DNA of 64,000 nucleotides from Cyanophora paradoxa CCMP329. Its lineage: Eukaryota > Plantae > Glaucophyta. Where the stretch lies: positions 62,001 to 126,000 of the forward strand of contig QPMI01000170.1 of NCBI GenBank assembly GCA_004431415.1. The letters run 5' to 3'. The translations under genes and the position numbers were made by a program. Below, piece by piece: positions 1-64,000 of this stretch. The first letter of the stretch is position 1. Every line of letters begins with the position of its first letter. Below the pieces are notes generated by a model, which saw only the letters and a list, made by a program, of their open reading frames with translations, had not been told where the DNA came from and searched no databases.

Positions 1-3000
1 ACGGCGTGGCCCCGGCTCGTCGAGAAGATCTTGACGGGGACGGGCCCCGGGGGGTTCGCCGGCGTGGCGACCCGCACCCAGTCGTTGGTCTGCGCGTGCT
101 CGCCGCCCAGGATGGCGGCCTCGGCGTCCCCGAACCAGACCCTCACGACGTCCCGGTCCAGCCCGAGGTTGAAGACGTTGATCTGCACGAAGGTGCCCGC
201 GATGCTCCCGTCCCGCGGCCCGTTCGCGGGGGCGACCGACGCGATGGCCATCAGCGGGTTGTAGAGGTAGCCGCCGGCCAGCACCGACTCGCCGAAGAAG
301 CGGCTGAAGACGCGGACGTTCGTCCAGTCCTCGGACTCGCCCTGCTGCGTGTAGGCCCCCGCCTCGACGATGATCACCGTGTCGTTCTTCGAGACGATCC
401 GCGTCACGTTGACGCCCGAGAGCTGGACCTGCGGGCGCCGCGGTGGGCGCGGGGCGGCGCGGGGAGCGGGGCGGGGAGCGCGTCGCACCTGCGTGATGTC
501 CTCCCCGGAGACGTGGCCGAGGGCGGTGCCGCGGATGGTGACGACGTTGCCGCCCTCGCGGGGCCCGTGCCGGGGCGTCGCCGAGGCGACGACGCCGATC
601 TGGAGGAACGCCAGCTGCCGCACGAAGTGGTTGTCCGCGTGCACCAGCTGCGCCCCGCCGGCCTCGGGCGCGATCGCGACGGGCGGGGCCGGCGGGGGCG
701 GGGCGGGCGGACCATCTTGCCGTACATGCGGTCGAAGGCGGAGGAGATGCGGGCGGCGAGGAAGGCGCGCCAGGCAGGGTCGACGTGGCGCTCCTCCGTG
801 GAGGTCAGGTAGTCGGGGACGAGCACGTCCTTCATCACCGCCACCCCGCCCTTCTCCACCGAGACCAGCGCCGCGAGCGACGTCGCCCCGGCGGGGCGCA
901 CGGTGACGGAGAAGGTGCGGAAGAGGACCTTGTCCCGCAGCGAGGCGTCCGGCACGAGGGAGACCCAGCGACCGCGGAAGCGGAGGCCGACCGCCGGCGC
1001 GTACTCGGGCTCCAGCGAGCGGTTGTACATGAAGCCCGTCGAGAGGTGCGTCACGAGCACCAGCGCCAGCCCGTCGTTCGCGCCCAGCTCGCCCCGGAAG
1101 CCGGCCGCCGTCGCGTTCTCCGGGCGCGCCTGGGCGGGGTCCCCGAGGGAGAAGGAGAAGCCCTCGCCGCCCTCGATGTCCACGTTGGTGCGGCCGCCCG
1201 AGGGGAGGCGGCCGGCCTGGTTGCCGGACGCTTGGACGGGCCCCCCGCCGAGGAGGACCTCGAAGGATGCGCGGAAGAAGGAGGGCGGCGCCACGGTGAT
1301 GACGGCGGCGTTGGAGCCGTTGCGGATCTCCGCCACGTTCGTCAGCTCCAGCTGACGGTTCGCCAGCGCGCTGCGGCCGACCAGCTGCGGGCGAGGGGGT
1401 CAGAGGGCGTCGCTCCGAGCAGCGCTGCGTTCGGGGGCGAGGGGCAGGCCTGGAGGCTGTTGCTGATGACGCGCTCCACGGAGAAGTCCGTCATGACGAG
1501 CTGCATGGCGGTGGGCGGCGAGAGGGGAAGCGGGGGGAGGGGCGGGCGGGGCGGGGGTCACGATGTTGGGGTCGGGGGCGCCCTCCCAGGCGAGGGAGAA
1601 GCCCCAGGTGCCGGCGGCGACGGCGTCGGGGTCCACCGCGCTCACGTTCGTCGCGAAGGAGACGAAGATGGCGGTGCGGGCTATCAGGCGCGCCGGCACC
1701 CCGGGGCCCCGCGTCTCCAGGATGATCGCCGAGGAGGGGTCGCCCCCGTCGTGCACCCGCAGCAGGTCCGTCGCCGGGTTCAGCACCGTCCCCTCCAAGG
1801 AGACCAGGTTGGGCCCGATGCCCGGCTGGATCACCCAGTCACCTGCGGCGCGACGAGGGTCTGGCAGGGCACAAAGCCGGGACGCAAGCGCGCGCGCGCA
1901 CGGTAGCCTCCGGCGATGTCCGAGGGGGAGCGCAGGGCGATGCTCCCGCTCGCCTCGCTAAGGATCGAGCAGGCAGACCAAAAAATGCGGAAGCCGCGCT
2001 CCCGCTTCGCGCTCGTCTCGTACCCGTCCGAAGAAAAAACAACGAGGGCAGACGAGGCGTTGATGGAAAAGCCCGCCGGGATGGTAAAGCCGCCCGAGTA
2101 CGCCTGCGAGGGAAAAGGCGACGGCTCCGAGAAAACGACGGCGCCCGTGTCTCCGCTGAATATCTGCAGGCGGTCCCCGCTGAACGGCTGGATCGCTGCC
2201 GGCCCCCCGCCGTCAGAGCGCCGCGTGAAAGACACCACGATCAGAACAATGCAAGGGGCGCACCGAAGACTTCGAAGGAGATGCCGATGGGCCCTCCGCA
2301 GGCGGGCGCGATGGTCCACGTCAGCTCCTGGTTCTTCGGGTACAGCGTGTCGGTCACGCCGTCGGTCCCGTACGAGCAGTCCGTGAGCGGCCCCGCGCGG
2401 GCGCGGAGGAAGGGGCTGCAGCCCGGGTCCGCCGGCGGCCTGATGTCGCCGCCCCCGACGAAAGTGGAGGTGTAGCGGCAGTGAATGCCATTCTCGGTGA
2501 CACTCTCGTCGGGGATCAGCTGGACAGTCATCGAGCGGCCCGTGCTTTCGAACACGAGCGCGCTTGTTGACAAGTACCCCGATTGATCCGAGAGCAACTG
2601 CGCCGGCGAGTTCAGGCAGCGGGATTGCAGGAATGCGGTCGCAAAGGAGCGCACAACAGCAGCGGGGTCGGCCCCGGCGGCATCGTACACGCTGACGTAG
2701 TCATAGCCGTCCTCCGTGTAGAAGTACAGAAATTCTGAGGAGCGACTGAGAGGCGCTCGTGCACGCGCCGGGCCGTGCTTGGGGCGCACCCAGGCTGACG
2801 ATGTACCCGGCCGGGACGGTGACGATCCAGGTGTAGGTCTTCGAGCTTTCGTAGCTCCCGTCGCAGAGCCCGCCGCTGTACGTGCACGTTCCGAACTCGC
2901 CGGACAAGCCCGTCAGGACCTGCGTCCCTGCTCCGCGTTTCAGAGCGGCGGGCCAGAGCCAAGCGCGGTCTGCAGCGGCGGCACCGTCGGGCGGAGTGGA

Positions 3001-4855
3001 CCCGCCTCCTTCCGCGGCTTCGACTACGCGCCAGTCGACAACGTATCGGTCGAGGCGCTCCTCGGGCAGCCAGGGGGCGTCGTCGGGGTAGTTCCACCTG
3101 CGCGCGCCCCGGCGCTCGCCACCGCTGCCCCGCGAGACCGACCCGCCCGCGCGAGGGCTCGCTGCTCACATGTAGACGACGATGACGTTGCCGGGGGAGT
3201 TGAGCGTCGGCGTGACCGCCGTGTAGCGCGAGGATTCTCCGGGGCTGACCCAGTCGCCCCCGTAGTAGAAGTAATTGGACCTCGAGCACCCCGCGTGGAG
3301 ATAGTACTGCGCTGGAGTCGGCAGGGGGCGGCTCGGATGGGAGCTGAGCAGGGCGCACGTCCGGCCAGACGTAGAGCTCGGGGTTGTCGTTGTAGGAGGA
3401 GATGGTCACCTCGACGGGCCCCGCCGGCGCCGCAATCACGATCAGCTGCGCGCGACGCGGTCAGGGCGCGAGCGCAGGGGGGGCCGGCGGCGGGGCGGGG
3501 CGCACGGCGGCCTTGTCGTGCCCGGAGTCGGCGCTGGTGAGGGTGCAGGAGCCGCTGCGGGCGCCGACGGGCGCCGTGCAGTTGACGACGTTGACGATCT
3601 GGACGTAGCCGGCCTCCAGGTTGTAGTAGTCGTTGAAGTTGGACCAGAGGTTCAGGCAGTCGGGGTCCGGCGGGGGGTACCCCGGCATGCGCGGCGGCAG
3701 GGCGGGCGTTCCCGTCGGGCGCACGTTGGGGCAGGCCGGCGTGCCGGCCTCCGCCTCGAGCGCCGCCTGCGCGTCGGCCTCGGGCCCCCCGAAGTAGCGC
3801 AGCGCGAAGCCGCCCGGCTGGAACGCGAGCGTCGCCAGCGCCACGCTCAGCTCCGTCGCCAGCGGCTCGTGCACGAAGCACGGCGTGAGGCCCTCCCCGG
3901 ACAGCGGGCCGCGGATGTAGTGCGCTTGCAGCGGGCTGCCTTCCTCGTCCACACCCCCGAACGCGAGCTGCGCAGGAGCCGAGCCGTCGGGAGGGGGACG
4001 AGGGTGAAGGAGGAGGTGGGAGAGGGTGGGAGGGGAAGAGATGGGGGCGGGTTGGGCGCGGGGCGGGCGGGGCACCTCGAGGGAATCGGCGAAGGTGAGG
4101 TCGGCGTGCTCGACCCGCACGAGCACGCCCGCCCCCGAGGGACCCAGCGACCTCCGCAGCGCGTCAGCACGCCCGCCGGCCGAGCGCGGTGCCGGGCGCA
4201 CCAGGCGGCAGTCGAGAGGGCGGGGAGGCTCTCGCCCCGCCGCTCCAGCGTCCCCGAGTCGGCCGGCAGCACGCACGGCCCCGCGCAGAAGCCTGAGGCG
4301 GCGCCGCACGACCACGTGAAGCCCACGGTGTACAGCGTCGCGCCGTCGCCCGTCGCGTTCGATAGCCGGATCCGCACTGACGCCGCGCCGTCCGACCGGC
4401 CCGCAACGACCAGAAGCGGCAGGCGGACCGCCGCGGGCACACTCCTCATGAGGACCTCCGCCCCGTCAGCCGACAGCACGTCGTAGATCGAGAGGACGTG
4501 GCTCGACGAGAGCGCGAGCGTGCCGAAGCTGAGGGCGCACGGCCAGGCGGACGGGGTGATCGTCCTGCACGACCGCACAGCGCGCGGCGGCTCAGCTATT
4601 CGGTTTCCCACGCACCCTCGCCCGCACGCACCATGACACTGGCTCGGTCTCCGCAGCCTCAGCTGGATACTCGATCTGCGAGCCGCCCGCGTCTATGGGG
4701 CAATCGAACTCGGCAGCCGTCGTGCCAGCCGAGCTCAGCGCCGTACAGTCGCCGGAGGCTGTGGCGGACGCAGCAAGCTGCGCAGCGACAGCGCACAGCG
4801 TACAGAGCAGCAATAGTACATAGCCGAGCCGCCTGCAGCCGAGCACAGCGTACAT
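1..4855 (-). CDS. Large secreted or cell-surface protein with several CUB-like domains, a possible lectin-like region and IPT/TIG-like repeats (multi-exon, runs off the window start)
   Basis: Signal peptide MYAVLGCRRLGYVLLLLCTLCAVAAQLA at 4855. CUB-like exons FLYFYTEDGYDYVSVYD, STGRSMTVQLIPDESVTENG and LYPKNQELTWTI. IPT-like IASVAPANGP...VRVWFGDAEA...VRVATP near base 1. Confidence 0.7.
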
Positions 4856-5173
4856 ATTCTGTGGCTGAGCGCGCGGGCTGTGCTGGCCGTTCCGTGTCAA
4901 GGGCAACTCGCCCGCGGCATATGGGCATAGCCCGCTCGCACTGCAATTGAACAAACACGGCCTGTGACACGCCTTCTGGGCTGGCAAGCCGGGGTTTCGG
5001 CTGCCTAGCCCTGTGCCCTGTTTCGGCTAGCTGCTAGCTGGCTGGGGCGGCACGCTAACGTCGCGTGAAACGTGTACTCGCCCGAGGCTTCCTCCCCCTA
5101 CCCCTCCTTCAGCATCAGGCTGCCATCAGCTGGGCCCAGCGTAGGCGTGGTTTCGTAGCCTCGATCCCTGCGC

Positions 5174-5254
5174 GCCCAGCCTCGCGTTAGCTTCTCCCTT
5201 TACGCATTAGCCCAGCCTCGCGTTAGCTTCGAATTCTCCCCTTTTCGCATTAGC
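5174..5254. repeat. Short direct repeat (about 38 bp x2) in a divergent intergenic region
   Basis: cccagcctcgcgttagcttc..cgcattagc occurs twice. The second copy carries a 6-bp insertion giving ttc-gaa-ttc. Confidence 0.85.
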
Positions 5255-5293
5255 TGGACACCGTAGCCTCGATCCCTGCGTATTGCGCGGAGA

Positions 5294-6463
5294 ATGAAGA
5301 TTCTATGCTTGCACGGGCACATGCAAAGCGCAAGCAGCTTCCGGGGGCGCCTCGGGTTCATGCGGAAGGGAGCGCTCGCTAAGGTCCGGCGATTTTGCGC
5401 GACTCCGCCGTCGGCGCATGCTGAAAACGCTCGCGCGCCGCGCGCAGTGCGCAGAGCTCGTTTTCGTGGACGGCCCCCACCAGGTCCCTGCGGCGTGCAT
5501 AGATGAGGAGGAAGCGGACGGGCTCGCCGACGGTGGGCTCGAGCCGCCGATCTCGTCGCCTCCCGCTCACCGTCGCCTTCAGGTGCTGGCGGATCGCGTC
5601 TGACGTGGTGAGCGCTTCGCCCGCTCTCAGAGGCGGCGCCGCGCTCAGAGGGCGCATCAGGTTCAAATTCGATGCTGGTATGGCCCTGCTCTGCTGCTGC
5701 GCCCCTCTTCTCCGACTTGTTGGCGCGCGAGGCTGGCGCGAAACTGGCGCGGGCTTCGAAGAGACCGTCGCTACACTGGTGTGCCCCTCCCGCCACCGCT
5801 ACCCGGCCCCCCCTCCTCAGGCTCACTCCGAGGCCAGGAGGAGGTCGCCAAGCGGGAGGGGTGCGCCTCGCGCGCGCCTCCCCTCCCCCCGCCTGAGCTG
5901 CCCCACGCCAGGCCTTTCGACGGCCTCCTGGGCTTCTCGCTGGGCGCTGTCGTCGCATCAGTGGTCGCGTCGCCCGCCGTTCAGGAGCGGCATCCTTTGC
6001 TCCGGGTTCGTTTCGTCATCCTCTGCTCCGGGTTCGTCTTTCCATCCCGCGGCCCGCTGCCGGTCCCGTGACGGGGCTGCTCGTGCACCCCCCGCCTGCG
6101 CAGGTTCCGAGTGCGTCCATCTCAGAGTCTCGTGCCCGCCCACGTCGCCCGGGCGGCGCCGCGCTGACCCCGGGGCGGCGCGGCGGCAGTCGCCGGCGCA
6201 CGCGGAGCTGTACGCGGCGCCGAACGCGATGCCGAGCCTGCACCTGTGGGGCACGGCGGACCGCCACGTGGCCTGGCGGCGCAGCGAGGAGCTCTCCGCC
6301 GCCTTCGCCGACCCCGTCGTCGAGGTCCCCGCACGCGGCCCCCGCCACGCGCCGCCCCCGCCCACCCCCCGCCCCGCAGGTGAGCGAGGGCGGCGGGCAC
6401 GTGATCCCCAGCCAGAAGAAGGAGGCGATAGCGCGCTTCGTCCAGCGCTTCGCCGAGCGGTAG
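5294..6463 (+). CDS. FSH1/OVCA2-family serine hydrolase (multi-exon)
   Basis: MKILCLHGHMQSASSFRGRLG, ELVFVDGPH, FDGLLGFSLG (nucleophile elbow), PSLHLWGTADRHV and GGHVIP (catalytic His). Confidence 0.9.
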
Positions 6464-6674
6464 CACTCGTCGCCCGTGTTCAAAGGAAAAAAGGCGCCTC
6501 GAACACGAAGCCGGGCTGCCCCCTACGCCCTCCTCCCGAAGGGGGAAAAAGCGGGAAAAAACTGCACAGGGGGAAAAAGCGGGAAAAAACTGCCTCGTCT
6601 GAAAAAGTGTAGGTAGATAAAACTCAAGAATATGAAAGTTTCTGCAGCATTTAGAAGTGTATATAGTGGCGGAG

Positions 6675-8012
6675 TCAGTTGGGGCCGACACGGGGCTGCG
6701 GCCGCGTCTGAGGGTGTGGCTGCGCGGGAGGCACGGGGTACGGACCTTGAAGCCCTTGCCGGGGCGGTCGTTGGCGTGGCGGAGGCGGAGGCACTGCGGA
6801 GGCGGGGCGCGTGTGGGGGTCGGCGGGGCGCAGGGGCGGGGGGGCGGGGGGGAGGGGGGGGGGGGGAGGGGGGGGGCACCTCGCGGTCGAGGCGGAGGGC
6901 GACCTCCTTGTCGCGGATCTCCCGCTCCAGCTCCGAGCGCACCTTCAGCAGCCGCTCAATGTCCCCCTGGATCCGCCGCGCCGTCTCCGACAGGTTGTTC
7001 CTGCCCCCGCGCCCCCGCTGAGCGCCGCGTCGCCCCAGGGCCCGAGGGGGTGGCGCCGCCGCACTGCATCCGAAGAAGGCGCCCGTACTCCCCGTCCAGC
7101 CCCACGTCGACGTCGTCGAATCCAGTGACAGGTGCGTCGGGGCGGACGCTGCGGTGGTTGATGCACGTGTTTGTCACGGAAGTGGGGAGGTTCTTCTGGA
7201 TAATGGCGTCGTGCACGAGACGCTGCGCGGAAGGAATCAACGTTAAAGCGGCCCCGCTCTTGCCAGGGCGAGAAGGAACAAAAGAAGGGGAATTGAAGGA
7301 CCTTGGCGCGCTCCAGCCGGACGATCTCGGCGTTGAGGCGCACGAGTCTGTTGGTCAGCTCGGCCTTCGCGTTGCTGCGGTGCGCGGGTTAGAACGCGCG
7401 CAGTTCACACGCTTGCGCGAGGACGCACGCGGTCTCCTTGATCTTGAATTGCGAGGCGCGCGGTCTCCTTTATCAGAACAAAGGCTGAAGAAGAACTTAA
7501 GACTTGGGTTTACCTGATCCCTGAGCAGCTCGTTGTTCTGTACGTGCAGATTCACCATGCCGCGCTCCAGTTGCGAGACGAGGCGATCAGTCTGCGAGAC
7601 GAGTGGATCAGTCTAGAGAGGGACAACATGGGTCGACGGGGGAGCGTGGGTCAAGGGGGCTGCCCAAAATACTTCGGCAACCTAGCCGGCGCAGCGGCGC
7701 TCTAAAATCATGCACGCCATGCGCCCACCTGAGAGCGCAGGACGGCGCTGTCGGCTTCCACGGCCCGTGAGCGCTGCAAAGTCGCAGAGAGGATCTCGTG
7801 CTGTGAAGCACGGGCCGAAGCGCCCATCCTGGAAACGATGTCAGGGGAAAGCGCGCGTCTTTGAACAGCGCCTATGCCGGGCGCAGCGCTCGGCGGTTAG
7901 TTGACAGCACGAACGTCTTGGACAGAATGGAGCTGCCTTGCAGGGACAAGCCGGAGCTCGTCATCGGACGTGAGCTCGCAGTCGCCGGGCGCGCCGGGGA
8001 GCGGACAGCCAT
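6675..8012 (-). CDS. Tektin-like coiled-coil protein (short; start uncertain)
   Basis: Spliced IQKNLPTSVTNTCINHRSVRPDAPVTGFDDVDVGLDGEY...LEREIRDKEVALRLDRECLRLR resembles the tektin KxxPxxVxxxxxxxRxxRP...D and KxxxLxxDxxCxxxR motifs. Confidence 0.6.
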
Positions 8013-8370
8013 TGCTCTTAGCCAACTTGAGTTTGGGGAACCTGTGCGGCGGGGCGTCACGGGAAAGCGAGCGACATAGTAAGACTGTTATACAGAGCAG
8101 CTGGCGCTCACAGCGCAGGGCGGGCGCTCTTCGCGAGGTCGCAGACAATTCGGCGGTGTACCCCGTTGGTATTCCTTCCCCCTTTGCACCGATGTTCGTG
8201 GTGTCTGTTCCGGTCCTGCGGGCGCAGCAGGCGCCCGCCAACGCAGTCCAACACCAGACGCGCTGCCTCAAGCCCGGGCTGCCGGCGGCGATCCGCTCGT
8301 TCGCGGTGCGGCCGCTCCATCGCAAGCTGCGTACGTTCACTTCGCAGGCGTCTGCCCCCGAACATGCGCG

Positions 8371-9971
<1,601 letters not shown>

Positions 9972-10439
9972 CTCTACCCCCTAAGTATATCCTCCACTGC
10001 CCTTCGAGCCTCGGAGGCCCCCAGCGGCTACGTTTGTGTTGGCCCATGGCTGCCTTCTCCGGGATCCCCGTCGACGTCCTTCCCAACCCCGGCCCAGAGC
10101 CTGGGAGCTCCGAGGCTCCCGCAGGCGCTGTACAGCTCGCGATCATAATCATATGCGATTAGACACGTAGAATGTGAAACTGTCCATTACAAAGACTACC
10201 ACTTCATAGGGCCGTAGACCACGGATGCGCTGCTAGCTGGCCGCTAGCGAACATCACGCGTCACGGTCTAATGCACAACACTGCAGATCAAACTATGTTC
10301 TCATCTTTAAAATCAGGGCGAGCGTTTGTTAAATGATCTCGAATCGAAGCTGGGGGCGAAGCGTAATCCACTTCCAGGCCGAGGGTCAGCGGTCCGAGCA
10401 GGGGCATGGGAGCATGGAAGTCTATGGTACAGGGGAGGA

Positions 10440-12616
10440 TCAGGCGACGGGGAGCTTGGAGGCGGCGGCGGGCTGCGTGAGGAAGACGGAGATCTGCGGG
10501 GGCGGGGCGTGAGCACTCGCGGGGCGGCGGGGCGGCGGGGCGGGGCGGGGCGGGCCTGGATGCGGAGGTTGGCGAGGCGGGCGACGTGCAGGCACTCCTT
10601 GAGGTCCGAGTCGCGCACGAGCCCGACCAGGTCCCTGCCCCCGCCCTCAGCAGAGGGCGGGGCGGGGCGGGGCGGGGCGGGGGCACCCGTCGTCGTCCTT
10701 GTACTTGAGGGTGATGTCGCGCTCGGGGGGGATGACGTGGGAGAAGGCGGCGCGGACCTCCGAGTAGAGCGAGGCGCACGTCCCCGTCCCCGCGTCGAAC
10801 TTGAACCGCGCGATCTCCTCCCCGAAGATCGCCTTCATCGTGATCACCCCCTCCCCCGGCCCCGCCCCCGCCCCCGCCCCCGCCCCCCGCGGCCCCTTGT
10901 CGACAGGCACCGCCCCCGGGACGGGCGGAGAGGGTGCAGCGGGGAGGGCGCGCGGCGACGGCGTCGCGACCTGCATGACCCGCGGCGAGCCCGGGAGGAC
11001 GCCGGATTGGAGCGAGGGCGGCACCACGGGCGTCGCCCCCGCCGGCGGGTTGGGGCCCCCGACGCGGGGCCCCGGCCGCTGCCGCCGACGGACAACGGGC
11101 CGTCGCCGGCGGAGGAGGAGGAGACGGGGGCGGCGCCCGGGCCCGGGCGGTTGAAGCCGGCGGGGGGCGCCGGCTGGGCGGGGTGCAGAGAGGCGGCGGC
11201 ACTCCCGGAGGGGGCGGGCGTGGCGCCGGGGACGGGGCCGTTGGCGTGGGGGGGGACGGCGGGGACGGCGCCGGGTACGGGGATGGCGGACGCAGAAGGG
11301 GTGGGCGGGGAGGGGAGGTCGCCCTTGGCGCCGGGCCCGAACATGCCGGTGAAGAAGTTGCCGCCGTGCCAGGTGTGGCCGGCCGCCTCGACGCCCTCGC
11401 GGATCTGGGGCGTGAACATCGGCGACGCCGGCCACGCCGAGGAGCTCGCCTCGCTCCCCGTCTGCCCGGGGCTCTCCTGCTCGCCGCCCCCGCCCGTCCC
11501 GCCCGGCCCCGGCGAGGGGCCCTGGCCCGCCCCCCCCGGCCCGTGCTGCGAGTCGCCGGGCCCGCCGGGCGCGAAGAGGCTGCCGCCGTGCCAGGAGCGC
11601 GTGTTCTCGTGCACCGCCGCCGCCGCCGCCGCCGCCGCGGCGATGCTGGAGGGCGCCGTGCCCATCATCGCCTTCACGGCGGGGACGATCGAGGGGAGCG
11701 GTAGATCCGTCTGCACGAACGACTCCGGCACGCGCTGCTGGAGCAGCAGCGCGTCCCGCTCCCGCGACACATGCAGCATCTCCTCCGCGATGCGCCCCTG
11801 CTTCTCCGGCGGCATGTCCGCTACCATCCCCTTGAGGCGCTGGATCGAGCGGTTGACCTTGCGGATCTTGCGCGAGGGCCACCGGTCGATCCCGTACGAC
11901 CGGCAGATCTTCTTGAGCGTCTGCGCGCGGCGCGTCAGCAGCGGCAGGAGCGGGGCGCGGGGCGCGGGGGGGGGTGGCTCACCGTGGCGCAGACGCCCAT
12001 GTTCTTGGCGGCGACCATGAGGGGGCTCGTGAAGTGCTGCGCGAGCTCCTCGAAGCGCACCATCTTCTCCTTCGAGGCGAGCGCCGAGCGCGTCCCGTTG
12101 GCCGTCAGCGCGTTGATGAGGGCCACCTGCGAGAGGTACGCCGGCGCCTGCCCCGGCGTGCTCGCGCTCGTCTCGTCGCTGTCCGAGTCCCCCTCCTCGC
12201 CCTTGACCGCCGCCCCGCCCTCGGCGACGTGCACGCGCAGGTGCCCCGGGGGCGGCTGCTGCGGGGCGGAGGCGGCGCCCGAGGACATGGAGTGGGGCCG
12301 CTTGCCGGACATGGAGCCGCCGGCCTGGGCGGCGAGGCCGGGGGAGGCGGGGTTCGAGGAGTTGGCCTCGGGGAGGGAGGGGGAGTTGTGGTGAGACGAG
12401 GACGAGGGCGAGGTCGCGTCGTGGTGCTGGTGCGGGCCGCCCGCCCCCTGGCCCTGCCCCTGCAGGTACGCCGGGATCGCCGAGAAGGGCTGGCCCCCGC
12501 CCTCCATCGACTCGTGCGCGGGGACCGCCCCCGGCCGCGCTTGCCCCAGCTCCCCCGCGTTTCCGCTCGCTCTCCTCCCAAGATGCTGCTGCTGCTGCTG
12601 CTGCTGCTGCTGATGG

Positions 12617-12715
<99 letters not shown>

Positions 12716-15110
12716 GTCGCGAAGGCGGAGAAGATGCCGGGGGCGTGCTGCGAGCCGCCGGCCTGCGTGTGCGCGCAGTCGCCGTGCACGGAGCCGCCGG
12801 CGTGGAGGGAGCCGCCGGAAGCGAAGACGTTGCCGCCGTGCGTCGAGCCGTTGACATGGAGGGCCGCCATGCCGACCTGCAGCGCGTTGTGCACGGAGCC
12901 GCCGGCGTGCACGGAGCCGCCGGCCGCCGCCGCGAGGCCGCCCCGCACGGAGCCGCCGGCCGCGAAGAGGGCGCCGGCCCGGATGGAGCCGTCGTTGTAG
13001 ATGCTGCCGGTGTGAACCGAGTCGCCGGCGACGGAGGTGCTGCAGCTGCTGTCGCCGGGGCCGGGGGGGCCGGCGGAGAGGCGGTGGGCGCCGATGAGGA
13101 TGGAGTTGAGGGTGTTGGGGCTGATGGTGGAGGTGAGGGGGTCGGCGAGGAGGGAGCCCTCGGGGATGGCGTTGAGGCCCATCGAGCCCAGGGCCGCGTC
13201 CACGTCGACCTGCATCGAGTCGGCGTAGAGCTCCGCCGGCAGCGGCGGGCCCGGGCTCTCCCCCAGCAGCGGCCCCTTCAGGAACTCGGGCGGCGTGTTC
13301 AGCGGCGAGAGGCCCGTCATCAGCATCCCGTTCCCCGCGTCCCCCATGAGGAAGCCGGCGAGGCTCTCGTCCGAGTGCACGCCGCTCGCCACCTCCCCGT
13401 GCCCCGGCATCGCCATCGAGTCGCTCCCCAGCACCCCGTTCGTCAGCGAGTGCTTCCGCGACGCCCCTCCCTCCCCGTACAGCCGCTGCGCGCCCGCCGG
13501 CTCGCAGGGCGGGGCGGGGCCGGCGGGGGCGGGGGCGGGGGCGGACCCGGACGGGGGACTCGCTGGCGAGGGTGTCGAAGGCGAGGAGGCGCGTGCGCTC
13601 GCAGGCGAGGACGGTGCTCGTCCGCGACGCGAACGGCTCCAGCAGCGCCGCCTCCCCAAAGCTCTCCCCGGGCCCCAGCACCGTCCCCTTGCCCGTCTCC
13701 TCGTCGTTCACTGCGCCCCCGGCGCCCGCGCGTCGTCGGATCGGCGCCCGGCCGGCGCCCCTCGGCGCTGCGCACCCAGGCAGGAGCCGTCGAGGATGAA
13801 GAAGGCCGTCGTGCCGATCTCCCCCGTGGAGAAGACTGCGGCCGGGCGGTTGGCGGCCGGCCGCGGGGGCGGATGCGGGGGGGCGCACTGGCGTGCTCGG
13901 CTTCGTAGACGACGACCCGCGCGATGCCGAGGAGCTCCCGTGCCGCCTCCGCGAACTTGGAGAAGAGGGGGAAGTCCTTCAGCTTCGCCAGGAGCTCCTC
14001 CACGTCCGCCGCCGACCGCACGTGGCCCTTGCGGTCCACAGCACTGTTCTCGCTGCGCCAGAGCCGTCAGCGCAAGCAAGGCAGAGCCCCAGGTTGCGGG
14101 GAGCCTTGCCTGTTGAGGCAGCGGAGCGCGCGAGCCTCCTGGAGTCGAGCCGCAGCTTCCGCAGTGACGATCGGCTCCGTGGGTACGAATGCGTTCGTGA
14201 AAACTTCCCGGCAGACGTTGCTCGCTCGCTGCAGGAGTTCTTTGTTCTCTTCTCGCTGAACAGGGCCGAAGAAGACGAGCACGGCACAGACGTCGTTCGC
14301 CGTGTTCAGCAATGGTACAGCGAGCGCCGAGCGCAGCCCCGCCTCTCTCGCCAACTCACGCCTGGAGAAGACGCGCTCCGGTAGCTGTTCTCTGTTAGCG
14401 AAAGGACCCGGCCCAGCGCAAGACAGAGCAAAAAGAGAGAATCAGATATCGCACAAGGCTAACGTCTGAATTCCTGCGAAGAGAAGGTGCGTGAGCAGAG
14501 CGTGGCAAGCACCGCAATCGCGACAGCAGGCGCGCGGACCACTCATGGCATCGACTCGCCCACTGTAAGGAGAGAAGAGAGCAAAAGTTAGCCGGTAAGT
14601 AACGATAGAAGGCCGCAAAGAGCGTGGCGAAGGTGGCGCGGACCACACGGCCAAGCACGTCCTGGTGCGGCAAGAACTTCCGCACTTTGGCCGCCGCACG
14701 AAACTTGGAAATCTCTGGCTTGTTTGCCGAGTCCCAGCCTCTGCTTAGGCCGAGCGCCTGCGACCAACCGCTCCCCGATCGAAAGCGATAAGGAGCATCC
14801 GGGGAGCTGACCGGTCCTGATGCATCTAGGGAAGGTGTCCATGCCTCCGCAACCACGAAGCCAGTGCCCGGATCGCACATGCGGTGGAGCACATCTGCGC
14901 GGGTTCGTGACTTCGCGCCCAACCGCGCGATCAAAGAAGCGTAGCCAAATGGAAATGTCTCACAGTCTAAGGCACCCTCCATGAAGCCGACGCAGCGCTC
15001 CGGGCGGGCTAGCACAGCATCGGCTTGACCGCCCTAAGGGCCTCTTGCTTCTACCTCTGTTTTCTTGTATTCACGAGACAGAGCTTCCAGCTTATTCAGC
15101 GAGGCCACTA
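10440..15110 (-). CDS. NIN-like transcription factor: GAF-like, cyclic-nucleotide-binding, polyQ/disordered, RWP-RK and PB1 domains (5' end uncertain)
   Basis: RWP-RK: HFTSPLMVAAKNMGVCAT/TLKKICRSYGIDRWPSRKIRKV. PB1: ITMKAIFGEEIARFKF...LKYKDDDG-DLVGLVRDSDLKEC. CNB: FSTGEIGTTAFFILDG...LGPGESFGEAALLEPFASRTSTVLACE. GAF-like: AEAWTP...QDVLGRVW...FSRRELAREAGLRSALAVP. Confidence 0.85.
12584..12714 (-). repeat. Compound (CAG)n(CAA)n microsatellite encoding polyglutamine
   Basis: tgc/tgt triplet run on the plus strand, in frame as Q-runs in ORF 11935..13659. Confidence 0.95.
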
Positions 15111-15413
15111 GGAGCCGAGTGCAGCCGCTGCCGCCGCCGCAGTGCCGCGATCAGGGGGGGGTACGTGTCAGCCGATTAGAAAGGGAGTCTCTTATCGCGG
15201 CCCACGGGCACGCGGCCGCCGCGGCGGCCCGGCGCCCAGATCTAGGCTATTCGCTCGGTGACTCGCATCACTCGGTGTCGATTCCAGGCGTACACCGCTC
15301 GCGGAGCGCTGTGCGCAGCGCGGACGGTATCTGAAGGCCCGACAGGCACGCGGCCGCCGCGGCGGCCCGGCGCCCAGATCTAGGCTAATTATATGTCGAT
15401 TCCGCTCAGCAGC

Positions 15414-15581
15414 CTGCTCTTTACACGGTAGCTACACGCCCACACGCTACGTGCTGGTACCCGGGGGATGCCGGGCCCGTAGGGGGATAGTAGAGCAGTG
15501 CCAGGCTCCGCAAAGCCCCGAAAAACGAGGCGCGAACCGGGCTACCCCCGTCTGCGAGGCCTATCCTTTTGGAAGGCGGCC
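15414..15581. repeat. Dispersed repeat family B, copy 1
   Basis: ctgctctttacacggtagctacacgcccacacgctacgtgctggtacccgggggatgccgggcccgtagggggatagtagagcagtgccag also occurs at 46244 and partially at 60775-60878. Confidence 0.9.
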
Positions 15582-15612
15582 TACGCGATGAAGAAGAATA
15601 CTAAAGGCTACC

Positions 15613-17658
15613 CTAGCCTACTGCTGCTGCTGCTGCTGGGGGCCCTCCTGGGGGCTGCTGCTGCAAGTTGCAGCCTGCGCACGCGCAAGCGGACGCGTTG
15701 TCGTCGCGGTTGCAATCGATCGTCAGAGGATGCGGGGTGCGAATTCGAATTTTTTCGGAACGGCGATGGGGGCGCACGGCGTGGGCGTGGCGGGAAGCGT
15801 GGTGCCAGTGGCCGAGGGCGGCGTGGGCCGACGCAAACGCCATGTCTAGCTCCTGCAAGAGGTAGTGGTCGGGGTGCAGCGGCCGCCCCCCCGAGCCCGA
15901 GCGCGGCCTACGCCGGCGACGAAGTCAACGATCGGAACGGCGGGGCGCCCGGCGCTGGAGGTGGGGCGCACGGGGGCGCGAGGCGAGCGTGTAGGGCGCC
16001 AAGGACGAGCAGCGCCTCTTCGGGCTCGCCGCCGCGCAGCCGCAGCCCGGCCTCCGCCAGCTCCTGCTCCGCCCGCCCCGCCTCTCGCGCCGGGCCCCCG
16101 CCCCCGTCCTCCCCGCACGCCGAACATCTCCACCGCGCCGCCTCCCCGGGGCCGCTCTCCTCCGGGAAGAGGTACCCTGCGGGGGCGCTCGCGCGGCGCT
16201 CTGCGGCGGGGGCGAGAGGGAGGGCGCGCCATCGGAGCAGGAGGGGCACGGCCAGGCGTCCGTGGTGTCCGGCAGGGAGCAGGCCTCGCAGCGGCACCAG
16301 AAGAGCTGCGCGGCCGGCGTGGGCGGCGGGGTCGTGTGGGCGGCGCGTGCCAGGGCGGGCGGGGCGGGCCTTGTCGCGGAGGAGGAGGGGCCGGCGGAGG
16401 CGGCGCGGCGCCATGCCCGCGTAGCTGATCGAGAGCTCCTCCCCCGCCCCGATCGCCTGCCCCGCGCCCTGAGCCGCCGCAGAAACGCCGCGCGGGGCGG
16501 CGCGGCGCGGGGTGGCGCGGGGCGGCTCACGCGGCCGGCGACGACGGCGAGGGAGGGCCCGCGGACGGCGAAGGTGCAGTTCGGGGCGCACGCGTGGGAG
16601 AGCATCGACGCCGCAGGGAAGACCTGCGGGGCCCTCAGCCCCGCCCGCCACAGCGCGGCGCGGCGGGAGGCTGGGGACCGCGCAGGCGACGCTTTCGCCG
16701 CCGTCCGGGCCCTGCGCCGGCCCGGGGACCGCGAAGGCGTTGATCAAGAGGACCCCCAGGGCGTGCTGCGTCTCCTCCAGCGTCGGGGGCCCCGGGCCCG
16801 CCACCGGCCAGCGGGCCTTCGCGGGGCGTGAGGGCGGCGCGGGGCCGGGCAAGGGGGGCGGGGGCGGACGGCGAGGAGGGCGCGGTGGAGGCGGGCGGCG
16901 GCGGGGAGGAGCTGCTGATCGAGGAAGGGCCGCGGGTGCTCGCCCAGGAGCGACGCTAGCTCCCCCACCGCCCCCGCCTCCCGCCCCGCCCCGCTCAGTC
17001 CGTCGGCGCCGCACGGGGGTGGCGGAGGCACGCCGGCGCGCACCCGCTCGTCCCCGAGGCGCGAGAGGATCAGCAGGCGGGCCGCGCATCTATATGAGCC
17101 GTCAGTTCGGACTCCCCGCACGCGTCCTAATGATCTCGCCGAGAGGCACAGCGCACTGCGCGTGCTGCGCCCCGACGAACTTGCGCTTCTCTGGCGCCTC
17201 CCTCGCCAGGAACGGGAAGATTCCCTCGAGGAGCGCCCGCCGCCGCAGCGCCTCGTCCCGCCAACGGTACTCCTGCGCGAACGCGGGAAGTGAGACCACA
17301 GGAGCCATGGCGCAGCGAAGCGCAGCTGTGGCCCGCCGACCAGGGAGAGCTCAGCCTCGACACCGCAGCCGATGTTGTGCCGAGGCTCGGCGCCGGTCGC
17401 ACAGCCCTCAGAGCAGTACCACGCGTCGCACTGGGGGCACGCCAGCTCCGCTCCAGCCGGAAGCGGCGCCGCGCATTGCGAGCAAGCCTGCGCTCTTGCT
17501 GCCGGGAGAACGGCAAGCGCAGCAGCGCGGTCGACGAGAACCGTGTCGCCTGCGCTGAAGCCGTCCATGGCGTAGATCACCCGGCCGCGCTGCTCCGTCC
17601 AGCGCATACCGACGCGCGGGGCGGCGCGCGCCAGCAGTCCCCCTATCGTCGAGCGCAT
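15613..17658 (-). CDS. SET and MYND domain protein (SMYD-like lysine methyltransferase)
   Basis: RGRVIYAMDGFSAGDTVL, MYND finger CSQC..CPQC..YCSEGC, LLINAF, SMLSHACAPNC, GEELSISY and post-SET FWCRCEAC. Confidence 0.88.
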
Positions 17659-17743
17659 ACGAATGAATGTCTACCCCCGCAGGCTCCGGCCCCCCACTTG
17701 GCTTCATCTTGTCCAGCCGCGCGCAGCCATCCAGCAGCGCAAG

Positions 17744-18754
17744 ATGACGAAGCTCGGCGGAGGACCGACCCTGCTCCTTTGGGGGTCGATCGCGTGCGCG
17801 TTTGCGCTCCTCGCTTCCGCGGACTTCGTTCCGACAAAAGACTGCATCGGCGGCGATGCTCCTGTGCGAGATGTGAAGGTCACGATCAGCCCTTATCCGA
17901 TCTCGGGTTCGTTAACGCGCTGCGCATCGTCGCCGCGCACGGAAGCGCGCTCCTCACGCTCAAGCGCTCGGTCAGGCTCCAGCATCTTCGTGAACGTGAC
18001 AGGCGAGTCTTTCCAGCGTTTTCCTCGCCATTGGAGGTCCCGCTAGGGCAGGCTCCGAACAGCGCACCCTAGCGAACGCACCTTTCGCGCGCGAGATTGA
18101 CGCCCCTGCAGGCAACGCGACGCGCACCGTCACTGGTGGCACGTATTCAGTGACGCTCAAGAAGGCACGTGCTTTTCCAATCCGCTATAGGCTTCGAATT
18201 TCCCGCGCGCCAGGCGCTTTTGTCGTTCTCGCGTGCGCTCACGTCGCCCTTTGCACCTCCGCAGTGGATTTTCACGGTGCTCAGCCTGACGGATAATTTC
18301 TGCGCCGTGGGCGAGGGCTCGCACGAATGTGAGTCGAATCAAATTGAACTATGAAATGTCACAAGGATGCCGTGGTCGCGCAGGTATGCCCCTGGAGGGC
18401 CGCACCAGTTTACTGGACTGCCCCTTGCCCCCGGGACCCTTCACTTTTCAGGGTGCGTCCGTCGAAGCCTGTTGACTTCGAGCTTGCAATTGCAATCCTC
18501 AAGCCTGATGCGCAGCTCGCTGCAACGTTCCGGGCTTCGCGCCCTCCGGCTCCTACGGCTTCCAGATCAACGCCGCGGACGATTCGAACGCCCCCCTGTT
18601 TTGCCAGAACACCAACGTGCAGGTCGCTTCCGGCGGGAACGTCCTTCGCCCGTCGTGGGCGAGTTTTCTTAGCAGTGCCCGCGGCGCGCACGCAGCCGCT
18701 TCGGACAGCGAGAACGGCGCAGCAGGCCGCGGGGATGATGAGTACGCGATATAG
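17744..18754 (+). CDS. Secreted ML-domain (NPC2/PG-PI transfer-like) lipid-binding protein
   Basis: Signal peptide MTKLGGGPTLLLWGSIACAFALLASA, then DC..VKVTISPYPI, GSSIFVNVTG, VTGGTYSVTL, DNFCAV, CP and LFC; the Cys spacing is typical of ML domains. Confidence 0.65.
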
Positions 18755-19092
18755 CGACCGTCTTCCGTCGTATCGCTCTAGTTTGGTCATCCCTAGCTTT
18801 AGTCCTTCATGATCATGATCTTTCAACCTGTACCATAATGCGTTTTACCACAGACCTGTATAGATAGTGAACCTGTATAGATAGCGGACCTGTATACAGC
18901 TTGTCAATTTGGCTTCTTGCTGTTCGCTTTCAATCAACGACAGTCCACGTGCCACGGTGCACGTGCACCGCCGGGGCCGCAGTGGGCCCAGATATCTCCC
19001 GAGCAAAGCCCGGTGCAGCGCCGGCACTGCTGGCCTACTCGCTAGATCTTGAATTCTACATGCTAGAAGGGCGAGGGCTATGGGGCAAAAGA

Positions 19093-19768
19093 TCATACGC
19101 CGGGGGGCTTGGTGAGGTAGCCGATGCCGATGAAGAACGTAAGCAGCGCGATGAGAGTGAGGGTGAAGTGGTACAGCGACTTCGCCCCCTGCATCACCTG
19201 CGCGCACGGGCCTGAGGAACCTGCGGGTGGCGCACGGAGCTGGGCGCCGGCGCTGCCTAGCCGCGAAACTTAATCGCACCATGTTGCGCATGGCCAGCTT
19301 GGTGAACGAGCCGGAGGGAAGTTCGGTGGGCTCGGAGGTGCCGCTAGTGGCCCCCTCGTCTTGCGGCGCCTCCTCCTTGCCCTCCGCCGCGGCGAAGATA
19401 CCGAACGACCTCCGAGGGGCGCGGCGGGCGGTGAAGCCAGCCGCGAACCTCAGCGGTGTCGCCGTGAACATCGTGTTGCACGCATCTCCAAAGAAGGCGC
19501 GCTGCACGGGCGTCTGCGGCAAGGACACGCCTGCACGAGCATCAGTACGGGGCCAGATCTAGATATGCCCGATGCGCCGGGTAGATATATCATGTTGCGA
19601 GCATGGCGTTGCACACCGCTCGAGCCAGACCGCACGACGATGGAGGCACGCGCCACAGGCGCCGCACGGGCGCACGGGGGCGACAGGACCGCTGCGGGGA
19701 GGCGAGGCATCGGTCCTGGAAAGCACATGCGCGCAGCAGCACGTCTGCGGACCGGGAACGAACGCCAT
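19093..19768 (-). CDS. Plastid-targeted DUF3285-family small membrane protein of cyanobacterial origin, copy 1
   Basis: Spliced transit peptide MAFVPAVLSPPCARAAPVARAS. C-terminus SFTKLAMRNM/VMQGAKSLYHFTLTLIALLTFFIGIGYLTK matches the cyanobacterial KLAMRNMVRKG..SL.HF motif. Confidence 0.8.
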
Positions 19769-19850
19769 ATCAAAATGAAGACAGCAAGGTATACCAGGGG
19801 TACAGCAATAACAGCCGGCGCCTGGCCATTGCCATCAGACGTCGATATCG

Positions 19851-20750
19851 ATGCAAGCGTTCTCGGTTCATCCAGTCCCTCCGGCGCCTTCGGCGCGGTG
19901 CGGCAAGCTCGCTCGAGTGTCGGCCACGTGCACGCAGCGCCGCGACGCCGCGCTCTTGCGAACGCGGCGACGGAACAACGAGCATGCGTTGGCATTCCTG
20001 GGTCATCGCTGTATGTGGAGCGCGGCAGCGCGCGCTGCAACCTCTCTGGACGCAAGAAGCAGCTTCGACAAGGCGCAGAGGGCAAGACGCGCACTTTCTG
20101 TTTCTGCGCAAGCGGGTTCCAGCTCGGAGAACCTCAACGAGGCGCTAAAGGTACACGGGGACGCAGCGCGGCGCGCATGCCCCGCATACGCATGCTCGCG
20201 TAGACATTTCCTTCGCGCAGGACGTTACTGTCTTCAGGGCGAGCGACGGAGCGGAGGTTCCTATCGTCACCCTCTGGGCGGAGAAGCCGACCTGCATTGC
20301 CTTCTTCAGGTTCGCTCGAGCTCAAACTTGCGCGCGCTCAGCGGCTGGCCTCGGGATTAGGGCTCACAGAGTCAGCGGGCAAGGGCCCCAGCGGCTCGCT
20401 GACTCTTAATCTAGCCTACAAGGCTGGAGCTCGTAGAGGCGCCGAGCATATCGCAGCGCCCCAACCCCATATGTCCTCCCTTTCCCGTGCCCCTCCGAGG
20501 CTCCAAGTCAGGTCGGCCCTCTTCACGATGTGTAACCGCCTCCTCGATGCAGGCATTGGGGTTGCGTACTTTGCAAGCAAGTTCGTACCCGTCCCTCTCC
20601 CCCTTCCCCATTCCCACCCCATTCCCACCCCGGCCCCCTCCCGCGGGGTTGAAGCCTCGGAGCGGCTGGTGGCCGCCACCCCGGGGCGGACGGGGCCTGA
20701 TCTCGAGTTTGGAGCAGCAGGCGGAGGCGCTGTCGGGGGTGGCGATGTGA
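19851..20750 (+). pseudogene. 3'-truncated copy of the peroxiredoxin-like gene at the duplication junction
   Basis: Frame ...QAEALSGVA runs into ATG TGA at the junction (20745-20750). Confidence 0.75.
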
Positions 20751-21628
20751 AGGTCACGATCAGCCCTTATCCGATCTCGGGTTCGTTAACGCGCTGCGCA
20801 TCGTCGCCGCGCACGGAAGCGCGCTCCTCACGCTCAAGCGCTCGGTCAGGCTCCAGCATCTTCGTGAACGTGACAGGCGAGTCTTTCCAGCGTTTTCCTC
20901 GCCATTGGAGGTCCCGCTAGGGCAGGCTCCGAACAGCGCACCCTAGCGAACGCACCTTTCGCGCGCGAGATTGACGCCCCTGCAGGCAACGCGACGCGCA
21001 CCGTCACTGGTGGCACGTATTCAGTGACGCTCAAGAAGGCACGTGCTTTTCCAATCCGCTATAGGCTTCGAATTTCCCGCGCGCCAGGCGCTTTTGTCGT
21101 TCTCGCGTGCGCTCACGTCGCCCTTTGCACCTCCGCAGTGGATTTTCACGGTGCTCAGCCTGACGGATAATTTCTGCGCCGTGGGCGAGGGCTCGCACGA
21201 ATGTGAGTCGAATCAAATTGAACTATGAAATGTCACAAGGATGCCGTGGTCGCGCAGGTATGCCCCTGGAGGGCCGCACCAGTTTACTGGACTGCCCCTT
21301 GCCCCCGGGACCCTTCACTTTTCAGGGTGCGTCCGTCGAAGCCTGTTGACTTCGAGCTTGCAATTGCAATCCTCAAGCCTGATGCGCAGCTCGCTGCAAC
21401 GTTCCGGGCTTCGCGCCCTCCGGCTCCTACGGCTTCCAGATCAACGCCGCGGACGATTCGAACGCCCCCCTGTTTTGCCAGAACACCAACGTGCAGGTCG
21501 CTTCCGGCGGGAACGTCCTTCGCCCGTCGTGGGCGAGTTTTCTTAGCAGTGCCCGCGGCGCGCACGCAGCCGCTTCGGACAGCGAGAACGGCGCAGCAGG
21601 CCGCGGGGATGATGAGTACGCGATATAG
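20745..21628 (+). pseudogene. 5'-truncated copy of the ML-domain gene
   Basis: Duplicate of 17871-18754 lacking the start codon and signal peptide. Confidence 0.7.
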
Positions 21629-21966
21629 CGACCGTCTTCCGTCGTATCGCTCTAGTTTGGTCATCCCTAGCTTTAGTCCTTCATGATCATGATCTTTCAA
21701 CCTGTACCATAATGCGTTTTACCACAGACCTGTATAGATAGTGAACCTGTATAGATAGCGGACCTGTATACAGCTTGTCAATTTGGCTTCTTGCTGTTCG
21801 CTTTCAATCAACGACAGTCCACGTGCCACGGTGCACGTGCACCGCCGGGGCCGCAGTGGGCCCAGATATCTCCCGAGCAAAGCCCGGTGCAGCGCCGGCA
21901 CTGCTGGCCTACTCGCTAGATCTTGAATTCTACATGCTAGAAGGGCGAGGGCTATGGGGCAAAAGA

Positions 21967-22641
21967 TCATACGCCGGGGGGCTTGGTGAGGTAGCCGATG
22001 CCGATGAAGAACGTAAGCAGCGCGATGAGAGTGAGGGTGAAGTGGTACAGCGACTTCGCCCCCTGCATCACCTGCGCGCACGGGCCTGAGGAACCTGCGG
22101 GTGGCGCACGGAGCTGGGCGCCGGCGCTGCCTAGCCGCGAAACTTAATCGCACCATGTTGCGCATGGCCAGCTTGGTGAACGAGCCGGAGGGAAGTTCGG
22201 TGGGCTCGGAGGTGCCGCTAGTGGCCCCTCGTCTTGCGGCGCCTCCTCCTTGCCCTCCGCCGCGGCGAAGATACCGAACGACCTCCGAGGGGCGCGGCGG
22301 GCGGTGAAGCCAGCCGCGAACCTCAGCGGTGTCGCCGTGAACATCGTGTTGCACGCATCTCCAAAGAAGGCGCGCTGCACGGGCGTCTGCGGCAAGGACA
22401 CGCCTGCACGAGCATCAGTACGGGGCCAGATCTAGATATGCCCGATGCGCCGGGTAGATATATCATGTTGCGAGCATGGCGTTGCACACCGCTCGAGCCA
22501 GACCGCACGACGATGGAGGCACGCGCCACAGGCGCCGCACGGGCGCACGGGGGCGACAGGACCGCTGCGGGGAGGCGAGGCATCGGTCCTGGAAAGCACA
22601 TGCGCGCAGCAGCACGTCTGCGGACCGGGAACGAACGCCAT
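21967..22641 (-). CDS. DUF3285-family gene, copy 2 (apparent 1-bp frameshift near 22227)
   Basis: Identical to copy 1 except gtggcccctc versus gtggccccctc, which could be a real frameshift or a sequencing error. Confidence 0.65.
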
Positions 22642-22723
22642 ATCAAAATGAAGACAGCAAGGTATACCAGGGGTACAGCAATAACAGCCGGCGCCTGGCC
22701 ATTGCCATCAGACGTCGATATCG

Positions 22724-24257
22724 ATGCAAGCGTTCTCGGTTCATCCAGTCCCTCCGGCGCCTTCGGCGCGGTGCGGCAAGCTCGCTCGAGTGTCGGCCAC
22801 GTGCACGCAGCGCCGCGACGCCGCGCTCTTGCGAACGCGGCGACGGAACAACGAGCATGCGTTGGCATTCCTGGGTCATCGCTGTATGTGGAGCGCGGCA
22901 GCGCGCGCTGCAACCTCTCTGGACGCAAGAAGCAGCTTCGACAAGGCGCAGAGGGCAAGACGCGCACTTTCTGTTTCTGCGCAAGCGGGTTCCAGCTCGG
23001 AGAACCTCAACGAGGCGCTAAAGGTACACGGGGACGCAGCGCGGCGCGCATGCCCCGCATACGCATGCTCGCGTAGACATTTCCTTCGCGCAGGACGTTA
23101 CTGTCTTCAGGGCGAGCGACGGAGCGGAGGTTCCTATCGTCACCCTCTGGGCGGAGAAGCCGACCTGCATTGCCTTCTTCAGGTTCGCTCGAGCTCAAAC
23201 TTGCGCGCGCTCAGCGGCTGGCCTCGGGATTAGGGCTCACAGAGTCAGCGGGCAAGGGCCCCAGCGGCTCGCTGACTCTTAATCTAGCCTACAAGGCTGG
23301 AGCTCGTAGAGGCGCCGAGCATATCGCAGCGCCCCAACCCCATATGTCCTCCCTTTCCGTGCCCCTCCGAGGCTCCAAGTCAGGTCGGCCCTCTTCACGA
23401 TGTGTAACCGCCTCCTCGATGCAGGCATTGGGGTTGCGTACTTTGCAAGCAAGTTCGTACCCGTCCCTCTCCCCCTTCCCCATTCCCACCCCATTCCCAC
23501 CCCGGCCCCCTCCCGCGGGGTTGAAGCCTCGGAGCGGCTGGTGGCCGCCACCCCGGGGCGGACGGGGCCTGATCTCGAGTTTGGAGCAGCAGGCGGAGGC
23601 GCTGTCGGGGGTGGCGGAGGGCCTGCGGGCGTGCGGGGTGGAGCTCGTCGGCGTCGGCAGCGGCACCGTCGAGCAGGCCGCCGCCTGGGCCCAGGAGGTC
23701 CCTTTCGCCGGAGCCGTCCGCACCCCCCCCCCCCCCCTCCCCCCGCCCGCCCGTCCGGCGCCCCTGGCGGCTCCCTCGGGGCGCCCACGCGGGGCCGGGG
23801 TGGGTCGCAGGTGTACACGGACCCCTCCAAGAGCTCCTACGCCGCCCTCGGCCTCGCCGTCCGCCCCCGCGTCCCCGCCCCCGCGCCTTCCCCGCCATCG
23901 CCCCCCCACGCGCTCGCGGCCGCAGAGGGGCCTCCTGACGACGTTCAACCCGGCCTCGCTGGTGAAGACCGTGCAGGCCTTCCAGGCGGGGTACACGCAG
24001 AACTGGGCCATCTCGAGCGAGGCGAGCGGCGGGCGGCGGCGGGCGCGCGGTGCGGGCGGGGCGGGGGCTGAGGGGGCCGGGGCGGGGCGGGGGGGCAGGT
24101 GGACGGGTTCCAGCAGGGCGGCCTCTTCGTGGTGGACACCGACGGGAGCCTCCTCTTCGCCCACAGGGAGGCCCGCGCCGGCGACCACCCCGACCCCCGC
24201 GCCCTCCTCGCCGCCTGCCCCCGCCCACCCCCCGCATCCCTCCCTGTTGACCACTGA
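22724..24257 (+). CDS. Peroxiredoxin-like 2 / AhpC-TSA_2 (FAM213-like) redoxin, probably plastid-targeted
   Basis: MQAF start. Spliced TLWAEKPTCIAFFR/HWGCVLCKQ/QAEAL (CxxC), VYTDPSKSSYAALGL and GFQQGGLFVVD...LFAHRE...GDHP. Confidence 0.88.
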
Positions 24258-24290
24258 TGACGGATATTGCGCCAATTGCAGTGATGCTCG

Positions 24291-24370
24291 TTCCGATGAT
24301 CCGATCCGATGATCCGATCCGATGTTCCGATCCGATCATCTGATCCGATGATCATGATCCGATGATCTGA
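24291..24370. repeat. Degenerate (CCGAT/GAT)n minisatellite
   Basis: tccgatgatccgatccgatgatccgatccgat... Confidence 0.85.
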
Positions 24371-24989
24371 AGTGACTGGTTACAATTGGGTAACTAGGCA
24401 TTGATGCCAGCTTCAAGATATTCGCATGCACGTCGGTTTGGCTACGTATTCATGATCAGGCTTGGAATCGGGTCTCAGTCTCCCTAAATCACTGAGTCAC
24501 TGAGGTGCTGGATGTCTGCAGCTGCCAGCCTGATATCGATCATGGCCATGCATTTGGCCAAGGGCAGCCGCTGAGCCTGCAGGCTGCTGCAGTACTAGTG
24601 CATATGCATTGAGGGCCACACTGTGACAGGCCGCGCTGCGGCGGGGCTAAGTCGCATCTCCGAGTCCGACGGTCGGGCCGGGGGTCACACCGGGTTCCGA
24701 AGTTCTCGACTCTTGATGCGCATGCCATGATGAGCCTCGGAGGAATCCGGGGAAACCCGGCCAGGTTCCACTAGCCAGTGGCTTCCGAAGTTCAAGGCTT
24801 CATGATCCGATGATCATCGGATCATGATCACTGAGTCAGCTGCCGCGGTGCAGCTGCAGCCTGGCAGGACTCCTGATCATGAGACAAGCCCTTAGATCAC
24901 TGAGTCAAGCTGGCCATGCCATGATGTCCCCTCAGGGCCCCTCGCGGGTTCCCTCCGTCCCCGCAGAGTCCCCCCGAGCTCGCTCATCA

Positions 24990-26979
24990 TTAGCGTGGGT
25001 TGACCAGGCGACCTCCACACAAACCTAGGCTAGAAGCGGTCGGTGAACCTGGGGCGGGGACCGGGGCCGAGAGCCGATCGACAGGACCGGGGCCCCTCCG
25101 CCGCGTCACTGTGCCGGGGCCTCGGGCGGCGCCTGCGGGTCGCACCTGCCCGGGGAGGCGGCTCGCGGCGGCCCGCGCACGAGGAGGAGCGGGGGCGGGG
25201 CGGGGCGGGACGGACTTGAGGCGGATGCGGGGGCCGAAGGGCTTGAGGGGGCGGTGGCGGCGCGAGAAGAGGAGCGGGGCGCGCGCCGCCACCTCCGCCT
25301 CCGTCAGCTCCCTGCCCGCCCCCGCCCTCGCCGTCGGCGGCCAGCGCCCCGCGCGCGCCCGGGCCCCTGCGGGGGCGGGGGCGGGGGCGCTGAGGGATCG
25401 GACCGGAAGGGGGTGCGCTCGTTGACGAGGAAGCGGTGGGAGTGGTCGACGGGGAGGCCCGCCTCCCGCGCCGCGATCGTCACGCACGCCTGCCCCGCCC
25501 CGCCCTCAGCCCCCCGCCCCCCCGCCCGCGCGCCCCGCCGGGGCAGGCAGGCCACCTGGTCGTACTGCCGGTCACCGTCCTTCCCGCGACGGGCGTGAGA
25601 GGGGGCGGGCCGGGGGGGGCGGGGGGGGGGGGGAGTGGGGCGGGGGGCGCGGGGCACCCAGAGGGCCCAGCCGGCGCGAACGGCGAGGCGGCGGAGGGGC
25701 GCGGAGAGGCCCCAGAGGACGCGCAGGGGCCCGCGGGGGCGCAGCGCGGGGGCCGGCCCCTCGATGCACGCCGCCTCCCGCGCGCACGCCGCGCAGCGCG
25801 CCAGCACAGACTCTGCCGCCGCGCTCCCCGCCTGTCGCACCCTGAGCAGGCGGGCCAAGGAGGGGCGGGGCGGGCGGCGGGCGGCGCCTTGAAGCCGAGG
25901 AGGCCGCCGGCGACCATCGTGCCGCGCAGTTGCGGCCACGCAGCCCGATCCACCCCCAGCGCCTCGAACATGCCTGCCGCCGCCTTAGGCGAGGGGGCAG
26001 ACGCGGGTTCGGGGGCGGGCGGGCCCGGGTGCGTCTGCCAGGCGGGGCTGTCGATGCCGACGAGCAGGTGGCCCCGCCGCCACAGGTCGGCCGCCACCTG
26101 CCCGACGCCCGCGCTGAGCCGGAGGCGGGGCGGGGCGGGGCGGGGCGGGCGGCGGGGCCGGCAGCGCGCCTCGGAGAGCGGCCCCCGCGCCTCCTGCCCC
26201 GCGTCCTGCACGCACTCAGCCGCCGCGCCCGGAGCTCCCGCGCCTGCTCCCGCCTCCCCCTTCGCACCTGGAAGAGGACGGCGCCGCCGTAGCGCCGCAG
26301 GGCCTCCTCGATCGCGGCGAGCTTCCAGGCGAAGTTGCCGAGGCGGCGGAAGTGGGGCGCGCGCGACTCGAAGTCGAAGGGGAGGAGCTCGGCGACGCCG
26401 GCCCAGCAGCGCGCCGCCGCCGCCTGCTCCGGGGCCAGCCCCAGGTCGTACACCACCACCTGCCGCCCCCCGCCGTCGCCGCCTTCCCGGGGCCCCCGGG
26501 CCGGAGCCGTGCGGCGGGCGGGCGAGGGGGCAACGCGCCTTCAGCTCCGGCGCCCAGTGCTGCATGCTCGCCACGAAGTTCTGCAGCGCCGCGAAGAACT
26601 CTGCGCTCGCCGCCGTGACCACGGTGACTGAGGGGACGTCCTCGGACGCGTGGTAGACGAAGGAGCGGCGGGGGCGCGGGTTCGAGAGGTAGGCGTCCGG
26701 GTCGATCTTGTTGAGGCGCTCCATCTTCATCGCCGACGCCACCAGGATGGAGAGGAGCAGGCAAAACGCAAACTGGGCCCAGGGAGCGGTGAGCACTTGT
26801 ATCCGCCGAGCGCGCAGCTTGAGCAGCGAGGGACGCAGGCGCAGAGCTCGGGCGGCAAGCTCGAGCAGGCGCGAGCCCTTCGACGCCGCGCGATGCCAGA
26901 GCGGCAGCTCTTGCGTTTGAAAAGCCTGCAAAGAAGATGGGACGCGCTGCATTCTGTGCAGGTGCCTGAGCATCCTCAT
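24990..26979 (-). CDS. DUF1647-like type II membrane protein, putative glycosyltransferase fold (ends approximate)
   Basis: TM segment WAQFAFCLLLSILVASA, then VVTAASAEFF, VVVYDLGL, FDFESRAPHF..GNFAWKLAAIEEAL, DAG, THPGMFEAL, CARE..CI and QYDQ. Confidence 0.7.
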
Positions 26980-27449
26980 GGAGTCATCCGGAGTGATTTT
27001 GGTTTTCGCAGACGATCTGTGCAAGTTGGTCGGCTCTTGCACACGCGATAGTGCACACGTACTCACCGTGGCGGATCCGCACGGGGACGCGCGCTGGCTT
27101 AGAGACCTAGATAATTGTTGCCACTCCGATATATCCTCTACCCCAGGATATACTAGATGGTCTATACTACCCCCAGGAACAGGCACCAACACACGGGACA
27201 AAAACGGGTCCAGCGAGGCACAGGGAGCAGATATACGGGCCAGATCTAGACCAGTTCGAGGTCAATGCTTGCATTATGCCCGACATTCCGTACTGCAAGA
27301 GCGAGGCCGGGCGCGAGCGCGGTCGCGTAGGAGGACGCCGCGCGCGCTAGCCAATCGCATTGGAGAGTGCGTTAACTTACCCTGAGAAAGTCTTTCAGTG
27401 TACCCTATCCAGCGCGGGAAATTCCCGCAGGCCGGGAACGCCCGCGCCG

Positions 27450-28519
27450 ATGCTACCGCAAGGACGCCCGCGCGGTTCCGCGCCGCCAAGCGGCATCGTC
27501 ATAGGAGCGGACATCGAGCCGGCGACGGGGCCGTGCGACTCGCCTAGCTGCGGTGGCTCCCGCAAGCTGTACGGAGGCAAGTGCCTGCACTGCGGCCAGC
27601 ACTTCTGCACGAGGGACGCGCTTTACAGTCATGTGCCAGGATGTCGCGCCCCCGCGCCTGCAGCCAGCATAGGGCGCCCTGTAGGAACCCGCAGCTCGAC
27701 CAGTGGCGCCCACGCGTTCAGCGAGCGGCCTGAGTGCGGGGACTGTCAGCAGAAGAGCAAAGCCACCGGCAGCAAAGACGTGTGGGGCTGTGACCTCTGC
27801 GCTGCCCACTTCGTGCGCTTCGGCCCGGCGAAGGTGGTGGCACACCGGTACCACGCAACTGCATCCTTTGAAAAGGGTACCTCGTTCTCCTTCTTCTTCC
27901 CGTCTTACGTGGTACGCGGTCATCCCTGGCCGCAGCCAAGTTTACCAGCTCGACTACCAGGCCGGCGACAAGCTTCAGCTCGTCTACACTACCTTTGAGT
28001 CGGACCTTAAGGGTTCGTGGGTCTCTCCGTGCTCTGCCTCAGTCTGCCCTTGCTGAGCTCTCCCCCAGATGGCCACGTCCACTTCATCCCCCAGCAGTAC
28101 ACTCGGGAGTACGTGATCACGGCCAAGGACGAGAAGACCCAGGCGCTTGACGCCCTCTACGACGCATTCCGGTGGGCACTTTCCACCCCTCTCCCGCGTC
28201 TGTTTGCTTTCGTGTGCCCACCGCCGTCCCTGCAGGAACGGCACGGCCACTCTGCAGTCCGGCCCCAAGTCCTGCCTGGTGATGCCGGCCCCGCCTGCCC
28301 CGATTGCGGCCCTGCCTGCGCCACAGCTGCCCGAGGACGACGACGAGTGCATCCCTCTTTCTTGCTCCCGGATGCTCCATCGCTCCTCAATCCCAGCCCG
28401 CAGGGATACGCCAAAGCACCGCTCGGGTGGCCGCAAGGCCACCGTGATCTCCTCGGACGAGTCCGACAACGCCTCCGCCACCGGGTCTGCCGCCCCTCCG
28501 TCTCCTTCCCCGCCCCACC

Positions 28520-28551
<32 letters not shown>

Positions 28552-28871
28552 TTCCCCCACCCCTCCTCCCTCTCCTTACCCGCTCTGCCCTCAGGGACGA
28601 CCCCATCGAGGTCTCCTCGGACGAGGAGGGGGCAGCGCCCGAGCTCGACGCCGCCGAGGCGCCGGTCGTGAAGTCGGCCTCCGCCCCAAAGAAGGCCACC
28701 GGCATGAAGGGCCTCATGGCCCTCGCTGCGCCCCGCCTCCTCGGCACCAAGGCCGCGCGCCTCCTGGGCGCCGGCGTCTCCAAGGGCAAGAAGACCAAGA
28801 AGACGGCGGCCCCCAAGGCCGCCAAGTCCAAGGACACCAAGGGCGGAAAGAAGACCAAGGCCGTGCGGTGA
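27450..28871 (+). CDS. Cys/His-rich zinc-finger-like protein with a Lys-rich tail, inside the TIR element
   Basis: CDSPSC..CLHCGQHFC..H...C and CGDC..CDLC..H. Last exon DDPIEVSSDEE...KKTKKTAAPKAAKSK has strong coding bias. Confidence 0.55.
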
Positions 28872-29039
28872 CAGTGCAGTCCCGCACGGGGCTGCCAAAC
28901 TGCAGCCCCCCCGCCCATTTTGTGCGAGTCTTGTGCGCGCTGTGAATGCCAAGCCACTGCAGTGCAACAGTCCCGTTCACATGATTAAATTCCCTTCCCC
29001 GGACCCAACTGACGCGCGCGGCAAGTCAGTGGCTCTTTA

Positions 29040-29407
29040 TATATCACTGGCTACCGGTCGTGTCCCCGGGGCTGAGGGGCACGACCGAGGGCGGGCGCGC
29101 CGTGTCCCCGGCGTAGGCGATGGCGCGCGGTGGGGGGTGCATGAGGGGGGGCACGGTGGAGTTAGAGCCGAGTCTAGAGGCGATGGTGGGCGTGGCGGAG
29201 CTGGCTGCGTACTGCAGCATCACACGCAGAACGCAGCCAGCTCCGCCACGCCCACCATCGCCTCTAGACTCGGCTCTAACTCCACCGTGCCCCCCCTCAT
29301 GATCATGCACCCCCCACCGCGCGCCATCGCCTACGCCGGGGACACGGCGCGCCCGCCCTCGGTCGTGCCCCTCAGCCCCGGGGACACGACCGGTAGCCAG
29401 TGATATA
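29040..29407. repeat. Long near-perfect inverted repeat (arms about 175 bp, loop about 10 nt)
   Basis: 29040-29215 pairs with 29226-29407. Differences are one mismatch near the loop and one 6-bp insertion. Confidence 0.95.
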
Positions 29408-29933
29408 CTAGACTCGCCCAAGACCATTCTAGTATATCCTGGGGTAGAGGATATATCGGAGTGGCAACATAGATGCTTGCCGCTTGCCCGGGGTACTTCG
29501 TCGAAGTTGGCGGGCTTCGCCTCAGAGCTTAATTCGTAGCCCAGCTTCGTAAGGCTCCGCAGCGATGATGCCAGCATTTTCAGTGGCTCCATTTGCGCCC
29601 GCAGGTCCGTGCAGCGTTAGGGCTTAAAGCGCATTTCACGGCCAGCCGGCTAGCTAGGGCGACGTAGGTCCAGCCTAGAGATGATTGCCGTGCTATCGTG
29701 CGCTCTGCAACAACGTTTGCGCGCTGCAGGGCAGGCATTCGGCGCGTTTCGCTCGCCCATGACCGGTATGCAACGCGCCCCCGCAAGACGGTGCGCGCTT
29801 TTGCGAGCGGCTTGCAGGCCCGCGATCGGTTGGCCAGTCGTCCTTCCGCGGCCGGCGCGTGGCGGCGGCGGCGGCGGTGGCGGCGCGCCAGCCAGCGGCA
29901 TGCGCAGCGCCGCGGTTTGGGGCGGCGGAGGCG

Positions 29934-31152
29934 ATGCTGCGCGACAAAACGGTGGTGATTACGGGGTGCTCGAAGGGCATCGGGGCGGAGTTCGTGCGGC
30001 AGCTCTTCGAGCACCGCGTGGCGCGCGTGGTCGGCCTGGTGCGCGACCCGTCGGCGGCCGGCGTGAAGCGGCTCGAGGCGGACTTCGGCGACAAGTTCGA
30101 GGCCGTGCGCGCGGACGTCGGCAGCGAGGACTCGATCAAGGTGCCGGAGCCCCCGCCCGCAGCCGCGGCGGCGGCGGCCGAGCTCGCGCAGGCGGCGGCG
30201 GCGGAGGTGCTGCGGAAGACGGACCGCGTCGACATCCTCATCAACTGCGCCGGCGTCTGGTCCCGCGCGGGGTTCGACACCGTGCGCCCCTCTCGCCCTC
30301 GCGCGCGCCCCGCGCCGGGCGCCGACGCGGCGTCTCCGGCAGGTGACGTCGGAGCACATGGCGCGCGGGGGCGGGGGGCGGGGGGCGGGGGCGGGCTCTA
30401 AGGGGAGCGCCAGGTGGAGCTCTTCCGGGTGAACGCGCTGGGCCCGATGCTCGTCGCCCGCGAGCTCCTCCCCGCCATCCGCGCCGCCGCCCGCGTCCGC
30501 CCCTCCCCCCGGCCCCGCCCCCCGCCCCCTCATCCGCCCCCAAGGCCGGCGACCACGGCGACGTCCACGCCGGCCTCATACTCAACCTCACTTCGTGCCC
30601 GCCCGCCCGCCCTCCGCCGCGCGGGGCCGCGTCGCTGACCCCGCGGCGGGCCAGGAAAATGGGCTCCACCGAGGATAATTCCTCCGGGAATTCGTACGCC
30701 TACCGCGCCTCCAAGGTGCCTCGCCCCGCCCGGCCGCCCCCGCCGCTGCCGCCGGCACGGGGGAGCGGGGCCGGGGCGGCTGAGCGGGGCGGGGGGCGGT
30801 GCAGTGCGCGCTGAACATCATCAACAAGTCGCTGTCGATCGACTTCGCGCCGGAGGGGATCACCTCCGTCCTCCTCCACCCGGGCTACGTCCGCACAGAC
30901 ATGGCCCGCCCGCCCCTCCCGCCCGGCCCCCGACCCCTCGCGGACCCCCGCCTGAGACACCCCGGGGCGCGCAGACGAGCGGGCAGGGCCTAATCAACCC
31001 CGACGAGTCGGTCCGCGGCCTAATCGGCGTCATCGAGGGCCTCGGTGCCGCGCTTCCCCCCCCTCCTGCCCGCACCGGTGCCCATGCCGGCGGCAGAGTA
31101 CGCGGACAATGGCTGCTGGTTCGACTTCAAGGGCGTCGAGATCCCCTGGTAG
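29934..31152 (+). CDS. Short-chain dehydrogenase/reductase, CsgA/C-factor-like (may have an upstream targeting extension)
   Basis: VVITGCSKGIG, DILINCAG, FRVNALGP, AYRASK (YxxxK), LHPGYVRTDM and the terminal EIPW*. Confidence 0.92.
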
Positions 31153-31591
31153 GGACTCGTCAGCTCGGCTCTAGCGCTAGCGCTAGCGCTGGCGGCGCCG
31201 GCGTCAAACTTGTTCCCTCAATGAATATATTCATGCCGCACGCTGGGCGCGCGCGGGGCTAAGCATGACTCGCGCGCGGAAGCTTAATTTATAAGGGTCT
31301 AGCTATAGATATCGATCTAGATTTGCGCGCGGGGCCCGGAGCCGCAGCCGCACCACGCAGATTCGTGCAGCACGGAAGGACGCAATCCAAAAGCGCACAG
31401 CGACGCTGGCGCTGCGTCCTGGACTCCTGGCTCCTCTCGAGCCAGAAGTAGACGGAGGGGGGGCAGCGCTAGGGGTCCAGCTGCAGCGCTAGAATGGCTC
31501 CAGCGCTAGCGCGCGTTGCAATTGGCGGCGCTGGCGTCGAATCGCGAACCTGTTCCCTTCGCAGCAGGTCCCCAGGAGCCCTCCAATAATG

Positions 31592-32009
31592 TGCATTTCA
31601 GACACGACCAACGACATCTGGACTAGCCCTAGTAGCTGTTTGGCTAGCAGTGGGCCGCCGGTCGAATCGTAAGGGCTCAGACAGATAGGCAAGCGACGTC
31701 GAAAATCGAAATCGAATACCGAAGCTCGAGATCGAAACCTAGGTCTACTTACCCTACGGGCTTAAGATCGAAAGATCAAAGGTGCGGGCCGTGCCCGGAG
31801 GCTCGCCCGTTCCCGCCACGGACTGGCCCTAAGGGAGAGGAATGCTGCCCGGCGGCCCGAGGGGGCCGGAACCCCAACGAGCCCCGGACCGGGAGACCGG
31901 TACCGGGCCTCCCCCGCTCCCGAAGGTGCGTAAGCTAAAGGTGGAGCCGCATCGCGCCGCGTCGGATCGAAGCTGGGGTACTGGGGCCATCGCAATCCGT
32001 GCGGATCGC
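31592..32009. repeat. Dispersed repeat family A, copy 1 (probable transposon relic)
   Basis: About 420 bp nearly identical to 55737-56171. Confidence 0.93.
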
Positions 32010-32190
32010 ACCGTGTTCATTCCTGGTCGTTCGCGGGAGGCTGGCCGTGCGGGGCGTGAGCGGGGTGAAAGGCGCAGTGCGCGGGGAGGCTCACTGTAGC
32101 GCTGTTTTCCGGCGTGGTCGGCGTAGCCGGCTCGCGCAGGGCCCTGCAGCTGTCCGTTCTACGGCCGTGAAGGGGTACTGCAATCGTGAA

Positions 32191-32442
32191 TCGTCCAAAC
32201 TTTCGTCCAACTTTCGTCCAACTTTCGTCCAACTTTCGTCCAACTTTCGTCCAACTTTCGTCCAACTTAAGCTTCCGTCCAAGTACTAGTGCCAGTCGAC
32301 GTCGTAATCCGATGATCAAACCTCAACTTTCGTCCAACTTAAGCTTCCGTCCAAGTACTAGTGCCAGTCGACGTCGTAATCCGATGATCAAACCTCAACT
32401 TTCGTCCAACTTTCGTCCAACTTTCATTCAACTTTCGTCCAA
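32191..32442. repeat. 11-bp tandem array (CCAACTTTCGT)n containing an internal ~60-bp direct duplication
   Basis: Directly visible; ends about 110 bp upstream of the LCIB-like ATG. Confidence 0.93.
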
Positions 32443-32554
32443 TCAATAAAGCAATAATGTGCAATAAAGCCGCAGTCGACGAGTGAACTTCACAGACTTT
32501 GCGCCACGCAGCAGACGCCCGTACCAGGCCGCCTCGATCTTGCAGACCTAGAGG

Positions 32555-35520
32555 ATGGCGTTCATCCTCTCCGCACCGGCTTCGGCGGCCCAGCGCGCGG
32601 CGCCCGTAAGCGCGGCCACGGGCTCGAGCTCCCTGCTCCAGTCCATCCAGCACCGGCCCGCGCGCGCGGCTAGCCAGTTCGGTGGCCGGAACACCGTCGC
32701 GCGCACGTTCGACGTGCAGGAGCAGGTGTCGTTCTCGGTCGACTGCAATGCGTACAACGTCAACAGTACGAGTCCCCGCCGCCTGCGCGCATACCTAGTT
32801 CAGACGTCCCTCGTACTCCTCGTGGCTCATTAGTGCTTCTTTCGTTGCGCGCGCACTGGTTTCGCATCGAGCAGTGGCGAACCGCGCCGCCCTGTCGAAG
32901 AAGGTGAACGCCGTCCCGCACGTCGGAGCGCGATGGGGTCTAGCAGATTCGTCCGTGCGCGTGGCTGTCGTTCTCATGCGATATGAACGCAGGTCGACTA
33001 TCACCACCCGGCGGATATTCGTCAGGGCTACGACCCGGAGGTGCGTTTGCCGATGCATGCGGACGGGTCATTTGGCTCGTGGATCTAGGAACTGGACTCG
33101 GCCGGAGAGCTGCAGCGAGCTGTAGTTTATATTCGACGCGCTCCGGAGAGACCGGCGGCGCCGGCGATTCGTAGCGCGCAGCGTTCGCAAACTATTGAGA
33201 GCTCGCCAACCGACGTCGGATGCGCGCTCGCAGGATCCGCACCCGGCGTTCACTCAGGTCATTAACGAGCTCTATCCGGATGCCGTTTCCAGCCAGGATT
33301 TCCTCCGCCAGACCTACAAGGTGCGCTCCCCACGGGACACCGACCGATCCGCGGCTCAACCGCAGTCGCCGTCGTAGGCCCTGCTCAAGCTTGGCTTCTC
33401 GAAAGTGGTGCGAACTGGCTGTGCGTCCTCCGAGGTTGCGCGTCCCTGATCCGCGCCGCAGAACACGCTGCCCTGCGCGGTGCGGCCGTGGAGTTCTGCT
33501 GGGGCGTGTTGACGGCGCAGCTGCAGGTCGCTCACGTTGCGGGGCGCAGACGCTGTGCCGTGACGAGATCTGCCGGCCGCTGGGCAAGGACATCGAGGAC
33601 CTGTTCTGCCGCACGGACGAGGACGAGGCGAACGGCAAGTTCATCCTCAACGCCCTCGCCGGCATCATGAGCTCCGGCCGCACCGCCGTCAAGGCCGCCG
33701 TCTCCCACGCCCCCATGGTCCGCCCCCGAGCGCCACGCCCCGCCCCGACGGCGCCGGGCTGCCCCGCCGACGCCCCGCCCAGATGGACGGCTACGAGCGG
33801 TACCTGTTCATGTCGTTCCCGCACATCGCCATCGACTACCGCGGGCGCGTCGGCATGGTCCGCCGCCCGGGTCGCTCCGAGGTCCGTTCGCGCGCGACGT
33901 GTGCAGGCGGGGCGGGGCGTGAGGCGGGGCGCAGAACTCGCACGCGTGCGGAGCGCTGCTGGGCCTGGAGGACGCGTTCGCCACGGGGGCGCTGCAGACG
34001 CAGCCGGCCATCGACCCCGCGGACCTCGAGATGAGCATGCTCAAGCGCCGCTTCTTCAACCTCGTCCCCCGCGGCGTGCGCGCGCCCCTCCCCCCCCTCT
34101 TCCCGCGCCGCTGGGGCGGCTGGGGCGGGGCGGGGCTGAGGGCGGGGCGCAGAGCAAGCCGAACCTGGTGGAGATCACGGACATGGCGCTGCAGCTGGCG
34201 GAGGAGACGCTCGACAACGTCGTCCCCGAGGTCGTCTCCAGCCGCCGCTGCCACTACGCCGTCCGCGCCCCGCCCCGCCCCGCCCCGCCCCCGCTGCGGC
34301 GCCGGGCTCTGAGGCTGCGGCGCGGCGCGCGGCGGCAGGTCGTCACGGGGATCCAGATCCACGGGCCTGACGGGACCAACTTCATCGCCCCGTCGCGCAT
34401 GTACGCCGTCATCCACGGCAAGCGCCAGGAGATCAACGTCGACGTCCGCCCCGCCCCGGCCCCCCGCCCGCCCCCCGCCTCTGACCCCGGCTCCGGGGGC
34501 GGGCAGTTCACGCCCTTCGCGGTGACCAAGGCGGGGAAGACGTCGACGACGCCGGCGGGCCTGGGCTCGGCGCTGGAGGCGGCGTCGGCGGCCTTCGACG
34601 CGGCCTCGCGCGCCCTCGTGGTGGCCTCGAAGGAGAAGAACCTGACGCCGCGCAAGAAGGCCCCGGCCGCCAAGGCGCGCACCCCCGTCAACGGCGCCGC
34701 CCCCAAGAAGAAGGCCACCTCCTCCCGCAAGAAGAAGGACAACTACGGTCCGCCCCGCCCCGCCCCGAGCGCCCCGCGGCGTGCGCCGGGCAGCGCGGCT
34801 GACGGGCGGGGCAGGCACCTACTCGCCGACGCCGAGCTCGGTCTCGCCGGCCTCGATGTCGACCTCGCCGCTGCCCTACACCCCGACCCCGACCCCGACC
34901 CCCGTGCCCTCCCCGGCCACCTACTCCCCGACCCCCGCCGCCGGCGGCCAGGTCTCCTACGGTCCGCCCGCCCCGCCCCAGCTCGGGCCCGGGCCCCCCG
35001 CGCACGCGCTGACGGCGCGCTGATGGCGCGCAGGCATCGCGTCGCCCCCGGCCGGGTACGAGCCGCAGTACAGCGACTACAGCTACGACGCCGCTGAGAC
35101 CACCTATGCCGACGCCGCCCGTGCGCACCCGCCGCTGCGCCACTCCCCGCCCCCCCCCGCCCCCCCTCACGTCTCGCCGGCGCAGCGTCGGGCTCGAGCT
35201 CTGGGTACAGCATCGCGTCGCCCCCGGCCGGGTACGTGCCCCAGTACGACGACCAGTACGGCTACGACCAGGGCTACTCGTACGACCAGGGCTACGCCTA
35301 CGACGGTCCGCCCCCCGCCCCGCCCCGCGCCCCGCCCCGCGCCTCGCCTCGAGCTCGCCTCACCGCGCGCGCGCGCAGGCTCCGCTCAGGCCCCCGCCTA
35401 CTATGATGAGCCGGCCAGCTCCGGCAGCTATTGTGCGCCCCTCCCCTCCTCTTTTTCCCCCTCCCCGCCTGACGCGTTTCTTTGCGCGCAGCGATCTCCG
35501 CGCCCCCGGCGGGCTACTAA
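32555..35520 (+). CDS. LCIB: LCIB-family (theta-type) carbonic anhydrase homologue with a plastid transit peptide and a long Lys/Pro/Tyr-rich C-terminal tail
   Basis: Transit peptide MAFILSAPASAA. Core LCRDE, GRTAVKAAVSHAP, FPHIAIDYRGRVGMVRRPG, SHACGAL and VVTGIQIHG, with the Cys/His/Cys zinc ligands intact. Confidence 0.9.
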
Positions 35521-35846
35521 GCGTCGGCCGCCCAGCCGGCCTGCGCCCCGAAGGTCGAGCCTAGCCTAGCAGGCCTTCTGTACTCTACCGCCGCAGGCGC
35601 TCCAGCCGGGGGCAGCCTGCTCGGCCGGTCCCGCACGCCGCGCCGTATTCATTGATGCACAGCGTTGTGCACGTGCGATCTGCTGATGTTCAGCTGCAAA
35701 TTGCCTTTTTTTTTGGCTCTGGGAGCTTTGAAATTTTGGTCCCCCACCCCTTGTACTAGTATGATTTCCAGGAATGAAAATGCATTGTGTAATACTTGCC
35801 TTCTAATGCCAAAGACACCGACTTCAATGGACCCACGAGTGCGCGC

Positions 35847-35914
35847 GCGCGCGGAAGTACGCGTGAAGTGGTGGCGGACGGCGGGGCGCTCCTGGAGCTG
35901 GAGCTGGGGGCGCG
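35847..35914 (-). pseudogene. Inverted copy of the transit-peptide exon of the 38034 gene
   Basis: Encodes RPQLQLQERPAVRHHFTRTSAR versus RPQLQLQERPAVRHQFTRTSAR at about 38092-38160. No nearby in-frame ATG. Confidence 0.75.
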
Positions 35915-36118
35915 CGGTCCGGGCGCCTGCTGGCACACCGGCGATTGGAGTCCCGACCGGGGGATGAGCTTGAAAAAAGGTCAAAAAATTACTGGGTTGG
36001 CGCGATCGCGAGGGGGGGGGGTGCGGCGGAACAGGGGGAGCGGAGTGGGGGCCGAGGAGGGGCGCGGGCGGCGGGCGCGGGGAGCAGGGGGGCGGGGGCG
36101 GGAGCGGCGGGCGGCGGG

Positions 36119-37794
36119 TCAGTAGTTCTTGGTGGGCGGGGTGTACTTGGAGAGGTCGAGCTTCTGGAAGTAGGCGATGGTGTGGGCGAGGCCCTGGGCG
36201 AGGGGCACCTGGGCGGGGGCGTGAGCGAGGGGCGGGGGGGGCCGAGGGGGGGAGGGGGCGGGGCGGGGCGCCTTGGGCCTCCACCCGGCGAGCTGGGCGA
36301 AGGCGAGGGAGTTGTCGGGCCTCCGCCGCGTCGGGTCGTCCTCGGGGAGCTCCTTGTGCACCACCCGCGAGCCCGAGCCCGGCGTCAGCTTCAGCACCAG
36401 CTCCGCCAGCTCCTTCATGTTGAACTCGTCCGGGTTCCCCAGGTTCACCGGCCCTGGCCCCGCCCCTCAGCGCCCCGCCCCGCCCCCGCGCCGGGCGCCG
36501 GGAGGGGGGTACCGAGGAAGCCGTCGCTCTGGTTCATCATGCGGACCATGCCCTCGACGAGGTCGGAGACGTACTGGAAGGAGCGCGTCTGCTGCCCGTC
36601 CCCGAAGATCGTGATGTCCTCCCCATTCACGGCCTGCCGCACGAAGTTCGACACCACCCGCCCGTCGTACGGGTGCATCTTCGGCCCGTACGTGTTGAAG
36701 ATCCGGATCACCCTGCGCCCCGCTCGCCCCCGCCCCGCTGCCGCGCCCCCGCGCGCCGGCTGCGCACCGTACTTCCGTCTTGTACATGCGGTTGTAGTCG
36801 AACATCAGCGTCTCGCCCGCCCTCTTACCTTCGTCGTAGCACGCTCGCGGCCCTATCGGGTTAACGTTGCCCCTGTATGTTTCCACCTGCGCGGGGGAGG
36901 GGGGGTTAGGGAGGCGCAGGGCGCGAGGCGCTGCGGGAAAGGAAAGGAAAGAAAGCACTCGCCTGCGGATGCTCCAGAGGGTCCCCGTACACCTCACTCG
37001 TCGACGCCTGAAGAATGCGCGCGCCGTGCTCTCTGCCCCCGCCCAATCAGGGCCCTGCCGCCCACCGCCTCCGCAACCACGGGCCCCACCTTGCGAGGTC
37101 CAGCATGTTCATCGTCCCGATCACTGCGGTCTTCATTGTCTTGACGGGATCGTACTGCAAACGCGGTTGGCCGCCGGGGCAGCGCGCGCGCGCGCGCGCG
37201 CCGACTGACGGACCTGGTAGTGACCAGGGGCGGCGGGGCACGCCAGGTGGTAGATCTGGTCGAGCTTCTCGGGCGAGGCCCACTTTTCCTGCAGCGCAAG
37301 CAAGCACGTAGCTTAGCGGCGGGACGCGGCGCGGGGCGAATGGCGCTGGGCCCGCTTGCCGGCACACTCTAGCTCGAGCGCGACTGAAGACGCAAGACGA
37401 ACCACGACATCGTGCTCGACGAGAGTGAAGTTCGGATGGCTCAGCAGATCTGCTACGTTGCTCACGACTCCCGTGAACATGTTGTCTAAGCCTGGCGAGT
37501 CTCGCGGTCAGCGCGGGCGGATAGGGTGGGCATTATGTCATTGGCCGCTGAGAAGGGTTGCGGACACACAGACGACCTTGTGGCCTTCATTGATGAGGCG
37601 CTCGCACAAGTGGGAGCCGACGAAGCCGGCGCCTCCCGTCTGCGAGGTGGCGCGGAGGGCGGGCACGGGATCAGCACAGGCCTCGAGCGCTGACTCAAGG
37701 AGCGGCGCCAGGAGTCTCTGACGGAGCTGCGAGAGGAGGGCGAGTGGGGGCGGTTGCGGACCACGAGGATTCGTTTCTTTCCGCTTTCGACCAT
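36119..37794 (-). CDS. UXS1: UDP-glucuronic acid decarboxylase (UDP-xylose synthase)
   Basis: [76 protein letters not shown] and DDPTRRRPD. Confidence 0.96.
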
Positions 37795-38033
37795 CTCGCT
37801 GTGTTTGAGGATCCGGGCTGCCAAGTTGCAGGGACAACTTGCCGCGCGCCCGAGGGGGGATGAGGTGGGCGAGAGTACTGTAGCCCCGCTCGAGTCGGCC
37901 AAATCGCAACCGAAAGAGAGGGTACTGCTGTTCGGACTGCGCCGAAAGGCCCAATAACTGGTTTGACAAGTACTTGAGCGGCTGAATTCGAAGCGCGCAC
38001 TCGGGCTCGATCACTCCACAAGCTCTAGAGAAG

Positions 38034-39814
38034 ATGTCGGCCGCCTTCGTCGTCCAGGCCCCCCTCGCGGCGCCCCGCTCCGCCCCTTCCACGCGTCCCC
38101 AGCTGCAGCTCCAGGAGCGCCCCGCCGTCCGCCACCAGTTCACGCGTACTTCCGCGCGCACACGTAGCTTCGATGTCTCCCAGTCCGTTAGCCCTCTCGT
38201 CCTCGCCTCCGGTGCGCCTCGCGAAGCTTCGCGGCGGTTGGGGCGGCTAAGCTGCTGGGGCGCACGCGCCCTCTTGAGTCGGGATCGGGCATGCGTTCTC
38301 GGACTGATCAATATCTTATGATCTTTTCGCAGCCGACAAGAAGGTCGAGACGGCCTTGAGCGGCGCGTCGGCCGCCCTGAAGGGCGCCGCGCGCGCCCTG
38401 AACATCACCGTTGACACCATTTCGACTGCCGCGCGCGCAAGTGCGTGTGAGAATGTAGTCCCAGGCGTAGCGTTGTGCTGGAGGGCTAACTGACGCTGCC
38501 TGCGCGCAGTGTCCTCCGCCGCGGAGTCCGTCGAGGACGCGGCTCGCACCGTCGGTAAGCAAGCTTGCACCTCGCTCGGGGCGATGAGCATCCATCTGAA
38601 CTGTTGCGCGCGCAGCCGGCACGGACAGCTCGTCCTCGTTCAGCTCTGCGGCGTACAGCTCGAGCTCGAGCCAGTCCTACGGCTCTTCCTCCAGCTGTGA
38701 GCGCCCGTTTTCTGCCCACGCCCTTTCAGCCTTGTCGACACTTACGATTCACCAGCGATCGCGGCGCCCCCGTCGGGCTACAGCGCCCCGACCTACTCGG
38801 CGCCGCCGGTGACCGTCGGCTCGGGCTACTCGATCGCGTCGAAGCCGGCGAACATGAGCCCGCCGCGCTCGACTCAGATCACGCCCTCGGGCCCCGGCTA
38901 CAGCATCGCGTCGAAGCCGATGAACGTCAGCCCGTCGCGCTCGACCACGCAGACCCCGTCGGGCCCCGGCTACAGCATCGCGGCCAAGCCCGGCACCTAC
39001 GGCACCACGAACTACTCGCAGTTCTCGGCCCCCGTCGCCCCCGCCGCCCCGGCCTACAGCGCCCCGGCCCCGGCCTACAGCGCGCCCACCAGCTGTGCGC
39101 CCCCCGCCCCCGCGCCATGCGCGCCGCACGGCCCTGACGGGGTCGCCGCGCAGCCATCGCGGCCCCCCCGTCGGGCTACAGCGCCCCGAAGCCGGCCCCC
39201 GTCCCCGTCAACGTCGGCACCGGCTACTGTGCGCCCTCGTTCCCCCCGCCCTCACTCTTCATTCTTCTGACTCGCGCCCAGCGATCGCGTCCAAGCCTGC
39301 CGGCTACACCGCCCCTGCCCCGGCCCGCGCCCCTGTGCCCTCGGGCTCCGGCTACAGCATTGCTTCGCCCCCGGCCGGCTTTGTTCCGCGCCCGGTCTCT
39401 CCCCGCCCGATGGCTCCCCGCCCGGTCTCCCCGGCCCCCGCCTACGGCGCTCGCCCCATGTCGCCCGCCCCCGTTGCCCGCCCGCCCGTGCCCTCGGGCT
39501 CCGGCTACAGTATTGCTTCGCCCCCGGCCGGCTTTGTTCCGCGCCCGGTCTCTCCCCGCCCGATGGCTCCCCGCCCGGTCTCCCCGGCCCCCGCCTACGG
39601 CGCTCGCCCCATGTCGCCCGCCCCCGTTGCCCGCCCGCCCGTGCCCTCGGGCTCCGGCTACAGCATTGCTTCGCCCCCGGCCGGATTCGTTCCGCGTCCG
39701 GTCTCGCCGGCTCCCTACGGCCGCCCCGTGTCTCCCCGCCCGGTCGCGCCGTCCCGGGCCCCGGTCCCGTCCGGCCCCGGCTACTCGATCGCGGCCCCTC
39801 CCGCCCGCCGCTAA
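38034..39814 (+). CDS. Plastid-targeted, intrinsically disordered Pro/Ser/Ala/Tyr repeat protein with about 10 (GY)SIA[SA][PK]P motifs; candidate Rubisco-condensate linker
   Basis: Transit peptide MSAAFVVQAPLAAPR, a short Ala-rich helix, then a repeat region without Asp or Glu. It contains 153-nt (51-aa) tandem units starting at 39335, 39488 and 39641. Confidence 0.8.
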
Positions 39815-40142
39815 AGAGACTCGGTGCTCCGTAGCGAAGCTCGAGTAGCGTAGGTGCTGCTGTAGTTGATTTGCTTCACGCTTTTGCAATTGCATTTCCC
39901 TTCAACCTTGGTCATCGGATCATCGCGCGCTGCCTCGGCTTCGCCGCGTTTGTGAGGGCGGGCACTGCTTTCAGGGCTCTGCCAGGCTGCCAGGCTGATC
40001 ATGAGCATCCGACTTCGGTGCGGCACTGCTTTCAGGGCTCTGCCAGGCTGATCAGCGCGCGGCTGCGGGTTGCGTGCATGCGACAACGCGCGCGGGCGCG
40101 CATTTGCAAGCGCGGAATTCGAGTTCACCCCCGGGCCCGGCC

Positions 40143-41387
40143 ATGGAAGATGAAGGGGCTCCCTGCAGCTGGCCATGGCATCCCCAGGACTCCCCCATCG
40201 CGATCGATCGGAAAGCTTGGAGGGTACTAGGTACAGAGGAGACAAGGACCCGAAACGACGAAGCATGGATGGCAGCGCGCCGGAGCGCGCGTTTCCTGAG
40301 CTGTGACATCGATCGCTTGTGCAGCCATCGCTCGGCGCGAGTCAGCAGCTCGACGCTTCGCACTGCTCGACGGCGGTTACTCTTCGCGCGCCCCCAAGGT
40401 CCTCGCACCAGGTACAGCGAGGCAAGGGCTCGTGGGATCGCGCATACTGACATATTCAGCGCTACGCAGTCCCGTCACTCTGCACCGCGGACCGTATCGC
40501 GCGCGGCCGCGGCCGCGGTGGCCAGACCCGTCGGCCTGGGCCATCAAGCCAGAACTGCACTTCAACGTTCGGCTGCAACGCAAGGAGCGTCACCGCATCA
40601 TCTCTGCGCTGTCTAGAAGTCGCCGGAACGCGTGAAACCTTTGTTGCGTGAAGCGTTGGTTTCATCGCACGGTGTACGCGTACGGCGCGCGCAGTGCGGC
40701 ACACTCATCCCCTTTGACGGTTGGTTGGTTCCGCATGGACAGACTATCATCGTCGGCGATGGGGGCGGGGCAGTCGGGCGAGGAGTGCCCTCGAAGTTGT
40801 AAGAGCACGTGGTGCGGGTTTCTGCCGCCGCCGGAGCCGGCAGCAGGCCCATCGGATATTCTGCGCTCGATCGACAAGGCGTCCCCCGGGAAACCGCTGC
40901 CGCCTCGGCCCGAGAGGACGCCACCCCCGGAGATCGAGATGATCGAGCGCGCCGTCAGCGACAGGTGCCGCGCGGCCGGCCCCGATCCCCCCTCGGCAAC
41001 CCCTCTCCCCACGTGCCGCAAGAGTCCGACAGTCGAACCTCCCCTGCAGCGCTTTCTCGTCTAGCGCGCCCCTGGACGAAGTCTTCCTCCGAATGCACGC
41101 GGATCTGATACAAAACGGCCTCCAGCGTGCTTCATCGTGCCCCGAGCGCTACGGGTGTGCCGCGGCGCCCGGCCTGGCTCCGCCATTCGGGCTCGGGACC
41201 ACCGCCCACGGCGGCGCTCACCTTCCGAGGCAGGATCACCGGCCGGCGGCGGCGTCAGGTGGACCACGCAGAGAATGTTTGGCTGCCGATGCCCCGCTCA
41301 TCTGGAAATGCCGGGCCCGCGGACTCGTACAAGTTCGGCGGGATTCGAAGATCCGCAGACGGGGCGGCGGGCGTCTTCCCCAACTGA
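40143..41387 (+). CDS. Hypothetical protein (multi-exon, uncertain)
   Basis: Coding-like segments MEDEGAPCSWPWHPQD, WPDPSAWAIKPELHFNVRL, DILRSIDKASPGKPLPPRPE and DSYKFGGIRRS; no family recognised. Confidence 0.4.
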
Positions 41388-41534
41388 TCCCGACGTCCTG
41401 GCATGCACATGCCAGGCCACTCGCCGAGTTGCCCGGCGGCCGTTCCGGTGCCGGTGAGGACGCTATCCCCGAGTCCCGGCGGCCGCGGCACGGCCGGCCA
41501 CCCGGGCCCGCGCGTCCCATTGCGTACGTTCCTC

Positions 41535-42060
41535 GTTAACTAGATATTTATTCATACTATTAAGTAAATACAGTATATTAGTAGATCCGAGTTCATAGTA
41601 CTATAGTACTAGTATTAGTTCTAGTATACGTACTGTACATGTACATGTATCACGCGTACGGGCGTTAGTATTCACATTTGCCAAGTTGCATGGCGTTGCC
41701 GCAGTGCGCGTATGCCAAGTTGCCGCGTACATGCGCATGCCGCAGTGCGCGCGCGCGCAGGCAGACTCTGAGATCCGATGATCTAGACCCAGCTGCAGAT
41801 CTCTAGACGTCGACCCAGCTGCAGATCTCTAGACCCAGCTGCAGCCTGGCAGCTGCAGATCTAGACCGTCGGACCCAGCTGCAGATCTAGCTTGAAGATC
41901 GATACCGTAGTACGATAAGATCGACGCGCGCCGATCCGCCGGCCGGCGGCCCGGCGCCGCGGCGCGGCGCCGGCGCCCGGCGGGGCCGATGATCGATATC
42001 GATATCGATATCGATCATCGGATATCGCGATCGCGCGAGGCACCGGAGCGGCGCGCAGGG
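41535..42060. repeat. Palindrome-saturated low-complexity intergenic DNA with short tandem units (gacccagctgcagatctcta)
   Basis: Runs such as acatgtacatgt, cagctgcagatctctagacgtcgac and gatatcgatatcgatatcgatc. Confidence 0.85.
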
Positions 42061-42298
42061 ACATGAATGCGAGCACACACGCAAACGCATGCCGGTGCAC
42101 GTGCGGCCGTGATGCGAACGTTAACGTGCCACGGTGCGCGCGCGCCTGGTACATGCCAGTCGCGAAGAATTGATCGTGCGGGGTACAGCGCGCGGGGATC
42201 GTGCGAACTCGGTGAACCAGCGTGAAGCGTCCCTGATCGAGTCGGTTGCGGGAGAAGCCTTTGAAGGTGCACCACACGCAGGAGAGTACGGATTCAAA

Positions 42299-45200
42299 AT
42301 GCCGGGCGGGGACCAGCCGTCGTTCGAGCGCTCCGTCCTGATCTACAGCAAGGACCAGGTGCTTCAAAGCAAGCCCTGTGCATTGACGCAGCTCAGGCGG
42401 GCGCGGGCGCTGCCGCAGGTGTGCGTGCACCCCTCCGATGACAGAAGCGAGCGGATCTGTGGCAAGCTCACACTTGAAAAAGTGCCCGCTTACAGCGCCG
42501 TATTCGTACGTACGCTGAGCGCCGCGCAGCTGTCGCAAAACGCGATCCTCCTCGAGTGGAAGCCGGCGCAGCTGCAGACGCACGGGCGGCAGGCGCAGCA
42601 CATGAAGCCTCCGTATGCTCAATCGATGTCCTCCGCGTCTTCCTCGGCGCCTCCAGCCGGCGATGAATTTGTGATGGTCTCTCGCGGTTTATTCCGCCGC
42701 CACGCGGACCAGAGCGCCACAGGCGAGCCGCCTCCTCAAGAAGCGGGTGATATCTCTTGCTCAGCTCCGCAGCAGGGAGCTCAAACGGAACCCGCGCGAC
42801 GGCGCCGGCCCCGCAGCAGTCGGTGCCGGCGCCGACGCCGGCAGCGCCGCGCTCGCATAGCAGCGCCGAACTGTACGCGGTCCGCGTGATGGTAACAATT
42901 TTGAGTATATAACTCATTAGGTAGAGCATTTGACTTTTAATCAAGTTCTCTTAGGTGAGCGATATCCAAAGCTTCCGAAAGTTCATCCCCCCGCCGGTCT
43001 GTCGTGCACCGCTCCGCGGGCCGCGCGGCGCTGCATGAGGCGTCCCTTGGAACGCAGCTCGGTGGCTTCCCGCAGCTCATCATCAAGACGAAGAGCGGGC
43101 TCGGTGCGTCACCCCACCTCCCCTCCACCCACCTGCCCTCCCTCGATCGCCTAACACGGCCCTCTGCTCAGCGTACCCGCCCCTGTACTTCCACGACAGG
43201 CAAGGGCCCCCGCCGCCAAAACCGCCGCCCTTGCACCGCGTCGATCCGGCCGCAGCGGCCTGAAGGATTTCTTCAACGCTATGAAGGAGCACGTGACGGT
43301 CGCGCGGTGCGGCGGGCCGGCGGCGCGCGCGGCGCGGGGCGGGCGCGGGGGCGCGACGGCGGGGGCGGCAGGTCGCCGGACGACCCGAACGAAATTGAGG
43401 TCCTCTGTGAGGATGGGGACCTCCAGGCGAGCCGCGCGCCCCGCCCCCGGCCCCCCTCGGCTCCACTCCCCTCAAAGCGACCGCAGGGGACGGGCGGGGA
43501 GGGGGCGGGGGGCGTGCGGGTGGGGCCCCGCGTCGGCCTCTCCCCGGGCGCTTTCCGAGACCTCGTCGCGATGCAGGCGCACGCCGCGCCCCGCCCCCGC
43601 CGCCCCCCGCCCCGCCCCATGCCAACCCACACCGCAGCGCGCCCTGAGCGTGGGCGCCACCCCCGGCTCGCCCCCCGCGGCAGGCAACCCAGTCGAGAAG
43701 GTACGAGTGACGAACTGGGCTTCACTGCACTGCTGATGCGCCGCGCAGCTCGTGTGGTCGGGCCTTCGCGAGCTCTCCAAGGTTACTCGCCTTGCCCGTC
43801 ACGGCGCCCGTGCGCCCGCCCGGCCTCCAGCCGCCCCCGCCCAGCACTGAGTCGCTCGCACAGACCAACTCGCCGGCGGGCTGCGCGGCCTGCAGCAGAG
43901 CATGGAGGGGGCGGCCCGGCGCGCCGTCTCGCCGCAGCCGCCGGCGCAGCGCGGGGTGGAGGACGGGGAGGGGGCCGGCAGGCCGGCGGCCGCCGCCCAC
44001 GGGGACGACTTCGTTCTCATCGAGGACGCCGTTCGCCCGCCCGCCGCGGGGCCCTCCTCTGGCCCTCACCCCGCCGCAGTCGACGCCTCTCTTCGGCCTG
44101 CGCCGGCCCCGCGGGCCCGAGCTCTCCCCCGAAGAGTGGACGACCCTCGTGCCTCCTGCCGCCCGCCGCCCCGCCCCCGCCGCCGGAGGGGGCGACGGGG
44201 CGGGCAGGTGGACGAGGAGGGGCGGGTGCGGGACGCGGGACGCGTGCGGGCGCGCATCGCGAGCGGCGGCCTCTCCGAGGAGCTCCGGCCCCTCGTCTGG
44301 CGCTTCCTCCTCGGCCTCTACCCCTGGGACTCCTCCTACGCCGACCGCGAGCGCATCGACGCCCAGAAGCGGCGCGCCCGCCCGCCGCACCCCGCGCGCA
44401 CCCCCGCCGGCGTCGGCGGCTCACGGGGCGGGCAGGGCTGAGTACGAGGCGGTGAAGCAGCAGTGGGCGTCGATCACGGGGGCGCAGGAGGCGCGCTTCG
44501 CGAAGTTCCGGGAGCGGCGCTCCCGCATCGAGAAGGACGTCGTCCGCACCGACCGCGAGCTCGAGTTCTACGCGGGGCCCGACGACCAGAACGCCAACCT
44601 CGCCGCCCTCCACTGCATCCTCCTCACCTACGCCTTCTACAACTTCGACTTGGGCGCGCTCGCCCCGCCGGCCCCGCCGGCCCCGCCCGCGGCGCCGGCT
44701 GAGGGGCGCGGGGGCCCCAGGCTACTGCCAGGGGATGAGCGACATGGCGGCGCCGATCCTCTACGTCGTGCGCGACGAGGCCCTCGCCTTCTGGTGCTTC
44801 TGCGGGCGAGCCACTCCTCCTCCTCCTCGCCCCGCCCCGCCCCGGCCCCGCTGCTCACGTGCGCGGCGGGGCGGGCCGGCAGGCTGCTGGACGGGCGGGG
44901 GATGGCGAGCAACTTCACGAAGGACCAGGCGGCGATGCAGGCGCAGCTCCTCGAGCTCTCCAGGCCCGCGCCCCCCCCCCCCCTCTGCCGCCCTGGGCTC
45001 CGGGGGCGCGGCGCGGGGCCGGCTGACGGGGCGCAGCATCGTGCGGACCGTGGACCCGGCGCTCCACGAGCACCTCTCGATGAACGGCTGCGGCAACTTC
45101 TTCTTTGCCTTCCGCTGGGTCGTGCGCCCGCCCGCCCCCCCCCCCCCCCCCCCCCCCCCCCCGCGCCCCCGGCCCCGTCCCCGTCGCCCCTCGACGCTTC

Positions 45201-45850
45201 GCGCTCCGACTCGCGCCCGGCGCAGCTCATAATCTTCAAGAGGGAGTTCGAGATGCACCAGGTGCTGCGGCTGTGGGAGATGGCGTGGAGCAGCGAGCTG
45301 CCGCGCCTGCCCCTCTACCTCGCCGCCGCACTCATCGTCCAGGCCAGGCGCGCCCCCGCCCCGCCCTCGCCCTCGCCCCCGCGCCCCTCGCCCGCCTCAA
45401 AGCCGGGGGCGACGGGGGCAGGGAGCGGATCGTGAAGGGGCGGATGGAGTTCGACGAGGTGCTCAAGTTCGCCAACTCCCTCGCCGGCCAGCTCGACGTC
45501 GACGAGTGCGCCCCGGGCCCCGCCCCGCCCCCGCCCCGCGCCCCCCGACGCCCCCGGCCCCCAGGTGCATCACCGCGGCCGAGGCGATGCAAAGGCGGCA
45601 CGCCGCCCTCCTCGAAGGGGCGCACCCCCGCGCCCCTTCTCCCACCCCTCCCGCCCCCTCGCCGGCCCCCGCCGCCCCTGCTCCGGCCATCCCAGCCCCC
45701 TCGACGGGCCCCGCGACCGCCGGCCCCACGTCGCCCCCGCATGACTCCTCTTTGGCCCCCGCGTGCCCTTCGGCGGCCCCAGCCGCTTCAGGATCCTTAA
45801 GCTCATCGGCATCAGGGACCGCCGCCCCCGACCAGCATCCACAAACGTGA
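42299..45850 (+). CDS. TBC1D15/Gyp7-like Rab GTPase-activating protein (N-terminal PH-like domain plus TBC domain)
   Basis: LIYSKDQVCVHP, GGLSEELRPLVWRFLLGLYPWDS, IEKDVVRTDR (Arg finger), GYCQGMSD (Gln finger) and FFAFRW-LIIFKREF. Confidence 0.93.
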
Positions 45851-46243
45851 GGCGCCGCGACGGATGGTTGCGCCGCCCGGCCCAGCTCCTACCGTTAACT
45901 TAGTGATGTCGAGCTCGTCCCGCTGCAAACAGCAGCTGCGCTAGCAATTGCGAGAAGTGGCTATGGAGCGCTTAGTTTGCTTGAGCCACGAATTCGAAGC
46001 CCCGTATCGGTCGCGCTAGGCACGGGCCTCCGCAATGCAACCGCCGGCGCCCGCCATCGCGACTCGTTCGTTAAACGCAGATGACAGGTCCTGGCGCCAT
46101 GCCAAGATACTCGTTCGTCACGGCGTTTAACGCAGATGATAGGTCCTGGCGCCATGCGCCACACATAGAGGGAGCTGAGCCGCGGGAGCTGTTTGTTCTA
46201 CGGCTAGAAGATGGAAATCTGTGGATTGTGGCGAAGATTTCCT

Positions 46244-46408
46244 CTGCTCTTTACACGGTAGCTACACGCCCACACGCTACGTGCTGGTACCCGGGGGATG
46301 CCGGGCCCGTAGGGGGATAGTAGAGCAGTGCCAGAAACGCAAGCCTCGAAAAACGAGGCGCGAACCCAGCTACCCCCGTCTGCGAGGCCTATCCTTGGAA
46401 GGCGGCCA
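46244..46408. repeat. Dispersed repeat family B, copy 2
   Basis: First ~90 bp identical to 15414 onward; the remainder is diverged. Confidence 0.9.
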
Positions 46409-46534
46409 GCTATTCCTCTGCAGCCGCTGCTTTCTGCCGCCTCCGATGCGCGGCGAAGGTCTCGTGAGGCCACCAAGCACCGGTCTCGCCTCGATCTTGT
46501 CGAATGCACGCGGGACGTGCCGCTTGCTTCCCGC

Positions 46535-47132
46535 TCACACCTTCCGCATGAGGAGGTAGATGCGCGAGTCGACCTGCAGAGACTGCAGGTTGCGAGGGTC
46601 GCCCTTTATCTGCATCAGCAGGCCGCCGAATGAGGCCACCGCAGCGCTGCTCGGGATGTTAGCGTGCGCGGCGCCGGGATGACTAGCGCGCTCACACTCG
46701 GAGCGCCGACGAGGACTCCTGCGTGTACTTGAAGACTTTGCCGTACATGACGTACTCGTACTTGTCGGCGAGCGAAGCGTAGTTGCTCTGGTCGTAGACA
46801 CCCTCGTCCGGCTTGCCTGCGCAGCAACTGAGCCCGGCAGTCCACCCCAGTCGCGAACGCCGGCGGCACCATCCAAATGCAGCGTGCTCGCTAGCGCGAG
46901 ACTGAACTTGTTGCCCGCCTCCATCGGATATACATCGGTGTTGATGTCCAGCACCAGGTCCAGCTCGTAGTTCTCGCTCCTGCACTCCAGACGCGAGACT
47001 GCGCGAGGCGGTGTCAAAGCTGGCGAGCGGCTAAGAGCTAGAGTTCAATCGCGCGCCTTTGTCGAACTTCTTGCCGTCCTTGTCGACCTCCTTGATGTCG
47101 AAAATGTCCTCCAGCAGGATCGCGCTACTCAT
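46535..47132 (-). CDS. RPB8: DNA-directed RNA polymerases I/II/III shared subunit RPB8
   Basis: ILLEDIFDIKEVDKDGKKFDKVSRL, LVLDINTDVYPM, SLADKYEYVMYGKVFK, SFGGLLMQIKGD and IYLLMRKV*. Confidence 0.97.
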
Positions 47133-47278
47133 TGCGGATCAGCGGTGCTCTCAACAGTAGCCCTACCCTTTTGTCTTTTGGAATACTTCTTTGGGCAAGT
47201 TGCGACCAAGCAAGGCTTAGCGGTAACGAAGCAGTTCGTTCACGGGGTACGCTGTTCACGGCACACAGCGGAGGAGCA

Positions 47279-47759
47279 ATGCCGCGGAAACAGGCAGCGG
47301 CGAAGCCAGACGCTGAGGGGGAGAAGCCGGCGAAGAAGAACCCGTTCGCCGGGATCCAGGCCTGGCTTGACAAGCGGTCTTCCAGCGGCGCGACCTACTG
47401 CGCGGGCGGCTTCGCGAGCGCGCTTCTGCCTTGGGGCCCCCATCGAGCTGGCCCGGTCGGCGTTGGTGTTGGCGCGGGCGCGTGCCTCTACCGCGATAAA
47501 GTGTACTTCGGCGTTGGCTTCGGGTCGCATGGAGGCCCCGGCTGGTCCTGGCCTTTCAAGCAGCAGCCGGTGATCAACTTCGGCGTAACAGCGGGCCTGG
47601 CGACTGGCTGGGGCATCGGCGTGGGCATGAAGGTCCCCTGGCTAGATGAGGACGGTGCGCGAAGATCTTTTGATCGAAGCGTCTCCCTCACGTCGCCTCA
47701 CGCGCTCCCATCGCCCTCAATCGACAGAGGCGAACCTGGATGAGCTTGTGGCAAGCTGA
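47279..47759 (+). CDS. Small Gly-rich, glycine-zipper-like membrane-associated hypothetical protein
   Basis: GPVGVGVGAGAC..YFGVGFG..NFGVTAGLATGWGIGVG; one intron; head-to-head with RPB8. Confidence 0.6.
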
Positions 47760-48594
47760 GTGCGCATTTCTGCGCCGTCCATCCCACCCCATCATTCCCG
47801 ATCCGAGTCCCAACGCCACTCCCGCGCGGGCTCTTCCCGCCGCACTTTCTCTGCCTTTCCTCCGCATCTTCCCCTACATCCTTTCTTTCTCCGAGCTCAG
47901 CCGCAGCGATCCTGTCGGCAACCTCCTTCCTCTCCCATCACAGCAGCAGCGCGAAGCGTACACTTCGCGCGCTGCTCAGCCAACTTAGCTTGCAGCTTCG
48001 GAAGATTCCGCAGCTTCTTTTTGCCGTCTTCTTTCAATCTCGTGATGTGACGGTCATGCAGCGGCCGCGCCTCGAAGCGATGGACGATCAACGCACCGCG
48101 TGCAACTCAGGCAGCTGGCTTTGTGCGCTGGGGTTTGTTCATCTGCTCTAGCCGCGTCACCTTGCGGGTAGCCCTGGGCACTCGATCATAGGACGTAGTA
48201 AGTCTCGGTTACAAGACACGAGCACTGCTAGGGCTAAACATTCGATCGCGAATGCGGCGTTCTCGCGGGTACTTCAGCGGCGCTAGCCATAAGCCAGGGC
48301 CGGGGGGCGCGTGGTGCGATCGCGGCTCACATGCAGAGCTAGTTGCAGTTGGAACGCGGGCGCTAGCGCTGCAGCTGCGCATGCATGCATGCATATGCAC
48401 ATGCGTGCACGTACGCGTGGGCTGGCCGCGCCTGGCCGCTGGCCCAGCCAATGGCGCGATAGTACTAGTGGGGACACTCCATCGCGGTGCAGGGTGCAGA
48501 GGGTAGGGGCATGCGCCGAGCTGCGAAGAGGCCCTGCACTCGAGCGGACATGATCGCAGCGGGGCAAAAAAAGGGCGCCGGGGGAGGCGGGAAT

Positions 48595-50675
48595 CTATGC
48601 AGAGGCGAGCGGGGGCGGGGCGTTGTCGGAGACGGCGGACTCCTGGACGGAGGGGAGGAGCGGGGCGTGGACGCTGCGGCGGCGGCTCTTGACGAAGTTG
48701 ACGCCCGTGCCGTGGGCCGTCTGCGTGCGGGCCGCCTGCGCGCGCTGCGGGGGCGGCGGGGACATGCAGCGCGCGGCGGAGGGGGACGGTTGGGAGCCCC
48801 GGCGGGTGGTGAGGCGGGCGGACGGGAGGCCGTTGGGGGCGTCGATGGGGGCCCCGTGCTGGTCCGAGGGCATGACGTAGAGGGAGGGGGTAGAGGTGCG
48901 CCGGCGCCCGCCGCGCGCGGAGCCGGGTCGCGGGGGCAGGAAGTCGGCGGGGGGCAGCACTTTCGGCAGGAGGGGCACGACGGGGAGGTCCTCCTCGTCG
49001 GCCGCCTGCGGGCCGCCCGGCGGGGCGTGCGGCGCGCCCCCCGCCGCCCCCGACAGGTCCGACTCTGCCCCGCTCGAGGAGGCCCTCGACTGCGCGCGGA
49101 GGTCAGGGGGCGGCCCCGGGCCCCGCGCGGCGCGCCCGCGCACGTTGGAGCGGCCCCGCCCGCCGCCATCCTGCCGCCGCGGGCGCCCGCGCGAGGGCGA
49201 CGGCGAGTGCTGCGCCCCGCCGGTCCCGTTCGAGCCGAGGGATTCGGCGGCCTGCCGGCGCGTGAAAGGGCCGCCGGCGGAGGCGGGCCACGGCGGGAGG
49301 GCGCACCGAGAGGCCGTCGGAGGGGACCCTGCCCCGCCCCTGGAAACCCTCGGGCGCGTGTTCGCGCCGCGCCGGCCGCCGCCGCGCGTGCGCGGGGCCG
49401 GCGGCGGGGCCGGGGGGCGCCTCCTCGCCGGAAGGGGCGGCGGGGGAGGGGCTGCGGGAGCCGCGGCGGCCGCGGGGCACGCGAAGGCCGCTGGGGGGCG
49501 CAGAGGTCGGGGGGGAGTTCTTGGAGGTGTGGGCGTGGAGGAGGCCGCGGATGGCGGCGAGGGGCTCCTGGCTCGCGAAGGAGGAGGAGAGGGGCGTCGA
49601 GGGCTCCGAGGCCGCCTCCCCCGCCACCGCGCGGCCGTACGCGTGCGCCGCCTGCGCCTCGATCTCGTTGATCTCGGGCGCCGACGCCCGCCGGAAGCCC
49701 CGGCTCGGCGGCCGCTGCGGGGGCGACGGGGAGAGCATCGCCGGTTGCCCGCTCGTCAGCGAGCCGAGGGAGGAGGGGGCGGCGGGCGACCCGCTCCCCA
49801 GTCGCTGGTTGAGCGTGGCCTGTATTCGGTCGATCGGGGAGGAGCTATTCGCATGGGGCGACAGCGAGGGCACGCCGAGCCGCGCAGTGCTGGGTCCTTG
49901 CCCCGGCTTTGGCGAGCTCGGTCTCGGGGGGATCTGCCGCCGCGAAGCCGCGCCGTCGCTGCCGCTGTCGGCGAGTGCGGCGGCGGAAGAGGGGCCGGCC
50001 ACCGCGTCGTCGACCCCGTGCGCCTCGGGCCTGGCGCCGATCTCCTCGGCGCCCGCACGAGACCTCCTCCTTGACGCCTCCGCGGGCCGCCGGAGCGGTC
50101 GCGCGCAGCCGCACGATATCTCATCCAGCGGACGCACGTGCCACCCCTGTGGGCTGCTGGCCAAGCAAATCTCCTTCACGCGGCGCGCGACAGCCGTGTT
50201 GCTGCCGAGGGGCAGTGGGCGGGCGCGCGCAGAGGCCAGCGGCAAGGTCCACACACCTGAGATGTTCTGTTGGGAGCGTGAAAGGCTTCAGCAGCTGGAG
50301 GAGGAAGTCCTCGAAGTCGGAGATGCTGGCTCCGGCTGCAGCCTGATGCGACGATACGCAGGAGGTCAGAAGGGAAATGATGTTGTGTCCGATTGCTGGG
50401 TGCGCTAGGCGACCCAGGAGTTGGGGCTAGCTGGTCTGGGGTGGTTGCCCTGCACTGGACTTCGGCTGACCACGCACCCGCTCAACCGCGGAAGCATCGT
50501 AGTCGCTGAGAGCCGTCAAGGACTTCGCGACAGCAGTGTACAGGTCCTCAAACTCAGGCCTGGCGACCTCCTTGGCGACCCGACAAAAAAGCTGCAGCGG
50601 GCGTTGGACAGGTCGCAGGAGCACGATCGTGCACGCAGCACGCACCGCGACAGGATCCTCGTCGCCTCCGGCCAT
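48595..50675 (-). CDS. Hypothetical protein with a helical N-terminus and a long Pro/Ser-rich disordered C-terminus
   Basis: Coding-like exons EFEDLYTAVAKSLTALSDYD and DFEDFLLQLLKPF; a long open GC-rich region ending GVNFVKSRRRSVHAPLLPSVQE. Confidence 0.5.
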
Positions 50676-50723
50676 ATGCGGAGGGCGCCGCGCGGCCGCG
50701 GAGGACCTGGGGTACAGTCAACA

Positions 50724-51928
50724 ATGTTAAGACGGCTTGCCTCTGTCTCCGGGCGCTCCGCGCGCCCCTGGCGACTTGTGAGGACCCTGTCGGATGCAGC
50801 AGCGCCGCCGCAGCCTCCACCGGCGACGCAGTACGGCTTTCCAGGCTACGTAGCAGCTCCGCCGGCGCTAACTTACGAGTTCTCGCGCGAGTATCTGGAC
50901 TACGCGGATCGGCATTTGATCGGCGCGAAAACTATCTACACTGCGGCTACGGAGCAGCAGCTGGCGAGCACGGACGACGGCGCGTACATCGAGGTCCGCC
51001 CTCCAGCCCTCGCGGTTGGCGCTGGCGAATGCGAGCTCCGGCGACCGCGAGAGCTCCCGCAGGTTGCGTTTGCCGGGCGCTCGAACGTCGGGAAATCTAG
51101 CCTGCTGAACGCACTGCTGCGACACGACGGGCTCGTGACCACGTCCAAGACGCCGGTCCGCGGCGCCGCGCTCGAGCCCGCTGCTGGCGACTCGCGCTCA
51201 CAACCGCCACGCGGGCAGGGGTGCACCAAGAAGTTGACTTTCCTGCGTACGGCAAAGCTGCCGAAGCTGCTGATGGTAGACATGCCTGGCTATGGCTACG
51301 CGAGGCTGCCGCACAAGGAGAAGGATGCCTTCAACAAGCTCATGGGCTACTACGTGACGGAACGAAAACAGTGCGCGCGCTCGACTGCGTTGGGCAGGCT
51401 GCTCCGGTGCCCACCGCATCGCGCAGGCTCGCGCGCGTCTTCGTGCTGGTCGACTCGCGCGTCGGGCTGAAGAAGATCGACGAGGAGTTCATGGATATGC
51501 TCGATCAGTATGGGCGTCCTTACCAGGTGCCGCGCCCGGCGGCGTCTCCGCCCCCGCCCCTTGCACCGCTGACGGTCCGGCCGGCGGGCACGCAGCTTGT
51601 GCTGACGAAGATCGACCAGCTGTCGACGCCGCAGCTGCGAGCCGTGGGGCAGGAGCTGTACGAGGCGACGCGGAAGGGCCACGCGGCGTGCTACCCGGTG
51701 ACGCTGGCGGCGAGCGCGCACAAGGGCTGGGGCCTCCCCGAGCTGCGCGCCGCCGTCATCGAGGCGGCCACGCTCCGCCCCGACGAGATCGAGGACCCCG
51801 CCGGCATCAACTTCGACGCCTTCGAGGTCCCCGGCGAGGACCCCGAGCGGCCCATCGTCGCCCCAGCCCGCGGGCCCTTCGAGGAGGCGAGCCGCCGGCG
51901 CCGGTCCCCCGCCGCCTCTGGCGGCTGA
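50724..51928 (+). CDS. EngB/YihA/YsxC-family ribosome-biogenesis GTPase (GTPBP8-like), probably mitochondrial
   Basis: Presequence MLRRLASVSGRSAR. G1 AGRSNVGKSSLLNAL, G2 SKTPGCT, G3 DMPGYGYA, G4 TKID and G5 SA. Confidence 0.93.
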
Positions 51929-52277
51929 CGGCGCCGGCCCCAAGAGCCCCTCTACAGCATCCAACGCCGCCTCCAGCGGCTGCACAGTGCCGCAAGCCTC
52001 GTTCGTCGCCCTCTGCGGCGTTCCTCGTTCCGCGGCCCGCATCTTGCCCCTCGCGGCCCTACTAGGCTAGCAAGAGGACAGTGACGGCAACGAGGAAATC
52101 TTGAAAATCGCTGAGCTACTGCTTCAACTGTAGAACTGCACACGAAAGATCGTCTGAAACCAAGCACGCAGGATAGCGATATCGTAAGACACATCTAGGT
52201 CGGGGACGGGGAGACGGAGGCGGGGCGGAGGAGGGGTGAGGAAGCGGGGCGGCGAGGGGGCAGAGAGGGGGGGGCGG

Positions 52278-53757
52278 TCAGCCGATGTAGCGCTCGACGG
52301 CGCGGTCGACCTCGGCGAGGATGCGCTTGCGGTCCCCGAGGGAGGCGACGCCGAGCTCGTTCCGCAGCTCCGCCGCCGTCAGCGAGGGAAGCAGCACGCC
52401 GTCGATCCTGCGAGCCCCGCGCTGCGTCAGGCAGGGCGCACGGCGGCCGCGGCGGGGCGCGGGGGCCCGCCTGTGGGAGACGAAGGAGGGGATGTAGCGG
52501 CCGCAGCCGATGGAGTCGAGCCAGTCGGCGACGTCAGTGACCGACCAGTCGACGATGCTCTTGGAGAAGAAGTCGGCGTCGGCGGCGGCGGCCGGCGCCC
52601 GCTCGAGGAAGCTCTCGTTCAGGCGCTCGTCGAAGGCTGCGAAGTCGTCCTGCGCCCGCCGCTGCTGCTCCCGCTCTGCAACCCCCCACCCACCCCCCCC
52701 TCAGCCCGCCGCGCCGCTGCGGCCCTCACCAGGGCGGCAGGGCGGCGAGCGCACCCGTGTTGATCTGAATGCGGCGAAACTCGAGCTCGCGCTCGATCTT
52801 CTCCTGCCGCCTCCGCTGCTTCTGGTCCCCCATGTACTTGTACGCGAACGCGCCCAGGCCCGCCGCGAACGCCACCGGCATCACCAGCGACGTCAGCGCA
52901 CCGATCGCGTGCGCACCCATGATCGAGAACCACACGGGCTGCGCCCCTCCGAGCTCGAGCGGGCGGCGGCGCGCGGCGCGGCGGGGCTCGCACGGCCATG
53001 AACGTAGCTAGGACGAAGAACACGAGGATTGCGGCGAGCGCGTTGACGGCGAGGCCCGCGATGACGATGCCGACCATGGTCAACGGGAGCATGAGCGCCA
53101 GGAAGCCGGCCGCCGCCGACAGGACCGCCGTGATGAATAGGCCGGCGGTAACGAAGCCCACGGGCACGAGCAGCGTGGAGAGCTTGACGGGGAAGACCAT
53201 GTTGGCGAAAGACACGGGGATCTCCTTCTCCAGGAACGAGTTCAGCGCGTCGCTCCTCTGCCGCGCGGCCTTTTCAACGCGGTCCACGAGCTCCTGCTGA
53301 ACTCCGTCGAGCTTCGTGCGGCTCTCCGGGTCTCGGAAGGGGTTCGTGGAGTCGCAGCGCCAAGGCGTTGTGTGGGCGGCATGGCCTGCGCGGCGCTTCA
53401 TTGGACGAGTGCTGTAGAGTTGCTGCGGTAGGGACGCGCACCTACTCTCCTCCTCTGCTGCGCATGCAGCGCCGCCGACCTCCTCGGGGCGATGCCGAAT
53501 ACGCTGGAGTTGACGGCCGCAATGCGTCGCAGCGAGCCGAACGCTTGCGAGCCAAGACGCAAACCCACACTAGCTGCCGCGCTACACCGCCAAGGCATCT
53601 GGCCGGGGGCGCCGCGGCGCGGGACGACCGCGCGCTCGTGCCGCGCCGCCTCCGCCACCGCAGGGCTGCCCGGTGCTTGGAATGCATGAGCTCGCCTTGC
53701 TGGCTCCTCGGGACATCGCTGCGGGAGCAGGGGCACGAGGACGAAGCAGCTACACAT
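52278..53757 (-). CDS. Multi-pass membrane protein with a coiled coil and a C-terminal SAM domain (start uncertain, 53401 or upstream)
   Basis: Long hydrophobic stretch. SAM domain WSVTDVADWLDSIGCGRYIPSFVSHRIDGVLLPSLTAAELRNELGVASLGDRKRIL. Confidence 0.8.
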
Positions 53758-53794
53758 CTCTGCCGGGTACAGGTTCATTCAGTTCGTGGGTACG

Positions 53795-55632
53795 ATGGCG
53801 TTCGCTACTGTTGCCCCTGTTGCCCCTGCCCGCGCCCAGGCTGCGGCGACCGCCTCAGCGTCTTGCAGCCAGGCCCCGGCCCAGCGCCCCCAGTTCGCCC
53901 GGTTCGCCGGTCTGCGCAAGATCAACGCTGTCGACCGCGTCCAGTTCCGTGCGGCCTCGTCCCTCCATGCGGCGGTCAAGAAGGCCGGTTTCGCGGCCCC
54001 CATGGCCCGCCCGTTCGTTATGGCCTCGACTGAGGTCGTCACGGGCGACGACATGAAGGGCGAGACCTTCACCCGCTGGCTCCTGGACCAGCAGCGCGCT
54101 GGCACCCTCGATGACGACCTCATCGTGCTCCTTTCTTCCATCTCCACCGCATGCAAGCAGATCGCCTCTATGGTGCGCGCGGCCGATTCTGCGCGCCGTC
54201 GCCTAGACGCGGGCCCAGAGGCCCCATGCGCGGCTTCCTCGCATTCGATTGGGGCATTTATCAGTAATCCGTGCTCGATCGCCCCCCTCGCAGCGCGCTG
54301 ACGGCCCCCGCTCTTTCGCGCGCAGGTGAACCGCGCTGGCATCTCGAACCTCACCGGTGTTGCGGGCGCCGTCAATGTTCAGGGCGAGGACCAGAAGAAG
54401 CTGGACGTCGTCTCGAACGACGTGTTCAAGAACTCCCTCCGCTTCACTGGCCGCATGGGCATCATCGCATCGGAGGAGGAGGACGAGCCCGTGCTCGTCG
54501 ATGAGGCGAGTCCTTCCATCTTTTCTCGGCTCGTTTCGCGTCTTACCAGCTCCGCCTTCCTCCCCCCGCCCTCGCCCTGCAGGACTTCGCTGGGTGCGCC
54601 GCGCGTCCCCTGCGATCCCTTTTGGTTCCTCTCTAACGCGGCGGGGCGCGCAGCAACTACGTCGCGGTGTTCGACCCGCTCGACGGCTCGTCGAACATCG
54701 ACGCGGCGGTCTCGACCGGCTCGATCTTCGGCATCTACGAGCAGGTCCACCCGTGCATCCTCCCCGACGGCAAGGTCACCTCTCTGGACAACCGCCAGGT
54801 GGCCCCCTCCCCCGCCGCCCCGCGCGCGCGCCGGCAGCTAACGCGGGGGGCGCTGCCGGCAGTCGACCTGCCTCGTCGACGTGCTCCAGCCCGGCGAGAA
54901 CCTCAAGGTCGCCGGCTACTGCATGTACTCCTCCTCCACCATGCTCGTCCTCACGATCGGTGCCCTCCCGCGCCCGACCCGGCCCTCGTGCGCGCTCTGC
55001 TGACGCCCAGCTCCCCCCGGGCAGGCACCGGCGTCGTCGGCTTCACCCTCGACCCGATGGTCCGCCCGCGTCCGCACGCGGGCCCCCTTTTGCTCGCCGG
55101 CGCCGAATCCCGCGCCTGGGCAGATCGGCGAGTTCGTGATGACCCACCCCAACATCGTGTGCCCCGAGGACGGCAACATTTACTCGTTCAACGAGGGCAA
55201 CTTCTTCGCGTGGGACAAGGAGCTGCAGGACTACATCAACCACGTGAAGAACCCGCCGTCGGGCAAGCCGTGGTCGCTCCGCTACATCGGCTCCCTGGTC
55301 GCCGACATCCACCGCACCCTCCTGTACGGCGGCATCTACGGCTACCCCGGCGACAAGAAGAACCCCAACGGCAAGCTCCGCCTCCTCTACGAGGTGCGGC
55401 CGCCCCCTCCCGAGCCCCCTCCGCCCCTCGACCGCGCCTCGCGCTGATGGGACGCGCGCGACAGTGCGCACCGATGGGCTTCATCCTGGAGCAGGCCGGC
55501 GGCGCGGCGTCGACGGGCAAGGGCCGCATCATGACCGTCAAGCCGGAGAAGGTGCACCAGCGCCTCCCGACCTTCCTCGGCTCCAAGAAGTGCGTCGAGC
55601 TCCTCGAGAACTACTACGCCGGCAAGGCGTAG
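53795..55632 (+). CDS. FBP: Plastid fructose-1,6-bisphosphatase class I (Calvin cycle)
   Basis: Transit peptide [31 protein letters not shown], redox insertion HPCILP...[29 protein letters not shown] and GKLRLLYEC. Confidence 0.97.
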
Positions 55633-55736
55633 ACTTTGCTGTGAGATTCGCTTAGACCTGTTGTTGTATAGATTCAATGCAGCTTTTTCCTCGTGTACCG
55701 TACTACCGGCGCCACGCTTGCAGAGGAGGATCCAGC

Positions 55737-56171
55737 TGCATTTCAGACACGACCAATTGCAACGACATCTGGACTAGCCCTAGTAGCTGTTTGGCTAGCA
55801 GTGGGCCGCCGGTCGAATCGTAAGGGCTCAGACAGATAGGCAAGCGACGTCGAAAATCGAAATCGAATACCGAAGCTCGAGATCGAAACCCTAGGTCTAC
55901 TTACCCTACGGGCTTAAGATCGAAAGATCAGAGGTGCGGGCCGTGCCCGGAGGCTCGCCCGTTCCCGCCACGGACTGCAGCTGGCCCTAATTATAAGGGA
56001 GAGGAATGCTGCCCGAGGGGGCCGGAACCCCAACGAGCCCCGGACCGGGAGACCGGTACCGGGCCTCCCCCGCTCCCGAAGGTGCGTAATTATAAGGTGG
56101 AGCCGCATCGCGCCGCGTCGGATCGAATTCGAAGCTGGGGTACTGGGGCCATCGCAATCCGTGCGGATCGC
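55737..56171. repeat. Dispersed repeat family A, copy 2
   Basis: Matches 31592-32009 apart from several 6-bp insertions. Confidence 0.93.
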
Positions 56172-56619
56172 CTGCGCGACGCCGCGCGCGCGAAATTAAA
56201 TTCATTATATAAAACACGCGAAATCGAAATCGAAATCGCCGAGTCGAAGGGAAGCTGCAGGGGAAGCTCCCGCGGCTGCAAGGTCGCCGAGTCGGGACCG
56301 CGACCGGGCGTGACTTGGGCATCCGGTATCTGCGGCGGGGATATGTCGAGCACGCAAGGCAGCCTCAAGCGCTAGCTCGCGGCAAGCAAGCCAAAAAGGG
56401 GAGGGGGGGGGGAAGGGGCGGGGGTCCGGGTACGTACACGCGACTAGCCTTCAAGGAGCCAGCCGCTAAGCCAGGAGCGGCAACAGTTTCGTATGCTTAG
56501 ATCGTTTGCTACACGAATGACGCTCCAGGACCGGCTGTCGACGTCGGATTGCAAGGTCAGCTACGAGGGACGGGACAACAAAGCGGTGCGCTCCTCATGC
56601 CCGGATACCTAGTGCTACA

Positions 56620-57957
56620 ATGCTAGCTCCGCTTCCGGACGGCTGCACGGCCCGCCACCCGGAACCAAGGGATGCCGGGCTCTTTCCTTCCCTTTCTACG
56701 GGCCGCGCTGCGGCGCCCAGCCGGGCAGTCAGCCGCTCCCGGCCGGCGGCGACAAAGGCAGCGACGACGCAGCAGCCGGCCAGCGCCGACGCGTCGTAAA
56801 ACCGCCACGAGCCTTCCTAGCACTCCCGCAGTGGTGGCAGTACCTCCAGCTTCAAGCGTGTCGAGCGATAACACTCAATCCACAGCACCGCCTCTAGCCG
56901 GGCCCTAACTTCGGCAAAATATTCAACGCTCGCCCTGCCGCCAGAAACTGACTGTCGCCGCAGGCGTGCGTGATCGAGCTGAATGGAACGGGTGATATCA
57001 CCGAGCTTCTCAACGCGCTTGCAGCGGAGGACCTGCCCGGCAAGGCGAGCCGTGCCCGCCGCAAGGGCCCTGCGAGGCGCGCCGGCTGATGCTTACCGGG
57101 GAACAGGCGGTGATTGTAGAGGGTTATGCCAACTTCTGCGGACACTGCAAGAAGTGCGGACTTCTGTCTGCTGGCGATGCCCACTTCTGACGGTCCGAGA
57201 TGCAGGTTCGCCGACGTCTACAACGAGCTGGCTGCCTGCATGAAGGACCAAATGGTGCGAGGCCCGCCGCTCCCCGTCCCCCTCCCCCTCCCCCCTCTCT
57301 CCCCCCTTCCCCCCTCTCTCGCCGAGGGGCGTGACGCGGGGGCGGGCAGACCTTCGCGGCGATCGACCTGGCGGCAGACCGGAGCAACATCATCTACCAG
57401 ATCCACGACACGCCCGTCTCCGCGACGCCCACCATCGTCCTCATCAAGTACGAGGGCAAGGACGCGCACGGCAACCCCAAGGTACGCCCCGCTGCAGGCC
57501 CCTCCCGCCTGCGCCGCCCGAGGCGGGGCGCAGTTCTCGGACGTCGTGTACCCCAACGACCAGCCGAAGGAGCTGCACGCGCTGAAGGAGTTCCTCACGA
57601 CGCACGTGCACCCGAACGGCGTCGAGTGCTCCGTCGACGCGCAGCTCGACGAGGAGGCCGCCGCCTTCGACGAGGACCCCGGTACTCGCGTCTCCTCCCC
57701 CCCCGCCCCCGCCCACCCCGCCGGCCACCGAAGCGCGGGGCGGCAGAGGAGGGCGGGGCGCTGCTGTCGGACGCCTGCGCGGGGTGCGCGGAGGCGGCCG
57801 CCGGCCTCGAGGAGGACCCCACCGCCTTCGAGTTCGAGGCCCGCCCGCCCCGGCCCGGGCCCAGCGTCCGCCGGCGCCGCTCTGATGCGGGCGCCCGCCG
57901 CAGATCGACAGCAACATCTCGGAGCCCATCGGCTGCGCCGAGGACCTCGCCTGGTAG
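56620..57957 (+). CDS. Thioredoxin/PDI-like protein with a CGHC active site and an acidic tail (start uncertain)
   Basis: VIVEGYANFCGHCKK/FADVYNELA, FAAIDL and TPTIVL (cis-Pro loop). Confidence 0.8.
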
Positions 57958-58280
57958 CGCCCCGCTTCCCCTCTTTCCCACCCCGACATCCGCCCCGCCT
58001 CCCCGCCCCTCGGCCCGCCCTCCTCTCAAACCCACCGCCTCGGACTCCGCGTGCACCCGGACACCCCTCCCGAGCCCCTCGTCCCCGTCCGCCTGTGCGC
58101 TGCTGTGAGAGCGCGAATGCAAATGCGGCCTGCGCTACAACCTGCCGCGAGCGCGAACGAAAGCGGAACCTGTGGAACCCCTCTAAGCGACCTGCCTGTG
58201 AGCTACGGGACCTGGCGCCTGGGCTGCTAGGCTAGCTAGCTGGAGCGTCCTACCTACGTGCACGGGGGCGGCGCATGCGG

Positions 58281-59850
58281 CTAGGCCATGTGGGAGGTGG
58301 CGGCGCCAGCGCGGAGCTCCTTGATCTCCTGCTCGGGCCCCGAGACGAGCTGCTCCGCCCCGCCGTACACGAAGGCCGCCCAGTAGGTCGTCCCCGCCTG
58401 CGCATCGCCGCCTGAGGGGGTCGCAAACACACATGGAAGGGGGGTACCTGGAGGACGGCAAAAAGGTACAGAAGGTAGGTGGCCATGGTCTTGGGGGGGA
58501 TGAAGGCGCACACTGCGCGGGCCGGGGTGAGGCGGGGCGGGGGGCGGGGCGGGGCGGGGCGGACTGTAGGCGCCGAGGATGCCGGCGGCCATGTTCGCGT
58601 GCTGGCTCATCATGGAGAGGCCCTGGACGCTGCGCTGCTTGTGGCAGAGGTAGAGCTGAGGGATGTGCGAGGCGACCATCGTCCCGGGCTTCACCAGCGC
58701 CGTGAAGCCTGCCCCCGCCCCCGCCTCCGTGAGGCCCCGCCCCGGCGGCCACCTGCACGCGGCGAGGCGGCGAGGCGGGCGCGCTGGGAATTCGAACGGG
58801 GCCCGCACCGACGGAGGAGGGGAAGACGAGGACGAGGGCGGTCGGGAGGAGGGGGAAGGCCAGCCAGGAGTACAACCGCGTCGCGTCGACCTGCGGTTGG
58901 GATCAAGGAGGCGGGAGGGATGAAAGAGGCCCTGAGGGGCACGGCTCGCCTCGGAGTTGTAGTTCGCGATCTGAACGATGAGGGCGAGCAGCTGCGCGAA
59001 GCTGACCTGGGGTCGGGGTTGGGCGTGCGGGGAAGAGGGTCTCCAGGCGGGGCCGCGGGGGCCGCGTACCAGGCCGAAGAGCTGGACGGGGAGGGCCTCG
59101 GAGGCGTACAAAGCGTGCACGAGGAGCGTCGAGGAGCCGACGTACTTGATGAGCACCCCCGAGACGCTGCCGCGCCCCGCCCGCCGCGTCGGGCCCCGCC
59201 CGCGCGCCGATGAGCGACGCTAGCGCTGGGCGTGCGCGCACCTGAATCCCTGCCAGTGCGGGAGGACGCGCGACTCTGCAAGTCAGACACCGGACAGCAA
59301 CGGCGGGCCGGAACTATCAGCTCAGCGCGGCTCAGCGGCTGCACATCTAGATCTACAAACACAAGCCTGGACGTCCGGCTGAACGATCATGTGAAGTGGG
59401 CTATTCGTTTTGGAGCGCATATCATTTCTTCTTCCTCTCCACTCCCAAACTGAGCGCTACGGACCTTGACGCTTTTCCTCTGCAGCGACGCACGCGAAGC
59501 CGCGTCAGCTAACGACATGCGTAATCGGGCGGCGCGCGCTCTCCGACGGGAGTTCTCACTATGGAGCTCGCGCACCTTCCAGTTTAAGTAAATCTGCGGC
59601 AAATACTGCGACCGGGGACCGGGCGTGAATTGAACTGGTACTTCCTTAGACGGCGGCCGCCCCGGGCGCTCGCCAGCGCTGGGCTGCATCGCGAGCGATA
59701 GTACCTGAACACCAAAGAGTACCGTCGATGCCATTCCAGCCGCAAGCGCGAGACCTGTAGGCCGGCGCGGCGCGAGCAGTTAGAGAACTTCTTTCGAACG
59801 GGCCGCGCGCGACACGGTGACGCGCCATGCGCGGCTTGATCGCCCCCCAT
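58281..59850 (-). CDS. PQ-loop repeat membrane transporter (start approximate)
   Basis: Two PQ motifs, VQ/YLPQIYLNWK and SHIPQLYLCHKQRSVQGLS, with several TM segments. Confidence 0.85.
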
Positions 59851-59993
59851 AGCTGCAACTATAATCTTAACCACCAGCCCCAGCATTCCGCCGGCGGCTG
59901 GCCGCCGCCACGAGTTTTCGCGGGCTTGGAGTCGTGTACCCGTGCGCTCCACTTTCAAGTTCGTTGCCACGCGAGCACAGTCTTGCGAGCGCG

Positions 59994-60298
59994 ATGTCGC
60001 ACACGCCGGCGTCGATAGGCTCGTCGGGGAGCGCCTTCACGTCGACGAGCGCCCGCAAACGGCACGAGGACCTGACCTTTCCCCTCAAGGACGAGATTGC
60101 CGCTGCTGAGGAGGCGGCTGTGCAGGCGCAGAAAGGCGCGTGGCCTGCCTGCACCGAGCGAGCGCTCGCTCTAGATCTGTTTTGAATCGCCCGTCAACAT
60201 TCGCAGAGTTCCTGGACGACGTCCTCAAGGACCTGCGAAAGATCGCGGCGGAGCTGGATGAGGACAAGTGGATGTACGAGGATCCGCTTCCCAGCTAA
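59994..60298 (+). CDS. SAMBA/APC16-like small anaphase-promoting-complex subunit
   Basis: Two exons: HEDLTFPLKDEI...Q/EFLDDVLKDLRKIAAELDEDKWMYEDP. Resembles plant SAMBA (DDFHFP...L.EDSWMFEGP) and APC16 (LEADEWRF), recalled from memory. Confidence 0.65.
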
Positions 60299-60463
60299 CG
60301 GCGCGGCCTGGCTCGGTCCTCGCTCATCCGTCGTCATCGTTGACAGAAGCGCCTGATCGGCCGATAAACACTAGCTCCAGCGCCGCGGCAAATCGGACCT
60401 CTGCGAGCCGCCTGCGCGGGGGAGCAGACCATCTGCCAGCCTCAGGAGGGGCCGGCGCGGGGC

Positions 60464-60750
60464 AGAGTTCAGGGTTACGATCGCTGTTACGATTGTGGTC
60501 TAGGTCAGGCTAGGTCAGGAGTTACGATAGCTAGCGCCAAGGATAGCAGAGTTACGATCGCTGTTTAGATAGCAGAGGTTACGATCGGGAAAATTACGAC
60601 TAGCTGCAGCCAAGGAGGGGGCCCCGGGGCGCCCGGAATTACGATTGTGGCATGGTCTAGATCTATGGGGCGCCCGGAATTACGATCGCGCGGGGTTAAG
60701 GACAGCTAGTTAAGATCGCTGCTCAGATAGCAGAGTTACGATCGTAATTC
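60464..60750. repeat. Cluster of about 10 degenerate [GA]TTACGAT motifs
   Basis: gttacgatcg and aattacgat recur throughout; an inverted copy lies at about 60940. Confidence 0.8.
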
Positions 60751-60774
60751 CGGCGCGGGGCATCGATATCGGCG

Positions 60775-60878
60775 TTGCTCTTCACACAGCAGCTATAGCC
60801 GAATCGAAGCTAAGCTACGTGCTGGTACCCGGGGGATGCCGGGCCCGTAGGGGGATAGTAGAGCAGTGCCAGGCTCCG
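60775..60878. repeat. Dispersed repeat family B, copy 3 (partial)
   Basis: gctacgtgctggtacccgggggatgccgggcccgtagggggatagtagagcagtgccaggctccg is identical to copy 1. Confidence 0.88.
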
Positions 60879-61121
60879 TAAGCTTATATAGCTTGTCTGG
60901 AGCTACTCTTCGGTGCTTCGGCTCCTTCTGCTTCTGGACGATCGTAATTCTAGACAGCGATCCGACGCCACGGGGACCAGAGCGCCATGCATGGCCACAG
61001 GCGAGCCGCCTCCTCAAGAAGCGTCTGGAGCCCCGCCCCCTGCAGCTGGAGCCCCGTCCGTTTAAGAAGTAACAGGCGTATGTGAAAAAGCTTCAATGAT
61101 ACTCTGCTGTGCGCGTGCGAT

Positions 61122-63002
61122 TCAGGGGGCGGCGGCGGGGTCGTGCTCGGCTTCTTTGGGGGGGTCGGGCCCTGAGGCGGGGGCCGGGGGCGAGGGCTCG
61201 CGCTTGACGGTGCACTTCTCCTGCTCCTGGCACCAGACGAGGGCGGCGAGGAGGTCGGGCCCGAAGGAGGTGAGCGCCGACGAGGCGGCCTGGCACGAGT
61301 GCACCACCGCGTTCACCAGGCGGCCCCGGTGCCGCGAGTCCACGGTGGTCAGGATGCGCACCTGCCGCGCGCCCAGTGGCCGGTGAGGGGCAAGGACGGC
61401 GAGGAAGAAGCGGGGGCGGACGAGGGCGGCGACGGTCTCGGGCCCGCAGCGGACGGGGAAGCCGGAGGAGAGGTGCTTGCGCACGATCCGCTCCAGCTCC
61501 TCCACCTGCCCCGGCCCCGCCCCTCAGCCTCCCCCCGCCCTCTCCTCGGCCTCGCGACGGCGCCGCGCACGTCCATGAGGCCGCGGCGCTGGTGGTGGTA
61601 GGCGTAGCGGAGGACGGTGGCCCCGAAGAGCTGCCCGCTCGCGTTCTGGATGTACGGGCTCCACACCCCCAGGATCTGCCCCGCCGCGCGCCCAGCCCCG
61701 TCAGGCGGGGGGCGGGGGGCGGGGCGGGGCGGCGGGCGCCTCGTGGGCCTCGTCGACGGTGAGGGGCGGGCAGGCGCGCTCCAGGCACGCCCCCTCCTCC
61801 GCCGAGCACCGCTCCATCAGCGCCAGCGCTGCCCCGCGCCCCCGTCGCCCCCGCCCCGCGCGGCGCGGGGCGGGGCGGGGGGCGGGGGGCGGGGCACCGA
61901 AGAGGGCGAGCTGGTTGGAGAGGCGGGAGAGGGAGACCTTGAAGGCGGTCCAGGTCTTCAGCAGCAGCGGCACCTGCGCCGCCGGCCCGCGCTCGGGGCC
62001 CCCGGCCGGCGCAAGAGGCGGGGGGGCGAGCGGGCCTCGATCCAGAGAAGGAGCTGCTGCTGGAACCAGGAGACGCCCGGGCAGAGGTTGTTCCCGCTCA
62101 CCAGCGACGCCTCGCTCACCCGCCCCAGCAGCACCCGCCGCGTCACCTGCCGCCCCTCACGCCCCCGCCCCCCGCCCCGCCCCGCCTCCCCGCGCACCTC
62201 GGCGCGGCCGAGGCGCTCGTTCTCCCTGAACTCCGTCTCGCAGAGGAGCTGCGGGGCCCCTGAGCACAAGGGCCGGCCGGCGGGGCCGGCGGGCGGGCGG
62301 GGCGGGGACCTGGGCCTCCCTGAGGTTCTGCTGGAGGGCCATGTCGAGGAGCTTGGCGAGGTTGCCCTCCGTGAAGATGTTCGACTCGGTGGCGTGCGTG
62401 AAGGCCGTGCAGTAGGCGAGCAGCTCCTCCCACGCCAGCGCCTCGGCCGCCTCCCGCATCGTCCCCATCGTCTCCCGCGCCACGAGCGAGATCGCGAAGC
62501 GCGTGCTCTCCCGCAGGCCCTCTTCCCACACCAGGAACGAGGAGACGCGATACAGGCTTGCCGCGGCCGCAAAGTCCCTCAGCGCGGACCCGAAGTCTCG
62601 CACGTACATCAGCCGCAGCGCCGCCCCGATCGCCTCCGCGCTCTCCCCTTCGATCGCTAGCCGCGCCTCGAAGCTCTGCCGCGCCGCGTGCGCGCATGAG
62701 CGTGCGGACGCCGTGGCGCGGCGGTTACGCACTGTGGCTCCCGGCGCCCACCGCTCGCTGGGCGTGCGGTCAGCGAGGCTTACAAGCGCACCTGCATGCG
62801 TCAAATTCAATCACCTAAATAGAGTCTTCCAATACGTTGCGGCCTCCAAAATCAAGCGGTGTAGCTGCAGCTTCTTCGAATTCGTCTTCTCGTCGTCCTC
62901 GACAACCACGACGACGTCCGAGTACTTTCCAGTGGTCCAGAGAAGCTCGCCAAGCGAGCATGGCCCGCCGGCGCTGCAGCCCCTCTCGGCACTGCCCGTC
63001 AT
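61122..63002 (-). CDS. BTB/POZ-domain protein
   Basis: TGKYSDVVVVVED...LQLHRLILEAATYWKTLF and SAEAIGAALRLMY. Confidence 0.8.
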
Positions 63003-63269
63003 CTGGCCCACAGCACCTAGCAGCCTCGACCAGGCTGCTAACGTTCTCTGCAATCTGGGCTGCAGTTCATCTCAAGCTCGCTCGGTCCGTGACTCCACTA
63101 GCAGTCGGTTCCTGTCAGCGGCAGTCAGCCACTGTCAGGGGTATGCTATAGCTAAACTTTGGCGCCGGGCAGCGCCGTGGCCGGAGCTCCGAGCTTAGAG
63201 AAGCATTCTCAAAGCTTCGAGTCCTAAGATACACGGTAGATCGCGTCGGAGGGGCGTCCGTCGCGCTCG

Positions 63270-64000
63270 ATGCGCGCCAGCACCCGCCCGCGCCGGGCAG
63301 CTGGCCTGGCCGTCCTCCTAGGCCTGCTGTTCGAAGCGCTCGTATGGGCGGAGGCACGGTCAGCTAGCGCTGCAAGCAAGGCCGGATCGAGCATCGTCCA
63401 TGTGACCGACTGGCAGTTCCTTGGCCCTTTTCCAATCGGCAAAGGCGAGTGGGATGCCGAGCCGCCGGCGGCGGACGTCGACGGCGCAGGAGCCACGTAC
63501 GCGTCCGAATTCGTGGCAGGTGAGCGCCTTTCGATTGACCGCGCGCGTCAGCGCTTGCTGAGCTGCGTAAGGCGGGACAATCAGCAGCTGGCGCCGAGCG
63601 CGGGCGAACGCCGAGGGGATGGTCGTCATCGGCTTCGACGACGTGAACTGGAACGAGCTCCTGCAGTCGCTCACGAGCTACGAGCTCCTGGAGTGGCAGG
63701 CCTGGGCCGTCGGGACTTTCAGGTCAGCCGCCCGCGCGCGCGGCCGGCCGTCTCCCCCCCCCCCCCCCCCCCCCCCCCCCGATCCTTGTGCGATGCGGGG
63801 CTGGCGCGGGCAGCGTTCCGCGGGACTCGACGGGGCTGGTGCGGTGCAGCGGGGTGCCGAGCTTCACGGTGGACGGGGGCGAGGACGCGCTCCCCGGGAC
63901 CTCTACCACAAGGGCGAGCTCGGCACCGCCCTCCGCCTCGCCCGCGGCGAGCACCGCATCCGCATCCGCCTCCGCGCCAAGGCCAGCCCCGCCGCCGCCC
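63270..64000 (+). CDS. Secreted protein, N-terminus similar to fungal secreted S9-peptidase-like alpha/beta hydrolases (runs off the window end)
   Basis: Signal LAVLLGLLFEAL, then WQFLGPFPIGKGEWDAEP, IGFDDVNWNELL and LEWQAWAVGTF. The catalytic domain is not in the window. Confidence 0.55.
   Translation, partial: MRASTRPRRAAGLAVLLGLLFEALVWAEARSASAASKAGSSIVHVTDWQFLGPFPIGKGEWDAEPPAADVDGAGATYASEFVAGERLSIDRARQRLLSCVRRDNQQLAPSAGERRGDGRHRLRRRELERAPAVAHELRAPGVAGLGRRDFQVSRPRARPAVSPPPPPPPPRSLCDAGLARAAFRGTRRGWCGAAGCRASRWTGARTRSPGPLPQGRARHRPPPRPRRAPHPHPPPRQGQPRRR

Follow-up and report, generated by a model that had tools for sequence, protein, structure and literature searches.

Two neighbouring genes and their products

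The window analysed here, a stretch of 64,000 nucleotides of Cyanophora paradoxa DNA taken as a whole, holds two plus-strand genes, referred to as A and B, which lie 2513 bp apart and encode proteins carrying the same short motif. Gene A (32555..35520, + strand; tig00000718_g3709.t1, P0001) comprises 17 exons encoding 573 aa and belongs to the LCIB family of theta/beta-type carbonic anhydrases. The end of its exon 2 offers two candidate donors, leading to proteins of 573 or 579 aa, and the choice leaves the motif unaffected. The product, LCIB-A, begins with a putative plastid transit peptide recognized from its sequence (32555..32749, +, end approximate), with Phe at position 3; a Phe rule (F-rule) is established for the transit peptides of cyanelle import (PMC7038456, PMC4510345). 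Its PF18599 LCIB_C_CA domain (33285..34413, +) matches the whole length of the profile at 165 bits (curated cut-off 25) and the Chlamydomonas LCIB structure at E 1.7e-35. The zinc-ligand positions C144, H211, and C235 are all kept and correspond in the alignment to the conserved segments LCRDE, FPHIA, and ACGAL of LCIB/LCIC. Judging by profile and zinc-ligand positions, the product is a member of the family and a putative carbonic anhydrase; certain purified LCIB proteins showed no activity in vitro, and thus carbonic anhydrase activity of LCIB-A should not be assumed. Matches to PDB sequences are confined to the domain, ending at approximately residue 351, and nothing significant was found among PDB sequences for the tail. 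Beyond the domain lie an alanine-rich heptad helix (34567..34638, +; L371, F378, L385), a Lys/Arg-rich patch (34630..34740, +; 14 K/R per 39 aa), and an acidic (pI about 4), Tyr-rich, disordered tail. An AlphaFold model of the protein, which was built from two sequences, was discarded as uninformative (pLDDT of 32).

Gene B (38034..39814, +; old model 12104_cds:4323) has 7 exons and encodes 452 aa, consisting of a transit peptide, a heptad helix, and a basic disordered tail with 10 motif copies. The transit peptide (residues 1-58; 38034..38207, +) ends in V-L-A and is followed by a mature N-terminal peptide observed by TAILS, indicating that B is cleaved at this site. Its alanine-rich helix (38335..38620, +) contains 7 heptads, in which large hydrophobic residues recur at every seventh position (68, 75, 82, 89, 96, 103, and 110). 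The protein is rich in P (23%), S (19%), and A (16%), lacks Trp, has a pI of 10.5-10.8, and exhibits 11 [GS]Y[GS] triplets in its tail. Searches made by single exons or via open frames yielded no Pfam match and no significant PDB match, while a single-sequence AlphaFold prediction of the last exon, which is weak evidence, gave a pTM of 0.12 with no secondary structure assigned.

Between A and B, on the opposite strand (36119..37794, -), lies the NAD-dependent epimerase/UDP-glucuronate-decarboxylase-like gene tig00000718_g3710, from which the motif is absent and which is probably unrelated to the A/B system. RNA-derived contigs from several studies include the splice junctions in the LCIB tail as well as those of all six gene B introns, and one contig of 1955 nt spans the LCIB core together with the entire tail, confirming that the LCIB tail exons are present in transcripts.

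The shared motif and its conservation

The motif common to A and B reads G-Y-S-I-A-[SA]-[PK]-P. Its invariant positions are I and P rather than Y, which is absent in two copies, and it includes Pro-Pro or Lys-Pro, with neither Trp nor Arg. A six-frame scan and the spliced models place three copies in the A tail, at I479, I516, and I566 of 573 aa. The first (34958..35059, +) is interrupted by a phase-1 intron (34962-35033), the second (35206..35241, +) has 13 of 14 residues the same as B copies 7-9, and the third (35429..35517, +), likewise interrupted by a phase-1 intron (35433-35491), forms the C-terminus itself. In B, ten copies extend from I139 to I445 of 452 aa at a spacing of 24-51 aa. 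Copies 1-6 (38693..39307, +) have their I at 38758, 38833, 38905, 38977, 39156, and 39284; copies 1, 5, and 6 are interrupted by phase-1 introns and copies 2-4 constitute a 72-bp repeat. Copies 7-10 (39323..39811, +; I at 39359, 39512, 39665, and 39788) belong to a 153-bp (51-aa) tandem repeat of 2.5 copies that are 96% alike, and copy 10 ends 3 residues before the C-terminus. An earlier note on this DNA had claimed that two neighbouring genes, about 2.5 kb apart, share a motif, and this is borne out by the 3 + 10 copies in RNA-supported models.

The strict pattern [SG]I[AS][SA][PK]P has no further occurrence on either strand of the 64 kb. Compared without gaps, the A tail and B agree in up to 13 of 14 consecutive residues, against a maximum of 11 in 1000 local shuffles, and three copies in the A tail were obtained in none of 20000 shuffles (maximum 1). 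Of all sequences given in the table of the cyanelle proteome, only those of B and its paralogue C (described below) contain the string GYSIA, and the motif can therefore be regarded as specific. A further IASPP match in the table belongs to a dihydropyrimidine dehydrogenase domain and was attributed to chance. Rubisco activase, which the earlier note had suggested as another possible carrier, shows a partial likeness only, the motif itself being absent in the listed part of its sequence. Same-residue codon pairs compared between A and B copies are identical in 135 of 216 cases, versus 120 expected from codon bias alone. With silent sites near saturation and the residues kept, the motif is, on sequence grounds, under protein-level constraint.

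Several possible relatives of the motif were considered and rejected. The 84 single-copy DNA matches found among 185,579 prokaryote genomes are no more than expected by chance and lend no support to a prokaryotic origin; three cyanobacterial matches sit in stop-bounded frames of 9-34 codons. The flavin strand of the FNR family (R-x-Y-S-I-A-S) was dismissed as well, as its Arg position is occupied by G, S, Q, or A in 13/13 copies and no domain was found. Outside of C. paradoxa, a word-indexed search, the ESM Atlas, Pfam, and PDB sequences returned no homologues of B or of the A tail, these being low-complexity queries, limited in length and with capped lists of candidates, for which the matches listed did not include B itself, so that the blanks carry little weight. 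HMMER run over 1.84 billion representatives produced two matches, both of them unrelated repeat proteins, and a metagenome DNA-pattern match came from an AT-rich contig with Thr for Ser and was attributed to chance. A literature search, with older central-body papers outside its scope, found no prior description of the system.

Abundance in the cyanelle and the paralogue C

The published cyanelle proteome of C. paradoxa (PMC4510345) detected the products of both A and B in purified plastids, in agreement with the previous prediction that both genes are plastid-targeted. Amounts are given for both LCIB paralogues in intact as well as in Triton-washed cyanelles (PMC4510345 Table S2), and according to the same table the second paralogue, which is devoid of the motif, is more abundant than LCIB-A. 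Periplasm-free cyanelles also yielded values for B and for C, an unannotated paralogue of B encoded at another genome locus with six motifs, read and counted by eye from the table. In intact/Triton-washed cyanelles, RbcL amounts to 95.6/66.9 fmol, C to 26.1/21.1 fmol, and B to 1.5/2.4 fmol. B and C together thus reach 2.3-2.8 per L8S8, almost wholly C, with ~2 motifs per RbcL, and B alone about 0.1-0.3 per L8S8; these abundances are label-free, derive from cells at 5% CO2, and may underestimate RbcL (activase/RbcL = 0.54). Given that C is far more abundant than B, the main scaffold is likely C, with B as a minor paralogue. The earlier note had taken the motif that B shares with LCIB-A as an address for the Rubisco body of the plastid. 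The abundance of the family fits a Rubisco linker, but B itself is minor (1.5-2.4 fmol), and as a candidate organiser C, at 21-26 fmol, is to be preferred. The 2.4-fold rise of B after the Triton wash was discarded as evidence, since many low-abundance proteins rise likewise.

The amount of C is also comparable to that of the phycobilisome linkers (25-46 fmol) and half that of FNR (49.5 fmol). Conceivably, then, the target of the motif is a complex on the thylakoid side, such as the phycobilisome, FNR, or some membrane protein, with B and C serving there as structural linkers or anchors and LCIB-A, held at the thylakoid surface, hydrating CO2 in the alkaline stroma, a scenario we regard as quite unlikely. 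In its favour, plant Tic62/TROL anchor FNR via Pro/Ser-rich repeats, and some red-algal rod-core linkers combine a long helix with extended loops. However, no match to solved phycobilisome linkers or to the Tic62 peptide was obtained (best E = 1.4, not significant), and the RLYSIAS strand of FNR differs from the motif by the Arg missing in every copy. Furthermore, ten interchangeable copies separated by variable spacers would be apt for a target offering many sites, such as L8S8.

Probable common descent of the motif-bearing proteins

An alanine-rich heptad helix is common to both LCIBs, B, and C, and 5 of the 13 motif copies are interrupted by a phase-1 intron at one shared position. Together with the adjacency of A and B, these features make common descent very likely. 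Taken by itself, such ancestry could be the whole explanation: B and C would have arisen from the LCIB tail by exon duplication, or A would have captured B exons, in which case the LCIB copies would have no targeting role and B and C would be generic disordered proteins, for example of stress or the nucleoid. The other LCIB paralogue, which has no copy of the motif, is consistent with this. Despite these points, we consider the idea improbable. The A and B spacers have diverged to opposite charge and silent sites are near saturation, yet A retains the motif residues three times, one of these copies being its precise C-terminus. Descent accounts for the origin of the motif but not for its having been retained. 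The sharing of helix, motif, and intron position with the LCIB tail does suggest that the scaffold may derive from an LCIB without its catalytic domain. The helix, as a second shared element, also offers a possible recruitment route needing no motif.

A candidate organiser of the Rubisco body

We consider it moderately probable that B and C form a multivalent linker or scaffold of the glaucophyte Rubisco body, whether this is called central body or pyrenoid, and that their motif binds Rubisco weakly, and that LCIB-A is recruited to it. After import and cleavage, the N-terminal alanine-rich coiled-coil helix of B and C would probably oligomerise, whereas their long basic disordered tails, with 6-10 GYSIA[SA][PK]P motifs, would make weak contacts with Rubisco, cross-linking its holoenzymes into a body. 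LCIB-A, with three motifs and a shorter helix, would be drawn into or onto this body, probably along with the motif-less LCIB paralogue, and would supply or recapture CO2 in a body crossed by no thylakoid. Within this scheme, we infer the oligomerisation, the Rubisco partner, the location, and the carbonic anhydrase activity and its direction. Several observations are in line with it. Firstly, the only enzyme found with the motif is LCIB-A, a member of a CCM family located at the pyrenoid periphery in Chlamydomonas. Secondly, linker motifs shared with client proteins organise the pyrenoids of Chlamydomonas and Ulva, and alpha-carboxysomes are known to contain a carbonic anhydrase that binds Rubisco through a disordered tail. 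Thirdly, the 2019 genome paper describes the Cyanophora Rubisco body as a pyrenoid lacking both shell and thylakoids, for which it names neither an organiser nor a resident carbonic anhydrase; in a body with no shell or crossing thylakoid, a linker and a nearby carbonic anhydrase are to be expected.

The composition of the tails also lends itself to a different interpretation, in which the motif is a prion-like Tyr/Ser/Gly self-sticker or binds to the domain of LCIB. By way of helix and motif, B, C, and LCIB would then form a mesh or rim surrounding the Rubisco body that holds the carbonic anhydrase and limits CO2 leakage, with some other protein linking Rubisco. The [GS]Y[GS] triplets of the B tail would serve such a role, as would the helix common to all four proteins and the complementarity of the acidic A tail to the basic B tail. 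The GTGYNP repeats of PYCO1 are homotypic stickers unneeded for Rubisco binding, and Chlamydomonas LCIB/LCIC form a peripheral layer for which a barrier role has been proposed. This interpretation nonetheless appears unlikely to us, as C is present at ~2.5 times the sum of both LCIBs and in an amount that fits Rubisco stoichiometry, and the invariance of I and P, together with two copies lacking Y, suggests a defined pocket over a generic aromatic sticker.

As a Rubisco linker, the B/C family would have parallels among known systems, none of which it matches entirely. Like EPYC1, CsLinker, and SUPA1, B and C are basic, disordered, plastid-imported repeat proteins sharing a motif with a client. 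The B spacing of 24-51 aa lies inside the 20-120 aa criterion of FLIPPer, and about two linkers of B and C per holoenzyme resembles the ~2 of CsLinker in Chlorella. In contrast to these linkers, B and C have an N-terminal coiled-coil-like helix, a Pro-rich, non-helical motif with no Trp/Arg, and an LCIB carbonic anhydrase as their client. No sequence similarity of B to EPYC1, CsLinker, or SUPA1 was found, and B shows neither the helical sticker nor the homology that would mark the green-lineage subtype. PYCO1 of Phaeodactylum tricornutum is similarly basic (pI 10.03), with low-complexity Tyr/Gly/Ser/Pro repeats, non-helical motifs, and a motif near its C-terminus, but its Rubisco-binding KWSPR has been found in no other protein, whereas the Cyanophora motif is shared with a carbonic anhydrase. 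In the alpha-carboxysome, CsoSCA likewise has a disordered extension proposed to recruit it beside the disordered scaffold CsoS2. There, however, distinct motifs of carbonic anhydrase and scaffold engage an overlapping site within a protein shell, unlike the identical motif, the other carbonic anhydrase class, and the lack of a shell in Cyanophora. A test for a CcmM/CsoS2 type (SSUL domains, CsoS2 repeats, cyanobacterial motif origin) gave no Pfam match. LCIB-A itself agrees with Chlamydomonas LCIB/LCIC (PF18599; PDB 5K5W, 5B5X) in its domain, its zinc ligands, the existence of two plastid paralogues, and an extension past the domain, and differs by adding the heptad helix, the basic patch, and the acidic Tyr-rich tail with three motifs.

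The motif-bearing A, B, and C are thus a strong but unproven candidate for the organiser family of the glaucophyte Rubisco body. More tentatively, B and C might be an organiser with a new non-helical motif that arose from an LCIB without its catalytic domain, yielding a hybrid of linker and co-packaged carbonic anhydrase. For decades, opinion has been divided on whether the central body of glaucophytes represents a relic carboxysome or a pyrenoid. The glaucophytes go unmentioned in a 2026 review that surveys pyrenoids across lineages. With specific proteins (C, B, and LCIB-A) and a motif of 8-10 residues now named, the question becomes a matter of peptide binding and immunolabelling. If the proposal is true, a linker in the third lineage with primary plastids would inform the question of when Rubisco condensates arose and how often, and a matrix with a motif-tethered carbonic anhydrase and no membrane tubules would represent a simple design of interest to crop CCM engineering. 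It would likewise mean that a eukaryote has built a hybrid of a pyrenoid-type linker and a carboxysome-type co-packaged carbonic anhydrase for a cyanobacterial-type Rubisco.

Results

The DNA comes from the nuclear genome of the glaucophyte Cyanophora paradoxa, and the product of its LCIB-family carbonic anhydrase gene, A (32555-35520, + strand; 17 exons, 573 aa), is identical to EukProt EP00741 tig00000718_g3709.t1. Following a Phe-type transit peptide, A contains a complete LCIB domain (Pfam profile PF18599, 165 bits), in which C144, H211 and C235 align with the zinc-ligand positions of Chlamydomonas LCIB/LCIC. Beyond the domain come a helix, then a basic patch, and finally a disordered tail that is acidic and rich in Tyr. 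The neighbouring gene B (38034-39814, + strand; 7 exons, 452 aa) encodes a transit peptide followed by an alanine-rich helix of 50 residues and, last, a tail of 340 residues (pI 10.7); acidic residues are absent after position 115. Four RNA-type runs, drawn from four studies, yield contigs with all six GT-AG joints of B as modelled as well as those modelled for the LCIB core and tail of A. A single 1955-nt contig spans A from the catalytic domain to the last motif exon, and the 409 nt left by its coordinates are, by arithmetic, exactly what the tail exons need. Transcripts of A therefore include the tail exons, upon which the earlier note's proposal of an address motif recruiting the carbonic anhydrase to the Rubisco body depended.

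Just upstream of A, 32191-32442 holds 11-bp tandem repeats (7 and 4.3 copies) and a 72-bp tandem repeat (2.2 copies, 100% alike), within which two RNA contigs of A apparently start. Between A and B, an epimerase/decarboxylase-like gene (36119-37794, - strand) lies head to head with B, with ~240 bp between the start codons, so these two genes may share a promoter. Among the neighbours, at 29859-31100 and 43800-45400, are genes for a short-chain dehydrogenase and for a RabGAP-TBC domain protein, and no wider CCM gene cluster was seen in the few neighbouring frames scanned. Elsewhere, ORF positions and identical translated segments of ~18800-20900 recur at 21700-23800 with a 2873-bp offset, suggesting a recent tandem duplication.

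As the earlier note had observed, A and B have a motif in common (3 and 10 copies, respectively), with the consensus G-Y-S-I-A-[SA]-[PK]-P-A-G-[YF], in which the I and the second P are invariant; both proteins end in a copy or within three residues of one. The top match between A and B covers 13 of 14 residues; 1000 composition-preserving shuffles gave no match above 11, and three motif copies never occurred in 20000 shuffles. Among same-residue codons compared between A and B copies, 135/216 are identical; codon bias would give 120, although the pairs depend on one another. Silent sites are therefore near saturation while the residues are retained, i.e. the motif is constrained. Between A and B the spacers have become opposite in charge. 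Set beside this constraint, mere shared descent seems a highly unlikely explanation for the sharing of the motif. A phase-1 intron interrupts the codon preceding the I in 5 of 13 copies, accounting for two of the four tail introns of A (p ~0.003) and all three of B (p ~3e-5), a coincidence that points to a single ancestral exon junction, which was then copied inside each gene and from one gene to the other. In prokaryote genomes, the motif was found neither repeated nor above chance. YSIAS is likewise at the core of the flavin-binding strand of the FNR family, the cyanelle FNR included, which we treat as coincidence because the defining Arg is missing from every copy. The last exon of B (39323-39811) additionally places eight R-P-x-S-P units between motifs, and the tail has 15 SP/TP sites, possibly kinase sites regulating condensation.

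A second shared element is a helix. The LCIB paralogue P0002 (tig00000851_g4886; 61% identity to A where the two align) has no copy of the motif but does have, like A, a helix directly beyond the domain, and the B helix starts with the same pattern. The B helix was the top non-self match among 92,865 windows with both LCIB helices as query but ranked only sixth with the P0002 helix alone, and scores of this kind are inflated by alanine bias. Large hydrophobic residues recur at every seventh position (seven heptads in B, three per LCIB), and the periodicity peaks at 3.5. The pattern suggests a coiled coil through which B, its paralogue C and both LCIBs could be joined. B thus resembles an LCIB minus its catalytic domain, and either could derive from the other. 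P0002 also has a basic patch, a Pro/Tyr stretch and, at its end, a short Trp-containing segment (RDW).

The cyanelle proteome of Koehler et al. 2015 (PMC4510345 supplements; intact and Triton-washed cyanelles, cells grown at 5% CO2) quantifies both LCIBs (A 1.4-2.8 fmol; P0002, the more abundant, 7.5-8.4 fmol) and, in both preparations, B (12104_cds:4323), which bears out the plastid location of A and B. The B N-terminal peptide recorded there at position 58 has the mass of the peptide from S59 of the RNA-supported model, following V-L-A, which fits the V-x-A cleavage pattern described by those authors; their TAILS table flags B for its Phe without classing it as a cyanelle protein. The same proteome table contains C (9509_cds:2612, unannotated), which is encoded outside the window and has the helix of B, six motif copies by our count, five INHGY repeats and a C-terminus near-identical to that of B. 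All six occurrences of GYSIA in the table fall in B and C (its sequences end at ~400 residues, and the old A models lack the tail). The INHGY repeats, absent from B, may be a second sticker or address, and in the old C model one motif seems to be immediately preceded by unspliced intron, at the position of the A and B introns. Rubisco activase (26296_cds:6567; the table sequence lacks the C-terminal end) has GGYSAPP and GGYSDGW in an N-terminal extension after the transit peptide, partly resembling the motif and the YSAP repeats of B and C.

C reached 26.1 fmol in intact and 21.1 fmol in washed cyanelles, alongside RbcL (95.6/66.9), RbcS (80.4/63.5), activase (51.5/38.2) and PRK (18.8), the mean being 14 fmol. 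On these label-free values, where RbcL may be underestimated and B yields few tryptic peptides, B and C together amount to 2.3-2.8 molecules per L8S8, or about two motifs per RbcL; CsLinker of Chlorella is roughly twofold over the Rubisco holoenzyme. The amounts of phycobilisome linkers are comparable to that of C, as would suit a motif that anchors to the thylakoid, the phycobilisome or FNR, a reading we nevertheless consider distinctly unlikely.

Discussion

The Cyanophora Rubisco body is a shell-less mass that touches the stroma and is uncrossed by thylakoids (2019 genome paper), and in other systems such bodies are held together by repeat proteins that are basic and disordered, with client proteins carrying the same motif. 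Given that C and B have the architecture and amount of such proteins, and that LCIB-A, the sole enzyme in which their motif was seen, is a member of a CCM family, we consider it somewhat probable that C, with B as a minor partner, oligomerises through its helix and cross-links Rubisco via the motif, which would also recruit LCIB-A. The earlier proposal is supported in part: plastid proteomics strengthens it, while the emphasis shifts from the neighbour B to the paralogue C. The main rival, that in the same organelle the motif sticks to itself or to LCIB and the proteins form a rim, has a precedent in the homotypic Tyr motif of PYCO1, but appears unlikely.

Cross-linking of this kind would parallel EPYC1, CsLinker, PYCO1 and SUPA1 in its shared address motif and CsoSCA in the tail on a carbonic anhydrase, although no homology to these linkers or to the CsoSCA tail was detectable and, unlike green-lineage linkers, the motif fails the helical-sticker feature. 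Neither a glaucophyte linker nor A, B or C was found described in the literature searched, which was mainly open-access, and older central-body studies may mention them. The homologue search, in which B was queried by single exons or open frames, retrieved no relatives from other glaucophytes, a blank that carries little weight. With these proteins and their motif, the long-standing question of whether the glaucophyte central body is a carboxysome relic or a pyrenoid becomes directly testable.

Follow-up and report, generated by a model that had tools for sequence, protein, structure and literature searches.

Glaucophyte plastids contain a central body whose nature, relic carboxysome or pyrenoid, has been disputed for decades, and in the papers searched we found no protein suggested to keep it together. 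The body contains Rubisco, is non-encapsulated and has no traversing thylakoids (PMC6704402), a feature that leaves its CO2 source to be explained. Here, we analyze a 64-kb stretch of nuclear DNA ("the window") from the glaucophyte Cyanophora paradoxa and ask whether a repeat-rich gene within it, read in a first-pass annotation as encoding an EPYC1-like Rubisco linker, could specify such a protein. The answer redirects the interpretation, with partial support, from a single linker to a three-gene system comprising this gene, a paralogue (9509) and the neighboring LCIB-family gene g3709. By naming these candidates together with a motif of 8 to 12 residues and a stoichiometric prediction, the locus makes the question directly testable.

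Structure and surroundings of the repeat gene

The gene lies on contig tig00000718, where it adjoins g3710, and corresponds to the old (2012) model 12104_cds:4323. Its features are as follows.

38034..39814 (+): the gene, seven exons encoding a 452-aa precursor, a splice model without stops
38034..38207 (+): transit peptide for the cyanelle, aa 1-58, with Phe at position 5 and ending in V-L-A, from the translation and an N-terminal peptide
38333..38554 (+): Ala-rich amphipathic segment, aa 60-110, exons 2 and 3, probably helical (hydrophobic moment, 0.53)
38616..38696 (+): Ser-rich spacer exon by composition (59% Ser)
38756..39094 (+): exon 5, four motif copies (Ile codons 38758, 38833, 38905, 38977) with a 24-aa period
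38833-38990 (+): 72-nt (24-aa) repeat unit within exon 5
39154..39228 (+): exon 6, one motif copy (Ile codon 39156)
39282..39814 (+): exon 7, five motif copies (Ile codons 39284, 39359, 39512, 39665, 39788) with Pro/Arg-rich spacers
39323..39705 (+): 153-nt (51-aa) tandem repeat, 2.5 copies, 96% matches
35847..35925 (-): 79-nt copy (91%) of part of exon 1, without a start codon, between g3709 and g3710

The exons span 38034-38211, 38333-38440, 38510-38554, 38616-38696, 38756-39094, 39154-39228 and 39282-39814. All six introns (53 to 121 nt) follow GT..AG and are in phase 1, and the spliced frame has no internal stop, with an exon GC3 of 0.84 to 1.0. Two single-ORF readings (38809-39270 and 39095-39814) were rejected for the seven-exon model, as both cross introns. 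The old model has identical exons 1 to 6, retains one intron piece and misses exon 7 (supplement, PMC4510345), so that support for exon 7 comes from splice signals, the open frame and motif continuity and not from peptides. The start of exon 6 resembles that of exon 5, acceptor site included, and the sequence closest to exon 5, as judged by eye, is the C-terminal part of paralogue 9509. Exon 7 carries a net charge of +18, and its final motif copy forms the C terminus of the protein. The two full copies of its 153-nt unit differ at 4 of 153 nt, in agreement with the recent expansion first proposed for these near-identical units.

The 79-nt copy of exon 1 is a trace of local duplication. Between g3709 and the repeat gene lies g3710 (window ~36120-37780, -), a NAD-dependent epimerase/dehydratase that we ourselves read as UDP-glucuronate decarboxylase-like; it stands head to head with the repeat gene at a distance of a few hundred bases and shows no evident motif link. 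Elsewhere in the window, identical short repeats at an offset of ~2.87 kb (18854/21728 and 20606/23478, within ~18850-23500) suggest a tandem segmental duplication, a pure run of TGT and then TGC trinucleotides at 12584-12714 likely encodes a poly-Gln tract on the minus strand, and ORF fragments at ~43000-45500 (+) resemble what we take to be a TBC-domain Rab GTPase-activating protein.

A short motif as the repeating unit

The protein has a pI of 10.8, and residues 138-452 (pI 10.9) consist mainly of Pro (25%), Ala (17%), Ser (16%), Gly (9%), Val (7%), Tyr (6%) and Arg (6%). This region lacks acidic residues (D+E = 0; K+R = 24), and there is no Asp or Glu anywhere beyond residue 137. We count 14 SP sites, including six RPVSP and two RPMSP, and 2 TP sites. 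A basic, Asp/Glu-free, low-complexity region rich in SP sites, as described in the first-pass annotation, is therefore what the full gene model also encodes.

That annotation had in addition placed Tyr stickers ~20 to 51 aa apart, which does not hold for Tyr itself, with spacings of 19 to 30 aa from Y300 to the end but mostly 5 to 16 aa, and twice 24 aa, upstream. It does hold for the unit that actually repeats, namely, the motif GYSIA[SA][PK]P(AG[YF]), present in 10 copies with a core of I[AS][SA][KP]P that usually has GYS before it and AG[YF] after it. Successive copies are 25, 24, 24, 40, 25, 25, 51, 51, and 41 aa apart, and this 24- to 51-aa period lies within the 20 to 120 residues used by FLIPPer as the spacing range of linker stickers (PMC11570498). 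At the DNA level, the motif pattern has 15 matches in the 64-kb window versus 2.0 expected, a count of at least 15 being reached in 0 of 100 shuffles, and 13 of the 15 matches fall in the repeat gene and the LCIB gene at 32555-35520.

Exons 4 to 7 contain 23 to 29% Pro and 67 to 81% disorder-promoting residues, with FoldIndex alone near zero or slightly positive, and a single-sequence structure model of exon 7 (pTM, 0.12) has no predicted secondary structure or helix. Composition and model together point to the large-scale disorder typical of linkers, as was first supposed. The motif itself holds a Gly and two Pro, and the stickers are accordingly predicted to differ from short amphipathic, charged alpha-helices, a call for which a single-sequence model is weak evidence. 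Trp is absent from the protein, and with it any KWSP-type motif.

An LCIB-family neighbor shares the motif

The sole other carrier of the motif in the 64-kb window is a gene of the LCIB family.

32555..35520 (+): LCIB-family carbonic anhydrase gene tig00000718_g3709, 573 aa, PF18599, two genes upstream of the repeat gene
34817..35517 (+): acidic Tyr-rich tail of g3709, three motif copies (Ile codons 35036, 35212, 35494)

An exon of this neighbor matches EukProt tig00000718_g3709.t1 with 98% identity over the query. The protein consists of a transit peptide, a PF18599 domain, an Ala-rich helix, a Lys-rich linker and the motif-bearing tail. Its domain is complete (E = 1.6e-48; 165 bits versus a cut-off of 25), and its CRDE, FPH and ACG motifs align with Chlamydomonas LCIB (5k5w; E = 1.7e-35), giving C144, H211 and C235 as candidate zinc ligands, an assignment that follows the beta-carbonic anhydrase pattern (PMC5876011). 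The domain and the Cys-His-Cys motifs place g3709 in the LCIB/LCIC family, some members of which are inactive as purified proteins (PMC5876011).

The tail comprises 144 aa with a net charge of -12, and its last motif copy is at the extreme C terminus. Its alignment with exon 7 is beaten by 0 of 3,000 shuffles, and the DNA is 83 to 87% identical over 39 to 48 nt. Moreover, a phase-1 intron interrupts 5 of the 13 motif copies (3 in the repeat gene and 2 in g3709), in each case at the identical position, 2 nt ahead of the Ile codon. Both the intron positions and the DNA identity argue for common descent rather than convergence, with the motif exons having arisen as symmetric exons that were duplicated. 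Since the motif is kept in contexts of charge +18 and -12, what is conserved is the motif rather than bulk charge. The paralogue g4886 is 67% identical to g3709 over domain and helix and carries no motif copy. We found no report of a motif-bearing tail on any LCIB in the papers searched.

The resemblance of the helices is modest. Between exon 2 of the repeat gene and the helix that follows the LCIB domain, the alignment score was matched by 22 of 5,000 shuffles for g3709 and by 373 of 5,000 for g4886, and BLASTP gave no match for this pair of segments; the g3709 helix is predicted at H365-392 in a low-confidence single-sequence model (pLDDT, 39).

Several further details of these genes were observed. 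Following the shared helix, residues 388-430 of g3709 (window ~34625-34749) form a Lys-rich linker with a net charge of +12, the second LCIB protein likewise has a Lys-rich linker at ~400-430, and both are reminiscent of histone H1 tails. The 2012 and 2019 models of g3709 conflict in the region of the second exon (32765-33000), where the later model has no clean junctions. Tandem repeats of an 11-nt unit, which include two identical stretches of 72 nt, occupy 32191-32442, end ~110 nt before the LCIB start codon and are possibly promoter-related.

Cyanelle localization and abundance

Expression, processing, presence in purified cyanelles and abundances are all taken from published proteomics (PMC4510345), in which the repeat protein and its processed N terminus were detected. 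A TAILS N-terminal peptide from a whole-cell sample maps to position 58 of 12104_cds:4323, which was marked by the authors as having Phe in its presequence (PMC4510345). Because the old models drop residues across phase-1 junctions, this position equals S59 here; we infer from the equal mass that the mature protein starts at S59, directly after V-L-A, and V-x-A is the cyanelle cleavage pattern (PMC4510345). The protein was quantified at 1.5 fmol in purified and 2.4 fmol in Triton-washed cyanelles, a normalized ratio of 2.36 (PMC4510345), and is hence not a washed-out periplasmic protein, although the enrichment itself weighs little, as ratios above 2.3 also occur for other scarce proteins of the same table. 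The cyanelle preparation does hold contaminants, e.g., histone H2B. Taken together, the F5 presequence, the V-x-A cleavage and the quantification in both intact and Triton-washed cyanelles place the protein in the plastid, probably in its stroma, and the layout first described, a transit peptide followed by one short, probably helical segment (aa 60-110), is retained.

Its amount is a different matter. We obtain ~0.13 to 0.3 molecules per Rubisco holoenzyme, versus ~2 for CsLinker, from top-3 quantification on an old model that lacks exon 7 and yields few tryptic peptides. The protein thus appears too scarce for a main linker. A better fit to that role is 9509_cds:2612, an unannotated entry in the cyanelle proteome table (PMC4510345). 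By eye, 9509 shows a Phe-containing transit peptide, a helix closely similar to that of the repeat protein, a Ser/Tyr-rich middle with five INHGY repeats, about six motif copies and a near-identical C-terminal end. Isolated cyanelles yielded peptides of 9509, one of which covers two motifs, and the Triton wash did not deplete the protein (normalized ratio, 1.22) (PMC4510345). With 26.1 fmol of 9509 against 95.6 of RbcL, 80.4 of RbcS and 51.5 of Rubisco activase (PMC4510345), there are 2.2 to 2.6 copies per L8S8 holoenzyme, as expected of a linker, and the repeat protein is ~9 to 17 times scarcer; top-3 label-free values are rough for low-complexity proteins with few tryptic peptides, and 26 fmol is not diagnostic of Rubisco, as ApcE (107), PsbA (61) and AtpB (51) also give simple ratios. 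The LCIB proteins were measured at 1.6 and 2.8 fmol for pieces of g3709 and at 8.4 fmol for g4886 (PMC4510345).

Among the sequences listed in the cyanelle proteome table, in which long entries are truncated, GYSIA occurs six times, always in the repeat protein or 9509; no third carrier was seen among them, although YSIA and IAAPP each turned up once more in an unassigned sequence. Separately, Rubisco activase (26296_cds:6567; PMC4510345 Table S2) has an N-terminal extension with GYSAP, a string that also follows two motifs in the repeat protein. In activase it lies before the N terminus detected at residue 101, and its relevance is doubtful.

Homology searches

Searched exon by exon, the repeat gene gave no Pfam or PDB match for the exons queried, and exon 7, submitted as part of an open frame of 296 aa, gave no database match. 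Exon 5, compared with 1.84 billion representatives, returned two matches, both unrelated low-complexity repeat proteins and rejected as such. A motif scan of JGI metagenomes yielded one single-copy match (1308-1340, -) in an unrelated bacterial-type gene, which we attribute to chance. For region 500-545 of the LCIB tail, only the query itself appeared among 10 candidates. In control comparisons, self-matches score 209 to 311 bits and exon 7 scores 46 bits against the tail query; such scores being absent, the repeat protein was never among the proteins scored, whether absent, mis-modeled or not picked. No homologue was recovered from another glaucophyte by searches insensitive enough to miss the known 9509, and these blanks therefore say nothing on other glaucophytes. 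The lack of similarity to known linkers asserted in the first-pass annotation thus stands at the level of exon-wise database searches (no Pfam, PDB or large-library match) and of the missing Trp. In the literature searched to late 2026, in which coverage of subscription journals is thin and an earlier mention is possible, we found no glaucophyte linker or linker motif.

A candidate Rubisco-binding motif

A role in CO2 concentration is strengthened by the sharing of the motif with an LCIB-family protein and by a paralogue at linker-like abundance. In Chlamydomonas (PMC10473226) and in Ulva (10.64898/2026.07.16.738900), a Rubisco-binding motif is found on both the linker and accessory proteins, and accessory proteins with fewer copies are thereby targeted to the pyrenoid. 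Because the copy pattern in Cyanophora is the same, with many copies on disordered proteins and few on a protein of a CCM family, we read the motif, by analogy, as a glaucophyte Rubisco-binding motif that would organize the central body. In this view, 9509 is the bulk linker, the repeat protein serves as an adaptor or in a minor linking role, and the tail of g3709 tethers an LCIB complex to the body. We lean toward this reading with modest confidence.

Under such an arrangement, the repeat gene would belong to a small family encoding disordered proteins of the Cyanophora stroma, in which an Ala-rich helix and a multivalent motif array follow the transit peptide. The motif most likely binds Form IB Rubisco weakly, so that many-copy proteins would cross-link holoenzymes into the shell-less central body, a pyrenoid presumably formed by phase separation, and few-copy proteins would be recruited to it as in Chlamydomonas and Ulva. 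The abundant 9509 would act as the bulk linker. The repeat protein would be an accessory linker, or else an adaptor whose helix may pair with that of 9509 or LCIB, and the motif tail of g3709 would attach a putatively active carbonic anhydrase complex to the Rubisco body, at its surface or inside it. A motif-tagged LCIB is thus a concrete candidate answer to the question of where the CO2 of the central body comes from. More tentatively, it is conceivable that glaucophytes use their own proline-rich, non-helical Rubisco-binding motif and, having joined it to an LCIB-type carbonic anhydrase through exon shuffling, release CO2 from stromal bicarbonate on or inside a shell-less, thylakoid-free condensate, i.e., carboxysome logic carried out with pyrenoid-style host parts. 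If true, Rubisco condensation would have arisen independently once more among lineages with primary plastids, and it would do so through a new sticker type for Form IB Rubisco, which may interest crop pyrenoid engineering.

The main alternative, unlikely but coherent, is that the motif serves self-association or binding to the LCIB complex instead of Rubisco. The family would then form a scaffold, or a layer at the periphery, by which LCIB is kept around the central body for CO2 recapture or as a leak barrier. The Tyr motifs of PYCO1 are indeed self-association stickers and not its Rubisco-binding ones (PMC10288592), and green-algal LCIB is located in the stroma or at the pyrenoid periphery, where LCIB/C gathers, rather than in the matrix (10.64898/2026.07.16.738900), a placement that also weighs against the Rubisco-binding reading. 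The helix of the repeat protein resembles the LCIB post-domain helix, and the repeat gene and g3709 are neighbors in the genome whose products occur in similar amounts (1.5 fmol versus 1.6 and 2.8 fmol). However, 9509 (26 fmol) exceeds both LCIBs summed (~10 to 11 fmol) and matches the stoichiometry of Rubisco, and the invariant Ile and Pro positions are suggestive of a motif that docks on a folded partner.

Docking on a phycobilisome, a thylakoid complex or the nucleoid, with these proteins as accessory linkers there, seems to us improbable. Phycobilisome subunits are very abundant, and the only PDB match reported for exon 7 is a red-algal phycobilisome linker, but at E = 1.4 this match is not significant. 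Basic Asp/Glu-free repeats and the Lys-rich segment of both LCIBs could bind DNA or acidic surfaces, yet conservation of the motif in an acidic tail argues against DNA binding by the motif, and the LCIB-family partner points toward carbon concentration.

Two further explanations carry very little probability. The P/S/A/Y composition and the YSAP-type repeats are reminiscent of wall proteins and would suit an extensin-like structural role in the periplasm, peptidoglycan or envelope. Against this stand the stroma-type transit peptide with V-x-A cleavage, the ratio of 2.36 after a periplasm wash in which putative periplasmic proteins drop to ~0, and the motif held in common with an LCIB protein. 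Equally far-fetched is a dispensable by-product of local duplication, derived from exons of 9509 or the LCIB tail, whose repeats expanded without selection, which low abundance, near-identical 153-nt copies and the stray exon 1 copy nearby would suit, but not the intact seven-exon frame, the high GC3, a protein that is made and processed, or a motif kept while its spacers diverge.

Comparison with known Rubisco linkers and scaffolds

Within the LCIB/LCIC family, g3709 is ordinary in its PF18599 domain, its Cys/His/Cys motifs, its occurrence as one of a paralogue pair and its presence in the plastid, whereas the 144-aa acidic tail with three linker-family motif copies sets it apart from the LCIBs described in the papers searched. 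If the candidate Rubisco-binding reading is true, the Cyanophora system would share with the carboxysome scaffolds CcmM and CsoS2 the principle of a scaffold that joins Rubisco and carbonic anhydrase. It differs from them in that no SSUL or gamma-carbonic anhydrase Pfam match was found in the exons scanned (1, 2, 5 and 7), and in that the glaucophyte body is shell-less (PMC6704402).

Like the green Form IB linkers EPYC1, CsLinker and SUPA1, the Cyanophora repeat protein is plastid-targeted, basic and low in complexity, with stickers ~25 to 50 aa apart, and is apparently lineage-restricted, and the motif of EPYC1 and SUPA1 also occurs on accessory proteins. CsLinker is present at ~2 copies per holoenzyme in vivo, as is 9509, and Rubisco condensation needs an approximately twofold excess (PMC11570498); SUPA1 needs the same excess (10.64898/2026.07.16.738900). 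In contrast to these linkers, the stickers of the repeat protein are Pro-rich and predicted to be non-helical, they number 10 rather than ~4 to 6, an N-terminal helix is shared within the Cyanophora family, and the protein is sub-stoichiometric and a candidate binder only. Of the EPYC1-like linker first proposed, the multivalent, basic, disordered plastid protein survives; the helical stickers of EPYC1 and the abundance of a main linker are not seen. As it departs from linkers in both these respects and homology was not found in the searches described above, we do not file the protein as a member of the EPYC1, CsLinker, SUPA1 or PYCO1 families.

PYCO1, the linker of Form ID Rubisco in Phaeodactylum, likewise combines low-complexity repeats with short linear aromatic motifs and has a shorter paralogue. 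Its two motif classes (KWSP and GTGYNP) find a parallel in 9509, which bears the GYSIA motif alongside five INHGY repeats. The sequence and the form of Rubisco are different, and the repeat protein is without Trp; in addition, the only other protein found to carry the main PYCO1 sticker is a short isoform (PMC10288592), whereas the Cyanophora motif occurs on an LCIB-family protein. In style, nevertheless, the Pro-rich linear sticker of the repeat protein is closer to PYCO1 than to EPYC1 or CsLinker.
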